DNA of 62,674 nt, the filler included. It is 7 parts of 7 records of this genome, joined end to end, with 100 filler letters (N's around TTAATTAATTAA, not from the genome) between each part and the next. Parts side by side here need not be neighbours in the genome. Positions count along the whole stretch, not along the records: positions 28,342 to 33,427 come from SRR31147125_6101; 6 more parts are not named here. One strand, 5' to 3'. The stretch's first letter is position 1. Every line of letters starts with the position of its first letter. The notes under the pieces were generated by a model. The model worked only from the letters and a program-made list of their open reading frames with translations, was not told the DNA's origin and ran no database searches. This document shows, piece by piece, positions 1 to 62,674 of this stretch. The position numbers and the translations under genes were made by a program.

Positions 1-1
1 T

Positions 2-829
2 TTTCAAAAAGGAAACCAAAGCGTTTTCCCTAATCCTTCCCGACGTTTCAGATATCAAGATGCTTTACTCTATTTTTATTTTGAAGTCTATAATCTGGAT
101 ATGAATTCGTTGGATGTTCACAAAAAATATTTCATAGACTATTATATTACAAATTTTCAAGGTGATTCTCTTATTGTATTGAAAGATCAGGCTGCAAATA
201 AACAAGCTTCCTCATGTATGAAGATGCAGGCGTTGAATATTAGTGCTCTTGATCGTGGTGAACATGTATTAACAGTGCATGTAAAAGATCCCACATCTGG
301 TGATTCAGTAACAAGACAGCGCCGATTTTGGGTATATGAGCCTTATGAAGAGACTCAAATCCTACCTATGAGCGAAGCGGATATTAAACGTTACAGAGAT
401 CAAATCAAATATCTAACCACAACTGATGACTTGAATATTTATGATCAATTAACTCCTATTGGGAAAGAGAATTTTTTACTTCAATTTTGGCAGTCAAAAG
501 ACACAAATCTTAGTACAGAAGAAAATGAGTTTATGCAAGAGCATTTTCGTCGTATTCACTATGCCAACCTGTATTTTAAAGGACGTCAGGGAGGTATCAA
601 TACGGACATGGGGAGGGTATATATTGTTTATGGTCCTCCGGATGAAGTCGAGTTTCATGAATGGAAAATTGGTGCAAAAGCTCATCAGATTTGGTATTAT
701 CGGACTGACATCAACCAACATTTTGTATTTGTAGATCGAGGAAATGAAGGAATATATTATCTGGTACATTCTACTGTTGTAAATGAAACACACAATGAAA
801 ATTGGATGGAAGCAGAGGTGTTGTATTAA
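2..829 (+). CDS. GWxTD domain-containing protein, 5' truncated
   Basis: Frame is open from nt 2 (FQKGNQSVFPNPSRRF..LYFYFEVYNL). Contains FW..KD, EHFRRIHYAN and GINTDMGRVYIVYGPPDEV, matching the GWxTD family motif GWxTDRGxxYIxYGPPD. Confidence 0.8.
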   Translation, partial: FQKGNQSVFPNPSRRFRYQDALLYFYFEVYNLDMNSLDVHKKYFIDYYITNFQGDSLIVLKDQAANKQASSCMKMQALNISALDRGEHVLTVHVKDPTSGDSVTRQRRFWVYEPYEETQILPMSEADIKRYRDQIKYLTTTDDLNIYDQLTPIGKENFLLQFWQSKDTNLSTEENEFMQEHFRRIHYANLYFKGRQGGINTDMGRVYIVYGPPDEVEFHEWKIGAKAHQIWYYRTDINQHFVFVDRGNEGIYYLVHSTVVNETHNENWMEAEVLY

Positions 830-904
830 CAATAATTAGTTAAAATAGCTAAAAAAGGTTTCTCTTTATTAATAATTTCAAACCTCAGGAAAAGGAGATA
901 TAAT

Positions 905-3900
905 ATGTTTATAAAAATTCGAACAGAAAATATGTTCGGATGTGTTTTGTTGCTTGTGCTTTGTATTTTTACCGGTTCCTCAAATTTGTTTAGTGCTACA
1001 ACAGGAAAGATTGCAGGTAGGGTTATTGACGTAGAAACTGATAATCCGATGCCTGGAGTCAATGTGATCATAACCGGTACTCAAATGGGTGCAGCAACTA
1101 ATGCAGATGGTTTTTTCTATATCATCAATGTCCCGCCAGGTGTATATTCGGTACGTACATCCATGATGGGATATAGTACAGTAACTCAAACAAATGTTAG
1201 AGTGAATGTAGACCGGACAACTTCTATTGATTTCGAAATCAGCCCGGAGGTTTTAGACCTTGGTGAAGGTGTTGTTATTGTGAGTGAGAGACCCGTAGTA
1301 GAACTTGATGTTGCGAGTAGTACAAATTTTGTGAATCCTGAGGAAATTGCAACACTTCCCAAATCTCAAATTGTGGAATCACTGGACCTTTTTCCTGGTA
1401 TTGAATTGTCCAACTCTGAAGAACTAAATGTTCGTGGTGGTGGAACAGGACAGATTAGTTTTCAGGTTGATGGCTTTGAAAGAACGGATGCCCTTAATCA
1501 ACTTGCTTATACAACCTCATTAAATTCAGCCAATATTGAGGAAATCCAAATTCTCACTGGTGTTTTCAATGCAGAATATGGTAATGCCCGATCAGGTGTT
1601 TTTAATATTATCACAAAAGAGGGCGGTTCTGAATATAGTGGTTCAATTGATGCACGTACATCACCTGCGCAACGAAAACATTTTGGTCCTGATGCATATG
1701 GAAATGATCAGTATGATTACTGGCTTTATAATCGCCCGGAATCTATGAACGAGATCAAAAATGTTGAAGGAAATGTATTATGGCATGGTTGGGAACAAGA
1801 GGCAATCAATCGTAATTCATATTTTTGGAAAGGAAAGAACGATTGGACTGCTGAAGAACTCCAGGAAATCTGGCGTTTTCGTCACCGTCCATGGGATTAT
1901 GCAGATAAGCCCGACTTTTATCTTGATACTGGTTTTGGTGGTCCTGTACCATTGCTGAATAATCTCAGTTTCTTTGCTGCATTAAAGTATCAATATGAAT
2001 TATTCCCGCTACCTGCTGCAAAACATCATTATAATAATTATACTGCTGATTTAAAACTCACATATCGTCCGACTTCTTCAATAAAAGTTTTATTACTAGC
2101 TTCTTATGGTGAAGTTGAAACCATGGCTAATGGCTATAACTGGAGTGCGTCTCATGGTTTGGAAACAACTTCTCAAGGTGGTGGAATGCCAAACTTTCAT
2201 GGCGATGAATATATTGTGGGATCAGCAAAAGTTGCCCAGAGAGGTGAAGGTGAATGGGGGCTGAATCGATTTAACTTGTGGGGACATGTACCCCTTGACA
2301 TCTATAACAGCCAATTCGGTTTAAATATAACTCATTCATTATCTCCATCAACGTATTATGAAATTAGATTAAATAGATTCAGAAGCCAAAATAGTGCAGA
2401 GCATGCAGATGAATCACCTACTGATATAGTAAAAACTATTGGTGGAGTAGGTTTTGACGATGGTGCATATGGTGGTTGGATTGACTCCGAGCATGTCCGC
2501 GCAGAGTTTGATTTACCTGGTATATACGAATTGGGTGGTGGTGGAGTGGTCCATGATTATTCTTATTCAATTATGTACAAGGCTAATTTCGATATCACAA
2601 GCCAGGTTTCCACAAATCATCAACTTAAAAGCGGCATAGAGTTCGAATATGATGATATAAATAAAGATTATCGTCGGTATAAAGAATATTTGGGCTCACA
2701 TCAGGAATATATGCAATATCATGAAAAACCATACCGAATATCTGGTTATTTGCAGGACCGGATGGAGTACGGTGGTATGATCGCGAATGTGGGACTACGA
2801 CTGGATTATTTTGATGCCAATGGTCCAGTCTGGACTCCTGAACCAGGCGTTGAATTTACAGGAATGTGGAAACGAGGATATCTGGAAAGAGCTTATGAAA
2901 CATTGGATGATGTGCCAACAGAAGATGCAAAGGCATACCTGCGGTTTAGCCCGCGAATTGGAATTTCTCATCCAATTGGCACCACTACAAAGTTTTATTT
3001 CAATTATGGTCATTTTTATTCTACAGTTCCTGCACAATATCGCTATGGATTGTTCATGCAGGGCAGTCCATACGGTCCTCCTGGTCCTGAAACAGATCCA
3101 GTGCATCCAAATTATAATGAAGCAACCGAAATCAGAGCAATCCCGAATCCTGATTTAATTCCACCTAAAACAACTCAGTTTGAAATTGGATATGAGCAGA
3201 GCCTGAAAGAGACATATACATTTCGTGCAACCGCATATGCCAAGGATAATAGTGCACAGATCAATGATGTCACTTTACGAAATTTTGGTGGATTTACAAT
3301 GGCACATGGTTATGCTATGCCTGGAGGAGAATTAAGTGCAGAAGCCAATGTTAGAAGTTTTCGAAATTATAACTATCAGGATATTCGAGGTATTGAAATT
3401 CGTATGAGTAAAGTTCGTGGTAATTGGTTTACCGGATGGATTAATTACGATTATAAAGTAATTACGAAAGGGAATCAAGGAAGCGAATTGATATATGAAG
3501 ATCCTTTTCTGGCAAGTTCAACACGCTCTGCATTTCAACAAAAAGCTGAACCGGTTCCTGAAATTCAGGCAAATTTTAGTTTTCATACATCTAAAGAATA
3601 TGGACCTGCGTTAAATAATTTTTACCCCTTGGGTGAGTTGACATTTAATATTCTACAAACCTGGGAAAAAGGAGCCAAATATATATATAATCCGGAAAAT
3701 CTTCCTATTCAAGATGTAGTCACAGTATATCATTGGGTTGACAGGTATGAAACAAGTTTTCGTTTAACAAAGAGTTTCAGGCTTGGCGGTTTAAACTTAC
3801 AAGGTTATATGGATGTAAACAATCTATTCAATTATCAGGCATTGAATAGAGGCGCATTGAGTTTTGACGAATGGCAGCAATACCTTGAACAGGTTGTGGA

Positions 3901-4063
3901 TAAATTAGATTATGAAATTGGCGATCGGGAAAGTATGAAAGCTTTAACAGAAGAGTGGGTCGATGTTGAAGGGAATACAAGAGCTCCAATTGCACCATGG
4001 AGAGATTGGCTTATTTCACTTTACCCAAGATCCTGGTTGTTTGGAATAAGACTTGAATTTTAG
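905..4063 (+). CDS. TonB-dependent receptor with N-terminal carboxypeptidase-regulatory-like domain
   Basis: AGGAG upstream; signal peptide; TGKIAGRVID..GVNVII..G.Y.V..SMMGY domain; plug motifs NVRGG and NAEYGNARSGVFNIITKEG; FSPRIG; ends LFGIRLEF (terminal Phe). Confidence 0.9.
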   Translation: MFIKIRTENMFGCVLLLVLCIFTGSSNLFSATTGKIAGRVIDVETDNPMPGVNVIITGTQMGAATNADGFFYIINVPPGVYSVRTSMMGYSTVTQTNVRVNVDRTTSIDFEISPEVLDLGEGVVIVSERPVVELDVASSTNFVNPEEIATLPKSQIVESLDLFPGIELSNSEELNVRGGGTGQISFQVDGFERTDALNQLAYTTSLNSANIEEIQILTGVFNAEYGNARSGVFNIITKEGGSEYSGSIDARTSPAQRKHFGPDAYGNDQYDYWLYNRPESMNEIKNVEGNVLWHGWEQEAINRNSYFWKGKNDWTAEELQEIWRFRHRPWDYADKPDFYLDTGFGGPVPLLNNLSFFAALKYQYELFPLPAAKHHYNNYTADLKLTYRPTSSIKVLLLASYGEVETMANGYNWSASHGLETTSQGGGMPNFHGDEYIVGSAKVAQRGEGEWGLNRFNLWGHVPLDIYNSQFGLNITHSLSPSTYYEIRLNRFRSQNSAEHADESPTDIVKTIGGVGFDDGAYGGWIDSEHVRAEFDLPGIYELGGGGVVHDYSYSIMYKANFDITSQVSTNHQLKSGIEFEYDDINKDYRRYKEYLGSHQEYMQYHEKPYRISGYLQDRMEYGGMIANVGLRLDYFDANGPVWTPEPGVEFTGMWKRGYLERAYETLDDVPTEDAKAYLRFSPRIGISHPIGTTTKFYFNYGHFYSTVPAQYRYGLFMQGSPYGPPGPETDPVHPNYNEATEIRAIPNPDLIPPKTTQFEIGYEQSLKETYTFRATAYAKDNSAQINDVTLRNFGGFTMAHGYAMPGGELSAEANVRSFRNYNYQDIRGIEIRMSKVRGNWFTGWINYDYKVITKGNQGSELIYEDPFLASSTRSAFQQKAEPVPEIQANFSFHTSKEYGPALNNFYPLGELTFNILQTWEKGAKYIYNPENLPIQDVVTVYHWVDRYETSFRLTKSFRLGGLNLQGYMDVNNLFNYQALNRGALSFDEWQQYLEQVVDKLDYEIGDRESMKALTEEWVDVEGNTRAPIAPWRDWLISLYPRSWLFGIRLEF

Positions 4064-4117
4064 AATTTTCAAACTGTATAAAATATTTTGCTGTGATCAG
4101 TTTTTGGAGGAAAGTAA

Positions 4118-6295
4118 ATGTTAACATCAAATAAATCAGGGACCATGAACTATTGGTCGAGAATTTTTATTGTTGTGATTTTGATTATTATGGGAATTGG
4201 AGTGGCCCTTGCACAAGAAATGGAACCACCGTTTGTGGGTGACAGACAATTCATGAGAATTGGCAGACTCTGGACCGCAGTAGACCCAGATCCAGGTGAG
4301 GCCAACTATACCGCTTTTGCTTGGCCAGGTGGACAGATTATCTACTATGGACGTGAAGAAGATCCGAAACGGGGCTGGGGCTCTATTACTAAAAAACTTG
4401 GAGCAGCAACCAGTGTGACTGATTGGACCGATCCCAAAGGTGGATTTCACGAATATTGGACTTGTGAAAATTTTCGTTTTGGTGGAGAGTATCCTGAGGA
4501 AACAGACTGGGTTGGAGATGCTTTCGTAGGGAATTCTCCATGTGAACTTTGGCAATATATGCGGTTTCCTCCCCCACAGGTTTATATTGACGGGAAACCG
4601 ACCATTTTTGTAGCCAATGAAGACTGGACTTTACAGACAAACGGGATTATTGATGAAAATCTGGTTACTGATAAAGCAATACTAAATCGATGGATCTGGT
4701 CAATGGGAATTGAAACCGAACGGTGGTTATATGCATGGACTACTCCTGAAGAACAAGATATTATTTTTATGAATTTTAAGCATAAAAATACTGGTCAGGT
4801 AAGTTATACTGACTGGAAGAGAGGCCAAGTCTCCTTGCCTGGGCAGACAATTCACAATTTCAAGTGGTCTCAAATTTTACAAACCCAGGTTAATATTATT
4901 GGCAAAGCCCTGTATGGTGATGATGATGTAGGTGAGGTCATCTATCCATGGTCACATATCGATCGTCCTTTTTCATTACTTTATGATGGTGATGGTGATC
5001 GTGTTGCTACCCCTGACTGGGGTGATCCTAATATATTTGAAGGGCAGGATAAATTAGGATGGCGACTTTTGTCACCAGAATATTTTATTGCTGGTGTTAT
5101 ACATGCTGATAAAGCACACGACGATACGAGTGACGACTATTCGCAACCCAGTGATGTACATTATGCCGGAGAGAAAGTTGATTGCTTTCTGTGTTTGAAT
5201 GGAGATGGTACTCACAAGACTAATCATGATATTATTTGGAGAGGACGTTCACTCTCTGTTGATGAAGGTGGGATTGTTCATGATAGAAATGATCCTGAAT
5301 TGCAAAAAGGTAGTTCCCGTTTAACCATGTATGTAGGTGGAGGCCCTTATGAAATGCCTTTTGAATCTGACATCAATGTGGCATTTGCCTGGGTAATGGG
5401 TGGTCTTTCATTAGATGAAACTAGAAAGATGGGAGCTGATATATATAATCAGGGTAATCCACGAGACCAAAGCCAGGAAGAGATTGAATACATAAGAACG
5501 GGTAAGGATTCTGCTTTAGTATCTTTGGATCGTGCTTATTGGGTATATCATGGTGTGTATCCGGATGGGTCCAATCCCAAACCAGCTGAATATAATCAAC
5601 CCTATAATGTACCGGATCCTCCACGTCCACCTGCAAATTTTTGGGTCGATTCAAAAGGTGATGCAATTGAATTAAGATGGTCTAATGAAGCAGAAATTAC
5701 TCCAGATTGGGACACAGGAGTTATTGATTTCGCTGGATATCGAATTTATCGAGCTATGGGAAGCCGGGACAGTACATATAGGCTCATTGCTGATATTCCT
5801 AATTCGGCATCGAGCTATCTTGATAAAGATATCACAGTTGGTATATCTTATTATTACTATATGACTGCCTATGATGATGGTTCTCAAAATTGGGAACAAC
5901 CCGGCAAAGTTTTGGAAAGTGGTCGTTTTTACAATTGGACAGGTTGGTATGAGATTCCTGTTGTGCCGCGGAACCCTGGAATTAAAAGTGCCAATGAACT
6001 TGAGAATATTAGAGTGGTTCCTAATCCCTATAGTGTTTCTGGAAAGATTTATCCAGGAATAAGTGAAAATGAACAAAATAAAATTAATTTCATGAATTTA
6101 CCGGGTAAATGTAAGATTAAAATTTACACCACTGGTGGTTCGCTAATCCATACTATTGAGCACACAGATGGGACACGAATTGAATCGTGGAATTTAAGAA
6201 CTGAATACAATCAGTATTTAGCCAGTGACTTGTATGTATATGTGGTTGAAAGTGATTTAGGCAAGCATATTGGCAAATTCGTCATCATTCGATAA
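4118..6295 (+). CDS. Secreted protein with FN3-like domain and T9SS/FlgD-like C-terminal sorting domain
   Basis: Signal peptide; FN3-like PRPPANF..IELRW..FAGYRIYR..YYYYMTAYD; C-terminal VVPNPY..INFMNLP..IKIYT..G.LI..WNL..ASDLYVYVV typical of Por-secretion/FlgD-like CTDs. Confidence 0.65.
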   Translation: MLTSNKSGTMNYWSRIFIVVILIIMGIGVALAQEMEPPFVGDRQFMRIGRLWTAVDPDPGEANYTAFAWPGGQIIYYGREEDPKRGWGSITKKLGAATSVTDWTDPKGGFHEYWTCENFRFGGEYPEETDWVGDAFVGNSPCELWQYMRFPPPQVYIDGKPTIFVANEDWTLQTNGIIDENLVTDKAILNRWIWSMGIETERWLYAWTTPEEQDIIFMNFKHKNTGQVSYTDWKRGQVSLPGQTIHNFKWSQILQTQVNIIGKALYGDDDVGEVIYPWSHIDRPFSLLYDGDGDRVATPDWGDPNIFEGQDKLGWRLLSPEYFIAGVIHADKAHDDTSDDYSQPSDVHYAGEKVDCFLCLNGDGTHKTNHDIIWRGRSLSVDEGGIVHDRNDPELQKGSSRLTMYVGGGPYEMPFESDINVAFAWVMGGLSLDETRKMGADIYNQGNPRDQSQEEIEYIRTGKDSALVSLDRAYWVYHGVYPDGSNPKPAEYNQPYNVPDPPRPPANFWVDSKGDAIELRWSNEAEITPDWDTGVIDFAGYRIYRAMGSRDSTYRLIADIPNSASSYLDKDITVGISYYYYMTAYDDGSQNWEQPGKVLESGRFYNWTGWYEIPVVPRNPGIKSANELENIRVVPNPYSVSGKIYPGISENEQNKINFMNLPGKCKIKIYTTGGSLIHTIEHTDGTRIESWNLRTEYNQYLASDLYVYVVESDLGKHIGKFVIIR

Positions 6296-6309
6296 TGAAG
6301 GAGAATAAT

Positions 6310-7331
6310 ATGATTAGATTTTGGCACAGAGTCATTTTTATAGGACTGTGTCTTTTATGGATAGCTCCTGGTTATACTCAAGATATGAAAAAACTGGGAC
6401 AGTCAGGAATGACTTGGCTAACTATTGATCCCAGTGCTCGCGGAGCTGCCATGGGATCAGTTTTAGACTGGAGTAAAGGTGATCCAAATGGTGTATTCTA
6501 TAATCCGGCTTCTTTGGCTGCAATTGAAGGGGGGCTTTTTCAGCGAACTATTCGCAGTGGATAGCTGATATGAATAAATATGATCTTGCATTTGCATATA
6601 ATTTTAATGGTTGGGGCACTTTTGGATTGGCCATTCAGTCTATGGATTATGGCGATGTTTATGGTACTGTGATAGCGCATAATGACCAGGGTTATGAAGA
6701 TACAGGTTTTTTGGATGTTGGTGCCTACTCTGTTGGAATTGCCTACAGCCGAAGCTTGACAGACAAGTTTTCTCTGGGTGGAGTTATAAAATATGTTGAT
6801 CAAAAATTAGGGAACAATAATTATTATAGTGCCGGTGAATTAGTGGAAGAGAATAAAGCCAATCAAGTTTCTGCTGCCTCGTTTGATTTTGGTACCATGT
6901 ATGATACAGGAATTAAAAGTTTAAGGGTTACCATGTCAATTCGTAACTTTTCAGGGCAACTTTTATATGAAGGAGACGAGTTTACTTTACCATTATTGTA
7001 TAAGATTGGATTATCCATGGACCTTATTGACTTTTTCCCATCATTTGCTGATCATATTTCAGGTTGGCATGTCGTTGTTGAAGGTGTGGATTCAAGAGAC
7101 AGACCAGATCATGTCAATGCAGGTACAGAGATGGGTTTCAAGGAAACGCTCTATATTCGTGCAGGATACAGTTCACGTGAAGGTGGTTATTCTGAAGAGG
7201 GAGGCCTTGGTGCTGGTCTTGGTTTGAAATTTAAAAGCGGTAATATGAGATTTTGTCTTGATTATGGTTATAACACTTTTTCAAGTGCCTTGGGTAATAC
7301 GAATAGGTTTACTTTGACAGGATATTTTTAA
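6310..7331 (+). CDS. PorV/PorQ-family outer-membrane beta-barrel (frameshift at ~6530)
   Basis: ORFs 6295-6564 and 6570-7331 join if one G is added to the G6 run at 6529-6534 (EGGAFSANYSQWIADM). Motifs WLTIDPSARGAAMG and VFYNPASLA, amphipathic strands, terminal F. SD AAGGAG favours ATG 6310. Confidence 0.8.
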
Positions 7332-7428
7332 TTGAATTTTAATTGCTGAATAAAAGTACTCGTTGGAAGATCTGGTAAAGTCTATGTTTTAATTTTAAAT
7401 CATATATTATGGACTTTTTTTAACGACC

Positions 7429-7460
7429 AAGCGGTGATAATTATTATTTTATCATCGCTT
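7429..7460 (+). terminator. Putative intrinsic terminator hairpin after the PorV-like gene
   Basis: AAGCGGTGATAA / TTATCATCGCTT 12-bp stem with one G-U pair, 8-nt loop, AT-rich tail. Confidence 0.5.
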
Positions 7461-7554
7461 ATTATTATCCACTGAATATATGTAGAGTTTGATAAATAAT
7501 AAAAATTATCCTACTAGCAATGTCAATAAACGATTTAAAAAGCAGAGCAATGAT

Positions 7555-9095
7555 ATGAAAAAAGTGATAGTATTACTGTTTATATTTTTTATAATACAAT
7601 TTGTTCATTCTGAAATTTTATTTTATAATGTACAGGATTATGGTGCGAAATCAGATGGCAAAACACTCTGTACTGAGTCTATTCAGAAAGCAATTGACGA
7701 GTGTTCCAAAGCAGGAGGGGGAAAAGTTATTTTTCCTGCTGGAAAATATTTAACCCGACCGATTTTTCTCAAAAGCAATATTCATGTTGAAATACTTCCT
7801 GGTGCTACACTCCTTGCCGATACTACAATTTCTGAATACCCCCTTTTTAAGGGCCGATGGGAGGGGATAGAGCGCAAGGTTTATGCTTCATTGTTTACTG
7901 GTTACAAATTGGAAAATGTTTCAATTACCGGTCGTGGTTTATTAGATGGCCAGGGTGAGGTGTGGTGGAAAGTCCATCTTATTACCAGCGCAATGCGAAA
8001 AAAGCTGGGATTACGGAACGCGAACAACCGAATCCGGAAGGCGTACCTTTAAAATATGCCAGACCACGTGTTATTAATCTGTATAACTGTAAAAATGTTC
8101 TAGTACGAGATTTAACCATTATTGATTCTCCCGCGTGGACAATCCATCCTGTTTACTGTGAAAATGTAACAATTGAAAATATTACAATCATTCAACCTTA
8201 TGAGTCACCAAATACCGATGGAATCAATCCCGAATCATGCAACAATGTACGCATCTTTAATTGTTTTGTAGACTGTGGTGATGATTGTATTACAATTAAA
8301 TCCGGTTATAATGAAGATGGCCGACGTGTAAATATGCCATGTGAAAATATTGTCATTTCCAATTGTACATTTAAGCATGGAAGAAGCGCAATTGGAATTG
8401 GCAGTGAAACATCTGGTGGTGTTCGAAATGTAGCTATTAACAATTGTGTGTTTAAAGATACCTATCGTGGTTTGAGAATCAAAACCGCACGTGGTCGAGG
8501 AAATGTTGTTGAAAATATTAGGGCTTCGAATATTATTATGGAAAACGTTGGCACTGGAATTTCTTTGGATATGTTTTACGACAGCGGGCCGGATGAAGCT
8601 CCTAAACCTATAGATGAAACTACACCATTTTTTAAAAATATTCGTTACAGTCACATCACAGGGAAAAATATTAAAAAGGCCGGTTTAATAAAAGGACTAC
8701 CAGAAGCACCAATGGAAGGTGTCTCATTTACCGATGTGAATCTTGAAGCAGAAACCGGAATTGTTGTGAAATTTGTTAAAGATTTTTCTTTATATGATGT
8801 AGAGATTAATGTTGAAAAAGGAACTCCTCTTGCTTTTTACAAAAGTGAAAAAGTTGAACTTGATAACGTCACTACATCAAAACCGAACAAAAATCAACCT
8901 GTAATTACATTTGATAAAGTAACTGATGTGATTGTACGAGATTGTTCTGCTGTTAAAGAAACGGATGTTTTTCTCCAGCTTTCAGGTTCCGATAATGACG
9001 AATTTTTCTTGATTAATAATCGATTGTCCAAAGCTGAAAAACCTGTTGATTTTATCAATGGAGCAACTGTCAAATCAATTTCAATACAAAAGTAA
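7555..9095 (+). CDS. Glycoside hydrolase family 28 (exo-polygalacturonase-like), frameshift at ~8000
   Basis: ORFs 7489-8052 and 7962-9095 join with one more A in the A6 run at 7998-8003 (MRKK-AGITER). GH28 motifs NTDG, GDD, HG..IGSE, RIK; signal peptide from ATG 7555. Confidence 0.9.
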
Positions 9096-9135
9096 TAGTG
9101 AACAAAAGTTTGTTGAATAAATAGGTAATGATAAT

Positions 9136-12100
9136 ATGACCAAACATTCTACAGGATTACTATCCATAATTTTGATAATTTTATCTGCATGTTTTCTTTA
9201 TGCTCAGAATTCAGATATTTCTCCGGTTGGAATAAATTATAATATAAAAGATTTCGGCTCAACAGGTGATGGAGTTACTCCTGATACATATATAATTCAG
9301 GATGCAGTTGAAATGATCAGCGAAAAAGGAGGTGGACAGCTTTATTTTCCTCCTGGAGATTATCTCATTGGGACTATTTATTTACCCGATAATATTACAT
9401 TAAATGTTGGCGAAGGTGCACGTATTGTAGGGCTTCCTTATGACCACCCTGATTATAGTCGAAAAGGTGAACGTGTAGGTTCAATGATTTTAGCCGACAA
9501 AGTGAAAAATGTTGCCATTATTGGTAGAGGAATTATTGATGGTGGTGGTGTTTCTAGTGGCTGCAGTACTCCGGGTTGTGCATCAAAGGCCATAATCTTT
9601 CAAAAGTGTAAGCATGTTCTTGTTAAAGATGTAACTATTCTTAAAGGCGGCCAAACAGCTCTTGAATTAGGTGGTAGTCATGATGTTACAATAAGTTCAA
9701 TTTTGATGGACACTAATAGAGATGGTATTCATGTAAATGGTACAAATATTAGAATATCAGATGTTGTGTTAAATTCTGATGAAGACGATGTTCTGGTTTT
9801 CAAGAGTGGAAATACAATAAATAATGCCAGTCTTACCAGTTTTGTCACAATTACAAATTCTTATGTTAGCGGTTTTAAGCCTGGTAGTGTTTATGATGGC
9901 ACGTACAAAGCTGGTGGAGGGATTGGTAGAATAAAATTTGGAACTGAATCCAGTGCAGGATTTAGCAATATCACTATAAATAATGTAATATTTGACAAGT
10001 GTACCGGATTTCATATGTCTGTTGTGGATGGTGGTATACTTGAAAATATTGTTATTTCTAATATTGTTATGCGTGATGTTGCTAACAGTCCAATCTTTAT
10101 TCGTTTAGGAAAGCGATCACCCTCACGGGCACCTAAATGTCCACCCCCTGGAATAATACGTAATATAATGTTTGACAACCTTTTAGCTACAAGTGCAAAT
10201 TCTGTTTATTCATCCATCATTAGTGGTATTCCCGGACATTATATTGAAAATATTTCATTAAACAACATTCAAATTACTTATACAGGAGGTGGCACAAAAG
10301 ATATGGCTGACCTTGTACCTCCTGAGAATGAGGGTCTTTACCCTGGTCCGGGTAATTTTGGGAAATTACCAGCATACGGATTTTATGTCCGCCATGCAAA
10401 AGGAATTCGATTTAATAATGTAGTTTTGGACTATGAACAACCAGATTTTAGGCCAGCATTTGTTTTTAATGATGTTCAGGATTTATACATTCACGGAGCA
10501 AAAATAGCAAGAGCATCTTCTGATGTTCCCCCAATTAAATTTAGAGGTAATATTCAGGATGTGCAAATAATTGATACACCTTCAGTTTCCATCGTTCCCT
10601 TTGATGTGAACGATATCCGGTTGTCAAAAAATAAAGTAAATGCCGGAGAATCTTTTTCAGTTTTTGCATCTGTAGATTGTATTGAAGAAGGTTTGGCTAA
10701 GGTGCAACTATATCTTGGAGAAAATCTTAATAAAACAAAGTATAGCTGGATTAAACCAGGTTTGGAAAATGAAATTGAATTTAATGATATTCAACTCTAT
10801 CAAGCTGGTAAATCAACTTTTCAGATTGGATCACGTAAAACCAGCATTAAAGTAGCACCTGCACCTGCCGATTTAATCGTTTCTAATATTGAGTCATGGT
10901 CACCCAGTGTTGAAGATATTGTGGCTGGCAGTATGTTAAAATCGAGTGTGGTAACAGCTCAGGAACCATCATTAATTCGTGTTACTGTCCAAAACAAGGG
11001 AAGCCAGGCAAGTACTAAAGAGTACAAATTGAAAATTAATAATGAAATTGTTGATGCTTTTTCAGTAAAGTTGAATGGTGGAGAAACAAAAGATTTTCAA
11101 TTTAAACACATCTTTCCAACATCAGGCAAGTATGTAATTATTGTGAATGAATTTGAGACTGATATTTACGCCTGGAACAAGTCCGGAGAGTTTATGGTAG
11201 ATGGAATCATATCTATACCTTCAACTCCTATTGCGGGTGAGCCCTTTAAGATCGAGATGAAAGTGTCTGATACTGAATATCGTTTTGGAGCAAAAGTTTG
11301 CCTTTATAAAGATGACAAACAAATCAAAAATAAAGTAGTTTTTGCAGGAAATGATGAGGAAAAGCTAGTAAAATTAGATGTTCCGCCCCAAACTGCAGGA
11401 AAGCATAATTTTTCAATTCGGAATGCAAATGGCAAAGTACACAAATCATTTAATATTAATATTCAGGAACGACCAGAACTTGTTAACCTCATGGTCAATA
11501 AAAAGAATGTACTGGTAAATGAGCAGTTTCAAACAAGTGCCAGGATTAAAAACAAATATTCAGTAGAAGCTTGTTTGACATTGGATCTTGTTGTTGATGG
11601 TGAAACTATAGAATCAAAGGTATTAACTGTTCCTGCCGAGAGTGAAAAGGAAATCAGTTTTGATCTTAAACTTTATAAACTGGGAAAACACAATATCAGT
11701 ATAGATAAAATGGATCCCATAATTGTTAGAGTTCAAAAAGGTTCTACCGGAAATGACCTGGAATATAGTGATATATCAATAAATCGTAATATGCTACAAC
11801 CCGGAGAATCAGTCGAGATCTCTTGTAAAGTGAAAAATATTACTTATCAGGAAAAGACCGTTAATATACCATTAAATGTGAATAACCAAACGTTACAAGA
11901 TAAAATTTTAAAGTTATTTCCTGGTCAAACTCGGGAAATTGTTTTCAGGCATCAGTTTGATCAAAAAGGTGAATTTAACCTTAATATAAGTGACCAGGAA
12001 TCTATTCTGGTTCAGGTTGGCTTGAACGAAATACCGGCCATATTTAAAGATAAATCAGGAAATGGACATTTTGCAAAAGTTGAGTGTAATCCGGTATGGT

Positions 12101-12780
12101 GTGAAGGTAAATTCGGTAAAGGAGTTCAATTTTTCTGGCCAGATGACTGGGCCAATCGTTCTCCACAAGAATATAGCCGGCTTGAAGCATCAATAGGTCC
12201 AAATGATCTTGGGCCTGTAGCAACTGTTTCTATGTGGTATAAACCAAACTGGGATTATCTGGACCGGGAAAGTTTTAAACAAGCAATCATTGAAAATCAC
12301 GCCGGATTTACAATGTTTGAAGCTGCTAAAATAGAGACAGAAAGAATGTGCCATTTGATGTGGGGAGATGAAGGAGAATTCATCAGTTTTAATATGGAAG
12401 ATGAAGCAGGACGCGGTTATGAAGCTCCGGATGATGAAGCAACGAATAATGGTTTATCAGAGTTAAATAATTTTCGAAAAGATCAATGGTATCATATAGC
12501 CGTTACCTGGAATTTTACAATACAACCATATGGAGTTGCTCTATTTGTGAACGGAGAAGAAATTGCACGTACACATCATGAAGGTCAGGAATTTTCCGAG
12601 TATGAGAATTTTACCTTTGGCGCTCATCGTCATAATTACCAGGCCATAGGAAGTGCAAATGGTGTATTGGATGAAATCCGAGCTTATAATCGTGAACTGG
12701 ATAAATCTGAAATCAAAATGCTTTATGAAGGAAAATCCGTTGAAAACGGATTGTTTTATTACCTTCCGTTAGATGAGTAA
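9136..12780 (+). CDS. Modular GH28-like beta-helix enzyme with CARDB/Ig-like repeats and C-terminal LamG domain
   Basis: YNIKDFGSTGDG, NRDG, EDD, RIKFGTES; several CARDB-like units (V.V.N.G..L..GETK..F); LamG motifs DKSGNG, WYHIAVTW, GVLDEIRAYNREL. Confidence 0.8.
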   Translation: MTKHSTGLLSIILIILSACFLYAQNSDISPVGINYNIKDFGSTGDGVTPDTYIIQDAVEMISEKGGGQLYFPPGDYLIGTIYLPDNITLNVGEGARIVGLPYDHPDYSRKGERVGSMILADKVKNVAIIGRGIIDGGGVSSGCSTPGCASKAIIFQKCKHVLVKDVTILKGGQTALELGGSHDVTISSILMDTNRDGIHVNGTNIRISDVVLNSDEDDVLVFKSGNTINNASLTSFVTITNSYVSGFKPGSVYDGTYKAGGGIGRIKFGTESSAGFSNITINNVIFDKCTGFHMSVVDGGILENIVISNIVMRDVANSPIFIRLGKRSPSRAPKCPPPGIIRNIMFDNLLATSANSVYSSIISGIPGHYIENISLNNIQITYTGGGTKDMADLVPPENEGLYPGPGNFGKLPAYGFYVRHAKGIRFNNVVLDYEQPDFRPAFVFNDVQDLYIHGAKIARASSDVPPIKFRGNIQDVQIIDTPSVSIVPFDVNDIRLSKNKVNAGESFSVFASVDCIEEGLAKVQLYLGENLNKTKYSWIKPGLENEIEFNDIQLYQAGKSTFQIGSRKTSIKVAPAPADLIVSNIESWSPSVEDIVAGSMLKSSVVTAQEPSLIRVTVQNKGSQASTKEYKLKINNEIVDAFSVKLNGGETKDFQFKHIFPTSGKYVIIVNEFETDIYAWNKSGEFMVDGIISIPSTPIAGEPFKIEMKVSDTEYRFGAKVCLYKDDKQIKNKVVFAGNDEEKLVKLDVPPQTAGKHNFSIRNANGKVHKSFNINIQERPELVNLMVNKKNVLVNEQFQTSARIKNKYSVEACLTLDLVVDGETIESKVLTVPAESEKEISFDLKLYKLGKHNISIDKMDPIIVRVQKGSTGNDLEYSDISINRNMLQPGESVEISCKVKNITYQEKTVNIPLNVNNQTLQDKILKLFPGQTREIVFRHQFDQKGEFNLNISDQESILVQVGLNEIPAIFKDKSGNGHFAKVECNPVWCEGKFGKGVQFFWPDDWANRSPQEYSRLEASIGPNDLGPVATVSMWYKPNWDYLDRESFKQAIIENHAGFTMFEAAKIETERMCHLMWGDEGEFISFNMEDEAGRGYEAPDDEATNNGLSELNNFRKDQWYHIAVTWNFTIQPYGVALFVNGEEIARTHHEGQEFSEYENFTFGAHRHNYQAIGSANGVLDEIRAYNRELDKSEIKMLYEGKSVENGLFYYLPLDE

Positions 12781-12798
12781 TTTATAAGAAAAGATAAA

Positions 12799-14867
12799 AT
12801 GGGATCAGATAACATGTTTAAATTATTTCGGTTGAATAAATATGGAAATGTAACTTTTTCTATTACCCTGTTTATTTTATTGGCTCTATCAAGTTGTGGT
12901 CACAACGATAAATCCGTGTGTTGGTATCCTGTTACTGGAGAGGAATCTAATGGGTGGATATCAGTTGATCCGAGTAGTGGGATTGCGGGCAAACTAGGGA
13001 CCTGGACTGTCACTTATAAAGCAGGTTTCACTGGAATTACAAATGGAGGTGGAATTCGAGTTCAGTTACCTGACACCTGGCATGCAGGTGTTCGTAATTC
13101 CGCCAATTCTTTACAATCTACCGATCCACAAAAGATACACTACATTTCTGCTAACTGTTCAAATCCACATGTGCAATTACAAACTATTGTTGAGCTGCAA
13201 AGTAAGAAAAAGAAAAAACTTGTCAAGCATCCCAAGATAGGCCTCGATAACAGGTATGAAAGATATGTTTTTGTTGTCAAAGTAAATGTTATTCAGGGGA
13301 TCCTGGTTAAGGGAGATTTGATTCATGTAGTTTATGGGGATACATCAAAGGGTAGTCCTGGTATGCTTGCTTCGATTGTTAGAACTGAACCTGAACCTAT
13401 CTTGTCTGCGGTAGATATCAATGGCGATGGTATTTTTGTACCAACAGCTGATGAACAAAAAAAATCTTTTCCGAGACCAACTATTCAGGCATTTAGTGAT
13501 TCTGCTGCAGAATTGTTGGTTAATGGCCCCAGTACACTTGTTGTAGGACAGATTGCTAAATTACATATTTCATTGGTTGATAAACATGCAAATCCGGTTA
13601 TGTCTTTTGATAAACAATTGACTTTGAAATCAATTGGATCAAAGGTTAATATACCAATGCAGGTGAAAATACCATCCGGGGAGGATGGACAGGTGGAGCA
13701 TGGGCGATTGTTGAATTTACTCCATTAGAATCTGGCAAATTGCAAATTCAGGTTGATACTGATGGTTTTACTAAGACAAGCAATCCAATGATAGTGCATG
13801 CTGAAAAGCCGCAATATTCTTTGTACTGGGGTGACATTCATTCCCATTCAAAATACAGCTGGGATGGCATAGGAGAAGGATCATTCGATTATGCTCGTTA
13901 TATTTCAGGATCAGATTTATATGCATTAACAGATCATGGTATAAAGCCTGATGTGGACTCTTTACCAAGAGGATTATGGTATCATAACTGGGAAGAGTAT
14001 AAAGCACTAACTGAGAAATATTACGATCCGGATCAATTTGTAACCTTACACGCATATGAATGTTCAATGAGAGAGCCATATGGGCATCATAACGTCTATT
14101 TTCGTAGCATGCCAGGGAATTTGTGGAGATATAGAGATACTTCTTTAAATGAACTCTGGGATCAATTAGAATCCGGACAGGCTCTTACAATTCCGCATCA
14201 TACAGGCAAGTTTCCACGAGGAATTGAATGGACTCCTGATGATCCGAAATTCCGAAGAAATATTGAAATTTATTCGGGGCACGGATTAAGTGAGACCTAT
14301 GATCCTGAACATGCGCTATCCTTTGAAAATTCTGTTTTTACTTCTAAAAGTAAATCAGCTCCCATATCTCAAACTGTTCAAGGTGCCTGGATGGCAGGTC
14401 TTCATCTAAGTACTATTGCAGGTTCTGACGAGCATTTTTCACATCCCGGGCAACCTCATTATGGAATTACAGCGGTTTTGGCACCGAAACTCACTCGCGA
14501 AGCCATTTTTGATGCATTGTATCAAAGACATACATATGCGACTACTGGTGAACGCATTTACTTAGATTTTAATATAAACGGTGAGATGATGGGGAGTGAA
14601 ATTAAAGTAAATATGCCTCCGCAGATTAACATTCATGCTATCGGTACTAATGAGATCACTCAATTAGAGTTATTAAAGTCAGAGTCTGGATCAGAATTTA
14701 CCGTAATTAAAAAATGGTCACCTGCTTCTCAGGAAATTAATGTTGAATATATTGATACAGAAATTTATACAAATGCGATTTATTACATACGGCTTACCCA
14801 AAAAAACTATGTACGTGGACTACCTTCCATGGCTTGGTCAAGTCCAATTTGGGTAATATATAATTAA
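12799..14867 (+). CDS. DUF3604 / PHP-family metallohydrolase, probable lipoprotein (frameshift at ~13680)
   Basis: LSSC lipobox; PHP motifs WGDIHSHS..DG, ALTDH, HHNV, TIPHHT, GSDEH, R.TYATTG, AWSSPIW. The two ORFs join with one more G in the run at 13678-13681. Confidence 0.75.
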
Positions 14868-14894
14868 ATTTTAATCAATTAGTGAGTCATACTA

Positions 14895-17036
14895 ATGAAT
14901 ATGTTATTAAGACGCTTTACTTTTGTTTCAATTGTGATTTTTGTATTAATGAACCAGGTATTTGCTGTATCCGGTCGATTTGATTTTAATAAATCCAGCA
15001 ACCTAATTACAGTAAAAGGAGAAACATTTCGATATGTTTGGGATTTGAACCGAGGAGGAGAGATCAGCATAATTGAAGTGGATGATGGCAGTGGAATGCT
15101 ACGAGTGAATAGCACTGCAAAAACTATGGGAACAGTGCCACATTATGCTTTTATTGATGAAAATGATCAAGAATTTGCATTATCAAATTGTAAAGATGCT
15201 GAATATGAGTTGATATACCAGAAAGAGGATGAAGTAAAGTTCCTCACTACCGGACATGCCTGTTTAAAAACAGGCGAGCAATCCCCCTGGATTATTGAAC
15301 AAACTTTCCGAGTTTTTGATGTTGGGGTTGTATTTTGTGATATCGATATTTGTTTAGAACCATATTCTCGTTTCATGCTTAAAAAAGCATCGATAACTTT
15401 TCCTGTGGATAAAGAAATAACTGACCATAAATTCCGCTGGACCTATGATAAAGCATGGCCTGATCCAGGTATGCAGCATGCGATTCCGCATACATTTTTA
15501 AGCATTAAAGATAGTGCTCATTACAAGCATGATTTTTATCCGTATGTTGGGATGAATTTCGGTCAAGGCAAAGATGTGCAATTTTCCAATCATGCCGAGT
15601 TTGTATTGGAAAACTGGAAAACAATGGGTGTGTATCTGATTGACAAAAAGCTTAATTTGAAAAGAGAATTAGGAGAAACTGAAGCTGCAGGATGTAGCTT
15701 TAAATATATAGAAAATCAAGGTATGAATTATACTTGGGAGCTATATAATGGATCCACCCCGGTGAGAATGGAACCACCATACCGTTATACAAACAGATGG
15801 GGGATTGGGGTAAGCGCTACACGCAACAGCTCGCGTAAAGAGGCACCTTTTCTTAGAAAAAACAGAGTCCTGGGATCAATTATGTACCATTGGGTCAATT
15901 ATCATGTTGGAGATGCCCGTCGAGGTAGTAAAGAATGGTATCCTACAAACACTCGGATAGATTCGATGGCCAGTTTCGGGTGTGATATACTCTTTTTACA
16001 TAATTGTTGGATGAGAAACGGCGGTTCCGGACGAGCTTATCGAGGAAATTACAGGATTGCCGATGTGAACGAATATAAACGAGTAATTGACTATTGCCAT
16101 GAAAAAGGGATCAAAGTTGGTGTTTATATGCGCGGTTGGGAATATGAGCAACTGGATCGTGATGTTTCATGGTTTAATGATTATTTAATTAAAGATTTTG
16201 ATGGGATATATGTTGATTGGACATCCTTCCTCTATCCTCCAACACCGGCATATCTTGAAGAGTTTCCAATATTTGGTGAAAAAGTTACTTCTTACCAACC
16301 TTCAAGAACCCATGTGCCGGCTTTTGCGAATTTTCTTTATACACGAAAGTTGAGAAATCTGGTTGGAGAAAATGGATTTTTAGTTGGGCATGTTGGTAAT
16401 AAAGAAAAAGAACCCACTACAATATCTATGTGCTACTTTGATGCCGTGTTGATTGGTGAAGGTCATCAATTGTTTGTTGAATCTCCTGAATATAATATAT
16501 ACTACAGCGGATTAGTTGGTAACGGTTGTACCATATGGGGTGCTGATGCTCTGCCAAAAACGCGTGCAAAGAGTTCCATGCCTTATTACGTCGCATTTGA
16601 TAATAATCCCAAGTTAGTTTTGGGTGTTAAAGATGCTATCAATCTGAGTCCCGAATATCATTATAATTATGTACTTTGGAAAATGTATCATGAACTTGAC
16701 GAAGAAAATTTGACTGTTTATAATCCCGCAACTGAAAATAAGGATATAGTCTCTTTTTCAGATTCTGATTTTTATGGAGTAGTCTATAAAGATATTAAGG
16801 GGAATATTCTATTAACTATTGGCAATTTTGGAAACGAAAGTGAATGTGATATTAAATTAAATTTTGATACAATTAATGCTAAAGGTAACTATGACGTATA
16901 TGAATTCAAAGGGTTCGATTATAGCAGTTTTACAAAAAAAGAAAATTGGTCAGAACAGGAACGGACGTTTAACAATTGGCCCCCTTCGCAAGTTGGAATA
17001 CCGCGGTTATCTGTTTCTTCCAGATTAAAACTGTAA
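14895..17036 (+). CDS. Secreted hypothetical protein, probable TIM-barrel glycoside hydrolase; possible frameshift near the C-terminus
   Basis: Signal peptide; ILFLHNCW, EYKRVIDYCHEKGIKVGVY and FDGIYVD are GH-like (beta/alpha)8 motifs. An alternative C-terminus (KIGQNRNG..YLFLPD*, stop 17028) follows the A run at ~16935. Confidence 0.5.
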   Translation: MNMLLRRFTFVSIVIFVLMNQVFAVSGRFDFNKSSNLITVKGETFRYVWDLNRGGEISIIEVDDGSGMLRVNSTAKTMGTVPHYAFIDENDQEFALSNCKDAEYELIYQKEDEVKFLTTGHACLKTGEQSPWIIEQTFRVFDVGVVFCDIDICLEPYSRFMLKKASITFPVDKEITDHKFRWTYDKAWPDPGMQHAIPHTFLSIKDSAHYKHDFYPYVGMNFGQGKDVQFSNHAEFVLENWKTMGVYLIDKKLNLKRELGETEAAGCSFKYIENQGMNYTWELYNGSTPVRMEPPYRYTNRWGIGVSATRNSSRKEAPFLRKNRVLGSIMYHWVNYHVGDARRGSKEWYPTNTRIDSMASFGCDILFLHNCWMRNGGSGRAYRGNYRIADVNEYKRVIDYCHEKGIKVGVYMRGWEYEQLDRDVSWFNDYLIKDFDGIYVDWTSFLYPPTPAYLEEFPIFGEKVTSYQPSRTHVPAFANFLYTRKLRNLVGENGFLVGHVGNKEKEPTTISMCYFDAVLIGEGHQLFVESPEYNIYYSGLVGNGCTIWGADALPKTRAKSSMPYYVAFDNNPKLVLGVKDAINLSPEYHYNYVLWKMYHELDEENLTVYNPATENKDIVSFSDSDFYGVVYKDIKGNILLTIGNFGNESECDIKLNFDTINAKGNYDVYEFKGFDYSSFTKKENWSEQERTFNNWPPSQVGIPRLSVSSRLKL

Positions 17037-17132
17037 AACTAATTCTTATCAACTCCAATATTTTTTACAAAGAATGTAAAAATCTATATAAATATCCAAA
17101 ACTAAACATAATTGAAATATGAGAGTAATCCA

Positions 17133-18110
17133 ATGACATCACGTGAAATTGTAACCAGAACATTACAATTTAATCAACCAGAAAGAGTTGCACGATCATT
17201 TCATGAACCTGATTTTTGTTTTGTAACTCATAATGTTAAGACATATGCAACAGATTGGCAAATAGTATCAAATGAAAGATGGGAATGTTTTGATGAATGG
17301 GGTAATACATGGGCCAGAATTGATCCAACATCCAAGGGTGAAGTCGTTAAAGGTGTTTTAGAAGATATTAAAACAATAGATAAATATAAATTCCCGGATT
17401 ACTCACATATTGAGGATTATGACAATGTACGAAAAATCCGGGAACAGAAACCTGACAAATGGTTAATCGCCGATTTCCCTGGATTTACATTTAATGTCGC
17501 ACGAAAAATGCGAAAATTGGACCAGTATCTGATAGATTTGTTAATAGAAAAAGATCGTATGCAGGCTCTACATGATCGCATAGATCAAATGCTGGAAGAC
17601 ATGATCCGTAATTTTGCGGCAAGTGGTGCAGATAGTATCTATTTCCCGGAAGATTGGGGTACTCAAACCACATTATTTATCAATCCTGATTTATGGAGAG
17701 AAGAATTCTACCCACGTTTTGAGAAATTGTGTAAAATTGCTCATGAATCAGGAATCAAAGTGTTTATGCATTCCTGCGGTAAGATAGATGTAATTGTTAA
17801 AGACCTGATTAAAGCGGGTATTGATGTGCTACAATTCGATCAGCCAGACCTTCATGGCATTGATAACCTCGCTGCTTATCAGGAAAATCATAATATCACT
17901 TTTTGGTGTCCTGTTGACATTCAACAAACACTTCAAACTCGTGATGAGACTATAATAAGAGATAAAGTAAGAGAAATGCTGAAAAAGTTATGGAAGTCCA
18001 AAGGCGGATTTATTGCAGGATTTTATGATGATAATCCTTCCATTGGTCTCGATCCAAAATGGCAGGACATTGCTTGTGATGAGTTTATTAAAGCCGGTGT
18101 CTCTGAATAA
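17133..18110 (+). CDS. Uroporphyrinogen decarboxylase-family (MtaA/CmuA-like) protein
   Basis: MTSRE start, DEWG..W, EDWGTQ..LFINP..WRE.FYP, FMHSCG, PVDIQ, GGFI. Confidence 0.8.
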   Translation: MTSREIVTRTLQFNQPERVARSFHEPDFCFVTHNVKTYATDWQIVSNERWECFDEWGNTWARIDPTSKGEVVKGVLEDIKTIDKYKFPDYSHIEDYDNVRKIREQKPDKWLIADFPGFTFNVARKMRKLDQYLIDLLIEKDRMQALHDRIDQMLEDMIRNFAASGADSIYFPEDWGTQTTLFINPDLWREEFYPRFEKLCKIAHESGIKVFMHSCGKIDVIVKDLIKAGIDVLQFDQPDLHGIDNLAAYQENHNITFWCPVDIQQTLQTRDETIIRDKVREMLKKLWKSKGGFIAGFYDDNPSIGLDPKWQDIACDEFIKAGVSE

Positions 18111-18131
18111 TATGATTAAAGGAATTCTAAA

Positions 18132-19187
18132 ATGAAAAATTTTTCACTAATATTTTTAACAATAATATTTTGTTCTAGTTTATCTATTGCCAAAAAAAAG
18201 GATATCCCATGGCCACAAGGTTGTACAGAGGTCCAATATCCTTCAAAAGCAGACCAATCTAATCAACCTGCTATGGTATATACTCCCAAGCAAGATGGAA
18301 ATAAACGACCTCTATTGGTTGCCCTTCATACCTGGTCAGGGCATCATAAGCAAAGAGGGAGCATTAAATATGCTGAATGGTGTATTCAAAATGATTGGTA
18401 TATGATACATCCAAATTTTCGAGGTCCAAATAAAACCCCACAAGCCATGGGGTCAGAGTTAGTTGTTAATGACATCGTAAGCGCTGTGGAGTATATGAAA
18501 AAAAATTATGCTATTGATAATGATCGCATTTATCTTATGGGAGGCTCTGGTGGAGGACATGCAGCATTACTGATGGCAGGTAGAACTCCTGACATCTGGG
18601 CTGGTGTTTCTGCATGGTGTGGTATTACAGATATTCAAAAGTGGTGGGATGAAACAAGGTCCGATTCAAAAAATTCCAAATATGCCGAAAATATTGAAAT
18701 GGCAGTCGGTGGGAAACCTTCACCTTCCAGCAAAGAAGCTGATGAATGTAAAAAACGCTCTCCGGTTACTTATTTAAACAGAGCTAAAAAAGTAAAACTG
18801 GATATTAATCATGGTGTAATGGATGGCAGAACAGGGAGTGTACCATTTACTCATTCATTACATGCTTTCAATTTGATATGTCAGGAAAAAGACCAGCTTT
18901 CTAACAAGGAGATTAAACAATTTTATAAAGATGCTCAAAAACCGGGAAACTTGAAAAGTGAATCACTTGTAGATCCGCTATATGGCGATAGCGAACCTTT
19001 ATTTAGAAGAGTATCAGACAATGTCAGGATCACAATATTTAATGGAGGCCATGAAAATATATTTGTAGCCGGTCTAAATTGGCTCTCTATTCAGAATAAA
19101 AATAAGCCGGTGGAATGGAATATTAGTGATCCCATTAAAGTAAAGTCATGGGAAAATGAAACAAACGCTAAAAAAATAGAGAGATAG
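18132..19187 (+). CDS. Secreted alpha/beta hydrolase (prolyl oligopeptidase / esterase-like)
   Basis: Signal peptide; PLLVALHTW; nucleophile elbow GGSGGG; HG..D; GGHE. Confidence 0.8.
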   Translation: MKNFSLIFLTIIFCSSLSIAKKKDIPWPQGCTEVQYPSKADQSNQPAMVYTPKQDGNKRPLLVALHTWSGHHKQRGSIKYAEWCIQNDWYMIHPNFRGPNKTPQAMGSELVVNDIVSAVEYMKKNYAIDNDRIYLMGGSGGGHAALLMAGRTPDIWAGVSAWCGITDIQKWWDETRSDSKNSKYAENIEMAVGGKPSPSSKEADECKKRSPVTYLNRAKKVKLDINHGVMDGRTGSVPFTHSLHAFNLICQEKDQLSNKEIKQFYKDAQKPGNLKSESLVDPLYGDSEPLFRRVSDNVRITIFNGGHENIFVAGLNWLSIQNKNKPVEWNISDPIKVKSWENETNAKKIER

Positions 19188-19261
19188 TTTTGCAGGTTGC
19201 TTACCAATTCTTTTATTAATTTTTTACACTATTTTTTAGAATTTAAGAATCGGAGATAGAA

Positions 19262-19684
19262 ATGAAGATTGTTGTACTTGATGGCTATACTTTAAATCCT
19301 GGAGATTTGAGTTGGGATAATCTTTTAAAATTAGGAGAATGTCAAGTTTTTGAACGAACACCAAAAGATTTGATCCATGAACGCATAAAAGACGCGGATG
19401 TTGTTTTAACCAATAAAACTGTTTTAGATAGAGATAGAATTAATTTAATGGATAATTGTAAATATATTGGTGTAATGGCTACTGGATATAATGTCGTTGA
19501 TCTGGAAGCAGCCACTGAGAAAAATATAATTGTTACAAATGTTCCAGCATATTCAACTCAATCTGTTGCTCAAATGGTTTTTGCCCATATTTTAAACCTT
19601 GCTCAACATGTAGCTAATCATGCTGAAACAGTTTGTTTGGGTAAATGGTCATCAAGTAAACATTTTTGCTATTGGGATTACCCC
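19262..19684 (+). CDS. hprA: D-2-hydroxyacid dehydrogenase (glycerate dehydrogenase-like), 3' truncated
   Basis: MKIVVLDGYTLNPGDLSW, YIGVMATGYNVVD, VTNVPAYST.SVAQ; runs into the gap. Confidence 0.8.
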
Positions 19685-19784
19685 NNNNNNNNNNNNNNNN
19701 NNNNNNNNNNNNNNNNNNNNNNNNNNNNTTAATTAATTAANNNNNNNNNNNNNNNNNNNNNNNNNNNNNNNNNNNNNNNNNNNN
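19685..19784. other. Artificial contig spacer
   Basis: 44 N + TTAATTAATTAA (stops in all six frames) + 44 N. Confidence 0.98.
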
Positions 19785-21605
19785 GGTCGTGAGGTAGACA
19801 GAGACGAGCTACCAAGAATATGGAGTACAAAAGATGGCTGGAAGCTGTGGAACTCTATATCAAAAAACATTGATGACGCTTATGCAATGCGGCTATCTCA
19901 ATCCACAATGCTAGGTCACCTTACATCTGTAAAGAACAGTTTAAAAGACACAGCAAACAATACTTTTGCTGAGTGCTTATCTCACAATATATTAGAAATA
20001 GTAAAAGCAAAGAAAGACTTGTCATTACATAATATCATAATCTGTGGTTCATGCGCACCTATAAAGGAACCCGACTGGCTAGCGAAGCTAAAGAGAGAAA
20101 TTACAGCCAGCACAAAGGAAACTTTTACAGCACAAAGTATTGTACTCACTTCAAACACATACAACACTATAGCCAAAGGAGCAAGTTTATACGGCACACG
20201 AAAAGCTAGAGGAGAGCCCACATACTACGACACCATCCCAAAACTATCAATGCTTTCAACAGAGAACAACAGGCAAGTCTGGAAGCTAATGACACCAGAT
20301 GATATATGGGAAGGTGGCGAGAAGTATTTCAAGGAAATACCAGGCTTTGCAATCAATAAGAATGCAACATCTATGGATATCTATCTAGAAAAAGAACTCG
20401 ACCAGAGTGTTAATAATAATAACACCATAGAAACTACCCCATACAGAAAAAATATTGTAGACTTTGGAAAAAAAACAGCCAAGGAGATTCCAGTAACCAT
20501 AGATGTGAGTATAACACCTGCAAGCGGATTAGCAAATATCGCAATTACCCCTAATGATAATTCATTCAGAAACGGACGAAGTGAAGTGTTTAATTATGAC
20601 CGAATGGAGAAAATTTTAGAAAACGATTTACCAAAAGAAAAAATCGGCTACCCAGACACCGTAAAGCTTTCGTGCTACACTGGCATAAATATACTCTTAT
20701 ATGAGAATATCAAAAATGACTGTCTTGCACTACTGAATAGTAAAGAAATTTTAACACAAATACAATTGCAGCAACAAGTCAACAAGAGCTTAAGAATGTA
20801 CAACTCTCTTAATGGTAAAAAAGAATTTTGTACAGACACGTATGGCAATTCTGAAGATAAAGAACTCAATATAATGCTCAATAAGATAAGTACAAGGGCA
20901 GACCAAGAGTTAGAATGTAAAGTATCTTCAGACGATGAAATGGACAACCATACTGATAATTTTGTCTGGTTCAAAACCTTAATACCCCAAACGTTAAGGC
21001 ACTACATTATTGAGTATTTCGATTTTGCAACTGGAAATAATATTACAAATGGCAAAACTAACCAAGCAAAGTATTGGCAGCAATATTGCAAATATTGCTC
21101 AAGAGTAATAAGCGCAAAAGAAGATTACTCTATTTTCTTTAATTGTATTGTAACAAGAATTAAAAAGGATACGCAAATACCGTTTCCAATGTATGCTATG
21201 GATGAAATTGTAAGAATACTTATGCATAAAGAAGATGGCTGGGAAGGGCTAACTAAAGGTATTGCTAAAACATTTGTAAGAGCTGCTATTAAAGAGATTA
21301 ACAATCAGTTTGCTCAAGGCAACTTCCAAAAGAAATTCCTGGCTTGTGCAAAGCTATTTCTTGCATTATTACGTTTCAGGAAAAATGACGATAGCTTTCT
21401 CGATCCGAATGAGCCACAATATAAGAAACTTTTTGAAGATATATCTAAGATACTGACTCAAGGAGCAAAGGAAATAGCAAGAAAAGAACCAAATCAGAGA
21501 GTAAAAATAGAAGAAGTGCGTGACACTATTATTGACTATATGAAGCATGAAGGCGTGCCCGGTCTACCCCAATTATTGCTAGAGGAAGAGGAAGAAGAAG
21601 AATGA
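19785..21605 (+). CDS. Divergent Hsp70/DnaK-fold-like protein, 5' truncated
   Basis: Frame is open from the contig start. IIICGS..P, TIAKGASLYG, YYDTIPKLSM and IPVTIDVSITPASGLANIAI align by eye, in order, with DnaK VILVGG..P, AVAIGAAVQG, LLDVTPLSLG and PQIEVTFDIDADGILHVSA. Helical C-terminus with poly-Glu tail. Confidence 0.4.
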   Translation, partial: GREVDRDELPRIWSTKDGWKLWNSISKNIDDAYAMRLSQSTMLGHLTSVKNSLKDTANNTFAECLSHNILEIVKAKKDLSLHNIIICGSCAPIKEPDWLAKLKREITASTKETFTAQSIVLTSNTYNTIAKGASLYGTRKARGEPTYYDTIPKLSMLSTENNRQVWKLMTPDDIWEGGEKYFKEIPGFAINKNATSMDIYLEKELDQSVNNNNTIETTPYRKNIVDFGKKTAKEIPVTIDVSITPASGLANIAITPNDNSFRNGRSEVFNYDRMEKILENDLPKEKIGYPDTVKLSCYTGINILLYENIKNDCLALLNSKEILTQIQLQQQVNKSLRMYNSLNGKKEFCTDTYGNSEDKELNIMLNKISTRADQELECKVSSDDEMDNHTDNFVWFKTLIPQTLRHYIIEYFDFATGNNITNGKTNQAKYWQQYCKYCSRVISAKEDYSIFFNCIVTRIKKDTQIPFPMYAMDEIVRILMHKEDGWEGLTKGIAKTFVRAAIKEINNQFAQGNFQKKFLACAKLFLALLRFRKNDDSFLDPNEPQYKKLFEDISKILTQGAKEIARKEPNQRVKIEEVRDTIIDYMKHEGVPGLPQLLLEEEEEEE

Positions 21606-22348
21606 AAACACACACTATCTTAGTAGTAACATCAATCATTTCGATGAGCTTCCTCACCCATGGCATATGTAGTGAACAGGAACTGACAACTAATGAAATT
21701 GCTGCCAATACCATAAAAAACACAGCCATGATTGAAAAGCTAGAAAAGGAAGTTGACGAGTTAAAGGAGCTAGTCAAGCAACTTGCAACCAGAATTACCG
21801 GTAATGCTGGTCTTGAGGAATACAAAGTTATAAAAATCATCGATGGAGACACTATAGAAGTCAAAGATGACAATAACATTATAACCAGAATCAGACTGCT
21901 AAACATAAATACGCCAGAAATGGGGCGTATTTACAGTTACGAAGCAAAAGAATTCTTAGCCTCATGCATAGACAATAAAGTTATAAAGTTAAAGAGCAAT
22001 GGTGAGTATGACGAACACGGCAGGCTACTCGGAACAATATACTATAATAATGAAAATATCAACGAAAGAATTATCCGAGCTGGCTGGGCAAAGACCTTTA
22101 TGACCAGTGGGAACAGTATCAACCTCTACCAAGCTCAAGAAGCTGCAAAGAATGACAAAGTAGGCCTCTGGCAAGTTTATAAAATTCCCAAAAACTTCAA
22201 TGGTGTTCTTGTCACCACAAATGGTGATAAGTACCATCAAGAAGGATGCTGGTATATCAAAGACAAATCTGTGATACCTATCCCATACGCTGAACTACCA
22301 AAGTACAGCTACATAAAATGCCATAGATTCAAAGGCAAAATCAAGTAA
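21602..22348 (+). CDS. Thermonuclease (SNase) family protein with signal peptide, coiled coil and C-terminal KYH..GC motif
   Basis: VIKIIDGDTI, IRLLNINTPE, DEHGRLLG, G.A, AK..KVGLW; ATGA overlap with the upstream gene. Confidence 0.85.
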   Translation: MKTHTILVVTSIISMSFLTHGICSEQELTTNEIAANTIKNTAMIEKLEKEVDELKELVKQLATRITGNAGLEEYKVIKIIDGDTIEVKDDNNIITRIRLLNINTPEMGRIYSYEAKEFLASCIDNKVIKLKSNGEYDEHGRLLGTIYYNNENINERIIRAGWAKTFMTSGNSINLYQAQEAAKNDKVGLWQVYKIPKNFNGVLVTTNGDKYHQEGCWYIKDKSVIPIPYAELPKYSYIKCHRFKGKIK

Positions 22349-22669
22349 TTCGCAATACGAAAATCTATCAAAACCGAATAAGTAAGGCAAATTATGTAAA
22401 TATGTTTTTTATACAATAAACATCATAAAACCTCGCTCTCATGGTAACTTGAAGGACTATCCAAGTTACAGCCGTTAAACCTCAACATAAATATCAACGT
22501 TTCAACAAGAATAAACAACTTAATGACTCACGCTGAAATTGATCAAAATACATTGTGTCCCAAAAGTGCGTATTTAAACAATAACCATACGTATTTATTC
22601 AGACAATCAGAGCAAAATATCACTAACAACTCAAACCCTGTAATATCTTAAAATGCAAATACAAACTAC

Positions 22670-22715
22670 AAAAAAAGAGGTATCAAACACACATTGAGTG
22701 CATCTGATACCTCTT
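22670..22715 (-). terminator. Intrinsic terminator downstream of tRNA-Ser
   Basis: AAGAGGTATCA / TGATACCTCTT inverted repeat followed by a T tract on the minus strand. Confidence 0.65.
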
Positions 22716-22723
22716 CATCAATT

Positions 22724-22813
22724 TGGCGGAGCGAGAGGGATTCGAACCCCCGGTGGCGTGAACCACACTGGTTTTCAAAACCAGCTCGATAAACCGGACT
22801 CCGACATCGCTCC
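22724..22813 (-). tRNA. tRNA-Ser (anticodon TGA)
   Basis: Minus strand reads GGAGCGA..CTGGT-TT-TGA-AA-ACCAG, long variable arm GTGGTTCACGCCAC, GGTTCGAATCC T-arm, TCGCTCC-G-CCA. Confidence 0.95.
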
Positions 22814-23055
22814 ACTTGTTCTATCACCTAAATTGTAGAATAGATAATACTGATTATTGGCTCACATGCAAGAGATAAATTTCCTTTTTCCGATTTTTTT
22901 TTCTAATAACCAGCAGTAACGAGTATTACGCAAGTAAACCTGCAATACATTTTATGATTATAACACTCAAACACTTGATAACATGCAATTTCTATTTAAA
23001 ATTATAAATATCGATAATAACTATACAAACATCTTATATCAGGATAAATTAATAA

Positions 23056-24045
23056 ATGAAAGTTCTAGTTACAGGTGGCGGAGGTTTTCTCGGCAGACAC
23101 ATCATCGACAAATTATTTGAAGAAGGACTTACAGACATCCGTATTGTCGCACGAGGAGATTATCCTGATCTCTGCGAATGCGGTATAGAGCCATTCAAAG
23201 CCGACCTGAAAGATAAAGACAGCCTCATCCAGGCTTGTCAGGGTGTAGAGACTATCTTTCATGTAGCCTCCAAAACAGGAATCAGCGGGCGCTTAAAAAA
23301 GTACTCTGACACGAATATCCTCGGCACCCGCAACCTGCTGCAGGCAGGCGGATTATGCGGTGTCAAAAACTTTATCTATACCAGCACCCCAAGTGTTGTT
23401 TATGGCAAAGACGAGATCATCAATGGTAATGAAGAACTTCCTTTCCCGCAAAAGTATCTGACTAATTACGCAGCGACCAAGGCTCAAGCAGAAAAAACCG
23501 TATTATCCTATGACGGACGTGCAGGGTTGCGCACCTGTGCTCTACGCCCTCATCTGATTTACGGCCCAGGCGACACCAACCTGATCCCTAGGATACTCGA
23601 TAAAGCAAGAAAGAATCGCCTTATGAAAGTAGGCGCTGGCAAGAATATGGTCAGTGTAAGCTATGTGGAAAATGTTGCTGATGCTCATATTTGCGCCATG
23701 AAAAGGCTGCTGAAGAATGACAAGGAAGTTAGAGGCAAAGCTTTCTTCATCAACGAGACAGAACCTGTAAACTGCTGGAACTTTATAGAAGAAATTCTAG
23801 ACAAATGCAATGCTCCGAAAATAAAAAGGAATATATCTGCCAGTAGCGCCTACAAACTAGGTTTCTTTATGGAAAGTCTGGGGGCAATATTTGCTCCAGA
23901 ATGGGAACCGCCAATGACTCGCTTTCTGGCACTCCAACTCTCAACCAGCCACTATTTTGATACCTCCAGAGCAAGGAAAGCTCTCCAATGGGAGCCAAGT
24001 ATCTCACTTGAAGAAAGCCTCAAACGCCTAAGCCAAAATTTATAA
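23056..24045 (+). CDS. NAD-dependent epimerase / 3-beta-HSD-family extended SDR (OleD-like)
   Basis: VLVTGGGGFLG, IYTSTPSVV, Y..TK, ALRPHLIYGPGD, YVENVADAH. Confidence 0.85.
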   Translation: MKVLVTGGGGFLGRHIIDKLFEEGLTDIRIVARGDYPDLCECGIEPFKADLKDKDSLIQACQGVETIFHVASKTGISGRLKKYSDTNILGTRNLLQAGGLCGVKNFIYTSTPSVVYGKDEIINGNEELPFPQKYLTNYAATKAQAEKTVLSYDGRAGLRTCALRPHLIYGPGDTNLIPRILDKARKNRLMKVGAGKNMVSVSYVENVADAHICAMKRLLKNDKEVRGKAFFINETEPVNCWNFIEEILDKCNAPKIKRNISASSAYKLGFFMESLGAIFAPEWEPPMTRFLALQLSTSHYFDTSRARKALQWEPSISLEESLKRLSQNL

Positions 24046-24051
24046 AGAGAA

Positions 24052-24082
24052 AGCAGTACTGGTAACATTGACCAGCACTGCT
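24052..24082. terminator. Probable bidirectional terminator between convergent genes
   Basis: AGCAGTACTGGT / ACCAGCACTGCT stem with T-rich tails on both strands. Confidence 0.55.
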
Positions 24083-24144
24083 CTTTTAATTTCTCCAAAC
24101 AAATATAACACCCAACTCTAGCTGGTAAGCGCTAAATCCGCATA

Positions 24145-26058
24145 CTATTCAGAACCAATAAGATTATTCTCAACCAGTTCTTTTAAATTAGCAATACCAA
24201 GAATCCCAGCGACCTCCCCTGCAGCATTGACCTTCGGTACAAGCACATAACTGCAATGCAAGACATTACCGTTTTTTAAATGTATCTCAGCATCACTCAC
24301 ATGCTGTATATCTCCGGCATACGCATTTTTAAGCGCCTCCGGTTCCTCTTTGCTGGTTGGAAAGTACAGATCCCATATAACCTTACCATATGCTTCATCC
24401 GCTTTGACACCAGAAAGATCCTCTGCTGCTTTATTCCATAGTCTTACACGTCTCTCCATATCTATGGCAACAATCATATTCGGTGTATTCTCAACAATTG
24501 TCGTCAGTACCTGATAGGTTTCCAGCAAATTTGCTTCTGCTCTACGCTGCTTTGTTGTATCCTTAGAGAACACAGCCACTTTTATAACATCCAAGTGGGC
24601 ATTGATCACAGGTATCACCATTGAAGCCAGATTATAACCATTGATCACTTCTTCAACTTTTTTAGCCTTTTTAGTCGCCACAACCTCTCTGATAATCTCC
24701 ATTTTCTGTTGTGCAAAATCAGCAGGAAAGACTTCAAATGAAGACTTACCAACAACATCATCTTTTTCTTTAGCAATAACTTTGAGAGCTGTAGCGTTTA
24801 TATTTTCAAAGACTCCATTGATATCAAAGATCATGATACTGGCAATTGTATTCTTCAACACCGCAGCCATAATCATCTTGTCTTCTTCAAGCCTATCACT
24901 CATTTTTCTTCGTCTTGTTATATCATGCAGACACGCCAGCAAGAGATCAGGCTCGTTAGGAACTATTGATGCTTCATAATACTTCCCCTGATAACCTATC
25001 TCGCCTATAACAATACTTGAATTAGCAACCGACTTCTCAAGCAGCTGCCTGAAGCCACATGTAGCCTCTACTTCTTTCTGCCACATCAGAGAAGACGACT
25101 CTTCATCTTTGGCTCCCATACCGTAACCGGCTTTATTTGCCTTGATAACAACCCCATCGATATCCATCAGAACCATAGGATCAGGGATAGAGTCCAGCAG
25201 CAGTTCATTCATATATGAAATCTGCTCCATCATCTGCTGTTCCTGTTTCTGCTCAGTTATGTCACGAATCACGCCATCATAGACAAATACCTTCCCACGC
25301 TCATCATGATGTGGTACAATAATACTCTGCACCCATCTTACTTTGCCATTTTTATGTTTGATACGATGTATAAGAGTATCGACAGATTCACCCCGAGCCA
25401 TTTTATTGGCACGTTCAAGAATAAGCTCTTTATCACTCGGATAAACCATCTTAAACCAGAGGTCTTCATCGTTATTAAAGTCATCGGATGTATATCCTGT
25501 TACTTTTTCACAGGCTCCTCCATGAATAGTCTCCACCACTTTCCCATTATGACACCTGACAGTAAAGACATAATCACTCATAAGCCCAGCTATGCTATGA
25601 TAGCGCATATCATTTGCGCCAAACTCATTTCTCCTCAGAATATTCCCGGGTATTGCAGCAATAAAACCATACTGTTGTACTTTATTGACCTCAGGAACCT
25701 CAACAAAATACCCTTTATTAATATACCAGACAGTCTCATTGACCGAATAATCCACTCTGAATTCTATAGAATACTCTGACATATTCCACAGAGCCTCCTC
25801 GAGAGATCTTTTTAAACCCTCCTTCTCAGAAGGCACAAGCGCTTCGCAAAGCAAATGATTGAAGTATACATCCTCACCTTCAGGAAGATTGAGCAGCCGA
25901 CTCGTATCACCAGAGATATTTGCACTCACAGCAGGAGCCTCAAGACCAGCCCCTACATCTAAAATAAGGGAATAATAGATATGCCCGAATTTTTCAATAA
26001 TATTCAGGAGTACCTGCTCATTCATCTTGTTCTGTTTTATACTGGTCATAGCATTCAA
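24145..26058 (-). CDS. Multi-PAS/PAC domain protein without recognisable output domain
   Basis: Repeated PAS signatures: TGY..W...VYPSD, G.VRW..GVIRDITEQK, LLDSIPD..DITRRR, DTTKQRRAE, IVENTP..WNKAAE.LSG. No H-box, GGDEF or HTH before the stop. Confidence 0.8.
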   Translation of the reverse strand: MNAMTSIKQNKMNEQVLLNIIEKFGHIYYSLILDVGAGLEAPAVSANISGDTSRLLNLPEGEDVYFNHLLCEALVPSEKEGLKRSLEEALWNMSEYSIEFRVDYSVNETVWYINKGYFVEVPEVNKVQQYGFIAAIPGNILRRNEFGANDMRYHSIAGLMSDYVFTVRCHNGKVVETIHGGACEKVTGYTSDDFNNDEDLWFKMVYPSDKELILERANKMARGESVDTLIHRIKHKNGKVRWVQSIIVPHHDERGKVFVYDGVIRDITEQKQEQQMMEQISYMNELLLDSIPDPMVLMDIDGVVIKANKAGYGMGAKDEESSSLMWQKEVEATCGFRQLLEKSVANSSIVIGEIGYQGKYYEASIVPNEPDLLLACLHDITRRRKMSDRLEEDKMIMAAVLKNTIASIMIFDINGVFENINATALKVIAKEKDDVVGKSSFEVFPADFAQQKMEIIREVVATKKAKKVEEVINGYNLASMVIPVINAHLDVIKVAVFSKDTTKQRRAEANLLETYQVLTTIVENTPNMIVAIDMERRVRLWNKAAEDLSGVKADEAYGKVIWDLYFPTSKEEPEALKNAYAGDIQHVSDAEIHLKNGNVLHCSYVLVPKVNAAGEVAGILGIANLKELVENNLIGSE

Positions 26059-26230
26059 CCTTTTTAAGAATTATGTCCTTACACTATTATATATATTAAT
26101 TTTAACATATATATAATATTTCGCAACCGCAACCTCTAAAAAGTTATATTTCTTTTTCATTAATATAATAGACCAACTGCCCAAGACAATTGATCTATAA
26201 AGTATTAATCAGGTCATTGGACACAGAAAA

Positions 26231-27043
26231 CTACTTATTCAATGCTTCAACCTTATTGACAGCCTCAGCATCAGTACTCATCCCGTTCTTTAAATCCTTG
26301 AGAGAGTCTGGAAGGAGAACATTAACACTATTTAGATAGCTTCCTTCAACACTGCAATCCCCTCCACCAACTTTAAAAAGATGTCCACCGAGTTTTTTAT
26401 CAGACGAGAGGAAATGCAAGTGATAACCGGAAATATTAATCCCCTTCATGTACTCTGGAAAACGAAACCCGACCAGAATACCTGTTGTCTCAGCCAGCTC
26501 AAAAACAGCCTGCTTCTTGACAACTTCAGTAAGAGGCGGATAAGGTTTTTCCTGCGCAGGGACACTCCTGTAGACAAGATCTGTGAATGTCCCCTGAATT
26601 ACCAGCATGACAGGCATATTCCCTTCAGGCAACAAAGTATCAATTTTTTCCTTTAATGAGTCATACCCTGCAGCAAAGATAATTTTCTCACTCTTTTTTT
26701 CAGAGAAGTTCGCAACATTTGCAAAAGGAGTAGTCTCACTCTCAAGAACTTTATAAACCTTGCCATCAATGCAAGCCTTATACACAATCCCTTCCCAGAC
26801 AATCATCTCCCCATCAAGCTTATCAAAGGTACCAAGACCGGTATCTCCATGCTGAAGTAAATCCCCTATGCTGACACTGCCGTCATACTCACCTGCAATA
26901 AGCGCCTGAAGAGTTGATACCTGAAAAAACTGATCTCTCTGCTCAAGACTCTCTGCTGCATTGCCGAGCATACCAGATGCAGCAAAGAAGACAAGACTAC
27001 ACAGGATTAAACAGCTCGCATGAAAACTTCTACTTTTCTTCAT
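26231..27043 (-). CDS. budA: Alpha-acetolactate decarboxylase with N-terminal signal peptide
   Basis: QVSTLQAL..G.YDG, HGDTGLGTF..LDGEM, RSVP.Q.KPY, zinc-binding GYHLHF..GGH. Likely start ATG 27043 (MKKSRSFHASCLILCSLVFFAAS). Confidence 0.9.
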   Translation of the reverse strand: MKKSRSFHASCLILCSLVFFAASGMLGNAAESLEQRDQFFQVSTLQALIAGEYDGSVSIGDLLQHGDTGLGTFDKLDGEMIVWEGIVYKACIDGKVYKVLESETTPFANVANFSEKKSEKIIFAAGYDSLKEKIDTLLPEGNMPVMLVIQGTFTDLVYRSVPAQEKPYPPLTEVVKKQAVFELAETTGILVGFRFPEYMKGINISGYHLHFLSSDKKLGGHLFKVGGGDCSVEGSYLNSVNVLLPDSLKDLKNGMSTDAEAVNKVEALNK

Positions 27044-27950
27044 TTTCTTTACTCCATTTATAACTCCAGTAACTCGCCACAATAGAACCGGAAATATTAT
27101 GCCAGACACTGAAAAATGCTGCAGGCAGCATCGCTTCAGGTGTAGCAGCAAAATGAGTCTTAGCTAGCGCTGTAGCCAGCCCAGAGTTCTGCAGTCCAAC
27201 TTCGATGGAAAGTGTCTTGCACTGCTGATGCCCAAACTTGAAAGACTTCGCAATATAATAACCGATAAGCAGCCCCAAAGCATTATGCACAACGACAGCA
27301 GCAAGTGTAATTCCAGCGATTGTCAGAATCCTCTCTGCATTGATAGCCACAACAGCACCGATAATAACAACAATTGCAATCATTGAGACAACAGGAGCTA
27401 TCTTTTCAATAATTGCTGTAGAGTTCTTTAATACTTTATGGATTACCATACCAGCAACAATCGGCAGAATTACAATCTTCAGAATCGAGTAAAACATGCC
27501 GACATAATTAACCTCAAACCATGCTCCAGCCAGCACAAGAGTAAGTACTGGTGTCAGGATCGGCGCAAGCAGGGTTGAGCATGCTGTCATAGACACGGAT
27601 AAAGCAAGATCACCCTTAGCAAGAAAAGTCATCAGATTACTCGCTGTTCCACCGGGACATGTCCCTACCAGTACAACTCCAATAGCAATCTCTGAAGGCA
27701 GTTTCAATATATGTACAATAACATAAGCAAGCCCCGCCATAATTATATATTGTGAGGCTAGTCCTACCCAGACAATTTTAGGAGCTTTCAACACTACTTT
27801 AAAATCTTCCGGAGAGAGAGTTACTCCCATTCCAAGCATTGCCAAGCCTAGCAATGGAACAATAAATGGAACCGACCAGCTGAATGCCGAAGGGACAAAA
27901 AGCGCTGCCACTGCGACAGCAAGAACAACCACAGGAAAAAACAATTTCAT
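27030..27950 (-). CDS. Bile acid:sodium symporter (BASS, PanS-like)
   Basis: MLGMGVTL, VGTCPGGTASN..T.LAKGD, SIEVGLQNSGLA, FSVWHNISGS. Confidence 0.9.
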   Translation of the reverse strand: MKLFFPVVVLAVAVAALFVPSAFSWSVPFIVPLLGLAMLGMGVTLSPEDFKVVLKAPKIVWVGLASQYIIMAGLAYVIVHILKLPSEIAIGVVLVGTCPGGTASNLMTFLAKGDLALSVSMTACSTLLAPILTPVLTLVLAGAWFEVNYVGMFYSILKIVILPIVAGMVIHKVLKNSTAIIEKIAPVVSMIAIVVIIGAVVAINAERILTIAGITLAAVVVHNALGLLIGYYIAKSFKFGHQQCKTLSIEVGLQNSGLATALAKTHFAATPEAMLPAAFFSVWHNISGSIVASYWSYKWSKENEEK

Positions 27951-28187
27951 TATAACAAATTCTCCAGAAATATAACTACACCTTAAAATACACCACCTAC
28001 ACTTATAATCTTTTACTCTTTATAGCGATGAGCAAATAATAGTCAACTCCTTTGTTATAAAAATGTTATGAGTATAGAGACTTACGGCATGACATTGATT
28101 TCATTTACTCCAACAAATCCTGCCTCTTGTATTTTTAGCTGTACAGGTTAAACTCTGATAAATGTAAGGCTCAGAGCTGGAGAGATA

Positions 28188-28241
28188 ATGATAGATTTAG
28201 ATTTATATATTGCTTTTATTATAACAGCAATATTTATAGTA
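28188..28241 (+). CDS. N-terminal fragment of a membrane protein (LysE-like), cut by the gap
   Basis: GGAG SD, then MIDLDLYIAFIITAIFIV running into Ns. Confidence 0.3.
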
Positions 28242-28341
28242 NNNNNNNNNNNNNNNNNNNNNNNNNNNNNNNNNNNNNNNNNNNNTTAATTAATTAANNN
28301 NNNNNNNNNNNNNNNNNNNNNNNNNNNNNNNNNNNNNNNNN
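28242..28341. other. Artificial contig spacer
   Basis: N44-TTAATTAATTAA-N44. Confidence 0.98.
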
Positions 28342-28370
28342 TTTATGATCATGCTATTAAGATAAAATTT

Positions 28371-31300
28371 TTACATATTTTTTAACCTATTCAGATAATA
28401 AGATGGATATGGTTTAAGAATTTCTGTAATATCAGCTTTCCTAAGCTTCAGTGCTGTTCGACACTCTTCTTTTGTGCTTATATTTACACTGGTAAAAAGC
28501 ACACCAGAAATTAATTGAGCAATGAATCTATCACCAAATCCATATTCAAACAAGGCTATGCTTGATGGATCGGGTAGACCGTATTTTATTTGTCTAGATA
28601 GCTCTTGTAAATAATCAATTGTTTCATCGTCACTATCATTTCTAGCGCTGTATATTTCAATAATTGCTGTTACGATAAGAGTTGTTGAATAACTTATTCC
28701 TCCGTCACATATTTCTATGACATCATACAGATTTATATCTCTAGCTCTATTTCTATCAATGACTTTTATGTCACTACTACTCGCATTTTTAAGAATGACG
28801 TAATAAGATAATCCCTTAATCCAATCCAAACCAATCTGAGCAAAACTGGACTCCTCACGAAGTTTCTTCTTAATCTTCATATCTGAAAACTCATATAAAA
28901 CTGGCGTCGCTAGACTGAATAGTTCCGATATGCTTCGACAGGAATTGAGTTCGATGATATTCTTATCAATCCATTCCTCGATTTTAACGTTAGTATCAAT
29001 ATTCTGTAACGATTTACTATAAATATGTCTCATACTAGAGTTATCGGTATTGTTAATTAAATAATTGCAAATGTGCACAAAGATTTCCTTCAAATCTTCC
29101 TTTTCAGCATCTGTCGCCAAATACATCGCAAATGTGTTCTCTAGAATGGATATGATATCACTATAGTTATCATATTCATCATCAACTAAATAATTCATTA
29201 GAAAACTTTCAATAGCATCAAGTGTTTTTCTTATATTTTTAAATCTGTTTAACCACCTCTCATCATCAACCTTACTAAATTGATTTTCGAAGCTATCTCT
29301 ATCAGTATAGAGTAATATAATCGCTTCTTTGAAATTACAAGTAGTATTATAATTCATTTGTACATTTCTGATTAAATCCAATAACACACTACTACACTCT
29401 TCAGAATTAGATACATTAATAAGGTCTTTATAGTTCTCCCATTTCCAATTATTAAAGGCTCTTTTTCTCTTGTAGATTTTCATTTCCGTTAGAAGAATGC
29501 TGCCTTCAGTGAATATCCCTGATCGTCCTGTTCTTCCAATTAAATTATGAAAATCCCTAGTGCGTATACGCTCACCAGCTTGATAAATGCTAGATACTAT
29601 TAAGTATTTGATTGGCAAGTTGACACCTTGTGCTAGCGTAGAGGTACAGGCTAAGAAAGATATAAGACCTTCTCGAATAGCATATTCCAACGATATTTTT
29701 ATTCCTTGAGATATACCCGCATGATGGGCAAATACGCCTTCGCAACCAGCATTATAAAAAATATTATCTGCTCCGTAGTTATCAGAAATCAAATTGCAGA
29801 TTGCCGTAATCTCATTCTCATCAGACATTGTTTTAATAATACTTATGTCATAATCTCTTGTTTTTAACTCCAGCATCCTTTTCAATACATTATTAGCTGT
29901 GTTTTTAGTTCCACAGAAAACAGCTACAGCGCCGTTATCACACAACTTTAATGCATAGTAAATTGCAATATCATTGTTTTGCACGTTACCGTTTCGATCT
30001 AGTTGAGAAGGTTCTTGTACTCCTCTCACGTTTTAATTTCGATAGTTCTGTAAAACGAACGATTCTTGGAACGTAAAACTCTTCTTCATCTGGATTCTCT
30101 GGATTGACAAAGTATAGATAGCCAGTTTTCTCTCTATCAAACTCCTCCCAATCAGACATGGCGATTGTTCTCTCTGTTGATTTAATAGTATTATCGGCAA
30201 TGACAACTCCGTCATCCCCATTGATCCAATTGCATATCTGTGTTGAGTTCGGAATAATCGCAGATACTAACACTTTCTGGCAAGTATCACTAGAAAGTTT
30301 TTTTATAGTTGAGACTAAAAGCTCATATGTAGCTCCTCGAGCAAGATCATCAAACAAGTGTGCTTCGTCAAATACTATCAGCCCAACATTATCAATAATG
30401 TCAGGTCGTTGACGTATTAGATATATAAGCTTTTCGGGTGTTAGAATTAAGCAGGTCTTGGTATTTGCCATAAAGTCTAGTTCTTCAAATATAAGAACAT
30501 CGGACAATTCATTGATTCTTATTGATTTATCAAACTTATAATCACGCTTCAAATCCCCACTAATCTCTCTGCATAATGCTCTAAATGGAGCTACAATAAT
30601 TGCAAGGTCAGTACGTTTTGATAAAAAAGCAGAGTATATAATCAAGGATATTGCTTTTGTTTTCCCAGAACTTGTCGGCATTTGTATAACAGCCGACTTA
30701 CCGGAATAGACATCATGTTCACCGATTCGACGTTGGGCTGGCCATAGTTCTTTTATAAGCTTGCCCTTGATAATTGCGTTAGTCCATTCATCTAAACCAA
30801 TTCCGGTATATCGAGGTAATAGCTGGATAGCCGAATAATTATATTTCAATATAAATATTGCTAATAGTGCATCAGTTATTAACACTTCTAATGGTGTTCC
30901 CAACTCGTATACAATTGAACGAAACTTGTAAATAATATCGAAATTACCAACTTGTCCCGTTTTATCGAATACTTTAAGAATCTTTATAAAGTCTTTTATT
31001 TGACTTTCATAGAGACTATTTTCAATGTTTTCACTCGGTATGTTGGAACTATCGCTCAATATTGCAAACAAGGCAGCATCTAACCCATTCACATCAAGGT
31101 TTAAATGGGTTACATCAATTTTACCAACGAGAACTTTAGAACTACCTATAAAATCACATAAGTAATATGCGATTGCTCCTAATAATAAATAATATTCATC
31201 GAAACCAGCATCAATTTCAGAAGTTAAAAAAGAATCAAAAAACTTCGACGAAAATTCTAACTCATCCTTGCTAGAAGCTATTTCATCTGTTTTACCGGTT

Positions 31301-31476
31301 CTTAGAATACCTGCAGTACAATCACCAATTGCTCCTATTGCAATAAGCAGCAAGTCCGATGCATTGCTCTCAACCTCAATATGAAAATCTTCGGGTACAT
31401 CGTATTCGAGCATTTTTGACTTTGCACGGACTTTCTTCAGTAAATACTTCGAGGTAGACTGTATTAACATGAGCAT
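28371..31476 (-). CDS. hamB: Ski2-like SF2 DEAH helicase, Hachiman HamB-like (frameshift at ~30010)
   Basis: The upstream ORF has Q motif ELWPAQ, Walker A MPTSSGKT, APFRAL, TPEK, DEAH and motif III SA. The downstream ORF has FCGTK, HHAG, TSTLAQGVNLP and NLIGRTGR. Together they give about 1030 aa. The start overlaps the HamA-like stop. Confidence 0.8.
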
Positions 31477-32261
31477 GCCCTTTCGTAAAGATTATGAATT
31501 TTTTGCATTAAGTCCTTACTGAAAACTATCAATAGCATTATCTCAGAAAATCCGTTATCTTCGACAGAAATTGATTGCACTATTTTTTCAGAATATGTGG
31601 CTTCTGAATGCACGGAAGCTGCACCATGTTTAAACACATATGGCCGATCCGTTTTATTCTGAAACCGTCCTACTTTCGATGCTGACTCAAGATCTCCTTT
31701 ATCAATATACCGTTGTTTAGCTGCATTTAAAGATTCAGCAATTCTCTTTGTATCTTTTTTTGCATCTATTATTGCAGCTTCGAGTTTATTCTTTGGAGCA
31801 CCATTACTTGCTTGTGCTTTAACCTCAACAACAAGCATTTCATCATCATTTGTGTTCCTACCATCAAATTTAAAGGCTATAAGATCGCTTCCCATGGTAG
31901 ACGAATTCCGAATAACCTTTCTATCATATCTTGTTCTTGGGACAAAGTACTCTAAAACATACTCAATATAGTCAGCTATAAGTGTTTCAGAAAAATCACC
32001 TGATCTAGTGGATGGCCCAAGCGCATCTGACTTACTAGGAAACTTGATTTGTTCTAAAAATTCTTCTCTTGATAAACCAGTGCCTTCTCTTAGTATTTCC
32101 AAATCATCATCTGAACAATAAAGACACCGAAAATGATTTGCCCATTCATTAAGCACTTCATCATCTTCGATTAATGATAGCTTAAGAATATCAACTGGTT
32201 TATTATCAGCAGTTCGTATAGTTTTTACATAATCAAGGTGATTTAGATATTCAAGTGTCAT
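31464..32261 (-). CDS. hamA: Hachiman HamA-like (DUF1837) PD-(D/E)xK nuclease
   Basis: RSGDFSETLIADY, GSDLIAF and VVEVKA (E..D..ExK pattern); sits directly upstream of a Ski2-like helicase; SD GGAGGTG precedes ATG 32261. Confidence 0.75.
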   Translation of the reverse strand: MTLEYLNHLDYVKTIRTADNKPVDILKLSLIEDDEVLNEWANHFRCLYCSDDDLEILREGTGLSREEFLEQIKFPSKSDALGPSTRSGDFSETLIADYIEYVLEYFVPRTRYDRKVIRNSSTMGSDLIAFKFDGRNTNDDEMLVVEVKAQASNGAPKNKLEAAIIDAKKDTKRIAESLNAAKQRYIDKGDLESASKVGRFQNKTDRPYVFKHGAASVHSEATYSEKIVQSISVEDNGFSEIMLLIVFSKDLMQKIHNLYERACSC

Positions 32262-32302
32262 ACAAAACACCTCCCACTTTAGTGATATAATTGAACTATT
32301 CT

Positions 32303-33427
32303 TTACATGAAATATCTATAATCATAAATAAAACCTTCATACTGTGAGAGCAACCATCCAATACGAGCAATTTCATTTGAGGATTCAATAGTACAAGGAA
32401 GCTTTGAATATAACCCAAAGCTATTCCAATTCATTTTTGATAACCCAAGTATTTCAGTGGCTATTTGTGACATGCTCCCACTTCCGTAATGTTTTACAAC
32501 CCGAAGAGGTAGTGGTATTGTCTTTCCTCCTTGAATATACTTGAAGTTCGGATTTCTTATAGAAGGGGCAATACCATGAGTGAATAGTAACATCTCCCTA
32601 TCATTAATTGGGAAACACATACCCCGTCGCACAGGAAAACCGTCTATAGAAAAGTCTTTTGCATGTTCAAAACATCTAATGTTATCCTCGTAGTTTATTT
32701 CGAGCAATTCGATATCATTAATATCTACTGCTGTAAGACATTTCACAAGTCCTGATATTTCTTCATCTCTAAATGGAGTTCGTTTATGTATTACTACTCG
32801 ATTTGGTAGATCGGTAAACGACTTATAAAATAGCTCTTTAATATTCAATCCTAGTCGATAAGCTTCTTCTTCTGAGAGAAAAGGATTCCTTTTACGGTCA
32901 TAAGTAACATCGCTTATTTTTGATAATTTGTACTTTAATCCTTGTCCATCAGCAGAATATATATGACTACAACCAATTACAATATCTTTACCTGATGATA
33001 TTTTGTTATTACTATAGCCAATTCCGGCAAATGCCGTATCCTTCCTAAGACCAGAGATTACCCAAGGTATTCTACATGACTTAACATAGATAGCCAATGA
33101 TAATGCCCACATAATTTGGCAAATCATATTGCTATCTACCGTTTTTTCACGAATAAACTGGGTTGCTATATTCTTCTGAACAGCGTATGCCTTAACAAAA
33201 TTATGTAAATCAAAGCGCTCTGATGCACTTGAATATGATGTTAATGGTTCAAACTCCTTCGGAATGTATATAAAAACAACATCAATTTGAGATGAACTCA
33301 ATTGATTGAGTTGTTGGTTAATTATTTCTCCAAGTTTACGAGCTGCAGTTTTAATTCCTGTATCATCTGGTATATTTAAGTCAAGCCATCTTGAAGAATC
33401 GGGATCTGGAATATTCAATCCTGCTTT
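32303..33427 (-). CDS. Prokaryotic Argonaute (MID-PIWI), catalytically inactive short-pAgo type, 5' truncated
   Basis: MID motif DLHNFVKA..TQFI..LAIYVK..PW; PIWI motifs AFAGIGYS, RVVIHKRTPF..EE, P.PL, EILGLSKMNWNS..LPCTI; C-terminus YDYRYFM. Frame is open to the contig end. Confidence 0.9.
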   Translation of the reverse strand, partial: KAGLNIPDPDSSRWLDLNIPDDTGIKTAARKLGEIINQQLNQLSSSQIDVVFIYIPKEFEPLTSYSSASERFDLHNFVKAYAVQKNIATQFIREKTVDSNMICQIMWALSLAIYVKSCRIPWVISGLRKDTAFAGIGYSNNKISSGKDIVIGCSHIYSADGQGLKYKLSKISDVTYDRKRNPFLSEEEAYRLGLNIKELFYKSFTDLPNRVVIHKRTPFRDEEISGLVKCLTAVDINDIELLEINYEDNIRCFEHAKDFSIDGFPVRRGMCFPINDREMLLFTHGIAPSIRNPNFKYIQGGKTIPLPLRVVKHYGSGSMSQIATEILGLSKMNWNSFGLYSKLPCTIESSNEIARIGWLLSQYEGFIYDYRYFM

Positions 33428-33527
33428 NNNNNNNNNNNNNNNNNNNNNNNNNNNNNNNNNNNNNNNNNNNNTTAATTAATTAANNNNNNNNNNNNNNNNN
33501 NNNNNNNNNNNNNNNNNNNNNNNNNNN
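33428..33527. other. Artificial contig spacer
   Basis: N44-TTAATTAATTAA-N44. Confidence 0.98.
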
Positions 33528-33951
33528 AAAAAAGTATCTTCAATCCCAAAATATTGTTTACTGGAAAATAAATAACAGCTAGAGGTAAAAAAGCTATTAA
33601 AGCTTTCGGATTAAATGCCTGCCCTATATACGCAGTAACAAAACCTACATCATTTCCAACATCTTCCTCATCTTCTTTTTCAACTTTTGCCTTAGAGTTC
33701 CATATTTTATAAGCTAAATAACATATATAAATAGATCCTACCACACTTACATAAAGTAGGTACTCTTTTTTTATTATTTTTTCACCTGTATAACCAAAAA
33801 TTATACATAGAGTAAATGTCGCAAGTCCAACACCAGCATAATAACCCATTGATTTCTTAATTTTACCACTAATTCCTATATTCATTCCCATGAAATTCAT
33901 AGGTCCTGGCGAATACATAATTCCAAGAGTATACAAAAACATACCTAGCAT
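33528..33951 (-). CDS. LysE-family translocator, 3' truncated
   Basis: MYSPGPMN, G..Y..YLAYKI, Q.FNPKA; start ATG 33951. Confidence 0.8.
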
Positions 33952-34073
33952 ACAATTACCCCCATTCTTTATCTTCAACTCTTTTATTGCTTCTTGAGAT
34001 AATTATATCTAAAATCAGCTTACTCTTATAGGACAATTTTGCTTTTTAATATTATATCCTATATTTCAAAATA

Positions 34074-34119
34074 AAAATACAGAAAAGAAGATTATTTCTA
34101 ACCATCTTTTCTGTATTTT
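34074..34119 (-). terminator. Intrinsic terminator after the methionine synthase-like gene
   Basis: AAAATACAGAAAAGA / TCTTTTCTGTATTTT perfect 15-bp inverted repeat. Confidence 0.65.
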
Positions 34120-34130
34120 ATATTATTTTA

Positions 34131-35264
34131 CTATTTCCAGATTTCATCAACTATTAATTTTATAAACCTAAGTTTATCCCACTGTTGCTTTTCAGTTAGA
34201 ATATTCCCTTCTTCTGTTGAGGCAAAGCCACACTGTGGACTCAAACAAATATTATCTAAATCTACATACTCCTGTACCTCTTCTATTCTTTTTAAGATAA
34301 CATCTTTCTCCTCAAGTTCACCTGTCTTCGATGAAAATAAACCTAAAACAACTATTTTATCTTTTGGAATATATCTAAGTGGTTGAAAGTCTCCTGAACG
34401 CTCATTGTCAAATTCCAGAAAATACCCTCCAATATTGTATTTACCGAACAATACCTCTGCCACAGGTTCATAACCACCAGATGCTGCCCATGTTGATCTG
34501 TAGTTCCCTCTGCACACATGAGTTGTTACAGTCAGATCACTTGGAAGGTCGACTATTGCATCATTGTTTAATTTAATAAATAATTCTAATAAATTTGATA
34601 TCTTTGTTCCACTCTCTTCAATTAGTTTAATTAAATTCTGGTCACAAAAAGCTCCCCATGTACAATCATCTAACTGTATATTCCTACAACCTGCCTTATA
34701 AAAATCCAATATTATTTCTCTATATATTCTCGAGATATCGCTAAATAGTTCTTCTCTATTTGGATAGAATTTATTTACATCATCCTCATTTTTTTCCCTT
34801 ATCAATTCTAGATAGAGTTGAGCTGGAGCTGGTATGCATTGCTTTACAACTGCTCTACCTCCAACTACTTTATGTAAAAATTTATAGTCTTCCACAAAGG
34901 GATGATACGAATAATTTAATCTTCCTTCCAAAGTTGCTGAATCGGCTCTTGTTTCAAGTTCATGAAATTGATAACCATGCTCAGCTTGATTATGTTTAAC
35001 TCCTTTTATTCCCCAGAAAAAATCTAAATGCCAATAACTTCTTCTGTACTCTCCGTCAGTTACAACCTCTAACCCTACTTCTAGTTGCTTTTCAACTAAT
35101 TTTTCTATCTCCTCATTTTCAATTTTTCTTAATTCTTTATTATTTATATTTCCTTTTGAAAATGACTCTCTTGCATCTTTTATTTCTTGTGTTCTTAAAA
35201 AACTTCCAACTATATCATATCTAAATGGTGCTTTTTCTCTTCTATTTCCCACTAGTGCACTCAT
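34131..35264 (-). CDS. Cobalamin-independent methionine synthase II-family protein (YxjH/YxjG-like)
   Basis: DIVGSFLR, TDGEYRR..WH.DF, zinc ligands HVCRGN, LEFD, LSPQCGFAS; SD AGGAGGA before ATG 35264. Confidence 0.9.
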   Translation of the reverse strand: MSALVGNRREKAPFRYDIVGSFLRTQEIKDARESFSKGNINNKELRKIENEEIEKLVEKQLEVGLEVVTDGEYRRSYWHLDFFWGIKGVKHNQAEHGYQFHELETRADSATLEGRLNYSYHPFVEDYKFLHKVVGGRAVVKQCIPAPAQLYLELIREKNEDDVNKFYPNREELFSDISRIYREIILDFYKAGCRNIQLDDCTWGAFCDQNLIKLIEESGTKISNLLELFIKLNNDAIVDLPSDLTVTTHVCRGNYRSTWAASGGYEPVAEVLFGKYNIGGYFLEFDNERSGDFQPLRYIPKDKIVVLGLFSSKTGELEEKDVILKRIEEVQEYVDLDNICLSPQCGFASTEEGNILTEKQQWDKLRFIKLIVDEIWK

Positions 35265-35336
35265 ATTTATTCCTCCTAAATGTTTAGTATTTCCCTTGTT
35301 TCTACTTATACAAATACTATAACACAATTCAAAACA

Positions 35337-35384
35337 TATAGTGTAATTCTATTTTAAACTAGTTTGATATAGCCTTTAACTATA
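35337..35384 (-). promoter_or_regulatory. Two MetR/MtaR-type LysR boxes upstream of the methionine synthase-like gene
   Basis: TATAG-N7-CTATA at 35368-35384 and TATAG-N7-CTATT at 35337-35353, 31 bp apart; resembles the streptococcal MetR/MtaR consensus TATAGTTTnAAACTATA. Confidence 0.65.
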
Positions 35385-35405
35385 TCTGTTACTATAAAGA
35401 AAGAG

Positions 35406-36311
35406 CTACGCTTTCCCAACGCAACTCTTCAATTCTTCTATAAATTTCTCAGCTAAACTCGATAGTTTTACTTTCTTATGCTGAATCCAACCAACTGTTA
35501 TCACTTGATCTATATCAAGTGGAATAGCAACTATCCCGTCACTATTTAGGTCTGAGTTTATTACACCTGTACTGATTGTATAAGCGTTTAATCCAATCAT
35601 AAGATTAAATATCGTTGCTCTATCTGATACTTTGATGTTTTTCTTATGTTGCAAAGTACTCAATATCTCTTCTGAATAATAAAATGAACTTTCCTCTCCT
35701 TGCTCAAATGATAAACAAGGATACTCTTCCAAATCCTCCAGTGCCAAAATCTTTTTCTTCGCAAGAGGATTATTTGCCCCTGTAAATATATGCGGTTTTG
35801 CGTCAAATAGTGGATAAAACTCCAGCTCATATTGTTGTAACAAATTACGAAGAATCTTCTCGTTAAAATCATCTAGGTAGATAACACCTATCTCACTTCG
35901 AAGAGTTTTAACATCATCTAAAATTTCATGAGTTCTGGTATCTTTAAATACAAACTCATACTCATCCTGTGAGTATTTCTTTATGAAATTTACGAATGCT
36001 TTCACTACAAATGCATAATGTTGAGTTGAGATGGAAAACACTTGCCTTCTGGGTTTTGCCTTCAAATATCTCTGCCTCATTAGATCATCTTGCTCAACTA
36101 CCTGCCTTGCATAACCCAAAAACTCTACTCCTTCTTGAGAGAGTACAACTCCTTTATTTGTACGTATAAATATATCAAATCCAAGTTCAGCCTCAACTTC
36201 TTTTATTGCTGAAGACAAACTAGGTTGAGAAATAAACAAAACCTTTGAAGCTTCATTTATAGAACCTTGATTTACTACTTCGATTATATATCTTAATTTT
36301 TGTAATGTCAT
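35406..36311 (-). CDS. LysR-family regulator (MtaR/MetR-like)
   Basis: MTLQKLRY..GSINEAS..LFISQPSLS..E.ELG..IF.RT.KG HTH; ISTQHYAFV, VSDRAT. Confidence 0.9.
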   Translation of the reverse strand: MTLQKLRYIIEVVNQGSINEASKVLFISQPSLSSAIKEVEAELGFDIFIRTNKGVVLSQEGVEFLGYARQVVEQDDLMRQRYLKAKPRRQVFSISTQHYAFVVKAFVNFIKKYSQDEYEFVFKDTRTHEILDDVKTLRSEIGVIYLDDFNEKILRNLLQQYELEFYPLFDAKPHIFTGANNPLAKKKILALEDLEEYPCLSFEQGEESSFYYSEEILSTLQHKKNIKVSDRATIFNLMIGLNAYTISTGVINSDLNSDGIVAIPLDIDQVITVGWIQHKKVKLSSLAEKFIEELKSCVGKA

Positions 36312-36439
36312 TATAGTCACCTCAACAAATTATACCATTTTTAATTAAAAAAATTTGTATTTATGAAACTTTTACTATAAAATATGCTTAGGTTGAATTA
36401 TAAAAACTATAAATACAAAAGCTAACACAAGGAGACATT

Positions 36440-37420
36440 ATGAAAAAACTTACATTAATATTTTTATTAGCTTTACTTACACAAATATCATTTTCAAAAA
36501 ATGAAGACTATCACTTAGAAGTTGGTACTGAGCATTTCATTAAAAACAAAGAGTATTTTAGTGATTATGCAAAGGGATATACTCTATTGGGAAGTGACGT
36601 ATACGCAGTTTATGTCATTAATAAGGGAAATCGAGAGCTAAACCTTGGAGCTCAAGTTCGTAAATATTATGGCGACGAGGGAACTAGCCTATTTGAACCA
36701 TTTATTAACATGACTCTCCGAGATAATGAGAATTTTTTTGAGATAGGAACTATCAAATATAATGATGAAACTATTCCTCAATATTTATTTGATTATGATA
36801 ATCAAAAATGGAATAATTTTGAGTATGGTTTTAACGGAAAGTTTAATAAAAATAAATTTATCCTTGTCTGGGAAAATTTCTTAGAAAAGGAAGCCAATGA
36901 GCAGGAAGAACTTTATTTCAATTACTCATATGAAGCTATTAAAAATGATAACTTTTCAACAAACATTGGTGCTTTCATTTATCATAAGGGTGGGCAAATT
37001 GACACGAGCGAAGAGGATATGCAGTTAGAGAAAAATGTGTTTCTTAATCTAGACTTTGCTTTTGACAAATTTAATATCGGAAATAATTATATATCTTCGA
37101 AGGCTATCAATAAAGAGTATGACAAAGGTTTTGGAAACTTTAGTTATATCAAAAGTAAAAATAACAAATTAACTATTGGACATTGGTTTGCTGACAGCTA
37201 TATTGCTTCAATGGCAGATGAAATCTTTCAATCAATTCTTTATGATGACACAATTCCAGAGAGTAGTGAAAGAAAATTAATTACTGCAAGTTATAACTAT
37301 GCTAAATTGATTTTTGGGAGCGTCGAATTTCAGTTTAGAACTGATGCATACTGGGATTATGATAATGGTAGTTTCGATTTTTCTAACGGTCTATATTTCA
37401 AAACAAAAGATATATTTTAA
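36440..37420 (+). CDS. Hypothetical exported protein, probable outer-membrane beta-barrel
   Basis: MKK signal peptide, aromatic-rich alternating strands, terminal Phe; SD AGGAG. Confidence 0.5.
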   Translation: MKKLTLIFLLALLTQISFSKNEDYHLEVGTEHFIKNKEYFSDYAKGYTLLGSDVYAVYVINKGNRELNLGAQVRKYYGDEGTSLFEPFINMTLRDNENFFEIGTIKYNDETIPQYLFDYDNQKWNNFEYGFNGKFNKNKFILVWENFLEKEANEQEELYFNYSYEAIKNDNFSTNIGAFIYHKGGQIDTSEEDMQLEKNVFLNLDFAFDKFNIGNNYISSKAINKEYDKGFGNFSYIKSKNNKLTIGHWFADSYIASMADEIFQSILYDDTIPESSERKLITASYNYAKLIFGSVEFQFRTDAYWDYDNGSFDFSNGLYFKTKDIF

Positions 37421-37428
37421 TAATAAAA

Positions 37429-37458
37429 AGCCACAGAGAACTCTAATCCTCTGTGGCT
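37429..37458. terminator. Bidirectional terminator between convergent genes
   Basis: AGCCACAGAG / CTCTGTGGCT perfect stem with A/T tracts on the flanks. Confidence 0.65.
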
Positions 37459-37464
37459 ATAATT

Positions 37465-38007
37465 TTATATTGATTTGCTTATTGCGAACTCCTTTACAGT
37501 TCTTCTGCTCAAAATTCTTTCTAAAATTAATGAAGCTATGAAAAACATCATAAGATTTGATATAACATGTGTAAATGTAAATCTTCCTCCAAATGAAGTA
37601 AATTCATACATAAATATCGGTAATTTCGTGGTTGACCATGCTCCTAAAAAAAATAGCACATTTGCAAGCCTTGCGTCTTTTTTTAGTAAAATTGCTGCAA
37701 TAGGAAATCCTGCATAAAGAGGCCCCGCAGCCAGTGACCCAAGAAATAGAGCAATAGCAAACCCTTTTATCCCTGAATCTTTTCCCATATATTTAATCAT
37801 TGTTTCTTTCGGAACCCATACGTCTAAAAGTCCGGTTAACATCAATATTGGTGGAAGTACCTCAAGCATTGACTTAAAATTGGTCCCAGAGTTTTTTAGT
37901 GCCTTTATTCCCGTTTCCTGATTAATAATATATATAGCTCCTATAGCAAGCAACATAAAAAATGTCCATTTATATCTCTTTATTAGCTCAATATATTTTT
38001 TATTCAT
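37465..38007 (-). CDS. Predicted permease (DUF318 / ArsP-like half)
   Basis: LPPI..L.GLLDVWVP, GSLAAGPLYAGFPIA, FLGAWS..K.P. Confidence 0.75.
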   Translation of the reverse strand: MNKKYIELIKRYKWTFFMLLAIGAIYIINQETGIKALKNSGTNFKSMLEVLPPILMLTGLLDVWVPKETMIKYMGKDSGIKGFAIALFLGSLAAGPLYAGFPIAAILLKKDARLANVLFFLGAWSTTKLPIFMYEFTSFGGRFTFTHVISNLMMFFIASLILERILSRRTVKEFAISKSI

Positions 38008-38481
38008 CTACATCACCACCCAAATTATCATTGAAAAAATTCCTGCAATCATCAAGGCGCTCACATTTCTAGCAACAGCAAATTTCCGTCCAAAATATGA
38101 TGATTCAACACCAAGTGATACTATTCCAACTGCCATTAAACTTGATACAAAAGCCGCAATCTGTGGATAAGCTGCTCCATGTGACAACAAAGCAGAGCCA
38201 AATGGAAATGCTACAAATGGTGGCATTTGTCCTATCGAGCCAAGTCCAAGAGCAAGAAAAATTCCCATAACTCCTGATTTTTCACCTAATAATCTACTTA
38301 TTAAGTCTGGTTGTAAGAGGGATATAATTACCCCTATCAAAAACAACATTGGTATAATTGTAACTAGCAGTTTATTAAGTGTTTTTAATCCTATTTTTAC
38401 AGCCTTTCTAGTTTTAGTTTTATTTGTTAAAAATGATATTACATATAAAACAGAAACTAATCCATATAAAAAATATCCCAT
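38008..38481 (-). CDS. Predicted permease (DUF318 / ArsP-like half)
   Basis: LISRLLGEKSG, P.FVAFP, GA...QIAAF.S.LM.VG; SD AGGAGG before ATG 38481; abuts the next gene. Confidence 0.75.
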   Translation of the reverse strand: MGYFLYGLVSVLYVISFLTNKTKTRKAVKIGLKTLNKLLVTIIPMLFLIGVIISLLQPDLISRLLGEKSGVMGIFLALGLGSIGQMPPFVAFPFGSALLSHGAAYPQIAAFVSSLMAVGIVSLGVESSYFGRKFAVARNVSALMIAGIFSMIIWVVM

Positions 38482-38519
38482 TTTAGTCCTCCTTATGCCT
38501 ATAGAAATTTTAAAAAAAT

Positions 38520-38577
38520 AAAGTTGCAATTTGAAACTAAAATCATTATATCACATTTAGTTTCAAATTGCAACTTT
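38520..38577. promoter_or_regulatory. Paired MarR-type operator sites forming a perfect 22-bp inverted repeat
   Basis: AAAGTTGCAATTTGAAACTAAA-N14-TTTAGTTTCAAATTGCAACTTT between divergent permease and marR genes. Each arm is itself a near-palindrome (AGTTGCAA-T-TTGAAACT). Confidence 0.7.
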
Positions 38578-38618
38578 TTGAGAAATAGGGTATAATATAC
38601 TATATTAAAAGCTTATAT

Positions 38619-39086
38619 ATGAAAGGGGAGATTTATTTGAAATACAGGTCACCAAGTAAATGCATCGCAGTTATTCACAAAAATCTAAATTACTATATTA
38701 ATAAACAGCTAGAAAATTTCAATGTAAAAAGTGACCAACTTGAGATAATACATGCACTAAATGCCAGCGAGGGTTTAGCACAAAACGAGTTAGGTGATAT
38801 TTTGCTTGAAGATAAAATTACTATCACTAAAAGGCTAAAAGGGCTGGAAAAAGAGGGATATCTAGAAAGAAAAACTGACTCTGAAGATAAGAGAGTTAAA
38901 AAACTATATTTAACAAAAAAAGGAAAAGAATTAAATGATGCTTCAAAAGAGATAGTTAAAAATGCCTCGGATATATTAACACAAAATCTATCCGAAGAAG
39001 ACAAAGAGAGTTTAGAAACTATATTACCTCAAATGTCCAAAAATATTTTTGATGCAACTTCTAACTTAAAAAATCATAAAAAATAA
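38619..39086 (+). CDS. MarR-family regulator
   Basis: Q.EL..DK.TIT..L..LEKEGY..R..D..DKR.K..YLT.KG. Confidence 0.9.
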   Translation: MKGEIYLKYRSPSKCIAVIHKNLNYYINKQLENFNVKSDQLEIIHALNASEGLAQNELGDILLEDKITITKRLKGLEKEGYLERKTDSEDKRVKKLYLTKKGKELNDASKEIVKNASDILTQNLSEEDKESLETILPQMSKNIFDATSNLKNHKK

Positions 39087-39158
39087 AATTTTACAGCAAT
39101 TTTCGTCAAATTATCTCATTTATTCTATTGTATACTTATACTACCCGGGGGTGAAATA

Positions 39159-40037
39159 ATGAACTACAAAGAATGCATTCAAAATTCAATTAACTTTATT
39201 GAAGAGAATCTACAAAAGGATTTTTCATTACAAGAGATTGCAGATAACTGCTATACTTCATACTTTCATTTCAGTAGAATATTTCGGTCAGTTTTAGGTA
39301 TATCTATGTCTGATTATGTACGAAGAAGAAGGCTTAGTAAAGCGGCACTTGAGCTTCAGAAAACAGACAAGAATATTCTAGAGATAGCCTTTGACTATCA
39401 ATTTAATTCACAGGAAACATTTACTAGAAATTTCAAAAAATATTTTGGTATTACACCTGGTAGATACAGAAAGATTAATGAAAACATCCTTTTATATGAA
39501 AAAACAGATTTCTTTATGGAGTTAAATCTAAACAACATAAAAGGAGATGTTAGAATGGACGTAAGAGTTGTAAAAAAGCCAGCTATGAAACTAGTTGGAA
39601 TAGAAAAAGCTGTAAATTATAAAAATACTCAAAATGAAAATCATAAAATCTGGAGCGAATTTATGAGTAGAAATAGTGAGATTAAAAACATGACAGATTT
39701 AGATGTTTATTATGAAGTTCTTAGTGATACTTCGTATCAACTTACTTTTAATGCATTTTTCGGTAGTGAAGTCAGCTCTATTGACTCATTACCTGAAGGG
39801 ATGATACTTAAAGAGATCCCTGAATCAAGCTACCTTGTTTTTACACACAAAGGTGCTGTAATTTCAGAAAAAGGATCACTCATCAAAGAAACTTATGACT
39901 ACATTTATGGGAAATATATCCCTAACTCTGAATATGAGTTAGCAGGAGATTTTTCATTTGAACTTTATGACAAAAATAAGTTTAAAGACCCTATGAATAA
40001 AGATAACGAATTTGATATCTATATTCCAATTAAATAA
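39159..40037 (+). CDS. AraC-family regulator with GyrI-like effector domain
   Basis: S.FHFSRIF..Y.R.RRL..AA, SQETFTR.FKK.FG.TPG.YR; C-terminal YLVFTHKG..YIY..DFSFELY..IYIPI. Confidence 0.9.
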   Translation: MNYKECIQNSINFIEENLQKDFSLQEIADNCYTSYFHFSRIFRSVLGISMSDYVRRRRLSKAALELQKTDKNILEIAFDYQFNSQETFTRNFKKYFGITPGRYRKINENILLYEKTDFFMELNLNNIKGDVRMDVRVVKKPAMKLVGIEKAVNYKNTQNENHKIWSEFMSRNSEIKNMTDLDVYYEVLSDTSYQLTFNAFFGSEVSSIDSLPEGMILKEIPESSYLVFTHKGAVISEKGSLIKETYDYIYGKYIPNSEYELAGDFSFELYDKNKFKDPMNKDNEFDIYIPIK

Positions 40038-40142
40038 CTTAAATTTTCAGGGTGATTAATAAGTCTATTTGGAATCAACAACCTACGCCACAAGCGGACG
40101 AAATATGGTTTCGCAAAAAACCACTGCGACAGTTTCAGACTA

Positions 40143-40242
40143 NNNNNNNNNNNNNNNNNNNNNNNNNNNNNNNNNNNNNNNNNNNNTTAATTAATTAANN
40201 NNNNNNNNNNNNNNNNNNNNNNNNNNNNNNNNNNNNNNNNNN
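40143..40242. other. Artificial contig spacer
   Basis: N44-TTAATTAATTAA-N44. Confidence 0.98.
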
Positions 40243-42597
40243 TATACGAACCTGGAAATTAAAAATTTATCACAAGGCCTTACCGTTCAGTTGTATAGTT
40301 CAGACGGAACAAAATTACTGTTTGATAATTATCAAATTAGAGATGGAAGATCATCAGGTGATATTGTTTTACCTGACAAACTTGAACCTGGTCGATATTT
40401 CTTGGCTGCTTATACTCAATTGGCTAGAACTGAAAATGACGGTTACTTAAAGATGATATTTGTAGACAATAAAGACGAAGAACAGATAGTTGTAGAACCA
40501 ATCCAGATACCGTCTATACTGAAATCGGGGAAAGACAATAACGTAAAATATTATTTGAGTGAATTGTCTGAAGCACCTTATAGATCAGGAAAGTTGAAGT
40601 ATAAACTCTATGAAGGAGATCAACTGCTTCTGGAAAGAAAGGTAAAGGCAGAAAAAAACGGAACTGTACAACTCAACCTGAGTTTACCTGATAAAGAATT
40701 TAACAAGTCTCTAACTCTTAAAATGTTTGATGGTGGAGGACATTTAGATTATCAGAAGAATTTTCAGGTAGATTCTGAAAAACTACAACTTGATTTTTCG
40801 GCAGAAGGAGGAAGCTTTATTGCTGGCAAACCAGTGAAAGTAGGTTTTAAAGTGAAAAATGGAGTTGGACAACTTGTTGATATCGAGTTCGATTTGATCG
40901 ATGAAAGTGGCACAAAAATTTCGCAAGGGAGAACTTTGATCCCGGGCTATGGGATGTTTCCATTTATTGGAGAAGAATCAAAAAAATATAAATTAAAAAT
41001 AACAAGTGAAGTTGGCAATGGTAAGGTATTCGAATTACCATCATTTAAAAATGAAGGGCTATTTTTTTCAATTCAGAAAACAGGAGATGATTTGTTCTTA
41101 GCCAGTATAATGTTTGCTGAAGAAGGGGAACAAGATGTTTTTATGCTTATTAGCAGAGGCGGATATGTTAGTTGGGCTTCAGCGTTAAAAGTAAAAGGTG
41201 GACTTCGTTTAAAACTTCCAAAAGAAAATTTCCCCGCGGGTCTTTCTTCAGTCTCAATTTTCAATACAAATGGAGAATTGCTTTCGGAACGGATAGTTTA
41301 TGTCGATAAAAAAGAGAATTCGGATGTTCAATTAAAAACTTCTAATCAAAAAATAACTGCGGGTCAGCCAATAAATATGGCGGTATCCTTTGCTGATAAT
41401 GAAGAGGATGCGAATTCAGGAAAACTTACAGTATCTGTAAGTGCAGTAAGTGAATGCATTAAAGGCATTAATGAATTTGTGTCGTGCTATAAAATAAATA
41501 CAGAATTAGAAAACAAACTGCCTACTGCTCATTTAATGGAAAGAGGTGAAAATTTTGTCAATGTGATTAACTATCTGTTAATCTCTTCCAAACTTAAGAA
41601 CTTCTCGTGGGATGATATTTTGGAATTCGATCCTGAGAAAACACCTGAAGATCAGAGTGGTGCTGGTGGTGTAGTATTCGATGCAGATAAAAGGCCAGTT
41701 AAAAATGCAAAAATAAGTTTGGTAAATAGGCAAAACATGCAAATTTTAACAAAAACATCCGACTCAAAAGGTTATTTCTTTTTCTCAGGTGTTGAGCCAG
41801 ACGATATTTCTAATTATGCAGTTGAAGCAATTGGAATTGATGGTAGCAAAGATTTGACAGTTGAGTTTGAGAAAAGTTTTGATACCCTTCTTTCAGAAGA
41901 AGTTCAAAACAACTTTGTTTATTACTCAGATATTTCAAAGCCTACAATATCGAAAGAGTACTATGAAAATAATCGTTCATTATTTCAACGCATTCAAAAA
42001 CCAAAAAATCAAATAAATCGCGAGCCAGCCTATAAAGCTTACTTACAAACAGCAACAAACCTGTTAGATGTAGTTAAGCAGATTAAACAATTTAGCTTGG
42101 AGGGTGATAAGATTGTTTTTCCAGGTTCTCGAAATTCACTTATGGCTCAAGATGGTGCTTTAATCGTTATTGATGGTCAGCAACTGGGAACAAGTGCTTC
42201 TACATTAAATGGAATTCCACCTGTGGATGTTGAAACAATTAATGTATCAACAAATGCAATGGATATTCAACGATATACTGGATTAAATTCGGTTGGGGTA
42301 ATCGAAATTACGACTAAAAGAGGCGAATTTAGTAAACCAGTAGAAACCACCACGAATGTAAAATATGAAAATGGATTTCGTGTTGCCAATGATTTTATGG
42401 AGATCCAAGAAGAGTCTCAAAATGAATCAAATACAACTTTGTATTGGAATGCCTCAGTTGATTTAGATTCATCTGCCCCACTCAACTTGAAGATACCAAC
42501 AGCCGATGTGGTGGGCGAGTTCTTAATTGAAGTTGAATCAATTGATGAGCAAGGACGCATTGGGAAAGCAAGTAAAATTGTTGAAGTGGTAAAATAA
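40243..42597 (+). CDS. Bacteroidetes macroglobulin-like protein with TonB plug-like domain, 5' truncated
   Basis: G.I.LP..L..G.Y.L.AYT, F.AEGG..I.G, SERIVYV; plug-like LIVIDG..I.P.DVE.I.V..Y.G..GVI.ITTK; TTLYW at the end. No 22-strand barrel follows. Confidence 0.65.
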   Translation, partial: YTNLEIKNLSQGLTVQLYSSDGTKLLFDNYQIRDGRSSGDIVLPDKLEPGRYFLAAYTQLARTENDGYLKMIFVDNKDEEQIVVEPIQIPSILKSGKDNNVKYYLSELSEAPYRSGKLKYKLYEGDQLLLERKVKAEKNGTVQLNLSLPDKEFNKSLTLKMFDGGGHLDYQKNFQVDSEKLQLDFSAEGGSFIAGKPVKVGFKVKNGVGQLVDIEFDLIDESGTKISQGRTLIPGYGMFPFIGEESKKYKLKITSEVGNGKVFELPSFKNEGLFFSIQKTGDDLFLASIMFAEEGEQDVFMLISRGGYVSWASALKVKGGLRLKLPKENFPAGLSSVSIFNTNGELLSERIVYVDKKENSDVQLKTSNQKITAGQPINMAVSFADNEEDANSGKLTVSVSAVSECIKGINEFVSCYKINTELENKLPTAHLMERGENFVNVINYLLISSKLKNFSWDDILEFDPEKTPEDQSGAGGVVFDADKRPVKNAKISLVNRQNMQILTKTSDSKGYFFFSGVEPDDISNYAVEAIGIDGSKDLTVEFEKSFDTLLSEEVQNNFVYYSDISKPTISKEYYENNRSLFQRIQKPKNQINREPAYKAYLQTATNLLDVVKQIKQFSLEGDKIVFPGSRNSLMAQDGALIVIDGQQLGTSASTLNGIPPVDVETINVSTNAMDIQRYTGLNSVGVIEITTKRGEFSKPVETTTNVKYENGFRVANDFMEIQEESQNESNTTLYWNASVDLDSSAPLNLKIPTADVVGEFLIEVESIDEQGRIGKASKIVEVVK

Positions 42598-42633
42598 AAA
42601 CACAAACTATAAAATGGTAGTATGCTACCAAAC

Positions 42634-43617
42634 CTAAACTAAGTGATCCAATAAGTCGTCAAACCCAAGATTAATCTGTTTTAATTGAGGGAGTAAAGGT
42701 TGAAGCTTTGCGGAAAGTTCTTCATAGTCGTGTCGGGAATTTAGTAGCAGTTTATCTATATTTTTTATAATATCTGCTGAAATGTTTCCTTCCCATTGGC
42801 TCTGTTGAATTTTCCCCTTTTCAACCCGTAGTGAGAAACCAATTTTACCACCTGCCAGATTTATTGAGTTAGAATAAGAATACTTTGGCGAATATCCATA
42901 AATCCATTCCCACTGTTTGTATTTCTCATCTCTTAGTTTTTGAATTGCGTTAATATCCAATTTATTTAGCTCATAAACTTTTGGATTTTTATAGCTTGAT
43001 GAGATTCCATTAAATAGAAAATCAGCAAACTGTTCAACAGTCATTTCCTTCTTAAGATGATCTGCAATATTGGTTACTTCACTTCGGTTCGATTGCACTG
43101 CTTTGTCTTGAAAGCGTGAAAGATCAACCTTCAATGCTTGCTTTAAATGATTAAGTTTGCTATTAAAAAGAAGCGTTCCGTGATGAAGTACCCTCTTTTT
43201 GAAAACATGCTCTGCATTTCCAGAAATCTTTTTGCCGTGAATTAGCAAATCATTCCTTCCCGATGTTGTGGCATCCAGATTTATTTTTTTTAGAACGGAA
43301 ACAATTGGCTCGGTAAAGGTCTTAAAGTTAACTTGATCAATCCGTTTTACGTTTTGAATGAATGTAAAATTTAAATTTCCTGGATCATGAAATACAGTAC
43401 CGCCCCCTGAGAGTCTTCGGGCAATTTTTATTTTATTTTGATGTACGAATCGATGATTTATTTCTGCAAGTGCGTTTTGATGTTTCCCAACTACAATAGA
43501 AGGTTCACTACTCCAAAGCATAAAAATATCATCCTCAAAATTTTTCAGGAAATATTCCTCGGCTGCTAATGAGAAATAGGGATCAGTACCGAGATGGTGA
43601 ATGCAGATAACGCTCAT
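42634..43617 (-). CDS. lplA: Lipoate-protein ligase A
   Basis: LAAEEY, VGKHQN, RRLSGGGTVFHD.GNLNF, RNDL..KKISG, HHGTLL, WEW.YG.SP. Confidence 0.92.
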   Translation of the reverse strand: MSVICIHHLGTDPYFSLAAEEYFLKNFEDDIFMLWSSEPSIVVGKHQNALAEINHRFVHQNKIKIARRLSGGGTVFHDPGNLNFTFIQNVKRIDQVNFKTFTEPIVSVLKKINLDATTSGRNDLLIHGKKISGNAEHVFKKRVLHHGTLLFNSKLNHLKQALKVDLSRFQDKAVQSNRSEVTNIADHLKKEMTVEQFADFLFNGISSSYKNPKVYELNKLDINAIQKLRDEKYKQWEWIYGYSPKYSYSNSINLAGGKIGFSLRVEKGKIQQSQWEGNISADIIKNIDKLLLNSRHDYEELSAKLQPLLPQLKQINLGFDDLLDHLV

Positions 43618-43630
43618 TCAGCAAAAGTAG

Positions 43631-46021
43631 CTAAAACTCCAAAATGATGCCGATAGTTGGTAAAATATTTCCAGAGGTATTTTCAACCCTTTTCAATACA
43701 TATTGGGCTCCATCACCTTGTGTCAGGAAATTTCCATTCGCATCTTCCTCTCTAACAATAATGTCTTGTTGCTGATTTTTGAAGTTGTAAAAATTCTGAA
43801 TATCAATGTAGAACTTTGCAGTCATTTTATTTAAATAATACGCTTTGTCAATCCTCAAATCCAATTGATGAAAAGGGTCAAAGCGTTTGGTATTTAGTTG
43901 ATCTTTATCAATGTATGCTCCATTATTGAAATTCCATGCCTCAACGATTGAAGATTGTTCCAGATCGTAAGGAGTATACGGTAAACCACCAACAAATCGC
44001 CATCGACCACCAATTCTCCAATCGCGTTTTAACTTTTTGGTTGTTGTAAGAACCATCAGGTGTTTGCTATCCCAGCTGGAAGCCTTTAATTTTCCATGTT
44101 TATCTTCAAACTCACTTCTTACCATGGTGTATGAAAGGTTGAAATTGAATTTATTGGATGAATTTATTCGGGTTTGAAACTCGATCCCATAAGCATGTCC
44201 TTTTGAAGTTGAAACAACTTCTTCGTTACCTACTACGCCAAAATCAGCTCCAAGATTTGCAAGGCTTATGGAATCTTCTACCGAAAACGGATAATTGCTA
44301 TATTCTTTTAAAAAACCTTCAAGAGTGAGTATAATATTGTTTTGGGGTCGATATTCAATACCTCCGATAATATGATCGGACTGGATGTATTTTAAATTAT
44401 TAGCTTGGTTAACCAGCTGGTTGTCTTTTTTAAAACCCAGAGCAGTATAAGTTGGCATTTGATAATAACGTCCGGTATTAAAATTTAAACTCCACTTTTC
44501 AGCGAGCAAATAGGAAGCCGACAAGCGGGGTGATAATTGATTAAACATTGATTGCATGCTGGATGAGTAATTGTTTGCATCCATTCGCAAGCCAAATGAA
44601 AGGCTTAAACGGTCATCAATAAAATTGTGACTAACATGTCCAAACAGTCCCCATTTAATAATGTCCAGTTCTGTTTCAAAATTCAAATCGATAATTCCTT
44701 GCTGGTAAAACCTTCGTTGCTGAGTTGAATTTGTATATCGGGCAAAATCAAGATTTGCTCCAAAATTTAATTTAAAATCAGACATACGGGTTGTGCTTTC
44801 AAATCGAATCCTGTTTTCAATTTCTTCGGAAACATAGTCCAGTGTTTTGTTAGCTTCAGAACTTTCATCATTGTCCAGATATTTTACAGCCGAATTGTTG
44901 AGGTGATTTCTGCTAAATACCAAAGTCTGAAAACCATTTTCCCGAAAATGTTTGTAAACAAGTCCGGCCGTATAAGTCCATTGTTCATTTTTAGGAATGG
45001 ATGCTAAAATGCTTTTTTGCTGGTCGTCAGGATCTTCAATGTTGAAGTTTAAAGCAAAATCATCAATGGCTCCAAGCCCAACAAATGTGAGTTCATTCTT
45101 ACTGTCAATACGACTTCTAACTTTAAACTGGAAATCGTTAAAAGTAGGAAGAAAAGGTAATTCAAAAAGATTAAAAAGAAATTGCAAATAAGAACGGCGG
45201 GCAGAGAAAATAAAAGTTGTTTTTTCGTCGAGTGGGCCATCAAGCGTACCTGAAATTTCTGAAGCACCAACTGAGGTTTGAAATCTAAGCTTTTCTTTAT
45301 TGCCATCAACCTGATAAAACTCAAGCACACCACTAAGGGCATTTCCCCGATTAGCAGGGAAGGCACCAGAATAGTAGTTGACCTCACGCAATAAGTCAGC
45401 ATTTATAATTCCAACCGGACCTCCGGAAGCACCTTGCGTTGCAAAATGGTTGATATTCGGCACTTCAATTCCATCCAGAAAGAATCGACTCTCGGAAGGG
45501 CCGCCACCTCTTATGATAATGTCGTTTCGAAACGAGGGAGTGCTTTGAACCCCAGGGAATGATTGAATTACTTTCGAAATATCACGATTTGCTCCAGGGC
45601 TGTTTTCAATTTCAGAAATACCTATATTTTGAAGTGATAAAGGACTCTCTTCTGTTTTGCGAAAAAGGGAAGCAGTTACTTTCACTTCATCAAGTTGCTG
45701 GTCAGCTTTCTCCAATCGAATCTCAATAAAGGCAGGTTTTGAGTTGTTTAACTCAATTTCGGGGCTTACATTCTTTTTATATCCAACAAAACTAGCTTCA
45801 AGCCTTATAAAACCAGGCTTTAAGCCTGAAAGCTGAAAATTCCCTTGTTCATCTGTAATAGTTCCTAGTGTTGTTTCTGCAATAACCACATTCACAAAAG
45901 GTAAGCCTTTGTTGCTTAGCTCGTCAAATACACGACCCTTAATTATTGCCTGTTGTCCGTAGGAAAAATAGCTGCCTAAGCAGAAGATTATAATAATTGT
46001 TTTTTTATAAAGTTGTTTCAT
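43631..46021 (-). CDS. TonB-dependent receptor
   Basis: IKGRV.D..LPFVNV, RGGGPSE..F.LDG, SGAFPA.RGNALSGV, LDLRIDK; ends GIILEF. Confidence 0.9.
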   Translation of the reverse strand: MKQLYKKTIIIIFCLGSYFSYGQQAIIKGRVFDELSNKGLPFVNVVIAETTLGTITDEQGNFQLSGLKPGFIRLEASFVGYKKNVSPEIELNNSKPAFIEIRLEKADQQLDEVKVTASLFRKTEESPLSLQNIGISEIENSPGANRDISKVIQSFPGVQSTPSFRNDIIIRGGGPSESRFFLDGIEVPNINHFATQGASGGPVGIINADLLREVNYYSGAFPANRGNALSGVLEFYQVDGNKEKLRFQTSVGASEISGTLDGPLDEKTTFIFSARRSYLQFLFNLFELPFLPTFNDFQFKVRSRIDSKNELTFVGLGAIDDFALNFNIEDPDDQQKSILASIPKNEQWTYTAGLVYKHFRENGFQTLVFSRNHLNNSAVKYLDNDESSEANKTLDYVSEEIENRIRFESTTRMSDFKLNFGANLDFARYTNSTQQRRFYQQGIIDLNFETELDIIKWGLFGHVSHNFIDDRLSLSFGLRMDANNYSSSMQSMFNQLSPRLSASYLLAEKWSLNFNTGRYYQMPTYTALGFKKDNQLVNQANNLKYIQSDHIIGGIEYRPQNNIILTLEGFLKEYSNYPFSVEDSISLANLGADFGVVGNEEVVSTSKGHAYGIEFQTRINSSNKFNFNLSYTMVRSEFEDKHGKLKASSWDSKHLMVLTTTKKLKRDWRIGGRWRFVGGLPYTPYDLEQSSIVEAWNFNNGAYIDKDQLNTKRFDPFHQLDLRIDKAYYLNKMTAKFYIDIQNFYNFKNQQQDIIVREEDANGNFLTQGDGAQYVLKRVENTSGNILPTIGIILEF

Positions 46022-46176
46022 GATAATTGATGAAGCTATTTACTCTCGTTATATTTTTGCGTAAATTTAAGTTATAGACACAATGTTGTTTAATTATCTT
46101 ATAAAATGATTAAACACAAAAATACGATGCTTGTTCGGCATCTAATATTATTAATTAAAAAAAGTTCAGAAATAGT

Positions 46177-46632
46177 ATGAGAGTTGTTTTACAGCGAGTG
46201 AGCAAAGCTTCAGTTGCAATTGAAGGGAAGGTAAAATCATCGATTGAAAAAGGCATCCTGATTTTGATCGGCATTGAAGATTCAGACGAGCAAGGAGATA
46301 TAGACTGGTTGATAAAAAAAATAACTCAGTTGCGAATTTTTGACGATGAGAATGGGGTGATGAACCAATCGGTTATGGATATTGACGGTGAGGCATTGGT
46401 GGTTAGTCAGTTTACCTTGCATGCAAATACCAAGAAGGGAAACAGACCTTCGTATATAAAAGCATCGAAACCTGAATTTGCAATACCGATGTATGAGAAA
46501 TTTGTTAATGATCTATCAAAAACAATGAACAAAGAGTCTGGAACAGGTGAATTTGGAGCAATGATGAATGTTGAGTTAGTAAACGATGGACCGGTAACCA
46601 TTATTATTGACTCTAAAAATAAGGAGTTATAA
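46177..46632 (+). CDS. dtd: D-aminoacyl-tRNA deacylase
   Basis: MRVVLQRV, LRIF.D, SQFTL, G.FGAMM.V.LVNDGPVT. Confidence 0.95.
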   Translation: MRVVLQRVSKASVAIEGKVKSSIEKGILILIGIEDSDEQGDIDWLIKKITQLRIFDDENGVMNQSVMDIDGEALVVSQFTLHANTKKGNRPSYIKASKPEFAIPMYEKFVNDLSKTMNKESGTGEFGAMMNVELVNDGPVTIIIDSKNKEL

Positions 46633-46634
46633 AT

Positions 46635-46970
46635 ATGAATGAAATAACGATTCCAGAGGCACAAAAAATGGTTGACAATTGGATTGAGACAATTGGAGTC
46701 CGGTATTTTAGTGAGTTAACGAATATGACAATCCTTACTGAAGAAGTTGGTGAATTAGCTCGAATAATGGCACGGAAATACGGAGATCAGTCGTTTAAAG
46801 AATCTGATGAGGCTTTTAATTTGGGGGATGAAATGGCAGATGTACTCTGGGTGTTAATTTGTCTTGCCAATCAAACTGGAATAGATTTAAACGAGGCATT
46901 TTTAAAAAATATTGAGAAAAAGACAGATCGGGATAAAACCCGGCATCAGGATAATGTGAAACTAAAGTAA
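46635..46970 (+). CDS. MazG-like nucleotide pyrophosphohydrolase (YpjD-like)
   Basis: LTEEVGELAR, DEMADVL.VL.CLANQ. Confidence 0.9.
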   Translation: MNEITIPEAQKMVDNWIETIGVRYFSELTNMTILTEEVGELARIMARKYGDQSFKESDEAFNLGDEMADVLWVLICLANQTGIDLNEAFLKNIEKKTDRDKTRHQDNVKLK

Positions 46971-47203
46971 ATGGATATGGAAGTACAAGATAAATTAGCC
47001 GCTTTAAAATTGAAAGTAGGCAACAACAATACCCGGGAAATGCAGCTACTTGCATTTTCGTGCATCGATCTTACCACTCTTAATGCGACCGACACAATTA
47101 GTTATGTGAAAGCCTTTACGGAACGTGTAAATGATTTTTCAAATGATTATCCAAATCTGCCGAATGTTGCTTCAATTTGTGTTTTCCCAAACCTGGCGCG
47201 TAC
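46971..47203 (+). CDS. deoC: Deoxyribose-phosphate aldolase, 3' truncated
   Basis: CIDLTTL..TD, VASICVFP; dtd-mazG-deoC order is typical of Bacteroidetes. Confidence 0.8.
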
Positions 47204-47303
47204 NNNNNNNNNNNNNNNNNNNNNNNNNNNNNNNNNNNNNNNNNNNNTTAATTAATTAANNNNNNNNNNNNNNNNNNNNNNNNNNNNNNNNNNNNNNNNN
47301 NNN
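47204..47303. other. Artificial contig spacer
   Basis: N44-TTAATTAATTAA-N44. Confidence 0.98.
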
Positions 47304-48090
47304 TTTTTGGAAGCTTAACAATATCCATCTCAACTCCCATGTCTCCTCTTGCTACCATAACACCGTCAGCAACTTTTATAATTTCATCAATATTATCAAC
47401 GCCAGCACCGTTTTCTATTTTAGCTATAATCTCAATGTCTCCGCCACCGTTCTTTTCCAATATCTTTCTAACGTCCAAAACATCAAATGCTGTCCTGCAA
47501 AAAGAAGCAGCAATATAGTCTACGCTTTGCTCAATACCAAAAAGTATGTCGCCTTTATCCTTAGGGCTAACATAATCAAAATCTAGAAAAACACCAGGCA
47601 CATTTACTGATTTATTACCAGAAATAACCCCACTGTTTTTAATAGTACATTCTATATTTTTTCCGCTTACTTTTTTTACCTCAAGTTCAATAAGTCCATC
47701 ATCAAGTAATATTCGTGTGCCTTTTTCTACTTCATCATATAATCTTTCATACGTTACTGATGCGCTTTTTTCATCACCTAAACACTCTTCACATTTTAAA
47801 ACAAATTTTTCGCCTTCAGCGAGTTCGTATTTCTTTCCGTCTCTAAATTTCTGCAATCTTATCTCTGGACCTTTAGTGTCCAAAAGTATTGCAACTGGCT
47901 TATTTAGTTCTTTACTTATTCTTCTTACCTTTTCAATTCTTGCACCATGTTCTTCAAAATCACCATGGCTAAAATTAAGCCTTGCAACATTCATACCGTT
48001 TTCAATTAAGGCTCTTACCATCTCTTCGTTTTCAGTTTTTGGACCAATCGTACAAATAATCTTTGTCTTCCTTAAATAATTATCTTTCAT
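47304..48090 (-). CDS. pyk: Pyruvate kinase, 3' truncated
   Basis: RKTKIICTIGP, ARLNFSHG, LDTKGPEIR, IIAKIEN, MVARGDMGVE. Confidence 0.97.
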
Positions 48091-48117
48091 AAAATCCTTT
48101 CCTATAATAAAAATATA

Positions 48118-48534
48118 TTATTCGCCTATGATTTTAATCATAAGGCGTTTGGTTCGTTTCCCATCAAATTCTCCATAAAAAATCTGCTCCCATGGACCAA
48201 AATCTAATCTTCCATCTGAAACAGCAACAACGACTTCTCTTCCCATAATTGTTCTTTTTAAATGAGCGTCCGCGTTATCCTCGTATCCATTATGCCTATA
48301 TCTTGAATAGGGTTTTTCGGGCGCAAGACCTTCTAACCAAACTTCAAAATCATGATGCAATCCAGATTCATCATCATTAATAAACACACTGGCCGTAATA
48401 TGCATAGCGTTAACTAAACAAAGCCCTTCTTTTATGCCCGAGGCTTCTAGTGCTTCTTGTACGTGTCTTGTAATATTAATAAATTGTCGTCTATTTGGAA
48501 TATTAAGTTCCAATACTTTTCTAAAATTCTTCAT
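48118..48534 (-). CDS. yjbQ: YjbQ family (secondary thiamine-phosphate synthase)
   Basis: MHITAS, NADAHLK, G.WEQIF..EFDG.R. Confidence 0.9.
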
Positions 48535-48727
48535 AATAATTCACCATCTGTAGATTAACATGATTGTTTCCTTTTTTCAACTATATTAATCAAAACTGTC
48601 ACAATTTATCATTTAAATATACAAATTTTACATGCTATTTACCAAAATATTATTACTAATAGTAGTTAAAAATAACATTATGGCAAGCAATATTAGTCAA
48701 ATGTTTAAGGTAAGGAAATTTATAGAT

Positions 48728-49516
48728 ATGATGAAAAGAAACTTTAAAATTAGAACAGCTATTTTAACTTTGATATTTACTTTAGTAATGACCATAAGTG
48801 CTTTTGCAGGGACTGTATATACGGTTAAAAGCGGAGATACTATGTATAAAATAGCAAAAACCAGCGACATAAGCTACTCAAGCCTTTTAAAAGCAAACCC
48901 AGATATTGAAAACCCTTCGCTTATATATGTAGGTCAAAGCATCGTCATTCCCGATAAAGATTCTGGTAAGATGATAAGCTATACTGTAAAAAGCGGAGAT
49001 ACTATGTATAGAATCGCTAAAAACTATGGAATCAGTCTTGCCCAGCTTTTAAAGGCTAATCCTCAAGTCGAAAATTCATCCTCTATTTATGTTGGACAAA
49101 AGATCACCATACCAGATGCCGACCCTTTATCTCAACACGAAGCTTTAGTTGTTGATCTTGTAAACAAAGAAAGAGCTAAAGTTGGTTTACCTAAGCTCAC
49201 TGCACACACAAGGCTTTCTGATGTTGCTAGAATAAAGGCTCAGGATATGATAGACAACAAATATTTTTCTCATACTTCTCCTAAATACGGATCTCCCTTT
49301 AATATGATGGAAAGCTTTGGGCTAAGATTTAGCTCTGCAGGAGAAAATATTGCGTATGGACAAAAAACAGCCAGCGAAGTAGTTAATGCGTGGATGAATT
49401 CACCAGGGCATAGAGCTAATATTTTGTCCGAATCATATACCCACATTGGTGTAGGAGCATCAAAAATGTCTAATGGAACTCTTTATTGGGTGCAGATGTT
49501 TATGAACCCATATTAA
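48728..49516 (+). CDS. LysM-LysM-CAP domain protein (SafA/YkwD-like)
   Basis: Signal peptide; two YTVKSGDTMY..LLKANP..IYVGQ LysM repeats; CAP motifs LVN.ER, YFSHTSP.YG, GENIA, WMNSPGHRANIL. Confidence 0.9.
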   Translation: MMKRNFKIRTAILTLIFTLVMTISAFAGTVYTVKSGDTMYKIAKTSDISYSSLLKANPDIENPSLIYVGQSIVIPDKDSGKMISYTVKSGDTMYRIAKNYGISLAQLLKANPQVENSSSIYVGQKITIPDADPLSQHEALVVDLVNKERAKVGLPKLTAHTRLSDVARIKAQDMIDNKYFSHTSPKYGSPFNMMESFGLRFSSAGENIAYGQKTASEVVNAWMNSPGHRANILSESYTHIGVGASKMSNGTLYWVQMFMNPY

Positions 49517-49554
49517 AATTTAAGACATTTAATATACACTGACGTATTTTTGAG

Positions 49555-49598
49555 AGCCTCTACTATCGTAACGATAATGGAGGCTTTGTTGTTTTTTT
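49555..49598 (+). terminator. Intrinsic terminator
   Basis: AGCCTCTA.TATCGT / ACGATA.TGGAGGCT stem followed by a T-rich tract. Confidence 0.65.
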
Positions 49599-49599
49599 G

Positions 49600-49629
49600 T
49601 CATGCATAACTTAAAAAGTTCATATAAAT
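49600..49629 (+). promoter_or_regulatory. Possible sigma-E sporulation promoter for yqfC-yqfD
   Basis: TCATGCA-N14-CATATAAAT resembles the SigE -35 (TCATATT) and -10 (CATACxxT) elements; yqfCD is SigE-controlled in Bacillus subtilis. Confidence 0.35.
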
Positions 49630-49709
49630 ATGGTATGGCTGTATTTGTCAAATTGTATTACAAACAATATAAATCTTTTGTCATTATATACATTTTAAGG
49701 TGATAATAA

Positions 49710-50012
49710 TTGAAAAAAAATAGCAAAAAGAATAAGGCAAAAACTTATAAAATTAGACAGCACCTGACTAAAGTTTTTGAGCTTCCCGCAGAAGCAGTTT
49801 ATGGGGATTTTAGATTTATCTGTGTTGGAAGGAGTGATGTATATTTGGAAAACCATCAAGGCGTGTTGCATTACACGCAAAAGAAGCTTGTAGTAAGAAC
49901 CCAAAGTAAAGATATCCTATTTATGGGCAACAACATATATATTAAAAAAATGGGCAGGAAAAACTTAATAGTCCAAGGTGATATAGACTTAATTGAATTT
50001 ACTGATAACTAA
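49710..50012 (+). CDS. yqfC: YabP/YqfC-family sporulation protein
   Basis: FELP.E, G..DVYLENHQG..Y, I.G.I; immediately upstream of yqfD. Confidence 0.8.
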   Translation: MKKNSKKNKAKTYKIRQHLTKVFELPAEAVYGDFRFICVGRSDVYLENHQGVLHYTQKKLVVRTQSKDILFMGNNIYIKKMGRKNLIVQGDIDLIEFTDN

Positions 50013-50113
50013 AACGCTAAACCGAATTATATGATGTAATTACTATAACTTCAAAAGTCATTGTAAAAATATATTTTATTATAACATTTTTCAAGAAAGG
50101 CAATAAAATATAG

Positions 50114-51309
50114 ATGAACCTATTTTCCTTTGAAAACAAAGTTGCAGGTTATGTTTTGGTAAAAGCTCAAGGTTTATCATGCGAAAAACTAATAAACTAT
50201 GCTTGCCAAAACTCTATAAAAATATGGGACATAAAAAGAATAAGTTATACTTGTATCCTCTTTAAAACCAAGCCTCTAAGCTTTATGAGATTGAAATCAA
50301 ATTTTAAATCTCATATAGAATTTTTTGAGGTAAAAAAAGTTGGTATGACTGCCGGCTTAAAAAAGCAAATATGAGAAAAGCACTCATAATCGGTTCATTT
50401 TTTTCATTTGTTGTTCTTGTCGTTTTTTCTTCGTTTATTTGGAAAATAAGAATAATAGGAACATCTGACATACCACAAAAAGACATCATGCATTATATTG
50501 AATCACAAGGCATAAAAGCCCCCATGCCAAAACGCAATATAGACTTTGCACAAATTGAACAGTTAATCGAAGTTGAGTTTGATAATGTTTTTTGGGCAAA
50601 TTTTAGACAGCATGGCGTACTTTTGGATTTAGAAGTAGTTGAAAGCAAAGCTTATAGCAACGATATTGATTATCTTACTACGGCGGATGTTGTTGCTTTA
50701 AAAGACGGATATATAACAAAGATTTTAACTTTTAAGGGGAAACCTATTGTCTCAGAAAAAACAACTGTAAGAAAAGGTGATGTGATAATTCAGGGTGAAT
50801 ACTTTGATGATAAAGGTAATTATAGATTCTGCAAAGCCAACGGCAGAGTTTATGCTAACATTTGGTACATGGCAAAACAAAGCATTAAAACAACACAAAT
50901 TACCTATGTGCGAACTGGCAATTTTATATCTAAAAGTTATATTGAAATTTTAGGCGCTAAGTCAGTCAGTAAATTTAGCGAATACGAATACTATGAAAAA
51001 GAAATTGTTCAAAAAAGAAATATTTTTAAAAACTTAGCAATTCCAATTCAACACGTAGAAGTTAAATATTATCAAACAAAACCTGTAAAACAAAGGCTTG
51101 ATCTAATAAAAATAAAAAAAGATGCTTACAATAAAGCATACGATAATGCAAAATTAGAACTAGGAGATCATACTATTATAGACGAGAAAGTAATATTTAC
51201 TGAAAAAGACGACAAAATAGAAGTTGTGGTTTTTTTAAAGACAAATGAGGATATTGCTGATATAATTATAAATGATGATTTTTTAAGACAAGAGAATGTT
51301 TACAACTAG
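50114..51309 (+). CDS. yqfD: Sporulation protein YqfD (frameshift at ~50360)
   Basis: GYV....G..CEK.IN..I.IW.I; after one more A at 50359-50364, SSFIW.I.I.G, VVA.KDG.I, V.KGD..I.G; lies between yqfC and phoH. Confidence 0.8.
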
Positions 51310-51320
51310 AAAGGAAACAA

Positions 51321-52310
51321 ATGAATAACAAAGTCAGTAGACAAATAGATTTTGATAATATAGAGCAGATAATGAACCTGTTTGGTAGTTTTGATGAAAA
51401 CATCAAAACAATAGAAGAGGAAACCGGTGCTACTGTGGTTTCTTCTGGGACTACAGTTAAGATAATAGGTGAGGAAAAAAACGTAGAGATTTGCGAAAGC
51501 CTTATAAAGTCTCTTATCAAATTTATTAAAAAAAACGAGAAAATAGATGCTACGAAGATTTCATATATTGCTAATCTTTCAAAAGAAGGCAACTCAGATG
51601 CTATCCACGAACTTATGGAAGGGTCAATCGCTGTTACGTCAAAAGGTAGACAAGTTAGGTGCAAGACTTTAGGGCAGAAAAAATACATCGACGAAATAAA
51701 GAAAAAAACACTTGTTTTGTGTATAGGCCCTGCTGGTACTGGTAAAACTTATCTTGCTGTTGCTATGGCCGTTAAGGCACTAAAAAACAAAGAGATCCAA
51801 AGGATTATTTTAACAAGACCAGCTGTTGAAGCTGGCGAAAAGCTGGGGTTTTTACCTGGTGATCTTCAAAATAAGGTGGATCCTTATTTACGCCCTTTAT
51901 ATGATGCACTATATGACTTTTTGGGTGCAGATACTTTTGCAAGACACATAGAAAGCGGCGTTATAGAGGTAGCTCCGCTTGCCTATATGCGCGGAAGAAC
52001 ACTTACTGATTCTTTTATTATATTAGATGAAGCACAAAACTGTACAAAAGAGCAGATGAAGATGTTTTTAACTCGATTTGGTGAAGGATCAAATGTTATT
52101 GTAACGGGTGATGTTACTCAAATTGACTTACCAAACAAATCAACATCAGGATTAGTCCATGCAGTCAGCGTTTTAAAAAACGTTCCTGATATTGGGGTAA
52201 TTAAGTTTGATCATAAAGATGTAGTTAGACATAAACTCGTGCAAAGAATTATACGTGCTTACGAAAAATTTGATAAGGACAAGGGCAAGAGCAAAGGAAA
52301 AAAGCATTAA
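51321..52310 (+). CDS. phoH: PhoH-family ATPase
   Basis: GPAGTGKT, LTRPAVEAGEKLGFLPG, APLAYMRGRT, LDEAQN, GD.TQIDLP. Confidence 0.95.
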   Translation: MNNKVSRQIDFDNIEQIMNLFGSFDENIKTIEEETGATVVSSGTTVKIIGEEKNVEICESLIKSLIKFIKKNEKIDATKISYIANLSKEGNSDAIHELMEGSIAVTSKGRQVRCKTLGQKKYIDEIKKKTLVLCIGPAGTGKTYLAVAMAVKALKNKEIQRIILTRPAVEAGEKLGFLPGDLQNKVDPYLRPLYDALYDFLGADTFARHIESGVIEVAPLAYMRGRTLTDSFIILDEAQNCTKEQMKMFLTRFGEGSNVIVTGDVTQIDLPNKSTSGLVHAVSVLKNVPDIGVIKFDHKDVVRHKLVQRIIRAYEKFDKDKGKSKGKKH

Positions 52311-52331
52311 TCTTGTATAAAGGCTAATTTT

Positions 52332-52787
52332 ATGGATCTAAGTTTTAAAAGAGTATTTTTCAATAAATATAAAATTAAAAAAATCACATTGGAAGCTGCA
52401 AATAAGGTTTTTGAATATCATAATATAGATGAGTACTCTGTTTCTTTTTTGATTACAAATAATAAGAATATATCAATTATCAATAGAGATTTTAGAAAAT
52501 TGGACAAACCAACAGATGTTCTTTCTTTTCCTTCAACCGATGATTTTAGCGGAGATATTGACAATTTCTATGGAGATATAATAATATCAGTACAAAGAGC
52601 AAAAAAACAAGCTAAGGAGCTTGATCAAACATTTTATAAAGAGCTTGCTTTTTTAACTGTCCATGGTTGTTTGCATCTTTTAGGATATGACCATATAGAA
52701 AAAGACGACGAAAGAATTATGATAGAAAAACAACGAATACTTATGAAATATATTAAGGAAAGTAGTGTGATTGGAGATTTGATTTGA
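52332..52787 (+). CDS. ybeY: rRNA maturation RNase YbeY
   Basis: N..FR..DKPTDVLSFP, GDI.IS, HGCLHLLGYDH. Confidence 0.95.
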   Translation: MDLSFKRVFFNKYKIKKITLEAANKVFEYHNIDEYSVSFLITNNKNISIINRDFRKLDKPTDVLSFPSTDDFSGDIDNFYGDIIISVQRAKKQAKELDQTFYKELAFLTVHGCLHLLGYDHIEKDDERIMIEKQRILMKYIKESSVIGDLI

Positions 52788-53494
52788 GAAAATTCATTGA
52801 CAGCATGAACTATTCACTCAGCGGAATAATACATGCGTTTAAGACAGAAAAAAATGTTAAAATACATTTTGCAGTATCTGTACTCGTAATAATTGCAAGT
52901 GTTCTTTTACACGTTACAAGATTTGAACTGATTGCTATTGTTATTTCTATAACGCTGGTAATTTTTGCAGAACTCGTTAATACAGCTATAGAAGCTGTTG
53001 TTGATCTTGTTACTGAGGAATATCACGAGTTAGCAAGGGTTGCAAAAAACGTTGCAGCTGGTGCTGTTACACTTACAGCAGTCAATGCATTGGTTGTTGG
53101 GTATCTTGTTTTTTATAGAAAGATAAGCTCTTTTAAGCTTACATCACTATCATTTTTTTCAGATTTATCAGCGCATATAGCTTTTGCTAGTCTTCTTATC
53201 GTTTGTTTGATCGTTATTGCTTTAAAATCTAGGCAAAAAGTTGAAAGAGTTTCTTATCTTCAGGGAGGTATGCCAAGTGGACATACTGCCGTTGCTTTTT
53301 CTCTGTTTATGGCAGTAACGCTAATATCTAACCAAATAATAGTGTCAACTGTTACGTTTATTCTAGCATTGATAGTTGCTGAATCTAGGATCGAAACCAA
53401 AGTACATAGACTAATAGAAGTTGTTGTTGGTGCTCTTATCGGAATCGTTGTTACTTGGGGAATGTTTATTTTAGCAAAATTATTAAATTTTTAA
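52784..53494 (+). CDS. dgkA: Diacylglycerol/undecaprenol kinase fused to a PAP2-like domain
   Basis: E.NVKIH, ELVNTAIE.VVD, AKNVAAGAV; C-terminal GGMPSGHTA and SR....H...EV..G. Confidence 0.85.
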   Translation: MRKFIDSMNYSLSGIIHAFKTEKNVKIHFAVSVLVIIASVLLHVTRFELIAIVISITLVIFAELVNTAIEAVVDLVTEEYHELARVAKNVAAGAVTLTAVNALVVGYLVFYRKISSFKLTSLSFFSDLSAHIAFASLLIVCLIVIALKSRQKVERVSYLQGGMPSGHTAVAFSLFMAVTLISNQIIVSTVTFILALIVAESRIETKVHRLIEVVVGALIGIVVTWGMFILAKLLNF

Positions 53495-53550
53495 TAAAGA
53501 CTTATCTTAATTTAAAGCTTTTATTTATTAAATGAAGGGATTAATATTTT

Positions 53551-53964
53551 ATGGACTATAAAGAATTAGTTTCATTAGCGCAAAAGGCTAAAGAAAACTC
53601 ATATGCACCTTATTCGAATTTTCATGTTGGTGCTGCATTACTTACCAAAGGTGGTAAGGTATTCTGTGCTGCAAATGTAGAAAACGCAGCATATTCTGCT
53701 ACTATCTGTGCCGAATCTAGTGCAATAGTTAAAGCAGTATCCGAAGGAGAAAGAGATTTTAAAGCGATTGCAGTGATATCTGATTTGGATGATTATACCA
53801 CTCCTTGTGGCGTGTGCAGACAGAGGATATTTGAGTTTGGTGATGATATTGATGTTATATGTGCACAAAACCCTGAAAGCTACACAGTATATAAAATCTC
53901 CGAATTATTGCCAGAAGGCTTTAATTATGAAACATTAATGAGAGGAACAAAAGATAAAGCGTAA
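53551..53964 (+). CDS. cdd: Cytidine deaminase
   Basis: YAPYS.F.VGAA, NVENA, CAE, PCGVCRQ, ELLP..F. Confidence 0.95.
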   Translation: MDYKELVSLAQKAKENSYAPYSNFHVGAALLTKGGKVFCAANVENAAYSATICAESSAIVKAVSEGERDFKAIAVISDLDDYTTPCGVCRQRIFEFGDDIDVICAQNPESYTVYKISELLPEGFNYETLMRGTKDKA

Positions 53965-54021
53965 GTATCATCAAAACACTGTTAAATATTTCATGCTTTA
54001 TAAAAACGAAAGGAAAAAATA

Positions 54022-54917
54022 GTGCAAAACAATTTTAAATCAGCATTTATAGGTATTATAGGAAGCCCAAATGTTGGAAAGTCTTCGATAATTAATTACT
54101 ATATTGGAACAAAAGTGGCAATAGTGTCTCATAAACCGCAAACAACAAGGACAAGGATTTCTGGCGTTTTAACAAAAGGAAATTTCCAGATGGTGTTTTT
54201 GGATACCCCAGGGATAACCGAAGCTAAAAACAGATTAGGCGAGTTTATGGAGAAATCGGCATACGATTCTACAATAGATGTTGATGGCATTTTATTTGTA
54301 TTAGACCTCGTACACGGTATAGGAAAAAAAGATTTGGATATATTATCTAGAGTCAAAAAAAATGGAAGCCCCATTGTGGTTGCTCTAAATAAATCCGATA
54401 TGGCTTCTAAGCAGGATATAGCAAACGCTATGGATATTCTTGCTAAAAACGGTATCGATAAAAACATCTATATAATATCAGCTAAAACTGGCGAAGGCAT
54501 GGATGAGTTACTAACTATTTTAAAATCATACTTGACCGAAGGACCTATGTACTATCCTAGAAATATGATATCAGATCAATCGAGAAATCAAATAATTTCT
54601 GAAATAATAAGGGAAAAAACTCTTTTACTTTTAAATGACGAAGTGCCTCACGGTATTGGTGTAGGAATTTTAAAAGCAGAAAAAAGGAACGATAAAGACA
54701 TTATTGATATTGAGGCAAATATATTCTGCGAAAAAGATAGCCACAAAGGAATAGTGATTGGAAAAGGTGCTTCTATGCTTAAAAGAATCGGCTCTGATGC
54801 TAGAAGAGATTTGGAAATGTTTTTGGGTCTAAAGTTTTTTTACGTATTATGGTAAAAGTAAAGCCAGATTGGCGCGATACAGACAGAGGTTTGCAGGATT
54901 TGGGATTTAAGGCATAA
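54022..54917 (+). CDS. era: GTPase Era (frameshift at ~54830)
   Basis: G.PNVGKS, PQTTR, DTPG, NKSD, ISA, KH domain GIVIGKGA. One more A restores the C-terminus KVFLRIMVKVKPDWRD..LGF, stop at 54917. Confidence 0.92.
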
Positions 54918-55009
54918 ATGTGTTTTATTTATTTGGATAAAATAGTATTTTGACGATTTATAGAATAATTTTTTCACCTTTGATGATAATATTAAATGAG
55001 GTGATAACT

Positions 55010-55108
55010 ATGTTTAAAAAAACATGTGACAATATATGGGATATGTTTGAAAAAACTGGTAGCGTAGGTCACTATCTTTTATACAAGGAGATAGATAGAG
55101 AGGATTGA
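55010..55108 (+). CDS. yqzL: YqzL-family small protein (32 aa, not in the ORF track)
   Basis: SD GAGGTG; MFKKTCDNIWDMFEKTGSVGHYLLYKEIDRED matches the W..F..TG....YL.YKE pattern; canonical position between era and recO. Confidence 0.8.
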   Translation: MFKKTCDNIWDMFEKTGSVGHYLLYKEIDRED

Positions 55109-55117
55109 CTTTGCATT

Positions 55118-55841
55118 ATGCAAAAGACACTTGCAATAGTTATAAACGAATTGGATTATAGGGATAATGACAAGATCATTACCCTTTTTTCACCTACCGA
55201 TGGAAAAATAGATATGCTTTCACGGGGATGCAAAAAATCTTCCAGCAAACTATTAGCATCTAGTCAACTGTTTTCATATGGTGACTATTATTTAAATGAG
55301 AGCAAGGGTAAATATTATCATAGTGGTTGTGATATAAGATACACATATTTTGGTTTACGTGACGATTACGCAAAGCTTGCTTGCGGTAGCTTTTTTAGAG
55401 CTTACCGGACAATTTATTATTCATGATCAAAGTAGCAAAAGGCTTTTTGCCTTGCTTATAAATTCACTTTACAGCTTAGAAAAATCGATAAACACGCCAA
55501 AATTAACTACCCTTATTTTTATGATAAAGCTGTTAGATTATGTAGGGTTTAGGCCAAATACCGAAGCTGTTTGCGAAAAATGCGCTTCGTCCCAGCTTTA
55601 TTTCTGCTATTCAGATGGTTTGGTTATGTGCAAAGAATGTTCTAAAAAGTATCTGTATGAAAAAGATATAATCTCAAAGCAACAATGTGACTTCATTGAT
55701 AATGCTCTTTTATTATCTTCAAAACAAGTCTGTGAGAAATTAGATATGAAATACGATAAGGGCCTTACAAATATAATCTATAAATTTATAACCCATCATA
55801 CTCATAAAAAGATTAAATCATATAAAATGCTGGATTTATAA
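55118..55841 (+). CDS. recO: DNA repair protein RecO (frameshift at T run ~55391)
   Basis: DY..NDKI..LFS...GK....RG..K..SK; downstream K.L...GF.P...C..C..G...C..C zinc finger. Confidence 0.88.
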
Positions 55842-55848
55842 AATAGAT

Positions 55849-57439
55849 TTATTGTTCGATAATACTGTAATAATTCCCCTCTTCATCCATCAAGCACATT
55901 TTAACCATATCCACAGGTACATCCGATTCAAAAACAACCGCATCCGTTATATCTTCCCAATAGTTATAATCAGAGCTCACTCTAATGCTGTATGTGTGTG
56001 TTCCGCCTTTTATGTAAAAAGAAAACTCACCAACATTAGTATTACAGGCAACAAGTCTCACTTTTCCTGTAGCACTGCTTGATGCTTTTACCATTAGTAT
56101 CAAGTTCATAGGCTTTTTAACTTCTGGTGCTCTGTTGGATATTATATACTGCGTTTCAGTTATCGAGCTTGTCAATTTTGGAGCATTAGCAATTCTTTCA
56201 TCACCATCTTTTTCGCCCCAAAGGATAGCCATTTCTGAAAGTTTTTTAGTTTCAACATATGTTTGAGTACTAATAATTTCGTAATCACGCCAAAGTATTT
56301 CCATATAATCATCACGTTTCTCATGTAAACAGTATACATAAAAACCATCCATCTTCACAAGAGGACTGTATTTTGAATATATATATTCAAATATTTTATA
56401 GTATTTATAATCCATATAAACACCATCAATAGCCGATCCAAAACCAATGTCATATTCCGTTCCAATAGGCAGTATTGCAATAGGCAAATCCTGATTTTCA
56501 AATGATTCAATTGCTGCTTCCTGCATATAATCACCATTTATCATCATAGGAAACTGGTTTACATAAGTTGGGCTTCTTCTTTGAGTTATCGCATAAAAAG
56601 TGTTAAGCGATGCAACATCAATATAGCTTTGATCTTCTGTTAATATGTCATCCAACAAAGCTTTTAGCTTTAATGCTTGTGTATTTTCATCACCATACAC
56701 TCTAGAACCATTAAGAGGAACTTTACTGTCATATTGTTTTATATATTCGGTTGATTCAGTCGCTAAACACACCATAGATTTATTTGCATGATCTGCATGA
56801 ATAAGCGGTTTTTCTTGATCGTTAAATGATGGGTAAGCAACCCCTAAAATCAATATACATACCGCAAGGTTAATGCAGAATTTTTCTATATTCTTTTTGC
56901 TCTTTAAACCAGAAAAACCAAGAACAACTATAAAGACTGTGCTTAAAATGTACCAAGCATTCCCGCTTTCAATAATCGAATGCCTCACAAGCCCTCTTGA
57001 AATGTTTGCAAAATAAAACACTGAAAAGAACACAATTAAAAGCAAACTCTTTCTTCTATATCCGCTATCAAAGTTTAAAATTACAGCTTTAGAAACTGTA
57101 ATAACCAAAGTCATCATCATTACAATTGGCAAAACAAACAATAGAAGATTGTAAACAACACTCTTTTTATCTCCGACACTAGCATAACCCCAGTTTTGTG
57201 ATGAGCTTATTGCGTACAGCATCTCTTTAGTTCTTACTATTACGTTTATATCATTAGCTATACATAAAACAGAGTAAACAGCGAATAAAATTAAAACGCT
57301 TATTAAACCAGTTATATATAAACTTAAAATACTTTTATATCTATGCCGTGAGATATTATAACCAGTATAGGTTATTATAGCCGCTATAATTGCAGCATAG
57401 CCTACATCTAACCTAAATAAACAAAGAGCAAAACAAACC
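55849..57439 (-). CDS. Polytopic membrane protein with large extracellular C-terminal part (GT-C-like), 5' truncated, frameshift at ~57330
   Basis: Several TM helices, RGLVRHS motif. The upstream frame VCFALCLFRLDVGYAAII.. joins via an A run and runs to the contig end. Confidence 0.45.
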
Positions 57440-57539
57440 NNNNNNNNNNNNNNNNNNNNNNNNNNNNNNNNNNNNNNNNNNNNTTAATTAATTAANNNNN
57501 NNNNNNNNNNNNNNNNNNNNNNNNNNNNNNNNNNNNNNN
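57440..57539. other. Artificial contig spacer
   Basis: N44-TTAATTAATTAA-N44. Confidence 0.98.
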
Positions 57540-58269
57540 TTTTGAGAATATTTGTGATGATTCCTTTTTTATTTGCAATTTTAATTCCCTTATTAAAATC
57601 TTTTAATATTATTTTGCTGTTTGGATAATCTTTGGAAAACACTAATAAAGCATCTAATGTCATAATAGGTATAGTCGTCCCGATCTCATCAGGAGGGATG
57701 TTTAGTTCAATCAAAGCACAATAACCAATAACATCAAGAATAGAAACGAAATCAATTCTGTTTTTTAGAAGTTTCTCAAAGCTTAATTCATACTTTGAAA
57801 CCACATCTAAATTAAGTCCGTGATTTTTTAAGAGAGGCAGTTCGGGAACTCCGGTGGTGATACCAATTCTATAAGGCTTTAAAGTCTTAAAGCCCTCTTT
57901 TTTATTAAGATTTACCCCATTGGGAAATCTTGATTTTAAATAGAAGAGAATTACATCCGCTTTTATAATTGAATCAGAAAACAATATCTTTTCGTAATCA
58001 TTTTCGTTGAAGAAACCTTTCATTGAGATGCCAGCAAGTACTCTTCCCTTTGTTATGGAGTCGCTTAATCTTGGCGCAGGATAAAAATCAAAAGAAACTT
58101 CATATCCTACCTCGTGGAATATTGCTTTAACAATTTCAGGGACAATGCCATATTGTTCAAGTTTAGAGTCTTGAAAAGGTGGGAAATTCATTCCTCCAAT
58201 AATGATTTTTTCATGTGGAAATATAGTTACATAAATAAATAGAAATAAAAAAATCAATAATTTTTTCAT
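57540..58269 (-). CDS. Extracellular solute-binding protein family 3-like, 3' truncated by a few codons
   Basis: MKK signal peptide after AGGAGG; FPPF..G...EIV..F, KL..NRID, FSK....FNKG. Confidence 0.8.
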
Positions 58270-58332
58270 AACAACCTCCTTTGAGGGCAAATTATCTCTA
58301 TCTCTATTTTACTACACTTTCATCTAAAAAAC

Positions 58333-58361
58333 ATACCCCATAGTTAATTATATGAGGGTAT
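58333..58361 (-). terminator. Possible terminator hairpin
   Basis: ATACCC-CATA / TATG-A-GGGTAT with a T tract on the minus strand. Confidence 0.35.
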
Positions 58362-58483
58362 TTCAAATTAATATATTGTAACTACTGATTTATCTTTTCC
58401 TCAGTGTTTGATTTATTTAAACCTTTGTGTACGATTTTAGCTATCTAAACCAAAACAGGTTAACGGAAGTTAGAAATGAAAGA

Positions 58484-58516
58484 GGCTGACTAAAAATTTA
58501 TTACTTTTAGTCAGCC
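58484..58516 (-). terminator. Terminator after the macrodomain-like gene
   Basis: GGCTGACTAAAA / TTTTAGTCAGCC perfect 12-bp stem followed by TCTTT on the minus strand. Confidence 0.65.
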
Positions 58517-58539
58517 AGAAGATTATTTTTTAATTAATA

Positions 58540-59115
58540 TTAGTATATCGCTACTACAGCTTCATCTTTACCAAATTCATTGATAAGAAGTTTTTTATAT
58601 TCTTCATTATCATATGTAAGAATAAGAAGTTTTTTGATACTAAGTACAGAGTTTTTATTAAGAAATTCTTTAATTCCTTTGTAAACCTCTTTTGACATAT
58701 CTTCGAAAGTTTCCTCTTTTCTACCAAAAGATTCACCTGCTCTGATTGAAGACATAGAGATAACTTCGTAATTATCTGCGTTTGCTTTTGTCAGGCCAGC
58801 ATAGATAATTTCAGACAAAGGTTTTTTAGTATCATCGATTACGAAAATAATGTTGTTAAAAACTCCTTTATTTTCATCTTCGCCTTTAATTTCAAGAACT
58901 TGTCCATCTTCAAACATTGCTAGTCCGCTTTTTTGTGTAATGTGTCCAAGTAGAGATTGATGATAATGATTACCGATATTATCTCTTATAGCCATATCAA
59001 CTTGACCACACCAGATTCCTTTTGAATCAACTGCTGTAATAAGAGCTTCACTTTCAACATCGCAAACGCTTTTATTAGCTACTAATCTAACTTGCAATTC
59101 TTTTTTTGTACTCAT
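58540..59115 (-). CDS. Divergent macrodomain-like protein
   Basis: SVCDVESEALITAV..GIWCGQVDMAI aligns with macro GDIT..DAIVNAAN..GGGV..AI; ISMSSIRAGESFG aligns with IAFPAISTG.FG. Confidence 0.55.
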   Translation of the reverse strand: MSTKKELQVRLVANKSVCDVESEALITAVDSKGIWCGQVDMAIRDNIGNHYHQSLLGHITQKSGLAMFEDGQVLEIKGEDENKGVFNNIIFVIDDTKKPLSEIIYAGLTKANADNYEVISMSSIRAGESFGRKEETFEDMSKEVYKGIKEFLNKNSVLSIKKLLILTYDNEEYKKLLINEFGKDEAVVAIY

Positions 59116-59332
59116 ATATATCCCTCCCAGTTATTTTGTCTACTAAAATATAGTAACATGAAAAAAAACATCTGAAAACAGATTTTTTTTATTAAAAATA
59201 AATCACAAAGATCAAAATTATACTTCTTTTTTTAAAAAGGGTTAAAAGTAATTAAAGTTAATTACAAACTAAAAGTAAGGTGCGCTTGCAAAAAATATCA
59301 TGTTATGGAGTCCAGCTAGTAGGCAAACTGAA

Positions 59333-59391
59333 AAAGAACATGATTTCCTGTTATGGGTCAAAAAGACCTGTAATTGGAAATCGTGTTCTTT
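59333..59391 (+). other. Long intergenic hairpin (about 27 bp stem), candidate structured RNA
   Basis: AAAGAACATGATTTCCTGTTATGGGTC-AAAAA-GACCTGTAATTGGAAATCGTGTTCTTT; four G-U pairs on the + strand and one U-U mismatch. Confidence 0.55.
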
Positions 59392-59422
59392 GGTTTTATG
59401 TTTAATAAGGTCAAGCTGTTTA

Positions 59423-59830
59423 TTAATTTAAATATTCAAATGGAAAAATAATTACTTCTCTCTCTTCGCCATTATCATCTAACTGTCGTTCTGTAAATGG
59501 ATCAGCATACCTTTTAGCTCTGCCTTTATAAATATATTCACCTTCAACTTCCATTTCAAATATATGAATGGTGAATCCTTCTTCAGCGGCATTCACTAGG
59601 GCTTTATTCTGCCTTTTCATCTCTTGGTCACCTTTTTTACCCATTCCAGTAAAACAAATCTTTCCTTTTTCTTTTTTATGTTTATATAAGCAATCGGTAA
59701 ATTTAGCTATAATAACAATTGTGTTTGTTTTTTTACTTTTTCTTATTCCACCTTGATTACTACACATAAATATCTCAGCTATCTGTTTATTCTCAAGTAT
59801 CTGTCCAATTTGTAAATCTTCTATTACCAT
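59423..59830 (-). CDS. Stand-alone SRA-like domain (N-terminal domain of McrA/SRA-HNH restriction endonucleases, no HNH)
   Basis: F.CS.QGGIRKS..TNT.V.I, FTGMG..GDQ....QNK.L, IHIFE....EY.Y.G, E.Q.D..G..R.V.IFP; stops at 135 aa. Confidence 0.6.
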   Translation of the reverse strand: MVIEDLQIGQILENKQIAEIFMCSNQGGIRKSKKTNTIVIIAKFTDCLYKHKKEKGKICFTGMGKKGDQEMKRQNKALVNAAEEGFTIHIFEMEVEGEYIYKGRAKRYADPFTERQLDDNGEEREVIIFPFEYLN

Positions 59831-59833
59831 GAC

Positions 59834-60547
59834 CTATTTCTCCTCTCTTTTCTCAGCAATATCAACTATATTTTTATAGTAAATTTTCTCATCTTTATAT
59901 TCAAAAAGCATAGGATATACTTCAACCCCTTTTTTTCTTGCTTTATAAAAAAGCTCAGAAAATACAGGGTCAGTTTCCCATTTAGGTTCAAAAACATTGG
60001 AATCACGTAGAACTAATAGAAATATTGCTGCTCTATCACCACTCTCCTTTAGTTCCATAAGTTCCTTTAGATGCTTCTGTCCTCTAGTAGTTGGAGCATC
60101 AGGAAACATAGCTTTTTTATCAACAGAGAGCGAGCAACCTTTTACCTCAATCCAGATTTTTTTATCGTTTTTTTCTACTAAATAATCTATTCGACTCTTT
60201 CCGTATTTTACTTCAGCTTTTATATTGTCAAGCTCACCCAAAGGATTAATTGAACTATCATTTAAAACAGCCTGTGAGATATATCTATGGAATTTCGAAT
60301 TAATCAATATCCATTCACCCTCTGCATCTGCAGCAATCATATCCCATGCAGTTTTTCTATTTGGGTTAGTTGCTTTTTGCAGTAAAACTCTATTATTTTC
60401 ATAGAGAAGCTCCTTTAACCTACCTGGGTCATGTACATGTACAGCTTCTATCCTGCCATCACTAAATTTGCAATTAGCTAAATATCTATTAGGTCTATCT
60501 ACAAAGATAGCCTCTTCATCAATTGGAATTTGATAAACTTCTTTCAT
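59834..60547 (-). CDS. sfsA: SfsA DNA/RNA nuclease (sugar fermentation stimulation protein)
   Basis: RPNRY, H.HDPGRLKELL, EVKYG.SRID, IEVKGC.L, FPDAPT.RG.KHL.EL; SD GAGGTG before ATG 60547. Confidence 0.93.
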   Translation of the reverse strand: MKEVYQIPIDEEAIFVDRPNRYLANCKFSDGRIEAVHVHDPGRLKELLYENNRVLLQKATNPNRKTAWDMIAADAEGEWILINSKFHRYISQAVLNDSSINPLGELDNIKAEVKYGKSRIDYLVEKNDKKIWIEVKGCSLSVDKKAMFPDAPTTRGQKHLKELMELKESGDRAAIFLLVLRDSNVFEPKWETDPVFSELFYKARKKGVEVYPMLFEYKDEKIYYKNIVDIAEKREEK

Positions 60548-60778
60548 AAAAACACCTCTTATCAATTTTGTAATCATTTCATACTTGTATTATAGCAAAT
60601 TTAAACTTTAAAATAAAGAGTATAATTTATCATTGCGTTATTTCTTTTTTATAGTTCTTAAGATATAATTAATTATACATCAAATCGAATAGTGTTGCAT
60701 AATATCAAAATAGAATACAAAAACTTATATTTGCTATGTAAACAAAGGCTGAGTTTAGTTTTATGAGGAGGCAATAGA

Positions 60779-61060
60779 ATGGATGTAAAAAACAATGCAG
60801 AAGAAATTATATTCGCAAAGGATAATTTTCCAAGAATGCTAAAAAAAACAGAAGGTGAGATAGTAAAAAGATATTTCGACTTAGACGGAAACTTTCATGG
60901 TAGAGATGAAGAGAAAGGCAATATTGAGAGAAGGTATACTAAGATAATTAACAATCATAAATATCTGCTTCTAGAGGAGTATCTTTTTAGAGAAAATGAA
61001 GCTACAGTTGATATAAATAAAGCTATTGGAGTCAATTATTACATTAGTAGGAAAAATTAA
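60779..61060 (+). CDS. Hypothetical protein (93 aa)
   Basis: Strong SD GAGGAGG and an AT-biased coding frame; no family recognised. Confidence 0.65.
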   Translation: MDVKNNAEEIIFAKDNFPRMLKKTEGEIVKRYFDLDGNFHGRDEEKGNIERRYTKIINNHKYLLLEEYLFRENEATVDINKAIGVNYYISRKN

Positions 61061-61087
61061 ATTTAATTTTTTCTTTAAGAATAATTA

Positions 61088-61096
61088 TGTTATAAT
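61088..61096 (+). promoter_or_regulatory. Extended -10 promoter element upstream of mltG
   Basis: TGTTATAAT (TGn-TATAAT). Confidence 0.5.
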
Positions 61097-61253
61097 ATCT
61101 AAGCTGTGTAACCATTTTATGTTTAAGCTCACTTGAGAATAATCATAAGATTACGAAGTTGTAAAGAGCGTGAATATCACACAAAATCAACTCATTTGTA
61201 CTAAGCAAATGAAGTGGTAAATTAAACCAAGATTAAAATGAATTGAGGAAAAA

Positions 61254-62209
61254 ATGAAAAAAGTATTTTTTTCTTTAATATTTATTTTGATTTTTGTATT
61301 GTCAATTCTATCATATGATTTCTATAACTCTATATATGTGGAAAAGATACGATTTAAATCAGAGTTAAATATTAATAAAGGAGATAGTTTAGCAAGGATA
61401 TTTGGTAAACTTAACTTACCATATGATTATAAGATTAGGCTATATTTGAGAATAAATGATATTTCAAAAAATATTAAAGCAGGAACATTTGAATTAAATG
61501 AGAATTTAACTATAGAGGAGCTTTTAATCAAACTTCAAACTAATTCTCAGAAATATATAAAAGTTACAATACCAGAGGGATATACACTAAAACAGATAAA
61601 AAAGTTCTCTTAGAGAATGAACTAATAGATATTGAGAAGTTTAATAAAGCCCTAAATCAGAAAAGGAAATTTTATTACTTGATGCCTAACGGAAATTTTG
61701 AAGGTTTTTTCTATCCAGATACATATTTTTTTACAGATTCACAATCTGAGTCAGAGATTATAGATATGTTTTTGAATAAATTTTTAGAGGTATTTCCTAA
61801 AGAAAACTACTCAGATAAAGAGGAGTTTTACGAAAAATTAATATTAGCTTCTATTATTGAGAAGGAAGCAGCAAATGACGGAGAAAAGGAACTTATTTCA
61901 TCTGTTTTCCACAATAGACTAGCAATAGATATGAAACTACAATCAGACGCAACACTAGCTTTTTTATTTGATTATGAAAGAAGGAAGTTTTATTATAAAG
62001 ATTTAGAGATTGATTCTCCCTTTAACTCATATAAATATAAAGGGCTTCCACCTATACCAATTTGTAGTCCGGGAAAAATTTCTGTAGAAGCAAGCTTTCA
62101 GCCTGCTGAAACGAAATATCTATACTTTGTAATATCAAAAGAGAGTGATAAACATATCTTTTCTAAAACGTATCAAGAGCATCTTAGAAACAAAAATAAA
62201 ATTAAATAA
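61254..62209 (+). CDS. mltG: Endolytic transglycosylase MltG (frameshift at ~61600)
   Basis: N-terminal TM, IKAG.F, VTIPEG.T..QI, EG..YPDTY, LASIIEKE, SVF.NRL..M.LQSD.T, SP.N.Y...GLPP.PI.SPG. One more A at 61598-61603 joins the ORFs. Confidence 0.92.
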
Positions 62210-62247
62210 AAATATAAAGTAACACAAAAAGTAAGGAGCAGATAACT

Positions 62248-62674
62248 ATGTTGAAAATTGAAATGACAGATAAGGAATTCCATACATTTAGAGACTATAT
62301 CTATGATAAGAGTGGGATTAATTATACAATTAATAAAAAAACAATATTGCAAAACAGAATTAGAAGAAGATTAAGAGATTTAGGTTTAGAATCATATTCT
62401 GATTATTATAGAATGATCGAAAGAAAACTAATGAATGACCCTGAAGTTATTAAGTTTTTTGATGAAGTTACAACTAATGAAACTTCTTTTTTCAGACACG
62501 AAAAACAGTTCAAAGCTCTAGAAGGAATGATTGTTCCTGAAATAATGGATTCAAGAAGAATTAGTACTATTAACGTATGGAGTGCAGCTGCTTCAATGGG
62601 AAAAGAAGCATATACAATTGCAATGGTTCTTAATGAAATGCCAGCTCTAAGAGGAAAAACAATTAAAATATTAG
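62248..62674 (+). CDS. cheR: Chemotaxis methyltransferase CheR, 3' truncated (not in the ORF track)
   Basis: SD AAGGAG; F..FRD.IY..SGI..K...L..RI.RR, TTNETSFFRH..QF, VWSAAASMGKEAYTIAM. Confidence 0.9.
   Translation, partial: MLKIEMTDKEFHTFRDYIYDKSGINYTINKKTILQNRIRRRLRDLGLESYSDYYRMIERKLMNDPEVIKFFDEVTTNETSFFRHEKQFKALEGMIVPEIMDSRRISTINVWSAAASMGKEAYTIAMVLNEMPALRGKTIKIL

Follow-up and report, generated by a model that had tools for sequence, protein, structure and literature searches.

Among the described systems that come closest to the locus presented here, DdmDE and other systems that combine a pAgo with helicase and nuclease functions share with it the presence of a pAgo, catalytically dead there and presumably also here, beside a helicase and a nuclease. 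The pairing of DdmE with DdmD is conserved, and DdmE itself is not known to have an effector domain. A second point of comparison is given by the SPARSA systems, which exist as single-gene SPARSA-A fusions (JomSIR2-APAZ-pAgo; Koopal et al. 2022, PMC9097488) and in a two-protein form (GsSir2/pAgo, 8JKZ/8JL0; PMC10781750). In Koopal et al. 2022 (PMC9097488), the APAZ protein is described as the sole protein specifically associated with short pAgos, the DEDX tetrad as absent from all short pAgos, and short pAgo systems as seemingly stand-alone in function. The type I Hachiman system of E. coli (Tuck et al. 2024, PMC12278908, 8VX9; PMC11914072) consists of a DUF1837 protein, HamA, followed by an overlapping gene for an SF2 helicase, HamB, and the same arrangement is found here. 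An earlier note on this DNA knew of no described pAgo-HamAB system; likewise, no description of one was found in the literature searched.

The window, that is, the whole stretch of 62,674 nucleotides that was analysed, consists of separate contigs chained by six identical artificial 100-nt spacers, and the locus is a single contig of 5,086 bp (28342-33427) with such a spacer at either edge (Table 1). Because these spacers bound the contig, the LysE and SBF genes that flank it are no true neighbours. At 5.1 kb, the contig is too short to reveal a surrounding island or mobile element. It contains four ORFs (32303-33418/33427, 31464-32270, 29986-31476 and 28371-30029), all on the minus strand, so that the pAgo, HamA and HamB genes are indeed co-oriented, and the identities first given to them are backed by PADLOC and Pfam profile matches. 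A read-derived contig of 7,527 nt, from run X1, covers the whole locus and continues for 2,319 nt past 33427. Since X1 is possibly the source run, this contig does not count as independent support.

Table 1. Features of the pAgo-Hachiman contig and its boundaries, in window positions.
Feature	Position	Strand	Basis or remark
Artificial spacer N44-TTAATTAATTAA-N44	28242..28341	.	contig boundary, 29 nt past the hamB stop
hamB, Ski2/Hel308-like SF2 helicase, type I Hachiman	28371..31476	-	PDLC00188, helicase motifs
hamB frameshift site	30005..30007	-	two bases fewer than read-derived contigs
hamA, DUF1837 effector nuclease, type I Hachiman, 265 aa	31464..32261	-	PDLC00161, PF08878
41-nt spacer, pAgo stop to HamA ATG	32262..32302	-	sequence; with Shine-Dalgarno
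3' fragment of putative SIR2-APAZ-pAgo fusion gene, clade S1A / SPARSA-A	32303..33427	-	PDLC02384 match, homologues
Artificial spacer N44-TTAATTAATTAA-N44	33428..33527	.	contig boundary cutting the pAgo gene

The pAgo piece is a fragment of a larger gene and no small stand-alone pAgo. The earlier note had counted it as one of three genes; the ORF is open up to the contig end, and only the last 374 codons and the stop are present, which leaves PIWI whole and the greater part of MID. The best PADLOC model, PDLC02384 (E 1.9e-173, 577 bits), represents a fused form of 1030 aa, of which positions 662-1030 are matched; the models for stand-alone short pAgos score lower (325 and 294 bits). The best homologues are SIR2_2-bearing proteins of 1024-1080 aa, corresponding to the SPARSA-A fusions, with 65-94% identity over the MID-PIWI module, and 109/120 longer homologues among the matches listed fall within this size range. 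In the homologue P0001 (1024 aa, 94% identical to the piece), residues 651-1024 map to 33427-32306 and a SIR2_2 domain occupies residues 113-226, while residues 1-650 have no counterpart anywhere in the window. The first ~650 codons, with SIR2, APAZ and the start of MID, therefore probably lie beyond the contig end, where the X1 contig, with its extra 2,319 nt, could accommodate the ~1,950 bases that are lacking here. As the window does not extend to SIR2 and APAZ, the fused effector is deduced from the homologues: in comparison with the described SPARSA systems, this protein is represented by its last 374 residues, its SIR2 and APAZ domains and its activity are predicted, and its relatives suggest that the pAgo carries an NADase effector of its own.

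The nearest solved chain to the piece is 8in8_C (E 7.8e-44), whose sequence is also that deposited in 8JKZ/8JL0. Residues H75, K79, Q90 and K116 of the fragment, spaced 4/11/26 and invariant across 12 sequences, are taken by us to be the Y/H-K-Q-K pocket in which MID holds the 5'-phosphate of the guide. A GIGYS stretch aligns with GLSYA of the SPARSA chain, and this is presumably the strand that holds the first catalytic Asp in active enzymes. Besides this pAgo, the sample contains one or more further pAgo homologues whose depth is higher.

HamA and HamB form a standard type I Hachiman pair. HamA matches PDLC00161 over nearly its full length (E 2.8e-95) and Pfam PF08878 above the cut-off (E 8.7e-08), and its residues D140, E146 and K148 are invariant among 14 homologues; a comparison of HamA with solved chains gave no sequence-level match at E <= 0.001. 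As had been noticed before, the two genes overlap, the HamA stop (31464-31466) by 7-13 nt with the HamB start (ATG 31476 or 31470). The assignment of HamB as a helicase is sustained by its profile, by DEAD, ResIII and Helicase_C domain matches and by motifs I, II and VI (PTSSGKT, DEAH and GRTGR); its homologue P0121 matches the HamB chain 8vx9_B (E 9.5e-33). With regard to the E. coli system, the pair belongs to a different subfamily, represented by PDLC00161/PDLC00188, and the sequence as deposited has a frameshift in hamB. The earlier description of hamB as a single gene does not hold for the window, where a split that had gone unnoticed leaves two ORFs (29986-31476, 496 aa, and 28371-30029, 552 aa) that together cover positions 1-492 and 492-1036 of the 1037 of PDLC00188.

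The frame switches between RTF, which ends at 30007, and QLD, which starts at 30005. The break is absent from the read-derived contigs: those of X1 and of X2, an unrelated run with a depth of 3.4, both have an extra 'GA' behind 30007, read T-F-P-Q and restore the hamB frame. With these bases, HamB reads RTFPQ, as does its nearest homologue, P0121, and the FP is kept in 5 further homologues. Since contigs show presence and not absence, a minority variant of hamB with the frameshift may exist besides. Taken letter for letter, the window has a pAgo ORF that is incomplete and a hamB that is split, and these could be decayed remnants, a truly 5'-truncated and a truly frameshifted gene, both dead. 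This is very unlikely, as the truncation of the pAgo falls exactly at an artificial spacer past which the read-derived contig goes on, and as the two missing bases are found in contigs of two runs, where they restore a conserved motif.

The pAgo stop (TAA at 32305-32303) and the HamA ATG at 32261 are separated by 41 nt with a Shine-Dalgarno sequence, GGGAGG, at 32275-32270, and no terminator-like sites were found in this gap; on all these points the sequence agrees with what had been reported. One weak promoter-like match falls within the 3' end of the pAgo gene (32348-32321), and such matches are no more numerous in the region than in shuffles. The gap thus permits one pAgo-HamAB transcript, and the three genes are perhaps co-transcribed. 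That the assembler joined pAgo and hamAB pieces from different genomes might be suspected from the shortness of the contig and from the other, higher-depth pAgo homologue of the sample. Such a chimera is, however, extremely improbable: a second assembler's contig, probably built from the same reads, crosses the junction without a differing letter, and the closest homologues of the three proteins (pAgo 94%, HamA 82% and HamB 79%) are each on one ENA contig of the same length, 15,960 nt. From this agreement in length it follows that the trio has probably been kept together in at least one relative.

The earlier note had proposed to count how often hamAB follows homologues of this pAgo, and had held beforehand that sporadic linkage would speak against a joint system. 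In 80 genome loci with S1A-pAgo homologues, searched by tblastn and HMMs over up to 10 kb of flank on each side, HamA or HamB was found in none (0/80), and the same holds for the 20 viral loci, with up to 8 kb on each side (0/20). Downstream sequence of at least 1 kb was available in 75 of the 80 genome loci and of at least 4 kb in 63, and the search recovered HamA/HamB in all of the positive control loci (3/3). Instead, the downstream neighbours are heterogeneous, with no family in more than 3/73; they include type I restriction endonucleases, retron/DRT reverse transcriptases, GmrSD, SoFic and integrases. A co-oriented neighbour within 45 nt is present in 16/73 S1A-pAgo loci, so that a short gap is nothing special for this family.

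The picture is similar from the side of HamA. A pAgo of any kind is present in 2/90 HamA-anchored loci (L153 and L168), and in the other 88/90 HamAB is complete without one. In both cases, the pAgo system lies directly upstream of HamA and is co-oriented with it, which amounts to 2/56 loci with at least 1 kb of upstream sequence, by a rough estimate somewhat above the expectation from the rarity of pAgos. L168 has a Mrr-TIR-APAZ protein with a short pAgo, and L153 an RsAgo-like pAgo; both pAgos belong to clades other than S1A, and each has its own upstream partner gene. The gaps to HamA are 176 nt in L153 and 195 nt in L168. L168 also carries ParA and ArdC-like genes. The 55 ORFs upstream of HamA include mad2 (5), methylases (3), AbiJ (3), resolvases (3), Dsr2 (1) and pAgo (2). 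In a HamA tree of 94 rows, the pAgo-adjacent HamAs stand at three separate places, so that the label requires 3 changes, and the nearest relatives of L153 and L168 within the sample are without pAgo. The linkage of pAgo and HamAB is therefore sporadic, and neither the count of homologues nor the tree favours a conserved joint system.

These results bear on the idea, central to the earlier note, that a dead pAgo devoid of an effector recruits or triggers HamAB. That HamAB serves a guide-directed pAgo as effector, in the manner of DdmDE, could be read from the adjacency, common orientation and short gap of the genes, and dead pAgos generally signal to partner effectors (PMC9097488). Nevertheless, this pAgo family is fused to a SIR2 effector of its own, the pAgos of L168 and L153 also have partner genes upstream, and the pairing with HamAB, in contrast to that of DdmE with DdmD, is not conserved. 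Moreover, as each of the three pAgos comes from another clade, they are unlikely to have a docking surface for HamAB in common. Altogether, we regard such a mechanism as highly doubtful.

A different proposal would be a selected cassette of two layers, in which this Hachiman subtype would repeatedly be brought together and co-transcribed with pAgo systems because the two work better in combination, with no contact between them and a link that may run via DNA intermediates or the cover of mutual escape routes. It draws on three independent juxtapositions with the same order and orientation (the S1A pAgo of the window, L168 and L153), on the probable retention of the trio on the 15,960-nt ENA contig and on the lack of a terminator in the 41-nt gap. 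Its weight is reduced by the scarcity of the linkage in both censuses (0/100 S1A-pAgo loci and only 2/90 HamA loci), by the nearest sampled HamA relatives without pAgo and by the wider gaps in L153 and L168; furthermore, a test would need larger numbers, and the choice of the family was made once the data had been seen. Such a cassette is unlikely, if less far-fetched than the DdmDE-like mechanism.

Probably, two known defence systems, each sufficient in itself, adjoin each other on the contig. The more cautious alternative put forward at the outset, two possibly co-transcribed defence systems in layers, fits all findings. Such a pairing would be usual for defence genes in islands or on mobile elements, where, as for the pAgo and HamA studied here, neighbours are ever-changing and rich in restriction, Abi, retron, Dsr2 and integrase or resolvase genes. 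The first system would be a single-gene SPARSA-A, a SIR2-APAZ-pAgo fusion of which the MID-PIWI end alone lies in the window. By analogy with SPARSA and SPARTA, its presumably dead PIWI/MID module would bind a small guide, pairing of this guide with invader DNA would turn on the fused SIR2 NADase, and the ensuing drop in NAD+ would cause the infected or plasmid-bearing cell to halt growth. The second system would be a type I Hachiman in which, if it behaves as in E. coli, HamB restrains the HamA nuclease on intact DNA and releases it on meeting damaged or aberrant DNA. Both systems are likely to act independently of each other, in which case any gain from their pairing would consist of layered cover, with no shared mechanism.

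Both modules are from well-studied families, and the main value of the locus is that of a correction, as the record misled in three ways that together gave the appearance of a new pAgo-helicase-nuclease system: contigs joined through N/stop-codon spacers, a gene cut by a contig end and taken for a small stand-alone pAgo, and a hamB split by 2 missing bases, which we read as an assembly error. There remains a modest, weak lead, namely that one and the same Hachiman subtype has three unrelated pAgo systems immediately upstream of it. It could be imagined, as a long shot, that several pAgo clades (S1A, S2A and RsAgo-like) are preferentially captured directly upstream of PDLC00161/PDLC00188 Hachiman, are co-expressed with it and potentiate each other. 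If true, this would constitute a recurrent two-sensor cassette that combines sequence-guided sensing with the sensing of DNA integrity, and, if enriched, the pAgo-Hachiman combination would be added to the few pairs of defence systems under joint selection.

Six identical 100-nt spacers divide the window, which thus consists of seven contigs strung together, so that neighbourhoods across the spacers are meaningless and genes at the edges are cut. The spacers starting at 28242 and 33428 therefore confine the feature to a single contig of 5,086 bp (28342-33427), and the sequence immediately 5' of the pAgo ORF is N44-TTAATTAATTAA-N44. Two candidate neighbours are consequently rejected: a LysE-like ORF past 33527 lies across a spacer and is itself cut, and an SBF transporter below 28242 sits on a different contig.

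The spacing and overlap of the genes are as the earlier note described them. The pAgo stop (32305-32303) is separated by 41 nt from the HamA ATG at 32261, a Shine-Dalgarno motif (GGGAGG) lies 8 nt ahead of this ATG, and HamA overlaps the start of HamB. The observation needs amending in that the pAgo is a cut gene end, hamB is split into two ORFs and the genes on the adjoining contigs are not neighbours. HamA residues D140, E146 and K148 are invariant across 14 sequences, and HamB carries the helicase motifs PTSSGKT, DEAH and GRTGR. A HamB homologue, P0121, matches the solved HamB chain 8vx9_B (E 9.5e-33); HamA has no match among the PDB sequences.

Features of the window and of the loci compared with it (positions without prefix refer to the window)
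Feature	Position	Strand	Pfam	PADLOC profile or content
First ORF, pAgo	32303-33418	minus	no name	pAgo PDLC02384, E 1.9e-173
Second ORF, HamA	31464-32270	minus	HamA, PF08878	HamA PDLC00161, E 2.8e-95
Third ORF, first half of HamB	29986-31476	minus	DEAD/ResIII	HamB PDLC00188, positions 1-492 of 1037
Fourth ORF, second half of HamB	28371-30029	minus	Helicase_C	HamB PDLC00188, positions 492-1036 of 1037
Spacer 1	19685-19784
Spacer 2	28242-28341
Spacer 3	33428-33527
Spacer 4	40143-40242
Spacer 5	47204-47303
Spacer 6	57440-57539
Plasmid-like contig	L168:921-9873			ParA, ArdC-N-like gene, then Mrr-TIR-APAZ and short pAgo (SPARTA-type), then HamA-HamB
Metagenome contig	L153:3-6763			PDC-S18-like gene, RsAgo-like 694-aa pAgo, HamA-HamB, all co-oriented
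HamA locus with Dsr2	L099:4003-7563			full-length Dsr2 (SIR2) defence gene, co-oriented, upstream of HamA

The pAgo ORF stays open to the end of the contig, with no stop codon before it, and spans no more than the final 36% of profile PDLC02384, which has 1030 positions; it additionally matches positions 656-1010 of the PADLOC model 'SIR2-PNTD1-PNTD2'. Its relatives among longer proteins number 1483, and 109 of the 120 listed are 1024-1080 aa long, nearly all with a SIR2_2 domain (PF13289). The best of those listed, P0001, has 1024 aa, 94% identity and SIR2_2 at 113-226; its residues 651-1024 correspond to window positions 33427-32306, and its first 650 residues have no counterpart anywhere in the window. 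A read-derived contig of 7,527 nt from sequencing run X1, possibly the run that yielded the window's DNA, covers the whole stretch and extends 2,319 nt past 33427, leaving room for the approximately 1,950 absent bases of the pAgo gene. The closest solved chain is 8in8_C (E 7.8e-44), with the same sequence as in 8JKZ/8JL0, the Geobacter SPARSA structures (PMC10781750). The window pAgo is a member of clade S1A, the family named 'SIR2-APAZ-pAgo fusions (SPARSA-A)' by Koopal et al. 2022 (PMC9097488). Its closest relatives being fusions with SIR2_2, and a SIR2-APAZ part being predicted from these homologues for the window copy as well, the premise of a pAgo that lacks an effector of its own probably fails.

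Run X1 also contains another, more distant pAgo homologue; its contig has 4,771 nt and about 7-fold higher depth, and it matches the window at 32376-32457 and 33011-33040. Conserved stretches common to both homologues may be a reason for the assembly break inside the pAgo gene.

Full-length HamB homologues have 1030-1067 aa. In comparison with P0121 (79% identity), the hamB reading frame shifts after RTF, which ends at 30007, and QLD begins at 30005. Contigs of X1 (depth 9) and of X2, an unrelated run from sediment (a 241-nt contig, depth 3.4), have 'GA' inserted behind 30007, whereby the coding strand reads T-F-P-Q; P0121 has RTFPQ, and FP is kept in five other homologues. The most likely source of the hamB split is thus an assembly error in the deposited sequence, though the frameshift may also be a minority variant.

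The closest homologues of the three proteins (pAgo 94%, HamA 82%, HamB 79%) are each a single sequence on an ENA contig of 15,960 nt. Judging from this identical length only, it is very probably the same contig, in which case the trio would be common to at least one close relative. X2 pieces match parts of pAgo, hamA and hamB at 99% or more, but these are short and none reaches across the pAgo-HamA gap, so that they are uninformative on linkage, as is run X3, which gave no contig for this stretch. Identity to the closest relative is uneven, with 94% at the pAgo end (32303-33427) and, within 28371-32261, 82% for HamA and 76-79% for HamB; unequal constraint may account for the difference, or recombination where pAgo and hamA join.

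Seen from the pAgo side, the pairing is not conserved. A scan with one genome per species gave 328 relatives of the S1A pAgo, the best 80 of which (48-76% identity) were taken with flanks of up to 10 kb, comprising at least 1 kb downstream of pAgo in 75 and at least 4 kb in 63. HamA or HamB was found in none of these 80 loci, either by tblastn or by HMMs, each built from 120 homologues, which in a control recovered both genes in 3/3 loci. Neither gene was present in 20 viral-contig loci with pAgo and, on plasmids, the 21 records with HamA had no overlap with the 60 that were listed out of 90 with a pAgo. The gene downstream of S1A pAgo varies, no single family exceeding 3/73: type I restriction subunits, retron/DRT reverse transcriptases, GmrSD, SoFic and integrases all occur. 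A co-oriented downstream gene lies within 45 nt in 16 of 73 cases, again of varying family, and a short gap behind S1A pAgo is therefore common and unspecific. Close packing against unrelated cargo on the downstream side seems typical of the clade.

From the HamA side, the family occurred in 4/399 and 3/401 genomes in class-level searches, and no pAgo lay near HamA in three extended loci of the former. Metagenomes contained 446 relatives; the best 80, together with 7 viral and 3 genome loci, made up 90 loci, and in 56 of them the sequence ahead of HamA extends for 1 kb or more. Two, L153 and L168, carry a pAgo. L168 was the only one detected by tblastn with an S1A homologue, and L153 emerged through a family scan of the upstream neighbour; a jackhmmer profile joining three pAgo types revealed no further case in the 90 loci, though dissimilar types could escape it. 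The short pAgo of L168 is 195 nt from HamA. The pAgo of L153 (PDLC02385, E 3.9e-224; nearest structures RsAgo 5AWH/6D8A) follows the PDC-S18-like gene by 11 nt and precedes HamA by 176 nt. Promoter and terminator scans in the pAgo-HamA gaps of the window, L153 and L168 performed no better than shuffles. The remaining genes upstream of HamA include mad2-like genes (5), methylases (3), AbiJ (3), resolvases (3), Dsr2 (1) and GmrSD (1), among others. The Dsr2 gene in L099, 437 nt from HamA, is another NADase-type system next to a PDLC00161-type Hachiman.

In a HamA tree of 94 rows, the pAgo-adjacent ones (P0241 counted by inference only) occupy three separate places, the nearest sampled relatives being without pAgo, and the label therefore needs three changes. 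Three independent juxtapositions with identical order and orientation could be regarded as a sign of a selected pAgo-HamAB cassette, and three cases are slightly above the expectation from pAgo rarity, itself a rough estimate of our own. The counts are very small, and the choice of family came after the data; such a cassette is improbable.

Both are known systems, complete in themselves, and far commoner apart than together; every pAgo found next to HamAB comes with a partner of its own, in the window a predicted fused SIR2. The locus is best explained, with good confidence, as two autonomous known systems that adjoin each other, possibly on one transcript. Of the interpretations in the earlier note, only the cautious one, two defence systems that may be co-transcribed, is retained; a true coupling of the pAgo to HamAB as effector, in the manner of DdmDE, is very improbable. 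Neither a pAgo-Hachiman system nor a co-occurrence is described in the published main texts searched.

In SPARSA, guide-dependent target binding activates SIR2 and NAD+ is depleted (PMC9097488, PMC10781750), while in Hachiman HamB holds back HamA until damaged DNA is met, upon which all DNA is degraded (PMC12278908). By analogy, the pAgo of this locus would bind its target through a guide and activate SIR2, depleting NAD+, and its HamA would be restrained by HamB until an encounter with damaged DNA leads to degradation of all DNA. The trio is an addition to known kinds, a SPARSA-A pAgo and a type I Hachiman.
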